Positions 1 to 21,057 of a stretch of 21,057 bases of DNA are shown here, piece after piece. Both the position numbers and the translations under genes were made by a program. Numbering within the stretch: the first letter of the stretch is position 1; each line of letters starts with the position of its first letter. The DNA comes from Candidatus Sigynarchaeum calidifontis (lineage in GTDB: Archaea; Asgardarchaeota; Lokiarchaeia; Sigyniarchaeales; Sigyniarchaeaceae). Under the pieces are notes generated by a model. It searched no databases and was not told the origin of the DNA. It saw only the letters and a list, made by a program, of their open reading frames with translations. The stretch spans positions 1 through 21,057 of the forward strand of contig JAUQYZ020000215.1 in assembly GCA_030587475.2 (NCBI GenBank), written 5' to 3'.

Positions 1-769
1 CCGGGATCTGCACCGGTGCCGCCGGCGGTTTGGGAGGAGCGGCCGGCGGAACCGGGATGCCGGGAGGCGAGGGAACGCCTGCCGGTGACTTCTGTGACTT
101 TGCTGGAACCGCAGATGGTGTAACTGGTGGCGTAACCGGTGCAGCTGGTTTGGGAATGACCGGAGCGACAGGTAATGGCATCGACGGGACAGGTGCTGGA
201 ATGTTGGGCACCGCATCGGGATGCTGCTGTGCCGGTTTCCCCGGGGGTTCAGGCGGGGGAGACGAGAACTCCGCGAAGGCCGATAGGTCGGGCACGACCG
301 GGACTGGCGCTGTATCAGGCCGAGCGGGAACGCCACCTGACGGGGCTGCCGGAATGCCAGGTGATGAAGGGATTTTGCTAGCCAAGGATGGAGCCATGGC
401 GGGTGGATGCGGAATGTCACCGGCCGGGGCCGGGATACTATCGGGCTGGGTCGCTGCATTTTTATCCGCCTTGCCAGCTTTCTTGTCCGCTTTACCACCC
501 TTTTTTCCGCTGGGAGACGCCGATGCATCGATCATGGACGGGATCATCACAGCTGCACCCATTTCCAGGTCCTTGATGCGGGCGGTCAGCTCCGCCACTT
601 GCCGCTTTAAATCGCTATTCTCTTCCATGACCCGCATCGATTCTTCCATGTTCGCTGCTTCGAGCTGTTGCCAGAGTGCTGCGATTTCCGCGTCCTTCTG
701 GACGATTTGTGCCTCGAGTTCCTTTATCTTGGCCAATGCAGCCTCCAGGTCTTGTGGCGTGTCACTCAT
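1..769 (-). CDS. Hypothetical protein: N-terminal coiled coil followed by a long Pro/Ala-rich disordered region (partial, C-terminus runs off the window)
   Basis: Not in the ORF track because its stop lies outside the window. Manual minus-strand translation from ATG 769 is open to position 2: MSDTPQDLEAALAKIKELEAQIVQKDAEIAALWQQLEAANMEESMRVMEENSDLKRQVAELTARIKDLEMG...GKKGGKADKKAGKADK...PVPVVPDLSAFAEFSSPPPEPPGKP...PPAAPPKPPAAPVQIP. The Gly-rich + ORF 30..821 is its antisense shadow. Confidence 0.85.
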   Translation of the reverse strand, partial: MSDTPQDLEAALAKIKELEAQIVQKDAEIAALWQQLEAANMEESMRVMEENSDLKRQVAELTARIKDLEMGAAVMIPSMIDASASPSGKKGGKADKKAGKADKNAATQPDSIPAPAGDIPHPPAMAPSLASKIPSSPGIPAAPSGGVPARPDTAPVPVVPDLSAFAEFSSPPPEPPGKPAQQHPDAVPNIPAPVPSMPLPVAPVIPKPAAPVTPPVTPSAVPAKSQKSPAGVPSPPGIPVPPAAPPKPPAAPVQIP

Positions 770-813
770 GATGATTCCCACTTCTTCATATCGGAATGAC
801 TATCACCGCGTTG

Positions 814-836
814 GAAAATAAGGTTTTTTTATATAA
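814..836. promoter_or_regulatory. Putative archaeal TATA box in divergent intergenic region
   Basis: TTTATATAA at 828-836, preceded by purine-rich GAAAATAAGG, about 25-35 nt upstream of ATG 853/862. It lies between divergent genes. Confidence 0.5.
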
Positions 837-852
837 CTCCATCTTATGATTC

Positions 853-1182
853 ATGACCCCCATGGACGTCATCATTAGGTTATACGCCGAGCTCCGAAAG
901 ATCTTCGGTCGAAAGGAAATACGATTGCCGTTAGACCGTGATCACGTCACGGTCGGACAAGTCATAGATAACTTGCTTGCAACCAGCTCGAACAGAGATG
1001 AAATGGCAAGACTGATTTTCACGAGCCCGATCCGGGCCCCTTACAATGTCGAGCACAACACCATCAACCCGACCTTGATCCTCATGGTCAACGATGTCGA
1101 TGCACGCCTCACCGAAGGAACCAGCACGATACTCTCGGACGGCGATGTCCTAACGCTACTCCCGACGGTACACGGGGGTTAG
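853..1182 (+). CDS. Ubiquitin-like beta-grasp protein, MoaD/ThiS/SAMP family, Urm1-like
   Basis: N-terminal strand IRLYAELRKIFG, then ILMVNDVD...TILSDGDVLTLLPTVHGG with a free C-terminal di-Gly. The HGG end and VND-x-D motif resemble Urm1. Start may be 862. Confidence 0.9.
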   Translation: MTPMDVIIRLYAELRKIFGRKEIRLPLDRDHVTVGQVIDNLLATSSNRDEMARLIFTSPIRAPYNVEHNTINPTLILMVNDVDARLTEGTSTILSDGDVLTLLPTVHGG

Positions 1183-2675
1183 GTGGCAGCGACCGTTTTT
1201 TCGCGCTGGGCAATGCGATCGAGGGACTTGCGGCGCTCGTTCAGCGCCCACAGCGCCTTCACGGCGCGGTGGGGCATCTCGAAGACCGGGAAGCCTAGAT
1301 CTTGCAAGACCACGACGGCTCCGTCCTCGCGGCCGGCCAAGGCAACACCTATAACCGGCTTGTTGAACATGCGGGGAAGCTTCGCGTAGTACTCAAGCAA
1401 TGCGGTTTGCATGATCCGGATATCATCAACGGGGATCTTGATGAGCGGGTGTTGCTTCTCGAGCATCGCGTAGAACGTCCACCCGAAGATACCGTAGACG
1501 AGCATCGCGTCGAACTCGTCGGACTTGAGCAGCGTTCTAGGCAGCGTGCGGTACATCAGCTCGGGGTTGACATCGAAGGTCAAGTCGACGATGTTGCGCA
1601 CTTGCGCGGTCGGGATCTGGATCTTTTCCCGCAGTTTCTGTTGAAACTCGGGCGAGAACACGGGCATTTTCATACCGAGCCGTTCGACCGCGTCGCTCAT
1701 GTTCACCCCGGGCCCGCCAGCGTTCGTGAGAATGCAAACCCGATCACCTTTGGGAACCGGCGAGACGTCGAGGATGTGGCAATAATCGAGCAGCTCCTCG
1801 AGATCCATGGCCCGGATGATGCCAGCTTGCTTGCATACCGCGTTAAAGACCCGATCGTTGCCCCCGATGGCACCCGTGTGTGACTTGCCCGCCCTGGCAC
1901 CGGCCTCCGTCCCGCCGACGTAAATGGCGACGATCGGTTTTGTCTTCGTGATCCTCGTTGCCACCTTCAAGAACTCGCGCCCGCGCTTGATCTCCTCGAT
2001 GTACAAGCCGATGACCCGGGTCGTAGGGTCGTTTTCCAGGTATTCGAGGCAGTCCACCAGGTCGATGCTTGCCTCGTTACCCACGCTGATGGTCTTGTTG
2101 ATGCCCATGTTGGATTTCTGCATCGTGATGAAGATGTGGCACGCGAACGTGCCAGATTGGCTCGCGATCGAAACGCCACCATTCCGGGGATTGATGGGGA
2201 TCCACGTCGTGTTGATTGCTTTTTTGTCTCGCTCCGCTGGATCTACCCACGAGATGTTGCGGTTGTAGAAACCGATACAATTCGGGCCGATGAATCGTAT
2301 TCCGTGTTTCCGCGTCACCTCGATCAAGGCATCGTTCGCGGCTTTGTTTTCGATCTCCCTGAATCCCGCGGATATCACAACGGCGTGCTTGATCCCTCGT
2401 TGGCCACACTCGTCAAGCACGGCGGGGATGTGCCTCGCAGGGATGACGATAAAAGCAAGGTCGATGGTCTCGCTCGTGGGGATATCTTTCACGCTTTTGT
2501 AGGCTTTAAGTCCCATCACGGTGTCTAGGGTTGGATGAACCGGGAATATCCTACCGGGATACCCCGCGGCGAGGATATCGACGAGCTGGGTCGTCCCCAT
2601 CGTGGTAACGCTGTTATTGGCGCCAAAAAACACGATGCCACGGGGGTTGAGGATGGTCTCGAGCGGGCTTGCCAT
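1179..2675 (-). CDS. acdA: Acetate/acyl-CoA ligase (ADP-forming) alpha subunit family
   Basis: CoA-binding domain (NPRGIVFFGA, DLAFIVIP, ISAGFRE, IGPNCIG), SQSG, SVGNEA, phospho-His motif SHTGAIGG and TNAGGPG. No ATP-grasp beta domain. Start placed at MASPLE (2675); the ORF track extends it to 2771. Confidence 0.88.
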   Translation of the reverse strand: MASPLETILNPRGIVFFGANNSVTTMGTTQLVDILAAGYPGRIFPVHPTLDTVMGLKAYKSVKDIPTSETIDLAFIVIPARHIPAVLDECGQRGIKHAVVISAGFREIENKAANDALIEVTRKHGIRFIGPNCIGFYNRNISWVDPAERDKKAINTTWIPINPRNGGVSIASQSGTFACHIFITMQKSNMGINKTISVGNEASIDLVDCLEYLENDPTTRVIGLYIEEIKRGREFLKVATRITKTKPIVAIYVGGTEAGARAGKSHTGAIGGNDRVFNAVCKQAGIIRAMDLEELLDYCHILDVSPVPKGDRVCILTNAGGPGVNMSDAVERLGMKMPVFSPEFQQKLREKIQIPTAQVRNIVDLTFDVNPELMYRTLPRTLLKSDEFDAMLVYGIFGWTFYAMLEKQHPLIKIPVDDIRIMQTALLEYYAKLPRMFNKPVIGVALAGREDGAVVVLQDLGFPVFEMPHRAVKALWALNERRKSLDRIAQREKTVAAT

Positions 2676-2794
2676 GGGGGAATTCGTGAATGAACCGATT
2701 TGAATCTGCTCGAATGAGGCCACTGTGTGCGTCCTTCTGTTTCGTAAGCTGTTCCTCGATAGAACGCGCATGAATAATGAAAAAGAAGATAATA

Positions 2795-3274
2795 TTAACC
2801 CGTAATAACGATTGAATTGATCTTGTCGCCTTGCTTGATGGCGTTCACGACTGCTTGATCTTGCGGGCCCATGACCTCGCCGAAGATCGTGTGCTTGTTG
2901 TTCAAGTGCGGCGTGGGCACGTGCGTGATGAAGAATTGCGAACCATTCGTTGCCGGACCCGCGTTCGCCATTGCCAAGATGCCGGGCTTGTTGAACGTCC
3001 GCCCCGACCCGAACTCGTCGTCATAAGGATACGGAACCATTTGGCCCCTGAAAGGGAACGCCTTTATCCCGACACGCTCGGGACCACCTGTCCCGTTCCC
3101 GAGAGGATCGCCGCCTTGGATCATGAAATTAGCGATCACGCGGTGAAACTTCAAGCCGTTGTAGAAACCCTTGTTCACGAGGAATAAGAAGCTCGCGACG
3201 GTCATCGGAGCGTCGTCATCGAATAGCCTGACGTTGATATTCCCCTTCGTCGTCTGAAATTGCACGTTGGTCAT
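2795..3274 (-). CDS. Cyclophilin-type peptidyl-prolyl cis-trans isomerase
   Basis: FYNGLKFHRVIANFMIQGGDP, LAMANAGPATNGSQFFIT and KHTIFGEV motifs. Confidence 0.96.
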   Translation of the reverse strand: MTNVQFQTTKGNINVRLFDDDAPMTVASFLFLVNKGFYNGLKFHRVIANFMIQGGDPLGNGTGGPERVGIKAFPFRGQMVPYPYDDEFGSGRTFNKPGILAMANAGPATNGSQFFITHVPTPHLNNKHTIFGEVMGPQDQAVVNAIKQGDKINSIVITG

Positions 3275-3299
3275 GTTGTCTGCACCATTCTTGTTTTAT

Positions 3300-3752
3300 T
3301 CAAGTCAATAGTTCCTTGCCATTCATTACCCCGGACAATTCCCGCTCGAGCACGGTCTCGTCGACGCGTTCCTTGTACTTGGTCTTCAAGGACAGCGTGT
3401 GCTTGCCCGCGCCGAGGCCGCCGGCTTGCGGGAAGTAGAGGAACATGTGGCCTCCCACGGGCAGTGAAAGACCTCCGAGATCCGTGATGTTAGACAAGGT
3501 GATCTTCTTACCAAGCACGAAGATGGCACCTTTTTTGACGTCCAACGCGTTCCCATCGACCTTAACCTCGGCATCGAATAGTTGTTTCTTGAGATCCTCG
3601 ACGTCGAAGTTTTTCTCGATCTGCATTGGCGCCATGACGTTCACGTACTTGAGCGCAAAGCCATCGATTTTCCCAGCCCCGTCCATATCGACATTCTTCA
3701 GCGCGTCCATGGGAACCATTCGCTTGATGATATACTTGGGCACGTAAGACAT
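3300..3752 (-). CDS. Hypothetical protein, predicted beta-rich domain
   Basis: Clean ORF from MSYVPKYIIKRM (ATG 3752, preceded by GGAAGTGA). The longer ORF-track start overlaps the upstream gene and is unlikely. Confidence 0.75.
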   Translation of the reverse strand: MSYVPKYIIKRMVPMDALKNVDMDGAGKIDGFALKYVNVMAPMQIEKNFDVEDLKKQLFDAEVKVDGNALDVKKGAIFVLGKKITLSNITDLGGLSLPVGGHMFLYFPQAGGLGAGKHTLSLKTKYKERVDETVLERELSGVMNGKELLT

Positions 3753-3825
3753 CCGAATCACTTCCCGTGTTGATGGTTGCCCGTTGGCCCCCGTCCATAA
3801 ATGCCTATTGATCGGCTTTCCGGCA

Positions 3826-4398
3826 TCACGGCGCCCGCTCGACGAGGAGGAGACGCAGCCGGGTGAACACGTCCGCAAGTTTCGGGCTTGCCGTGCCGGC
3901 TTCTGCCAGCGCGTCGAGGTTCGCCTCGATGCGGGCGATCACGTCCTTGTTGCTCGCTTCCCGCTCGCTAAGCCCGGACACGAGATTGAACAGCGTGGGC
4001 AATGACCCGGCCCCGTCCAGCTCGACGAGCATATCGATCGACTCGAGCCGGAAGCGGAATGACGGGATGTTGATGCCCTGGCGTAGCAAATCCATGACCC
4101 CCGGCACTTTCCCGCCGGTGAACGCATTCTGGAAGAAAAATTTGAATAAGTACTCTTGATCGCCAAGAAAGTGTTCGAATTGCTTCACCATGCCCTGCCC
4201 ACCGAGCTGTTCTTGCAAGAAGAAGTTTCGTATGCCAGGCTTGAACAATGCTTTTGTTGCCCACGCGGAACTCTTCATCTCGGCTTCCAGGTTTTTCAAG
4301 ATGTCAGCTTTCTCGGCCTGGCTCATCGAAGCAATGTTTCTCCGTATGGCCTTGAACTTTTCCGGATCTTCAAGAAAGTCAAGTTTTTCAGATTTCAC
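3826..4398 (-). CDS. Hypothetical protein, predicted helical
   Basis: 190-aa ORF with a GTG start overlapping the EamA stop (GTGA coupling) and typical amino-acid composition. No recognisable motif. Confidence 0.7.
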   Translation of the reverse strand: MKSEKLDFLEDPEKFKAIRRNIASMSQAEKADILKNLEAEMKSSAWATKALFKPGIRNFFLQEQLGGQGMVKQFEHFLGDQEYLFKFFFQNAFTGGKVPGVMDLLRQGINIPSFRFRLESIDMLVELDGAGSLPTLFNLVSGLSEREASNKDVIARIEANLDALAEAGTASPKLADVFTRLRLLLVERAP

Positions 4399-5375
4399 GG
4401 CGTCGCCTCACCACCAAGCAACTTGGTCGCTGCCGCTGGAGAAGGAATTATCTTCCGGGAGTCATATTGTGCCATCGTTACTCCCAAGAAGCACAACACC
4501 ATTCCGATGGCCGAAAACCAGCTGAGCTGTTCCCCGAGAACGGGAATCAAGAAGGTCAGGATCCCGGCGAATATCGGCTCCATGTACACGAACACGACGA
4601 CTCGAGACGAGTCGATTTCCTTGAGACCCGAAAACCAGAGCACGTAAGTCACGCCCACGCACGCGATGCCGAGCCACGCGATCCCGATCCATTCCCCGGC
4701 GCCGAGCAGCGGGAGGTTCTCAAGGCCGCCGGGGATGAGCGCACCGAACGGGAGCAAGACGATCGAGGCAATCATGACGATGATCGTGTTGAACACGATG
4801 GGATCGTTACCCTCCTTGGCAGAAATGGGCTTGGAAAACGCCGTGAAACAACCCCATAGCACGACGCACCCGATCGTCATCAGGTCGCTCCAGATGGTCT
4901 CGGCCAGTGAAAAGCCATCTGGCTTGAAATTGATGAGCACGGCACCCGTGAAGGCCACCATCGCGCCTATGATGACGTATCGAGAAGCGTTCTTCTTGAA
5001 ATAGAGCTTGTTGATGCCGACGACAAAAAATGCTTGCAAGTTGAGCAGCACCGCCTGGTTGAACGTCGATGACCGCCCGGGAATCCACGGCGACAACGCC
5101 GAGTACTGCAAGATGTACGCGAACGCGAAGAACGCGATCCCGATGACGAGCATCCACTTCACGTTGGCCTTGAACATCGGCACGACTTTCCCGATCTTCC
5201 GCGTCGCCACGAGGTATACCAGGAGGGCGCCGAGCGCAAAAAACATGCGCAGCGTTATCAGCGCGAACACGTTGATCGTCGCCAGCAATATCTTGCTAAT
5301 TGCAAACGTCGTGCCCCAGAGATTCGCTGCCAGGGCGAGCTTCAAGTACGTGGCGATGCGTGGCACGAGATGCAA
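4395..5375 (-). CDS. EamA/DMT family transporter
   Basis: About 10 hydrophobic segments. LWGTTFAISK, LRM, YVLWFSGLKEI and YMEPIFA...LGEQL are typical of a double EamA repeat. Start uncertain (TTG 5375 or GTG 5366). Confidence 0.9.
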   Translation of the reverse strand: MHLVPRIATYLKLALAANLWGTTFAISKILLATINVFALITLRMFFALGALLVYLVATRKIGKVVPMFKANVKWMLVIGIAFFAFAYILQYSALSPWIPGRSSTFNQAVLLNLQAFFVVGINKLYFKKNASRYVIIGAMVAFTGAVLINFKPDGFSLAETIWSDLMTIGCVVLWGCFTAFSKPISAKEGNDPIVFNTIIVMIASIVLLPFGALIPGGLENLPLLGAGEWIGIAWLGIACVGVTYVLWFSGLKEIDSSRVVVFVYMEPIFAGILTFLIPVLGEQLSWFSAIGMVLCFLGVTMAQYDSRKIIPSPAAATKLLGGEATP

Positions 5376-5470
5376 GCATGGCGTGATCTATTAAAGAAAT
5401 CACGTCAATGCCGCGTCGCAAATTTTAATTAAGTCATGGCGCCTTGATACCATGTTCGAGGTCGGTTTGC

Positions 5471-6361
5471 ATGGCGATGGCCAAGATCACGGCAAAAAAG
5501 CTGGTAGAAAAGAAGCAAAAGGGTCAAAAAATCGTCACGATCACGTCTTATGACTACACGTTTGCGAAGATCGTCGACGAAAGCAAGATCGACTTGATCT
5601 TGGTTGGTGATTCACTTTCAATGGTCATGCTAGGCCACAAGACCACCCTGGCAGTCACGATGGATGAAATGATCCACCACACGCGTGCTGTCGCCCGTGG
5701 CGTTACTAACGCGATGATCGTCGGGGACATGCCCTTTCTATCATACAAGGTCGACCTCAAGGATGCGGTCTACAACGCGGGGCGATTCATCCAGGCGGGC
5801 GCCGAGGCAGTCAAGATCGAGGGCGGGACGGAGATCCTCCCGATCGTCGATGCCCTTATCCGCGCCGACATTCAAGTCATGGGCCACATCGGCCTCACGC
5901 CGCAAGCCGTGTATAAATTCGGCGGAAACCTCGTTCAGGGGAAAACCGTGGAAGCTGCCAAGAAGCTCGTTCTCGATGCAAAGAACCTCGAGAAGGCTGG
6001 CTGTTTTTCCATCGTGCTCGAGAGCATCCCGTGGCAAGTCGCCAAGCTCATCACGAAATCGGTCAGCGTCCCCACCATCGGCATCGGTGCTGGTCCATAT
6101 TGCGACGGCCAGATCCTCGTCATCCACGACATGCTCGGCATCTACACGGACTTCAAGCCCAAGTTCCTGAAACATTTCGGCAACATCGGCGAGGAGATCC
6201 GGAAGGCAGTCGGCGCTTACAAGGACGAGGTAGAGAAGGGAACGTATCCAGACCTGGAGCATGCTTACGAGTTCCCCAAGGATGATCTCGACAAGTTCCA
6301 GGCGTGGTATGACTCGGCGGACCTCGACAAGGAGGCCGAGAAGGCAAAGACCAAGAAATAG
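5471..6361 (+). CDS. panB: 3-methyl-2-oxobutanoate hydroxymethyltransferase (ketopantoate hydroxymethyltransferase)
   Basis: ITSYDY, LVGDSLSMVMLG, GDMPFLSY, AVKIEGG, GHIGLTPQ and PTIGIGAGPYCDGQILV. Start at 5471 or 5477. Confidence 0.97.
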   Translation: MAMAKITAKKLVEKKQKGQKIVTITSYDYTFAKIVDESKIDLILVGDSLSMVMLGHKTTLAVTMDEMIHHTRAVARGVTNAMIVGDMPFLSYKVDLKDAVYNAGRFIQAGAEAVKIEGGTEILPIVDALIRADIQVMGHIGLTPQAVYKFGGNLVQGKTVEAAKKLVLDAKNLEKAGCFSIVLESIPWQVAKLITKSVSVPTIGIGAGPYCDGQILVIHDMLGIYTDFKPKFLKHFGNIGEEIRKAVGAYKDEVEKGTYPDLEHAYEFPKDDLDKFQAWYDSADLDKEAEKAKTKK

Positions 6362-6379
6362 GAAGGCAATTTCGCTTGT

Positions 6380-6820
6380 TCACGAGACGCCCGTGACCTT
6401 GAAGTGCTCGTCAAAGAAGCGCAGGTATTCCGACGGGAAAACGACCTTGGGATCTTCTTTCTCTTTCACCTTGACGCTCGTGAAGATGAGGCCGAGCGTG
6501 CTGAGCTTGTTGACGCATGCCGCGAAACTATTCGCCGCCCGCATGTTTTGTTGCAAGAACTTGGCGAACTCGGCTTGTGACATGCCGTCATATCGCAGCT
6601 TTTTCTGGGCGAGGAACAGCTTGATGACCGACGTGTCCTTGACATCGAAGTCCTTGACGATCTTGTCCAGCCTTCGCTGCGAGGCGAGCTCCTTGGAGAG
6701 CGCATCAATGATCTCTGGGCGGGTCTTGCTCGCCATGTGCGGGAGCCAGGGAAATTGCTTGGCGATCTCTAGCAATTGCGCTTTAGTGAGTCCATTCAAG
6801 CATATAGATAGCTTAACCAT
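6380..6820 (-). CDS. Hypothetical protein, possible helix-extension-helix (Rho-N/SAP-like) plus winged-helix
   Basis: LTKAQLLEIAK...SKTRPEIIDAL resembles HeH motifs and VNKLSTLGLIF...VVFP resembles a wHTH recognition helix and wing. Basic protein. Fold assignment is by eye only. Confidence 0.7.
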   Translation of the reverse strand: MVKLSICLNGLTKAQLLEIAKQFPWLPHMASKTRPEIIDALSKELASQRRLDKIVKDFDVKDTSVIKLFLAQKKLRYDGMSQAEFAKFLQQNMRAANSFAACVNKLSTLGLIFTSVKVKEKEDPKVVFPSEYLRFFDEHFKVTGVS

Positions 6821-6877
6821 GGATCGTCAACCGCACTAGAATAGGAAAAAGAAGGTCGTGGACTTGAAAAACGTTTT

Positions 6878-7927
6878 TCACGGTTTCTTGCCACCTTTCG
6901 CGGCTATAGAAGACTTCCATTCCTTATACCATGCCACCGCCTCGTCCAACCCTTGCTCAAGGGTGAATGGCGGCTTGAAGCCAGTCGACAAAAGCTTGTC
7001 CGTCTTGAAATCGATGTCGTTGCGCGGGATGGACACCCGGTACCTGTTTAGGATAGGCCCTTTCTTTGCCTTGAACAATCGTGCGAACCCTTCCATGATG
7101 GATGCGATGAATGCAGCGAGGGCGTAGGGCACGCTCGCCGCCTTGAGCTGGCTCCCGAATCGCTTGCAGATCTCCTCTGCATACTTGCGATGCGTCCAGG
7201 AAGCGTCCGTGATCACGTAAGCCTCGCCGGCCGCCGCCGGGTATGCTCCCACGTGGGCCATGCCCGCTGCGAGGTTCTTGACGTTCACCAGGGAGATCAA
7301 CTTCTTCCCGCCGGCCATGAACGCGTACCGTCCCTTCTCCAGCTGGGCTGCCAGCTGCGCAAAGGTCGTGGCACTGCGCGGTCCGATAATATCGAAACCC
7401 GGTCTCACGATCACGACCTCCAGCTTGCCAGACTTGATGACATCCTGGAGAAATGCTTCGGCCTCCGCCTTCGCAACGGCATAGGGGAAGAACGGGACGG
7501 GCTTGATGGGCGCCGTCTCGTCTGCGCGGACGTGTCCGCCCAGGCCGTGCACGACCAGCGAGCTCATGTACACCAGCCGCTTCACGCCTGTCTTGATGGC
7601 CGCTTCGACCACGTTCTTCGTCCCGCCGACGATGACACGCATGTACAATTCTTTAGGCGCCCAGTCGGTCACGAGGGCGGCAAGGTGGTAAATCGTGTTG
7701 ATGCCTTCGAATGCCTTTTCAAGCGATGCCGGGTCCATAAGATCCGCGTACACGATCGAGAACTTCGGTGATTTTTTCGCGTCGGCGAGGTTCGATTCGT
7801 CGGTTCCCTTGAGAACCATGGCGACCACCTTGTCGTCCTTGCCCTCGAGCAGCCGGTCGACCAGATGACTGCCAATATACCCGTTCGCGCCCGTCACGAG
7901 GCTTGCCGTTCCCATTGTTTCGTCCAT
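6878..7927 (-). CDS. NAD-dependent epimerase/dehydratase (extended SDR, 3-beta-HSD-like)
   Basis: TGANGYIG Rossmann motif, IYHLAA, YMSS, catalytic YAVAK and VRPG. Confidence 0.92.
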   Translation of the reverse strand: MDETMGTASLVTGANGYIGSHLVDRLLEGKDDKVVAMVLKGTDESNLADAKKSPKFSIVYADLMDPASLEKAFEGINTIYHLAALVTDWAPKELYMRVIVGGTKNVVEAAIKTGVKRLVYMSSLVVHGLGGHVRADETAPIKPVPFFPYAVAKAEAEAFLQDVIKSGKLEVVIVRPGFDIIGPRSATTFAQLAAQLEKGRYAFMAGGKKLISLVNVKNLAAGMAHVGAYPAAAGEAYVITDASWTHRKYAEEICKRFGSQLKAASVPYALAAFIASIMEGFARLFKAKKGPILNRYRVSIPRNDIDFKTDKLLSTGFKPPFTLEQGLDEAVAWYKEWKSSIAAKGGKKP

Positions 7928-7939
7928 CTCCTGAAATCA

Positions 7940-8704
7940 TTAGTAGAAACCTTGCAACACGAGCATGCACATGATGTTCGTCATGATTCCCGTGGCCACG
8001 TGGGCGATCAACACGTAGCGGATCGAGCTGGTCTTGAGCACGACGATACCGAAGATGATGCCAACCACCAGGGCGGAAACAAGCTCGGTCGTGGGCACGT
8101 CCCAATGCACCGCGGTCGTGATGGCCGTCGTGTAGAGTACTGCCCAACTGGTGCGGACCTTCCCCTTTTCCACGAGCGGGATCATCGAAATCCCGCGAAA
8201 GAAGAGCTCGTACGGGATGTAATACAAGACGACATACATGGCTTCTATGACGATGACACCCCCGATGTTGAACCCCGCATATCCGGGAGCGTTAGGATCG
8301 ACGAACACGCGTTCCATCGGGTAGAACGCGACCATCGTCGGGTCCCCTGCCGCGACGAAACCCGACGCGATTGCCACGCCAAGCCCGATCACCAGCAAGA
8401 TGATGCCGAGCTTGACGTTCCCCCATCGCCACCCGAGTTCGCTTACCTTCAGACCCCACCGTCTCGTCGACAAGTACCAGGGCACGAGGAAGAGCAAGCA
8501 AAACACGAGGCAATACCGGTAAACAGGCCAGGCGAGTGCAATTTGCCAAGCATCGAGCGTGGCACCGAAGCACGCGATGAAAAACCACTTGAACCCGACA
8601 AGCAAGTATATACAAGTGAGCAACAAGGATAACAAAAACACCTTTCGTGCCAGGGCAAGGTCCTCCGGCGCGGCCTGGCTTGAGAACAAGACAGTTCCAG
8701 CCAT
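7940..8704 (-). CDS. CPBP (Rce1/Abi, CAAX protease-like) intramembrane glutamic protease family protein
   Basis: Multiple TM segments, ELGWRWG, YELFFRG (motif 1), AVHW (motif 2), KTSSIRYVLIAH (motif 4). Start placed at ATG 8704; a TTG at 8731 is possible. Confidence 0.8.
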   Translation of the reverse strand: MAGTVLFSSQAAPEDLALARKVFLLSLLLTCIYLLVGFKWFFIACFGATLDAWQIALAWPVYRYCLVFCLLFLVPWYLSTRRWGLKVSELGWRWGNVKLGIILLVIGLGVAIASGFVAAGDPTMVAFYPMERVFVDPNAPGYAGFNIGGVIVIEAMYVVLYYIPYELFFRGISMIPLVEKGKVRTSWAVLYTTAITTAVHWDVPTTELVSALVVGIIFGIVVLKTSSIRYVLIAHVATGIMTNIMCMLVLQGFY

Positions 8705-8752
8705 GATCGTCCTTCGCTTTTTCAGCGTCAATGATTAATAATTGTTCCCCCG

Positions 8753-8765
8753 GAAAGCGATTATG
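8753..8765 (+). promoter_or_regulatory. Putative BRE/TATA promoter of the DUF362 gene
   Basis: GAAAGCG-ATTATG starts 43 nt upstream of ATG 8796, the same motif and spacing as upstream of the GRE gene. Confidence 0.4.
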
Positions 8766-8795
8766 TCGCGGACCCCTCAACACGGCTGAACGATC

Positions 8796-10031
8796 ATGGA
8801 CGGGAAAACACAGATAGCTATCACGAGAATAATTGACGACGACGTCGGCAAGGCGGTGCGCGAGGCCCTCGATCTCGTCAATGCCAAACGTTTGATGCAC
8901 GAAGGAATGCTTGTCGTGCTGAAACCCAACTTGCTCTCCGCTAAGCCGCCCGAGCGTGCCGTCACGACACACCCGGAGGTATTACGCGCCGTGATTCGCT
9001 GGGTCAAGCAATTCAAGCCCAAGCGCATCGTCGTCGCGGATAGTAGTGCCTCGACTTCGATAGGCACGACCGAAAAGGTGCTAAAAGCTAGCCTCATCGA
9101 AAAAACATGCCAGGATGAGGGTGTCGAATGTGTACCATTCGAGAAGACGGCCCGGACGGTTTACAAGGTCAAGGATCCGCTAGTACTCGACGAGTTCGCC
9201 GCGTCGACCCTCATCCAGGACGCCGACCTCATCATCAACCTGCCCAAGATCAAGACCCACGACCTCACGCGGTTGACTTGCTGCGTCAAGAACATGTTCG
9301 GCACCATGCCTCTCGGCAACAAGTCCCGTACACATGGCCGGTTCCCCATGATCAACGATTTCTGCGCGGCCCTCGCGGACGTGTATTCGGTCTCTAGACC
9401 GGCGTTGACCGTGGTCGATGGCTATCTCTGCCAGGAAGGCTCGGGGCCATCCGCTGGCGACGTTGTGAAACTCGACTTGATTCTTGCCGGCTTCGACGGC
9501 ATCGCTCTTGATACCGCGATATGCAAGATCATCGATCTTGACCCCAGCAAGGTGCCTTATCTGAAATTCGGGGAGAAGAAAGGGCTAGGCACGACTGATC
9601 TCGGCGCGGTGGAATTCAAGGGAGAGCCCCTCGATAGCGTGAAACGCCCGTTCAAGATTCCCCCCGGCAGCCCCATCGCGGGCGTGCCAATGCCCAGAAC
9701 CCTCGCGAATTATCTTGCAAACGTCGTGTTCAAGGCCCGCATCACTTTCGACCCGGCCAAGTGCAAGCTCTGCGCGACGTGCTGGAAAAACTGCCCGGTC
9801 GAGGCTATCACGCCACCGGCCGAGATTAAGCAAGGCAACGTGCCATCATGGGACAAAGCGAAGTGTATCACGTGTTACACGTGCGCTGAAACGTGCCCCC
9901 ACGAGGCAATCGGCTTTAAAATCGAACCTCTCAAGAATGCCGCGCGCTCCCCGCTCGGCATCGCCGCGATCGCCATTCTCGCCATGATCGTCGCGCTCAT
10001 CCTCTGGCTGGTAATTGCCGGGTCGTATTAA
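8796..10031 (+). CDS. DUF362 domain protein with 2x[4Fe-4S] ferredoxin domain and C-terminal TM helix
   Basis: VLKPNLL...VTTHP, INLPKIKTH...CVKNMFG, EGSGP, CKLCATCWKNCP, CITCYTCAETCP, and hydrophobic tail LGIAAIAILAMIVALILWLVIAG. Confidence 0.9.
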   Translation: MDGKTQIAITRIIDDDVGKAVREALDLVNAKRLMHEGMLVVLKPNLLSAKPPERAVTTHPEVLRAVIRWVKQFKPKRIVVADSSASTSIGTTEKVLKASLIEKTCQDEGVECVPFEKTARTVYKVKDPLVLDEFAASTLIQDADLIINLPKIKTHDLTRLTCCVKNMFGTMPLGNKSRTHGRFPMINDFCAALADVYSVSRPALTVVDGYLCQEGSGPSAGDVVKLDLILAGFDGIALDTAICKIIDLDPSKVPYLKFGEKKGLGTTDLGAVEFKGEPLDSVKRPFKIPPGSPIAGVPMPRTLANYLANVVFKARITFDPAKCKLCATCWKNCPVEAITPPAEIKQGNVPSWDKAKCITCYTCAETCPHEAIGFKIEPLKNAARSPLGIAAIAILAMIVALILWLVIAGSY

Positions 10032-10121
10032 GATGGATAATGACATGTTAAACCAAGACATTTAAATCGCATGACCAGGGCCCGGTTCTCGGGAAACAAA
10101 GCATCGGAGCCGAAAAGAAGA

Positions 10122-11129
10122 ATGACAAAGAAACACAAGCCCATCATTCCCCGAGCGGGCGAGGTCCAGGACATCGCAACGATTGGATCGCTGGTACGCG
10201 AGGGGAAGGTCATCTACCTCGACATCGAAACGACAGGACTGGAAATAGACCGGGACATCATCACGACCGTGTCGGTTCTTGAAGGAGACACGTGCTTGCA
10301 CTTCACCCGCGACGAGAACTTGCAAGACCTTGTCCCGTACCTCGAAGCGAACGCTGACAAGGTGATCTGCACCTTCAACGGCACTGTGTTCGATCTCCCC
10401 TTCATCGAGCGCGAAGCCGGCCGTGCCCTCGCGCACCGCACAATCGACGTTTATTTGCTGTCAAGCGAGCGTCTCTTCATTCCTGGTGGTTTGAAAAAGC
10501 TGCGGGAGGGGTTCGGCTGGATAAATGCTGAGGAACAGAACGCTGGCGCCGACGCTGTCTGGCTATGGTCGATGTGGCTTCGAGAGCGGGATCCGGCCTA
10601 CCGGGACGCGTTACTCGAGTATTGCGGGGAGGACGCGCTGTCCTTGCGGTTCGTGCTCGCGCACTTGTTCAACTTGTGGGCCGCGGCGCGGGACATCGAG
10701 CCACTCCCCGTGCCGCCCGTTCCCGACCGACCTCCGAACCCCTTGCTCCAGGAAGTCGCCCGTCGTCGTGCCAGCGCCGGGCCACAGCTGAAAGCGGGTT
10801 CCCCGTATGCAAAATTCATCGATGACGGCCGCGCGAGCCGGGCCGCACTTATTCCCGACTCGCACGTGCACGGGCTCTCAGCGACATACACCGGCATCTC
10901 GGCATCGGTGACGGGCTCCGAAAAAAAAACTTACATCGTAAGGCTGGAATCGAGCGCCGACGGGACGCGGGTGCATTGCGACTGCCAGGACTTCGCGAAA
11001 AACGAGCGACTCCCCGAACCCAGGCGGAAATTCTGCAAACACGTGATAAAGGTGCTGGCAATCTCGCCGCCCGCGCAATGCGCTGCGCTATTCGAGGAAG
11101 GGAGGCGTGTTGATTTTTCCTTCAGATGA
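10122..11129 (+). CDS. YprB/RNase_H_2-like DEDD 3'-5' exonuclease fused to a SWIM zinc finger
   Basis: YLDIETTGL (ExoI), TFNGTVFDLPFI (ExoII), YCGED (ExoIII), and C-terminal CDCQDF...FCKH (SWIM CxC...CxH). Start may be 10071. Confidence 0.82.
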   Translation: MTKKHKPIIPRAGEVQDIATIGSLVREGKVIYLDIETTGLEIDRDIITTVSVLEGDTCLHFTRDENLQDLVPYLEANADKVICTFNGTVFDLPFIEREAGRALAHRTIDVYLLSSERLFIPGGLKKLREGFGWINAEEQNAGADAVWLWSMWLRERDPAYRDALLEYCGEDALSLRFVLAHLFNLWAAARDIEPLPVPPVPDRPPNPLLQEVARRRASAGPQLKAGSPYAKFIDDGRASRAALIPDSHVHGLSATYTGISASVTGSEKKTYIVRLESSADGTRVHCDCQDFAKNERLPEPRRKFCKHVIKVLAISPPAQCAALFEEGRRVDFSFR

Positions 11130-11228
11130 TGTAATATATCATGACCGGATAATATCGTTTTTTATGCGTGGTCGCCAATTTAGGCTTATAACACGGCGTA
11201 GAAGCACTTGCCACAGAAGTGAAGATAA

Positions 11229-12230
11229 ATGAGCAAGACCCTCGATATTAACGCGAGGCCTTTCAACGCTTCGTGGATTTACCCTCGACCCGTCGAAGAG
11301 AATAAAGTTTTCAAGGTTTTAGTCATCGGGGCACATCCTGACGATGCAGATTTACTCACCGGTGGCCTTGCAATTAAATTAAGACAACGTGGGCATAAAT
11401 GCAAATATGTCGCGGTCACAAATGGCGATAAAGGGCATTTCAAGGAAGGTGAAATCGAACTCGCTGCTCGCCGCCTCAAGGAAGCAAAGGCTTCGGCGGA
11501 CCAGCTCGGCGTGGAGTATGAAACGCTCAACGTGCCAGATGATGGGGTCTGGGTTAACGAAGACCAGCTTCGTAAGGTAATGCGCTGCATCCGAGAATAT
11601 GGCCCGGATCTCATCATCACGCACCGGCCAATCGATTACCACAAGGATCACCGATACGTTGGGCAGTTGGTCATGGATGCTTCTTACCTTCTTATAGTGC
11701 CTCATGCCTTCCCGGAGCTTCGAACACCATATACCAGCCAAATGCCGGTGATCGCCTATGCTTTCGACCATTTTTCCAACCCGGACTTCCGGCCAAGCGT
11801 TATTCTCGATGTAACGGACGTATACGAGAAAAAAGCACTCGCGATCAGCCAACACACGTCACAATTGATGGAATGGCTTCCTTACACGCAAGGCATTTTG
11901 GATCAAATTCCTGAGGAATATGATTACAACAAGCGCAGGGAGATCGTGGAGACACTCGTTAATTACGCGTTTTCTGACGTTATAACCCGCTATCGCAAGC
12001 TCATCAAGGCGGGATACCCCGATCGCAAGGTCAAGCAAGCCGAGGCGTTCGAGATTTGCGAGTACGGCAAGCAACCGAGCTTGAAGGAGCTGAAAGAACT
12101 GTTCCCGGACGCGATCTACCCGAGCAAGAAAGATTTAGACGAGCTTACTGACGTTGGCACCTTGCGGGCTGAAGTCAAGGAACTCAAGCAACAGATCAAG
12201 GATCTCCAAAAGAAACTGGAGGGGAAATGA
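11229..12230 (+). CDS. PIG-L/LmbE family deacetylase with C-terminal coiled coil
   Basis: GAHPDD, VTNGDKG, RRLKEA, PDLIITH...YHKDH, KKALAISQHTSQ and AEAFE. Confidence 0.92.
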   Translation: MSKTLDINARPFNASWIYPRPVEENKVFKVLVIGAHPDDADLLTGGLAIKLRQRGHKCKYVAVTNGDKGHFKEGEIELAARRLKEAKASADQLGVEYETLNVPDDGVWVNEDQLRKVMRCIREYGPDLIITHRPIDYHKDHRYVGQLVMDASYLLIVPHAFPELRTPYTSQMPVIAYAFDHFSNPDFRPSVILDVTDVYEKKALAISQHTSQLMEWLPYTQGILDQIPEEYDYNKRREIVETLVNYAFSDVITRYRKLIKAGYPDRKVKQAEAFEICEYGKQPSLKELKELFPDAIYPSKKDLDELTDVGTLRAEVKELKQQIKDLQKKLEGK

Positions 12231-12233
12231 ACC

Positions 12234-14012
12234 ATGACCAAGATAAAACCAGAAATCGTGCACGGCGTCCCGCAAGTAACCTGGCGCATGTTCGAAAAGG
12301 ATTACGCTGACCGCCACATAATGCATCACATCGTCGAAAAATGGGCCACCGAGTGCCCCTCGAAAATCGCCATCATTTCCGCTGACACGGGCCGGGATTA
12401 CTCGTGGGCGCAGTTCAAGGAGGCCATGGACGGCATTGCATACAAGTTACTCGAGATGGGGGTGCAGAAGGGTGATTTCATCGCCAGTTCATTACCGTTT
12501 TTTCCCGAGCACGTTTTCATCATGTTCGCTTGCTTCAAGATCGGCGCCATTTTCGCACCGCTTGACATACGACTCAAGCCCTCCGAGACTGAACGCTGCA
12601 TTGACTTGATCAAAGCAAAGATGTATTTCCACCTTGGCAAGACTGATCTTGCTGATTTTGGCAAGATGTCGGAAGCGGTCATGAACAGCTGCGATTCACT
12701 CAAATATTGCGTGCAATTTTCCAATCCTGATGATATAAACGAGGACAATGATCAGACCAAGGTTATTTCAGCGCTCGAATTTGCCCTCGACGCCAAGGAT
12801 CTGCTCCGGAAAGTCAACAGCGGCGAGCGCAAGGATCTCGGCGAAAAGCTCAAGAAGGCCTCCGAGGCTATCGGCGAGCGGGATGGATGCCTTGTAATTT
12901 ACACGACCGGTTCCACGTCTGGTTACCCGAAACCCGCGTTGTTGTGCCACCAGGGCATCTGCGCCCAAGCCTTGTGCTCGGGCATCGCCTACGGCTTCGA
13001 CAATCCTGATGACGCCGTTCTCGTGAACATGCCACCAAGCCACGTAGGCGGGTTAACACAGCAATTCTTCACGACCTTGTATTTTGGCGCGAAGGCAGTC
13101 GTTCTCGACATGTTCAAGCCGGACTTGAGCCTCGAAGCAATCGCCAAGTACAACTGCGCCATCATCGGCCAGATCCCGTCTTTATTCAACATGGAATGGC
13201 GCATGCCCAACTATTACAACTACAACCTCAAGTCGCTCAAGGTGGCTATTTATGGCGGGCAAGCCATCACGCGCCCGTTTGCCGAGCAAATGGCCAAGAT
13301 GGCACCAAAGATCGCTACCGGCTTTGGCATGACCGAGATGAGCGGCATGGCAACGTTCTCCTCGCTCAATGCCAGCATCGATGACATCATATCGAGCGCC
13401 GGGTACACGATGCCCATCACGCCAATGACCATTCGAGAGCCAATGAAAGATGATTATACAGCAGGCGCTGAGAAGCCGGCAGGTCAAATCGGGGAGATCT
13501 GCTTTTCGGGCCCGCAAGTGTTCCTTGGCTACGTGAACGATCCAGAGAACACGAGGAAGACGATCAGCAAGGATGGCTGGCTTTACACGGGTGACATCGG
13601 CTCGTACGACGACAAGGGGCTGCACATCGCTGGCCGCTCCAAGTTCATGATCAAGCCAAAGGGATACAACGTCTACCCGCCCGAGATCGAGGATTTCATC
13701 GTCGAGAAATTCAAGGACCGGGTGGAGATCGCCGGCGTTGTCGGCATGCCACACGATGTGTTCGGCGAGGGCGTGTTTCTCTTCGTCGAAAAGAAGGCAG
13801 GCAAGCATATCACCCCGGAGGAAATAATGGCCGAGTGTAAAACTGGCTTGGCCGCTTACAAGCGCCCGTTGGCAGTCGTGATCATGGAACCGGCGCAGAT
13901 GCCCCTCACGCGCACGGAAAAAACTGATTACGTGCTGCTGAAAAACATCGCTGCAAAAGAGATCGAAGCCTTGCGAGCGAAAGGCAAGTGGGATCGGGGC
14001 CCGGCCGAGTGA
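12234..14012 (+). CDS. Class I adenylate-forming enzyme (AMP-forming acyl-CoA ligase)
   Basis: YTTGSTSGYPK P-loop, GFGMTE, GEIC, GWLYTGDIG, GRSKFMIKPKGYNVYPPEIE and PLTRTEK. Confidence 0.92.
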   Translation: MTKIKPEIVHGVPQVTWRMFEKDYADRHIMHHIVEKWATECPSKIAIISADTGRDYSWAQFKEAMDGIAYKLLEMGVQKGDFIASSLPFFPEHVFIMFACFKIGAIFAPLDIRLKPSETERCIDLIKAKMYFHLGKTDLADFGKMSEAVMNSCDSLKYCVQFSNPDDINEDNDQTKVISALEFALDAKDLLRKVNSGERKDLGEKLKKASEAIGERDGCLVIYTTGSTSGYPKPALLCHQGICAQALCSGIAYGFDNPDDAVLVNMPPSHVGGLTQQFFTTLYFGAKAVVLDMFKPDLSLEAIAKYNCAIIGQIPSLFNMEWRMPNYYNYNLKSLKVAIYGGQAITRPFAEQMAKMAPKIATGFGMTEMSGMATFSSLNASIDDIISSAGYTMPITPMTIREPMKDDYTAGAEKPAGQIGEICFSGPQVFLGYVNDPENTRKTISKDGWLYTGDIGSYDDKGLHIAGRSKFMIKPKGYNVYPPEIEDFIVEKFKDRVEIAGVVGMPHDVFGEGVFLFVEKKAGKHITPEEIMAECKTGLAAYKRPLAVVIMEPAQMPLTRTEKTDYVLLKNIAAKEIEALRAKGKWDRGPAE

Positions 14013-14016
14013 TCCC

Positions 14017-14057
14017 TTCTATTTGATTTTTCTCCGCGGGAGAGATGGCGCTTTTTT
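14017..14057 (+). terminator. Putative terminator after the acyl-CoA ligase
   Basis: T-rich tract TTCTATTTGATTTTT, a short hairpin TCTCC-GCG-GGAGA, then a T6 run. Confidence 0.4.
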
Positions 14058-14065
14058 CCCTTGCC

Positions 14066-14097
14066 GAAAGCGTATTATTGCTGGATCGCTCCGATCC
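14066..14097 (+). promoter_or_regulatory. Putative BRE/TATA promoter of the GRE operon plus adjacent inverted repeat
   Basis: GAAAGCG-TATTATTG (14066-14080) starts 43 nt upstream of ATG 14109, followed by GGATCG-CTC-CGATCC (14083-14097). Confidence 0.45.
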
Positions 14098-14108
14098 GAT
14101 CGAAGATC

Positions 14109-16607
14109 ATGGCATCGAGCAAGACGTGCAGCATCCCCGGGCAGTATACGTTCGACCTGGCGAGGCCACACGGCCTGTCCACGCGGGCGCAGTGGCTCCG
14201 CGACTACTATTTCAAGGGCAATAACCGCGCGTGGAACAACCAGTTTTCCCCCTTCACGACCGGCACGCCTTGGGATCGCGTGTGGAACGAGGGCGATTAT
14301 TACATCGTGCCGGAAATGTACGCGTACATGGGAGAGAACGACAAGGGCCCATTCCCCAAATCATTCGAGCTCATGGCCGAGCCGGTTCCGTTGCCTGATG
14401 GATTCTGGCAGCTTTCGATCCCCGAGCGACGCGCGTGGTTCTTCCGGGAGGTCATGGTGAACCGCATCCCCCAAGAGATCATTTCGGACAACGACTTGAT
14501 CGCGGGTGGCAGGTTCAACACGCAGCTCTCCAAGTGCCTAGACAAGAAAGAACAAGCAGCCTTCGAGAAGGAAAACATGAAAAACCGGAAGGCAATACTG
14601 CGGTTTCATTTCGATGGTTTCGGAAACGCGGGAGCCACCGGTGGACATCTCATCCCGGACTACAAGCTCGTCGTGGAAAAGGGTTTCAAGCACTTGCACG
14701 AAAAGGCAAAACGCGCGTACGATGCCTTGCCTGAAGCAGAAAAGCGGGGCCCAAAGGGTGCCGAGCTGCGGGCCATGATCGTTTCGGCAGAGGTGCCACG
14801 GGATCTCGCCGGGAAATATGCTGCCGAGTGCCGCCGGCTATCAAGCGAATTGAAATCCGGGCAACGCAAAGCGGAGCTCGAGCAGATGGCTGCAAATCTC
14901 GATAGGGTACCGTGGGAGCCCGCACGCACGTTTTGGGAGGGGGTGCAAGCCGTCTGGCTTGCCCACATGCTCGTGATCGCGGAGGAGAGCTATCCCGGGC
15001 CAGGCACGAGCTTTGGCCGCCTCGACCAGTACCTGTGGCCCTTGTACGAGCAAGACGTCATCATCAACAAGACCATCACGCGTGAATTCGCCAAGGACAT
15101 CTTTTCCGCGTTCATGTTCCACTGCAACACGGCTTACGATGCTCAAATCACGATCGGCAACCAGGGCATCACGTCGGGATTCGGCCAGCTCGTCACGCTC
15201 GCAGGCATCGGCCCCGATGGCGAGGACGCGACGAATGACCTCACGTATCTCATCCTGGAGGTATTCGACGAGTGGGCACCCATCCTGGAGCCAAAACCCA
15301 ACGTGCGCCTCCACAAGAAGAGCCCGGAGAAGCTCCTAGACGTGCTCGTGACAATGATATCCCGCGCCCAGGGTGCCCCGTTCATCATCAACTTCGATGA
15401 GCGGAGCATGGCCGGTTTAGTGACCGAAGGAGTTCCGGCCAGCGATGTTTGGAACTATGCGTGTGTCGGCTGTCTCGAGAACACGATGCAAGGCAACGAC
15501 CGTTCCGGCACGGTCAATTGCAACCCGAACCTGGCGCGGAGCATCGAGCTGACCTTGTGGCGCGGCAAGAGCATCCCTGGCTTTCGCCATCACAAGCGGA
15601 CGAAAGCGCAGCTCGGGCCCGACACGGGCGACCCGGCCACGTTCACGTCCTGGGAGGAATTTTTCTCGGCTTTCCTCAAGCAGCTGAAGCATATCATCAA
15701 GCGCACGGTCGATGTCTATAACATGACAGAGGCATTCCGCTCGCGCTGGATGCCAACGCCTTACGTGAGCATCCTCGTCGACGGCATGATCGAGAGCGGG
15801 AGAGACATCCGGGAGGCGCCACCGCGGTACGGGTTCGTCACGATCGAGGGCGTGGGCTTCGCTACCACGGTCGACTCGCTGCTTGCAATCAAGAAATTCG
15901 TGTATGATGAGAAGAAATACACGATCGATCAGGTCAAGGCCGCGCTCCAGGCAAATTATCAAGGTCATAAAGAATACGCCATCATGCAAGCGCTGTTCAA
16001 GAACAAGGCGCCGAAATATGGCAACGACGACAAGGACGCCGATGCCATCGCCATGACGGTCATGCGGGCGTGGGCCGAGGAAACAATGAAGTATAAAACG
16101 CCCACGGGTTATAAATTCCGCCCAGGCATGCTGAGTTGGAACTATTGGGCAGGCAACGACGCCGCGCTCACGCCCGCGACGCCAGATGGGCGCACAGCGG
16201 GCTCGTTCTTGTCGAATGCCATCTGCCCGACGAACGGCGCGGACGTGGCTGGGCCGACGGCCGTCGCAAACTCTGTCGGTGCCGCGCTCGGCGGCAAGGA
16301 TGGTGCCGGGAACCATGTCAATGTCCTTCCCAACGGTGCCTCGCACACGATCACCTTCAACCCGGCCATCTTGCGCGACCCCGAACACAAGGAAAAATTC
16401 AAGTCGTACTTGAGGGGGTATATCGAGAACGGGGGCAGCGCGCTGCAGATCAACATGCTCGACTCGGCCATGCTCAAGGACGCGCAGCTCCACCCGCAGA
16501 ACTACGGCAACTTGCTAGTGCGCGTCACCGGTTACAACGCGTATTTTACCGCGATAGGAAAAGAGCTCCAGGACGAGATCATCGCCCGGGAATCTCACGT
16601 GTTCTGA
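14109..16607 (+). CDS. Glycyl radical enzyme (PFL/glycerol dehydratase superfamily), substrate unknown
   Basis: GHLIPDY, PARTFWEGVQAVW, SFGRLDQYL, Cys loop YACVGCLE (15462-15479), PKYGND, ATPDGR, and Gly loop LLVRVTGYN (Gly codon 16530-16532). Confidence 0.95.
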   Translation: MASSKTCSIPGQYTFDLARPHGLSTRAQWLRDYYFKGNNRAWNNQFSPFTTGTPWDRVWNEGDYYIVPEMYAYMGENDKGPFPKSFELMAEPVPLPDGFWQLSIPERRAWFFREVMVNRIPQEIISDNDLIAGGRFNTQLSKCLDKKEQAAFEKENMKNRKAILRFHFDGFGNAGATGGHLIPDYKLVVEKGFKHLHEKAKRAYDALPEAEKRGPKGAELRAMIVSAEVPRDLAGKYAAECRRLSSELKSGQRKAELEQMAANLDRVPWEPARTFWEGVQAVWLAHMLVIAEESYPGPGTSFGRLDQYLWPLYEQDVIINKTITREFAKDIFSAFMFHCNTAYDAQITIGNQGITSGFGQLVTLAGIGPDGEDATNDLTYLILEVFDEWAPILEPKPNVRLHKKSPEKLLDVLVTMISRAQGAPFIINFDERSMAGLVTEGVPASDVWNYACVGCLENTMQGNDRSGTVNCNPNLARSIELTLWRGKSIPGFRHHKRTKAQLGPDTGDPATFTSWEEFFSAFLKQLKHIIKRTVDVYNMTEAFRSRWMPTPYVSILVDGMIESGRDIREAPPRYGFVTIEGVGFATTVDSLLAIKKFVYDEKKYTIDQVKAALQANYQGHKEYAIMQALFKNKAPKYGNDDKDADAIAMTVMRAWAEETMKYKTPTGYKFRPGMLSWNYWAGNDAALTPATPDGRTAGSFLSNAICPTNGADVAGPTAVANSVGAALGGKDGAGNHVNVLPNGASHTITFNPAILRDPEHKEKFKSYLRGYIENGGSALQINMLDSAMLKDAQLHPQNYGNLLVRVTGYNAYFTAIGKELQDEIIARESHVF

Positions 16608-16637
16608 AAACACGTCCACCAACCAGGCAAGATAGAC

Positions 16638-17615
16638 ATGAAGGATGGAACCGTCACCGCGACGGGTGCGACGGCAAACATTTTCGAGATACAGAGATAC
16701 AGCACGGAAGATGGCCCCGGCATCCGGACGACCGTGTTCTTCAAGCAGTGCCCGCTCCGCTGCGCTTGGTGCCAGAACCCCGAGGGGCTCCATCGCGAGC
16801 CCAGCATCCAATGGTTCAAGGTGAAATGCATTGGCTGCGAGAGTTGCGTGAAGGCATGCACCAAGAAAGCGATAATGAGGGCTGTCGATGGCATTCACAT
16901 CGACCGGCGCGCGTGCACGTCATGCGGCGCTTGCGTGGAGGCTTGCCCGTCCACGGCACTGAAATCCTTCGGGAGGATCATGCCGATCGAGACCCTGGTT
17001 GACGAGGTCGCCAAGGACGTTGCCTTTTATGACCAGTCCGGAGGCGGCGTCACGGCATCGGGCGGGGACCCGGCCGTGCAAGCGGACGCGGTCGCGCTGT
17101 TCCTCTCGACGTGCAAGGCGAGGGGCATACGCACGGCCATCGAGACGACCGGGGCCACGACGGTGGCCGTGCTCGAGCTGCTTCTCCCCCATGTCGACTT
17201 GTTCATGTACGACTTGAAGGAGATCGACCCGGAAAAGCATAAAAGATTCACTGGCATATCGAACGACAAGATTCTCGAAAATTGCAAGTGGTTGGCGAGC
17301 CGCGTCGACGGGAAGGAGAAACAGCTATGGATTCGCACGCCGATCATCCCCGGATACACGGCCACGGACGAGAACGTGAGTGGCATTGCCAAATTTATCG
17401 CAAAGGAGCTGGGAGGAAAGGTGCAGCGATGGGATCTCTTGTCGTTTAACAATCTACCAGCAGACAAGTACGAGCGCATGGACCTGGGAAAGTGGGTGCT
17501 GAAAGCCGTGCCGCTGCTGACAAGGCGCGAGATGGAGCATTATCTCGATCTCGCCAGGGCAAGCGGCGTGCCGGTCGTGGCCTGGTCCGGCCTCACGAGA
17601 CGGGATGATGGATGA
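16638..17615 (+). CDS. Glycyl-radical enzyme activating protein (radical SAM) with inserted 2x[4Fe-4S] ferredoxin domain
   Basis: IQRYSTEDGPGIRTTVFFK, CPLRCAWCQNPE, CIGCESCVKAC, CTSCGACVEAC, GGVTASGGDP and YDLK. Confidence 0.96.
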   Translation: MKDGTVTATGATANIFEIQRYSTEDGPGIRTTVFFKQCPLRCAWCQNPEGLHREPSIQWFKVKCIGCESCVKACTKKAIMRAVDGIHIDRRACTSCGACVEACPSTALKSFGRIMPIETLVDEVAKDVAFYDQSGGGVTASGGDPAVQADAVALFLSTCKARGIRTAIETTGATTVAVLELLLPHVDLFMYDLKEIDPEKHKRFTGISNDKILENCKWLASRVDGKEKQLWIRTPIIPGYTATDENVSGIAKFIAKELGGKVQRWDLLSFNNLPADKYERMDLGKWVLKAVPLLTRREMEHYLDLARASGVPVVAWSGLTRRDDG

Positions 17616-18513
17616 TTCGGAGGAGATAGACACGGCAAAGCACGAGGAAAAGCCAACGTGGCTAAAGGAAATACCGGCCGAAGCGGTCGATTTTACTTGG
17701 ACGGAGGTCATGGCCAAGCTGCTCGGGACGATCGACCCCGGTGGGTTCCCGCATATCACGTTAATCGCATGTAACCGGGCGATCTCGCCAACGACGGTCA
17801 AGTGGGGGCAATTCATCCAGGGTCGCAGCAAGAAGCACATCTACGACAACCCGAAGTCGGCATCGCTGTACATGACCAAGACCATGCCCCTCACGTTTTT
17901 GCAAGTGAAGATGGACTTCGACCGGTGCTCGCTTGATGGAGCAGACGCGGAGAACTTCAACACGGCGCAGCTGCTGCGGTACAACACCTACGTCCGTGTC
18001 GATCACGTGTATTTCAACACGGTTCGCGCCGCGTCGCCGCTCCGGCCGCTCCCCCTGGGAGGCATCATCAAGGGCATGGTTGCCGACGCGATCGGCATCG
18101 GCGGGTTGAAAACGGGCAAAACAGAGGCGCGTATCCCGCCATTCGGCATGGCACTGTTCCGCGCGCCCGTGGGGCCGAAGTTCCTCGCGTTCATCGATCC
18201 TGCCGATGGATATCCAGTCATCGTCCCATGTTTTCAGGCCAGGGCGGTCGAGGGAAAAGCGATCGCGTTTTCGTTCACCCAATTCGCCGGCGATCTCGCC
18301 CCGCTACAACCGGGGGCAAAAATGGCCTTTTTCGCCTTGAGTTTCGAACTCACGAGCATCCTCGTGAAAGGCATATACACGGGCATCAAGAAATCCCGTG
18401 GAATACGTTTTGGCATGGTGGACGTGACGGAAGTATATAACCCGATGCCGCCGCTGGCCGGCATGCTCTACCCAGTGAAAGCATCACGGCCGAAGGTCAC
18501 TGCATTTCAATGA
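17605..18513 (+). CDS. Tandem pyridoxamine 5'-phosphate oxidase-like (split beta-barrel, FMN/F420-binding fold) protein
   Basis: Two similar units: KLLGTIDPGGFPHITLI...GRSKKHIYDNPK and KFLAFIDPADGYPVIVP. The start overlaps the activase stop by 11 nt (or 8 nt if the second ATG is used). Confidence 0.75.
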   Translation: MMDDSEEIDTAKHEEKPTWLKEIPAEAVDFTWTEVMAKLLGTIDPGGFPHITLIACNRAISPTTVKWGQFIQGRSKKHIYDNPKSASLYMTKTMPLTFLQVKMDFDRCSLDGADAENFNTAQLLRYNTYVRVDHVYFNTVRAASPLRPLPLGGIIKGMVADAIGIGGLKTGKTEARIPPFGMALFRAPVGPKFLAFIDPADGYPVIVPCFQARAVEGKAIAFSFTQFAGDLAPLQPGAKMAFFALSFELTSILVKGIYTGIKKSRGIRFGMVDVTEVYNPMPPLAGMLYPVKASRPKVTAFQ

Positions 18514-18520
18514 AACCCGA

Positions 18521-19498
18521 CTATTGCATGATCGTTGTAAGGGAGTTTTCCTTGAACGGTTTGAAGATGGCAGGTAGCTTCTCGTCGATGACGAGCGTGG
18601 ATATCGTGTCCTGAATCTTGCCAGTCCTATACATGGCTTCCAAGAATTGGCGATAGTCTGAAATGCTGCTTGTCCGAACCACGGCAAAAAGGCCGTATTC
18701 TTCTCCGGTTCGATATAGATCGACGATCTCGTCCTTCGGAGCGAGAGTCTCGGCGGCTATGATATCATACTCGGAAAGGTTCTTGGGAAGGATCTGGAGA
18801 TAAAATTTTAAAGGAAAATCGGTCTGTTGAATGTAATCCGGGGAGATCTTGATCGTTGGAATGCAGTACATCTCGTTCCGCAACTTGCGGACCATTCTTG
18901 ATGCCTGGTTATACGAGAGCGGAAACCCTTTCATCGAGGCTTTTTCCATGATACTCAAGATCGGAAATGGTTCCTCCATGTCTTGCATTATATCAAGCAA
19001 ACACGCCTCGATTTTGTTGATCATGAGATCTTGGCGTTCTTGGGGGAAGGTAAAGCCGCCGTCCTTGAAAGTTCTCAAGCAATTGATTATCTTGTAGTGT
19101 TGGAAGCGGGTATGGGTGATGAGAAGATCGAGTTGCTTCAGAATACTTGAAAGTTCTTGATCGTCACGCGTGCAACACTTGAAGACGAGTGAATTTTGGC
19201 CAATGATGCCGTCTATGGAACGCACGTGATGGATTTCTTGCAATTTCAATACGATTTCAGGCTCTTCTGGATTGGTTTTTATTTCGATAAAAAACGTGCG
19301 AGCCCCGCGAATGTTTGGATTTTCAACGATGGTATAGAAGATTTTCTTTTCGTCTTCAAGACGTGAAATGAATTGGCCAACGCTCTGTCGGGACACGGGA
19401 AAATTCCGTCTCCTGAGTTCATCGGAGAGCATGGGGAGCGATTGGTTCGCATCCTCGTGCAATAAATTGAGCAGTTGCTTGCTAGTTGGTTTGGGCAA
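18521..19498 (-). CDS. Lrp/AsnC family transcriptional regulator, tandem (HTH-RAM)x2
   Basis: LLNLLHEDANQS...SRQSVGQFISRLEDEK (HTH1), IDGIIGQNSLVFK (RAM1), LSYNQASRMVRKL (HTH2), LYRTGEEYGLFAVVR...DTISTLV (RAM2). TTG 19498 is preceded by SD-like AAGGTGG; the ORF track extends to 19591. Confidence 0.82.
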   Translation of the reverse strand: MPKPTSKQLLNLLHEDANQSLPMLSDELRRRNFPVSRQSVGQFISRLEDEKKIFYTIVENPNIRGARTFFIEIKTNPEEPEIVLKLQEIHHVRSIDGIIGQNSLVFKCCTRDDQELSSILKQLDLLITHTRFQHYKIINCLRTFKDGGFTFPQERQDLMINKIEACLLDIMQDMEEPFPILSIMEKASMKGFPLSYNQASRMVRKLRNEMYCIPTIKISPDYIQQTDFPLKFYLQILPKNLSEYDIIAAETLAPKDEIVDLYRTGEEYGLFAVVRTSSISDYRQFLEAMYRTGKIQDTISTLVIDEKLPAIFKPFKENSLTTIMQ

Positions 19499-19607
19499 AC
19501 AAACCACCTTGTATGGAACATGTATTGTTAACGGGATAGTAGACCAAATATCGAGCAAAAAATGGTAGTTTTTTAAAGAATAAATTAACATGTTTTGCGG
19601 GAATTTG

Positions 19608-19632
19608 AAGTTTCTTGCAGAAATAGAAACTT
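19608..19632. promoter_or_regulatory. Inverted repeat in the divergent lrp-ahcY intergenic region, candidate operator
   Basis: AAGTTTCT-N9-AGAAACTT perfect 8-bp arms, with a nested TTTCT-N3-AGAAA at 19611-19623. Confidence 0.4.
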
Positions 19633-19728
19633 TTTAGAGAAAACGATTCAACGACATTATTGCAATTCAGTTGTGTGATTGTTAAGCAGACAAGCTTAGT
19701 AAAAAAATACCAACAATTGTGAAGCAGT

Positions 19729-21015
19729 ATGGCTACACCACCGAATGCAAAAGAAGGCGTTTACAAGGTCGCTGACATGTCCCTTGTCGAGAAAGGCAAG
19801 GAAGCGATCTACGTTGCCGCTCGGAAGATGCCCGTGACATCCAAGATCTTGCGAGATCGGTTCGCGAAGGAGAAACCGCTGCAGGGGATCAAGATCGCGG
19901 GCTGCTTGCACGTCACGAAGGAGACCGCGAACCTCGCTCTCACGCTCAAGGCTGGCGGTGCCGAGGTGCTGCTGTGCGGGAGTAACCCGCTGTCCACGCA
20001 AGACGACACCGCCGCCGCGCTGGTCGATGCCGGCGTGAAGGTGTTCGCTTGGCACGGCAACACGTCCGAGGAATTCTACTGGTGCATCCGCGAATGTCTC
20101 AAGCAAAAACCCAACATCCTCATCGATGACGGGGCAGACCTTATCGTGACAGCTCACAAGGAATTCCCCGATCTCATCAAGTCGGGAACGATCATGGCTT
20201 GCCAGGAGGAAACCACGACCGGCGTGAAGCGGTTCAAGGCCATGGAACAAGCCAAGGAGCTCAAGGTGCCGCTCTTCCCCGTGAATGATGCCCGGTGCAA
20301 GAACGAGTTCGACAACGAGCTCGGCACGGGTCAGGGGGTTATCTCCGCCATCCAGGGCATGCACATCCTCATGGCGGGCAAGGTCGTCGTGGTCGCGGGG
20401 TATGGCCACTGCGGATCCGGCATGGCGTTGCGCGCCCGCGGGCTCGGTGCCCAGGTGCTCGTCACCGAGGTCGACCCGATCCAGGCCCTCAAGGCCGTGT
20501 TCGCAGGGTTCCGGGTCTTGCCCATGGACGAGGCTTGCAAGGAGGCCGACGTCATCTTCACGGTCACCGGCTGCAAGGACGTGGTCACTTCCAAGCATTT
20601 CGACCAGCTCAAGGATGGTTGTATCCTCGGAAATCTCGGTCATTTCGACGTGGAGATCGCGACGGCCAAGCTCTACGCTGAAGCGAAGGATCGGAAACCC
20701 ATCCGCAAGGACGTGGAAGAGATCACGCTCAAGAATGGAAAAAAGGTCTACTTGCTTGCCCAGGGCCGCCTCGCTAATCTCGTGCTCACGGAGGGGCACC
20801 CCAGCGAAGTAATGGACATGAGCTTCGGTCTCCAGAGCCTCGTCTCGGAATACATCTCCAAGAACTACAAGACCTTCAAGCCCGGTATAATCGACGTTCC
20901 CAAGGAGATCGACGACAAGGTCGGATTGCTCAAGCTCGAAGCAATGGGCATCAAGATTGACAAGCTCACCGAGGCACAATACAAGTATATCCACGGTTAC
21001 GAAGAGGGAACATGA
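19729..21015 (+). CDS. ahcY: Adenosylhomocysteinase (SAH hydrolase), archaeal type
   Basis: GCLHVTKET, NPLSTQD, DDGAD, EETTTG, KNEFDN, GYGHCGSG, GHFDVEI, GHPSEVMDMSF and a short C-terminus ending EGT. Confidence 0.97.
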   Translation: MATPPNAKEGVYKVADMSLVEKGKEAIYVAARKMPVTSKILRDRFAKEKPLQGIKIAGCLHVTKETANLALTLKAGGAEVLLCGSNPLSTQDDTAAALVDAGVKVFAWHGNTSEEFYWCIRECLKQKPNILIDDGADLIVTAHKEFPDLIKSGTIMACQEETTTGVKRFKAMEQAKELKVPLFPVNDARCKNEFDNELGTGQGVISAIQGMHILMAGKVVVVAGYGHCGSGMALRARGLGAQVLVTEVDPIQALKAVFAGFRVLPMDEACKEADVIFTVTGCKDVVTSKHFDQLKDGCILGNLGHFDVEIATAKLYAEAKDRKPIRKDVEEITLKNGKKVYLLAQGRLANLVLTEGHPSEVMDMSFGLQSLVSEYISKNYKTFKPGIIDVPKEIDDKVGLLKLEAMGIKIDKLTEAQYKYIHGYEEGT

Positions 21016-21057
21016 GCTTTCTTATTCCTCCTTCATCAAGCATCTTCAGAGGAAAAT

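Follow-up and report, generated by a model that had tools for sequence, protein, structure and literature searches.

Three consecutive genes of an Asgard archaeon encode an oxygen-sensitive glycyl radical enzyme (GRE), an activase and a third protein, ORF3, and they raise the question of whether ORF3 is a partner of the GRE and, if so, of what kind. The genes lie at positions 14109-18513 of the forward strand of the window, that is, of the whole 21,057-nt stretch of Candidatus Sigynarchaeum calidifontis DNA that was analysed, in the order GRE > activase > ORF3. The ORF layout and the junction sequences agree with the preliminary description of this row. The GRE stop codon (16605-16607) is followed by a 30-nt gap and the activase ATG at 16638, the activase stop codon (17613-17615) overlaps the ORF3 ATG at 17605 by 11 nt, and the ORF3 stop codon (18511-18513) is followed 7 nt further on by the end, at 18521, of a convergent gene for a 356-aa protein with an AsnC-type ligand domain. 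An acyl-CoA ligase gene lies directly upstream of the GRE gene. The region between the two (14013..14108, +) was read directly from the sequence, and by eye it contains oligo-T tracts at 14017-14061, 3' of the ligase gene, and a TATA-like GTATTATT about 30 nt 5' of ATG 14109. It is probably the unit's own archaeal promoter, which remains unverified; a sigma-70 promoter and terminator scan, not applicable to an archaeon, found nothing at the GRE start.

The GRE (832 aa; 14109..16607, +) was recognised from Pfam, NCBIfam and its orthologues, and its PFL-like and Gly_radical domains were matched with E values of 7e-122 (PF02901) and 1e-20 (PF01228). The reading frame is also open from a TTG at 14061; since the alignments with homologues begin near residue 15 of that form, ATG 14109 is the likely start. 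The marks of the glycyl radical enzyme superfamily that were checked are present, namely both domains, the Gly-loop fingerprint, a catalytic cysteine (C455) and a cognate radical SAM activase. The NCBIfam models gave 375 bits for HpsG and for HypD, 348 for HpfG, 337 for CutC, 287 for IAD, 205 for HPAD and 83 for PFL, against curated cut-offs of 994 to 1150 bits, and the PFL2/glycerol-dehydratase subfamily TIGR01774 gave 413 bits, below its cut-off of 678. Because every one of these scores is sub-cut-off and even the best solved relatives score no higher than about 300 bits, the GRE is, as far as sequence comparison can tell, an uncharacterised enzyme of a distinct clade outside every characterised GRE family. 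It had been called uncharacterised from the outset, and the high-identity clustering with a known family that would have told against the proposed new module was not observed. The N-terminal region (residues 1-184; 14109..14660, +) is specific to the clade and is not matched by the Pfam PFL-like profile, the alignment to which begins only at profile position 140. Used as a lone query with a threshold of E <= 1e-10, this region had matches in 189 of 400 Asgard genomes. Its only match in the genome of the window was the window's GRE, and the four further GRE genes there were not matched. Of these four, at least three have their own activase gene or domain, and no ORF3 homologue was found beside any of them.

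The residues around the active site indicate the kind of chemistry. The Cys loop V453-G-C455-L-E457 (15465..15479, +) belongs to a motif, VGCLENTMxGNDRS, that is invariant across 20 orthologues, and it contains the Cys-x-Glu that marks GRE eliminases and isomerases (PMC13450708). The Gly loop R805-V-T-G808-Y (16521..16535, +), identified by Pfam and by alignment, holds the glycyl radical site. Its sequence, RVTGYNAYFTAIGKELQDEIIAR, fits the GRE fingerprint RVxG[FWY]x6-8[FL]x4Qx2[IV]x2R (PMC13450708) except for Ile816 at the Phe/Leu position, and this isoleucine is invariant within the clade. A common PFL-like fold, a single catalytic cysteine in Cys-x-Glu and an RVxG Gly loop are thereby shared with glycerol dehydratase (GD), HypD, CutC, IslA/HpsG, YbiW/PflD and HplG. 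The eliminases and isomerases are also the best-scoring solved relatives (about 260-318 bits), and their activases likewise carry a ferredoxin-like insert. In a phmmer alignment to GD (1r8w), read by eye, the equivalents of GD H164 (H180 in the GRE) and E435 are kept, the roles of the Cys-x-Glu motif and of His164 being as described in PMC13450708. The GD substrate residues H281, S282 and D447 are changed to P, G and V, respectively, and identity as a B12-independent glycerol/diol dehydratase was rejected on these three replacements. The GRE departs from the eliminases and isomerases in falling below every curated family cut-off, in having a clade-specific stretch of about 180 residues at its start, and in its proposed dedicated flavin-fold partner, a kind of protein which they lack. 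The one archaeal PFL-like GRE that has been structurally characterised, Archaeoglobus fulgidus PflD (PDB 2f3o), is of debated function and belongs to a different clade; solved GREs in its range scored 248-263 bits against the window's GRE.

The activase (325 aa; 16638..17615, +) is a GRE-activating radical SAM enzyme with a ferredoxin-like two-cluster insert, as indicated by its Radical_SAM and Fer4 domains and by TIGR02494 (310 bits, cut-off 174); 19 orthologues were aligned. ORF3 (302 aa; 17605..18513, +) had no Pfam match even at E 10, so the label "PNPOx-like" in the preliminary description could not have come from a profile match to this protein. At the sequence level this label has only weak support, and only from relatives: PF01243 matched 12 of 25 of them at E <= 1, always in the N-terminal half, and two exceeded the cut-off of 28.1 with scores of 29.6 and 29.5. 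At the level of fold it holds for both halves. The N-terminal barrel (residues ~19-150; 17659..18054, +) gave VIA Z scores of 13.3 to 11 with HupZ (13.3; rmsd 3.0-3.3 Å over 118-119 aligned residues), 2htd (13.1), 3in6, F420 reductases and the D. vulgaris FMN-binding protein. The C-terminal barrel (residues ~175-280; 18127..18444, +), folded alone with a pLDDT of 82, matched the same split-barrel set (TM 0.55-0.71). Taken over both halves, the folds of PF01243 and its relatives (the D. vulgaris FMN-binding protein, HupZ, mycobacterial F420-dependent reductases and PhdC) match with Z up to 13.3 and TM 0.55-0.74, and biliverdin reductase Rv2074, flavin reductases and PNPOx-like enzymes are also close. 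In addition, hhalign aligned the two halves with each other in register (E 0.003). Both halves are thus modelled as FMN-binding split barrels. PNPOx-like proteins are built as homodimers, each barrel being about 120-150 aa long; in ORF3, two diverged barrels would be fused in one chain, to which a conserved tail is added, and ORF3 is tied to a GRE.

Three further features of ORF3 bear on its role. The N-terminal barrel contains the motif W67-G-x-F-x-x-G-x-S75-K76, followed by N-P; S75-K76...N-P is invariant among the homologues and resembles what we take to be the cofactor-phosphate motif of the PNPOx family, and the Ser-Lys motif is absent from the C-terminal barrel. A cofactor (FMN, FAD or F420) could therefore be bound, an inference from this motif reading alone without any binding data, and a flavin-free scaffold is also possible. 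F420 should be available in the organism, since its genome encodes CofH and CofD, both above cut-offs. The C-terminal tail (residues 279-302; 18439..18510, +) keeps N279, P282, P283, P290, K297 and F301 invariant and is disordered in the monomer model (pLDDT < 50). Finally, there is no invariant or near-invariant cysteine among 25 homologues; because conserved Cys ligands are lacking and the fold is a split barrel, ORF3 is not a GRE subunit of the HiPIP-like or rubredoxin-like kind. The family is small, with 342 representatives among 1.84 billion. DUF447 was considered as a relative of ORF3 and was rejected (hhalign probability 0.2%).

The adjacency of the three genes is not a matter of chance, because the arrangement is repeated in many genomes, both of several Asgard groups and of bacteria. 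About 55 of the 80 Asgard loci that were fetched have the order GRE > activase > ORF3. Among bacteria, the trio is present at four Chloroflexota loci and in one further lineage, with an ORF3 of just 32% identity, and it is also found in the cultured Lokiarchaeum ossiferum and in a Promethearchaeum MAG. Orthologues of the GRE are 61-70% identical in the Asgard loci and 51-56% identical in the bacterial loci. At 11 loci the gene right after the GRE is ORF3, and the activase is elsewhere or was not found nearby. In about 10 others the activase and ORF3 genes stand together with the GRE elsewhere, and an orthologous GRE (65-67% identity) was present at a separate site in 4 of the 5 such genomes checked. 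These roughly 10 loci would be explained equally well if the activase were the partner of ORF3, and they count against a bound GRE subunit. Genome by genome, the GRE clade marker and ORF3 were both present in 159 of 400 Asgard genomes, only one or the other in 13 and 30, and neither in 198; many of the 43 single-marker genomes are incomplete MAGs, and related genomes are not independent samples. The share of the 400 sampled genomes that have the system is roughly 40-47%, with many incomplete MAGs in the sample. In an Asgard clade that is more distant, about 3 kb also separate the GRE marker from an ORF3-like gene on the same contig. Both the locus comparison and the co-occurrence thus bear out the expectation that a split-barrel gene is conserved beside homologues of this GRE, the absence of which would have told against the proposed module.

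Whether the two proteins could bind each other was addressed by complex prediction, using residues 1-700 of the GRE, as a monomer truncated before the glycyl-radical domain, and residues 19-302 of ORF3. The ipSAE values were 0.82, 0.79 and 0.81 (median 0.81), while the best of three controls reached 0.00; the runs shared at least 81% of contacts, and the partner pLDDT was at least 85. Of 80 solved complexes, 58 reach the pass mark, as do 2 of 110 mismatched pairs; these counts apply only roughly here because our own alignments were supplied. The predicted interface joins GRE residues 7-9, 33-48, 72-91 and 121-126, within the clade-specific N-terminal region, to the conserved tail of ORF3 and neighbouring loops, and the lowest expected errors among interface pairs (0.8-1.3 Å) place the tail on that region. 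A memorised pass is unlikely, because no GRE with a split-barrel partner was found in a recent review of the field (PMC13450708) or in the literature searched. The N-terminal helices of GREs normally make the homodimer interface (PMC13450708), so in the real dimer part of the surface predicted to receive ORF3 could already be taken up. Binding of ORF3 to the GRE is therefore a prediction only. Three roles had been suggested for ORF3, namely oxidation or reduction of the GRE product, electron supply to the activase, and a non-catalytic subunit; the prediction favours a bound subunit, and it does not decide whether this subunit is catalytic or redox-active.

Known systems offer a partial precedent. 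Benzylsuccinate synthase (alpha-beta-gamma), 1-methylalkylsuccinate synthase (alpha-beta-gamma-delta) and 4-hydroxyphenylacetate decarboxylase (alpha-gamma) likewise combine a GRE with an operon-encoded, clade-specific surface protein, the binding of which is here only predicted. Their subunits are small iron proteins, whereas ORF3 is a tandem split barrel without conserved cysteines, and the GRE of the window is of the Cys-x-Glu type rather than a fumarate-adding enzyme or a decarboxylase. According to a review of June 2026 (PMC13450708), the known small GRE subunits are only HiPIP-like [4Fe-4S] or rubredoxin-like iron proteins. We also found no paper in the literature that joins a glycyl radical enzyme with a split barrel, and the earlier assertion that no known GRE has such a partner stands as far as it was checked.

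Taken together, we consider it the best explanation, with a probability of about 0.6, that the trio is one conserved enzyme system composed of a GRE eliminase or isomerase, its dedicated activase and ORF3 as a bound accessory subunit. Gene order, conservation, co-occurrence, folds and motifs are direct grounds for this reading, the binding is predicted, and the cofactor, the reaction class and the role of the subunit are inferred. In the proposed mechanism, the activase would install the radical on Gly808, and Cys455 would take a hydrogen atom from the substrate. Glu457 and the histidine aligned with GD His164 would handle the substrate hydroxyl and the leaving group; on the assumption of these roles, the reaction would be a radical 1,2-elimination or isomerisation next to an alcohol, and pyruvate cleavage, decarboxylation and fumarate addition would be excluded. 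ORF3, as a single-chain pseudo-dimer of two PNPOx-like barrels, would dock through its conserved tail and nearby loops on the N-terminal region of the GRE, with one flavin-type cofactor (FMN, FAD or F420) held most likely in its N-terminal barrel near the interface. There it might carry out a reduction or oxidation of the product, serve as an electron relay, or have a stabilising or gating function of the kind that the beta and gamma subunits of BSS are thought to have. A bolder version, which we advance only tentatively as a possibility, is that ORF3 is a catalytic flavin/F420 subunit that couples the radical cleavage of a C-O or C-X bond to a redox step where the two subunits meet. The GRE reaction would then be net reductive or oxidative, or a reactive product would be reduced on the enzyme.

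Other explanations of the trio were also weighed. ORF3 might be a free-standing flavin- or F420-dependent reductase or oxidase that acts on the GRE product or on a substrate precursor, co-transcribed with the GRE and forming no stable complex with it. F420-dependent reductases, Rv2074, flavin reductases and PNPOx-like enzymes are among its nearest folds, F420 is available through CofH and CofD, and conserved neighbours of GREs in known systems are mostly pathway enzymes. However, the complex prediction is strong and specific (0.81 versus 0.00), and its contacts fall on the two marker features of the system, the clade-specific N-terminus of the GRE and the invariant tail of ORF3, so that a free-standing enzyme seems unlikely. 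It is less likely still that ORF3 is a dedicated flavoprotein electron donor to the [4Fe-4S] cluster of the activase, a surrogate for flavodoxin. Such a role would suit the overlap of the ORF3 start with the activase stop, the activase-ORF3 pair that stays intact in about 10 loci from which the GRE has moved, and the presence among the nearest folds of the D. vulgaris FMN-binding protein, which we take to be a small redox protein. Yet the GRE paralogues of the same genome have activases without an ORF3, which means that the need for such a donor would be clade-specific; in 11 loci ORF3 comes straight after the GRE, and the activase is at another site or was not found close by; and the predicted partner surface is on the GRE, although only the GRE-ORF3 pair was modelled.

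The two remaining alternatives have little to recommend them. GREs of Hermodarchaeota and Thorarchaeota have been proposed as alkyl- or benzylsuccinate synthases (Ass/Bss) at 29-33% identity (PMC8163825), and if these belonged to the same clade, which is unconfirmed, the GRE might be such an enzyme in which ORF3 replaces the beta and gamma subunits. An acyl-CoA ligase gene directly upstream in the window, as well as SCP2, SRPBCC, MMPL and FadR-type neighbours suggestive of hydrophobic substrates, would be in keeping with this. Against it, the solved alpha chains of such synthases (MasD, 9o8u; TutD/BSS, 4pkc) score 172-208 bits, compared with about 300 for eliminases, the activase reaches 192 bits with the BssD model TIGR04003, well below the cut-off of 496, and ORF3 lacks conserved cysteines that could bind an Fe-S cluster. 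The invariant Cys-x-Glu and the GD His164 equivalent are, moreover, eliminase/isomerase features (PMC13450708), and we regard a succinate synthase as highly improbable. Least credible of all is that the adjacency is merely inherited synteny and that ORF3 belongs to a downstream block, DUF447>DHNA<GHMP<, which follows it in about 31 loci and looks like tetrahydromethanopterin biosynthesis (DUF447, DHNA-aldolase, GHMP-kinase). DUF447 is itself an FMN-binding barrel family. Nevertheless, the block is missing in the window, in L. ossiferum and in all bacterial loci, where the trio is still present, and ORF3 tracks the GRE clade across rearrangements and domains.

The neighbouring genes give a hint of the substrate. 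Genes that recur beside the trio encode an arylsulfatase-like protein, a FabK/NMO-like FMN enzyme, an SCP2 protein, an SRPBCC protein, an MMPL transporter and FadR-type regulators. Together with the acyl-CoA ligase of the window, these linked genes hint at a desulfated, possibly hydrophobic alcohol or acid as the substrate. The linkage to the sulfatase and the NMO is missing in the window, in Lokiarchaeum ossiferum and in the bacterial loci, and the best match to the linked sulfatase in the window's own genome, one among many sulfatases there, is 40% identical. The ORF survey of the loci had a minimum of 90 aa, so genes for HiPIP-like subunits of 60-80 aa were outside its reach. The literature searched on archaeal sulfatases and Lokiarchaea contained nothing on the trio system beyond the Ass/Bss proposal, and that interpretation of Asgard GREs is weakened if the GREs of PMC8163825 belong to the present clade.

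Only three GREs are known to have accessory subunits, in each case small iron proteins whose role is unclear. On our best reading, with its role inferred, ORF3 is a flavin-fold accessory subunit, a kind of partner not described before for GREs, and the contact of its tail with the N-terminus of the GRE, together with a flavin, is a concrete and testable proposal. No archaeal PFL-like GRE has an assigned function (2026 review, PMC13450708), and the trio is a frequent, as yet unassigned piece of anaerobic metabolism in the closest archaeal relatives of eukaryotes. If ORF3 is a catalytic subunit, the trio would represent a new catalytic architecture for the GRE superfamily and would provide the first functionally approachable archaeal PFL-like GRE, one that is widespread in Asgard archaea, including cultured strains.

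The open reading frame listing and the junction sequences confirmed the three-gene layout of the preliminary description, including the start/stop overlap and the convergent end. The glycyl radical enzyme (GRE) gene runs from an ATG at 14109 to 16607 (+) and encodes 832 aa; its frame is also open from a TTG at 14061, and the ATG is the likely start, since alignments with homologues begin near residue 15 of that form. The activase gene (+, ATG 16638 to 17615) begins 30 nt past the GRE end, and ORF3 (+, ATG 17605 to 18513) overlaps the activase stop by 11 nt; the convergent gene beyond it, which encodes 356 aa with an AsnC-type ligand domain, ends at 18521. Family searches placed a PIG-L-family deacetylase and an AMP-dependent acyl-CoA ligase (the ligase at 12234-14012) upstream of the GRE on the same strand, and the junction sequence showed T-rich tracts between these genes and the GRE. 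The assembly is a MAG of 4.99 Mb with 89% completeness. On the same strand as the GRE unit and three genes further upstream (8796-10031, +) is the gene of a DUF362 protein that carries a 2x[4Fe-4S] ferredoxin domain at its C-terminus. A 192-aa ORF (3300-3878, -) scored 27.5 bits for the C-glycoside deglycosidase beta subunit, borderline against the cut-off of 27.6. A 432-aa ORF without a family match (19696-20994, -) is antisense to the adenosylhomocysteinase gene (19729-21015, +; TIGR00936, 541 bits) and is most likely a shadow ORF of a GC-rich stretch.

The activase is of the standard GRE type and carries a ferredoxin-like insert (TIGR02494, 310 bits, cut-off 174). The GRE possesses the PFL-like and Gly_radical domains of Pfam and fell below every curated NCBIfam cut-off (413 against 678 for TIGR01774), so the suggestion that it lies outside the characterised families was upheld. 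Its scores were 375 for HpsG and for HypD, 348 for HpfG, 337 for CutC, 287 for IAD, 205 for HPAD and 83 for PFL, with curated cut-offs of 994-1150 for these models. Among solved relatives, phmmer scored the eliminases best (CutC 318 bits, glycerol dehydratase (GD) 302, HypD 298), together with the 'glycyl radical protein' 9rco (299); the X-succinate synthase alpha chains MasD and TutD/BSS reached 172-208 bits and PFL 56. The Cys loop VGCLENTMxGNDRS and the Gly loop RVTGYNAYF were invariant in 20 of 20 orthologues. A Cys-x-Glu motif is kept by 1,2-eliminases and isomerases, its Glu binding the substrate hydroxyl, and His164 of GD protonates the leaving hydroxyl (PMC13450708). In the phmmer alignment, H180 of our GRE matched GD His164, whereas GD H281, S282 and D447 were replaced. 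This combination suggests, from sequence alone, that the most likely reaction is cleavage of a C-O or C-X bond adjacent to an alcohol, in a substrate different from the known ones. Hermodarchaeota and Thorarchaeota GREs have been called Ass/Bss on the basis of 29-33% identity and a single Cys (PMC8163825, 2021). For the present clade, the NCBIfam scores, the solved-relative scores and the invariant loops speak against that identity; whether the published GREs belong to this clade is not established.

ORF3 had no Pfam match, even at E 10. A homologue search returned only 26 relatives (214-298 aa), all archaeal where named, the closest annotated as Sigynarchaeota and Lokiarchaeia, i.e. Promethearchaeota. 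The family is small, since among 1.84 billion representatives only 342 members came up in a profile search. The AlphaFold2 model (pLDDT 82, pTM 0.81) consists of two beta-barrels and a disordered tail. Structure searches, including Foldseek, matched the N half, with Z up to 13.3, to split-barrel proteins that bind flavin, F420 or haem, and the C half folded alone (pLDDT 82) matched the same set (TM 0.55-0.71). Because both halves match split barrels and align with each other in register, albeit weakly (hhalign E 0.003), the label of a tandem PNPOx-like split barrel is right for both at the level of the fold. PF01243 was touched by 12 of 25 relatives at E <= 1, always in the N half, and two relatives just exceeded its gathering score. 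The alignment of homologues revealed an invariant W-G-x-F-x-x-G-x-S-K ... N-P stretch in the N half, which we take to be the phosphate-binding motif of the split-barrel family; the C half lacks it. No Cys is conserved in this alignment, so ORF3 is not an Fe-S subunit. It possibly binds FMN, FAD or F420, although cofactor binding has not been shown; F420 is as possible as the flavins because CofH and CofD, both above cut-offs, are encoded in the genome.

A scan with one genome per species found 118 ORF3 relatives, of which 80 loci were kept and their arrangements derived from tblastn and ORF clustering. Almost all are Asgard, among them the cultured Lokiarchaeum ossiferum (L003) and, as a MAG, a Promethearchaeum (L045); the Anaerolineae/Chloroflexia account for four. 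The full trio also occurs in one locus labelled Bathyarchaeia (L002, DATKZI010000026.1), all other archaeal loci being Asgard, which could reflect gene transfer or a binning or labelling error. The order GRE, activase, ORF3 occurred in about 55 of the 80 loci, and the split-barrel gene is thus kept beside GRE homologues, in bacteria as well. A further bacterial lineage (cluster of protein P0055, 144 members) has a tightly packed series of MMPL, GntR/FCD regulator, GRE, activase and ORF3-like genes, with identities of 53% (GRE), 43% (activase) and 32% (ORF3-like).

Of 400 genomes of the phylum, 172 were matched by the ORF3 profile and 189 by the GRE N-terminal marker; both were present in 159, only one in 13 and 30, respectively, and neither in 198. 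Related genomes do not count as independent samples, and many of the MAGs are incomplete; family by family, however, the two markers show the same pattern. A more distant Asgard clade has the GRE marker (about 40% identical) and an ORF3 profile match (E ~1e-18) on one contig, with about 3 kb between them. The window's genome encodes four other GREs, at least three with their own activase gene or domain, and no ORF3 relative was found for any of the four. Together with the co-occurrence, this ties ORF3 to this GRE clade and not to GREs generally. In the same genome, a radical-SAM activase domain (residues 25-189) and a complete PFL-like GRE, Gly_radical domain included, are joined in a single 1098-aa ORF (contig G000:C265; L094:346-3642, minus strand), and contig G000:C205 carries another frame, of about 1129 aa, that looks the same.

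The trio was linked to an arylsulfatase-like gene in 36 loci and to one for a FabK/NMO-like FMN enzyme in 22, in at least four arrangements (before the GRE, after ORF3, or with activase and ORF3 only), which speaks for selection to keep them linked. In about 10 Asgard loci (L015, L021, L025-L028, L032, L043 and others; e.g. L015:7016-11357), an activase-ORF3 pair without a GRE is followed by both genes and an H+-pyrophosphatase; in other loci, the sulfatase and NMO genes stand together ahead of the GRE. Looser recurring neighbours were SCP2, an SRPBCC protein, MFS and MMPL transporters and, in bacteria, FadR-type regulators, beside the acyl-CoA ligase of the window. We can only guess that the substrate is a desulfated, perhaps hydrophobic, alcohol or hydroxy acid, as the neighbours do not fix it. 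In about 31 loci (L005, L007, L035-L072; e.g. L048:8904-9605 and the genes after it), the trio is flanked by a block of DUF447, archaeal dihydroneopterin aldolase, GHMP-kinase-family, AIR-synthase-like, PP-loop and pterin-binding genes that looks like tetrahydromethanopterin biosynthesis, its DUF447, aldolase and GHMP-kinase part coming after ORF3. The other loci lack the block, and it has no relation to ORF3, so we consider it probably inherited synteny. In 12 loci (L035-L064; e.g. L037:1837-2349), the GRE, or the sulfatase-GRE pair, is immediately preceded on its strand by a rubrerythrin gene, which may protect the oxygen-sensitive enzyme from peroxide.

The ORF3 tail (279-302) has six invariant positions, yet is disordered in the monomer, and the first ~180 GRE residues are clade-specific, since the match to the Pfam profile starts only at profile position 140. 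Because of these two features, GRE-ORF3 binding was tested by complex prediction with GRE 1-700 (without the glycyl-radical domain, as a monomer and not a homodimer) and ORF3 19-302. The ipSAE values were 0.82, 0.79 and 0.81, against 0.00 for the best of three controls; the runs shared at least 81% of contacts, with partner pLDDT >= 85. Of 80 solved complexes, 58 attained that mark, as did 2 of 110 mismatched pairs; these rates apply only roughly here, because the alignments were our own. The predicted interface comprises GRE 7-9, 33-48, 72-91, 121-126 and 345-349 and ORF3 70-73, 107-110, 134, 178-180, 248-251 and 279-302; in the model it joins the clade-specific GRE N-terminus to the ORF3 tail, with ORF3 70-73 next to the putative cofactor motif. 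In GREs, the homodimer interface is usually built from N-terminal helices (PMC13450708). Binding is supported by this model, which is a prediction and no measurement.

We therefore favour ORF3 as a bound GRE subunit, with a probability of roughly 0.6, the substrate of the GRE and the cofactor and role of ORF3 being inferred. It might alternatively be a free pathway enzyme, its fold being shared with flavin- and F420-binding proteins; set beside the predicted interface, we regard this as unlikely. Less plausible still is an electron donor for the activase. Activase and ORF3 stand without an adjacent GRE in about 10 of the 80 loci, which would fit such a donor; an orthologous GRE (65-67% identity) lies on another contig in four of the five such genomes checked. 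Against a donor, ORF3 directly follows the GRE in 11 loci.

Gene conservation and complex prediction support the proposed radical module, in the form of a GRE with a bound subunit. Its claim to be without precedent stands as far as the literature could be checked, as neither a June 2026 review (PMC13450708) nor literature searches yielded a GRE with a split-barrel partner. That review gives accessory subunits for HPAD, BSS and MASS only and describes all characterised PFL-like GREs as bacterial. Those subunits are all HiPIP-like or rubredoxin-like, whereas the partner found here is a flavin-fold split barrel; we read the system as a GRE whose dedicated flavin-fold subunit, probably bound to it, is of a novel type.
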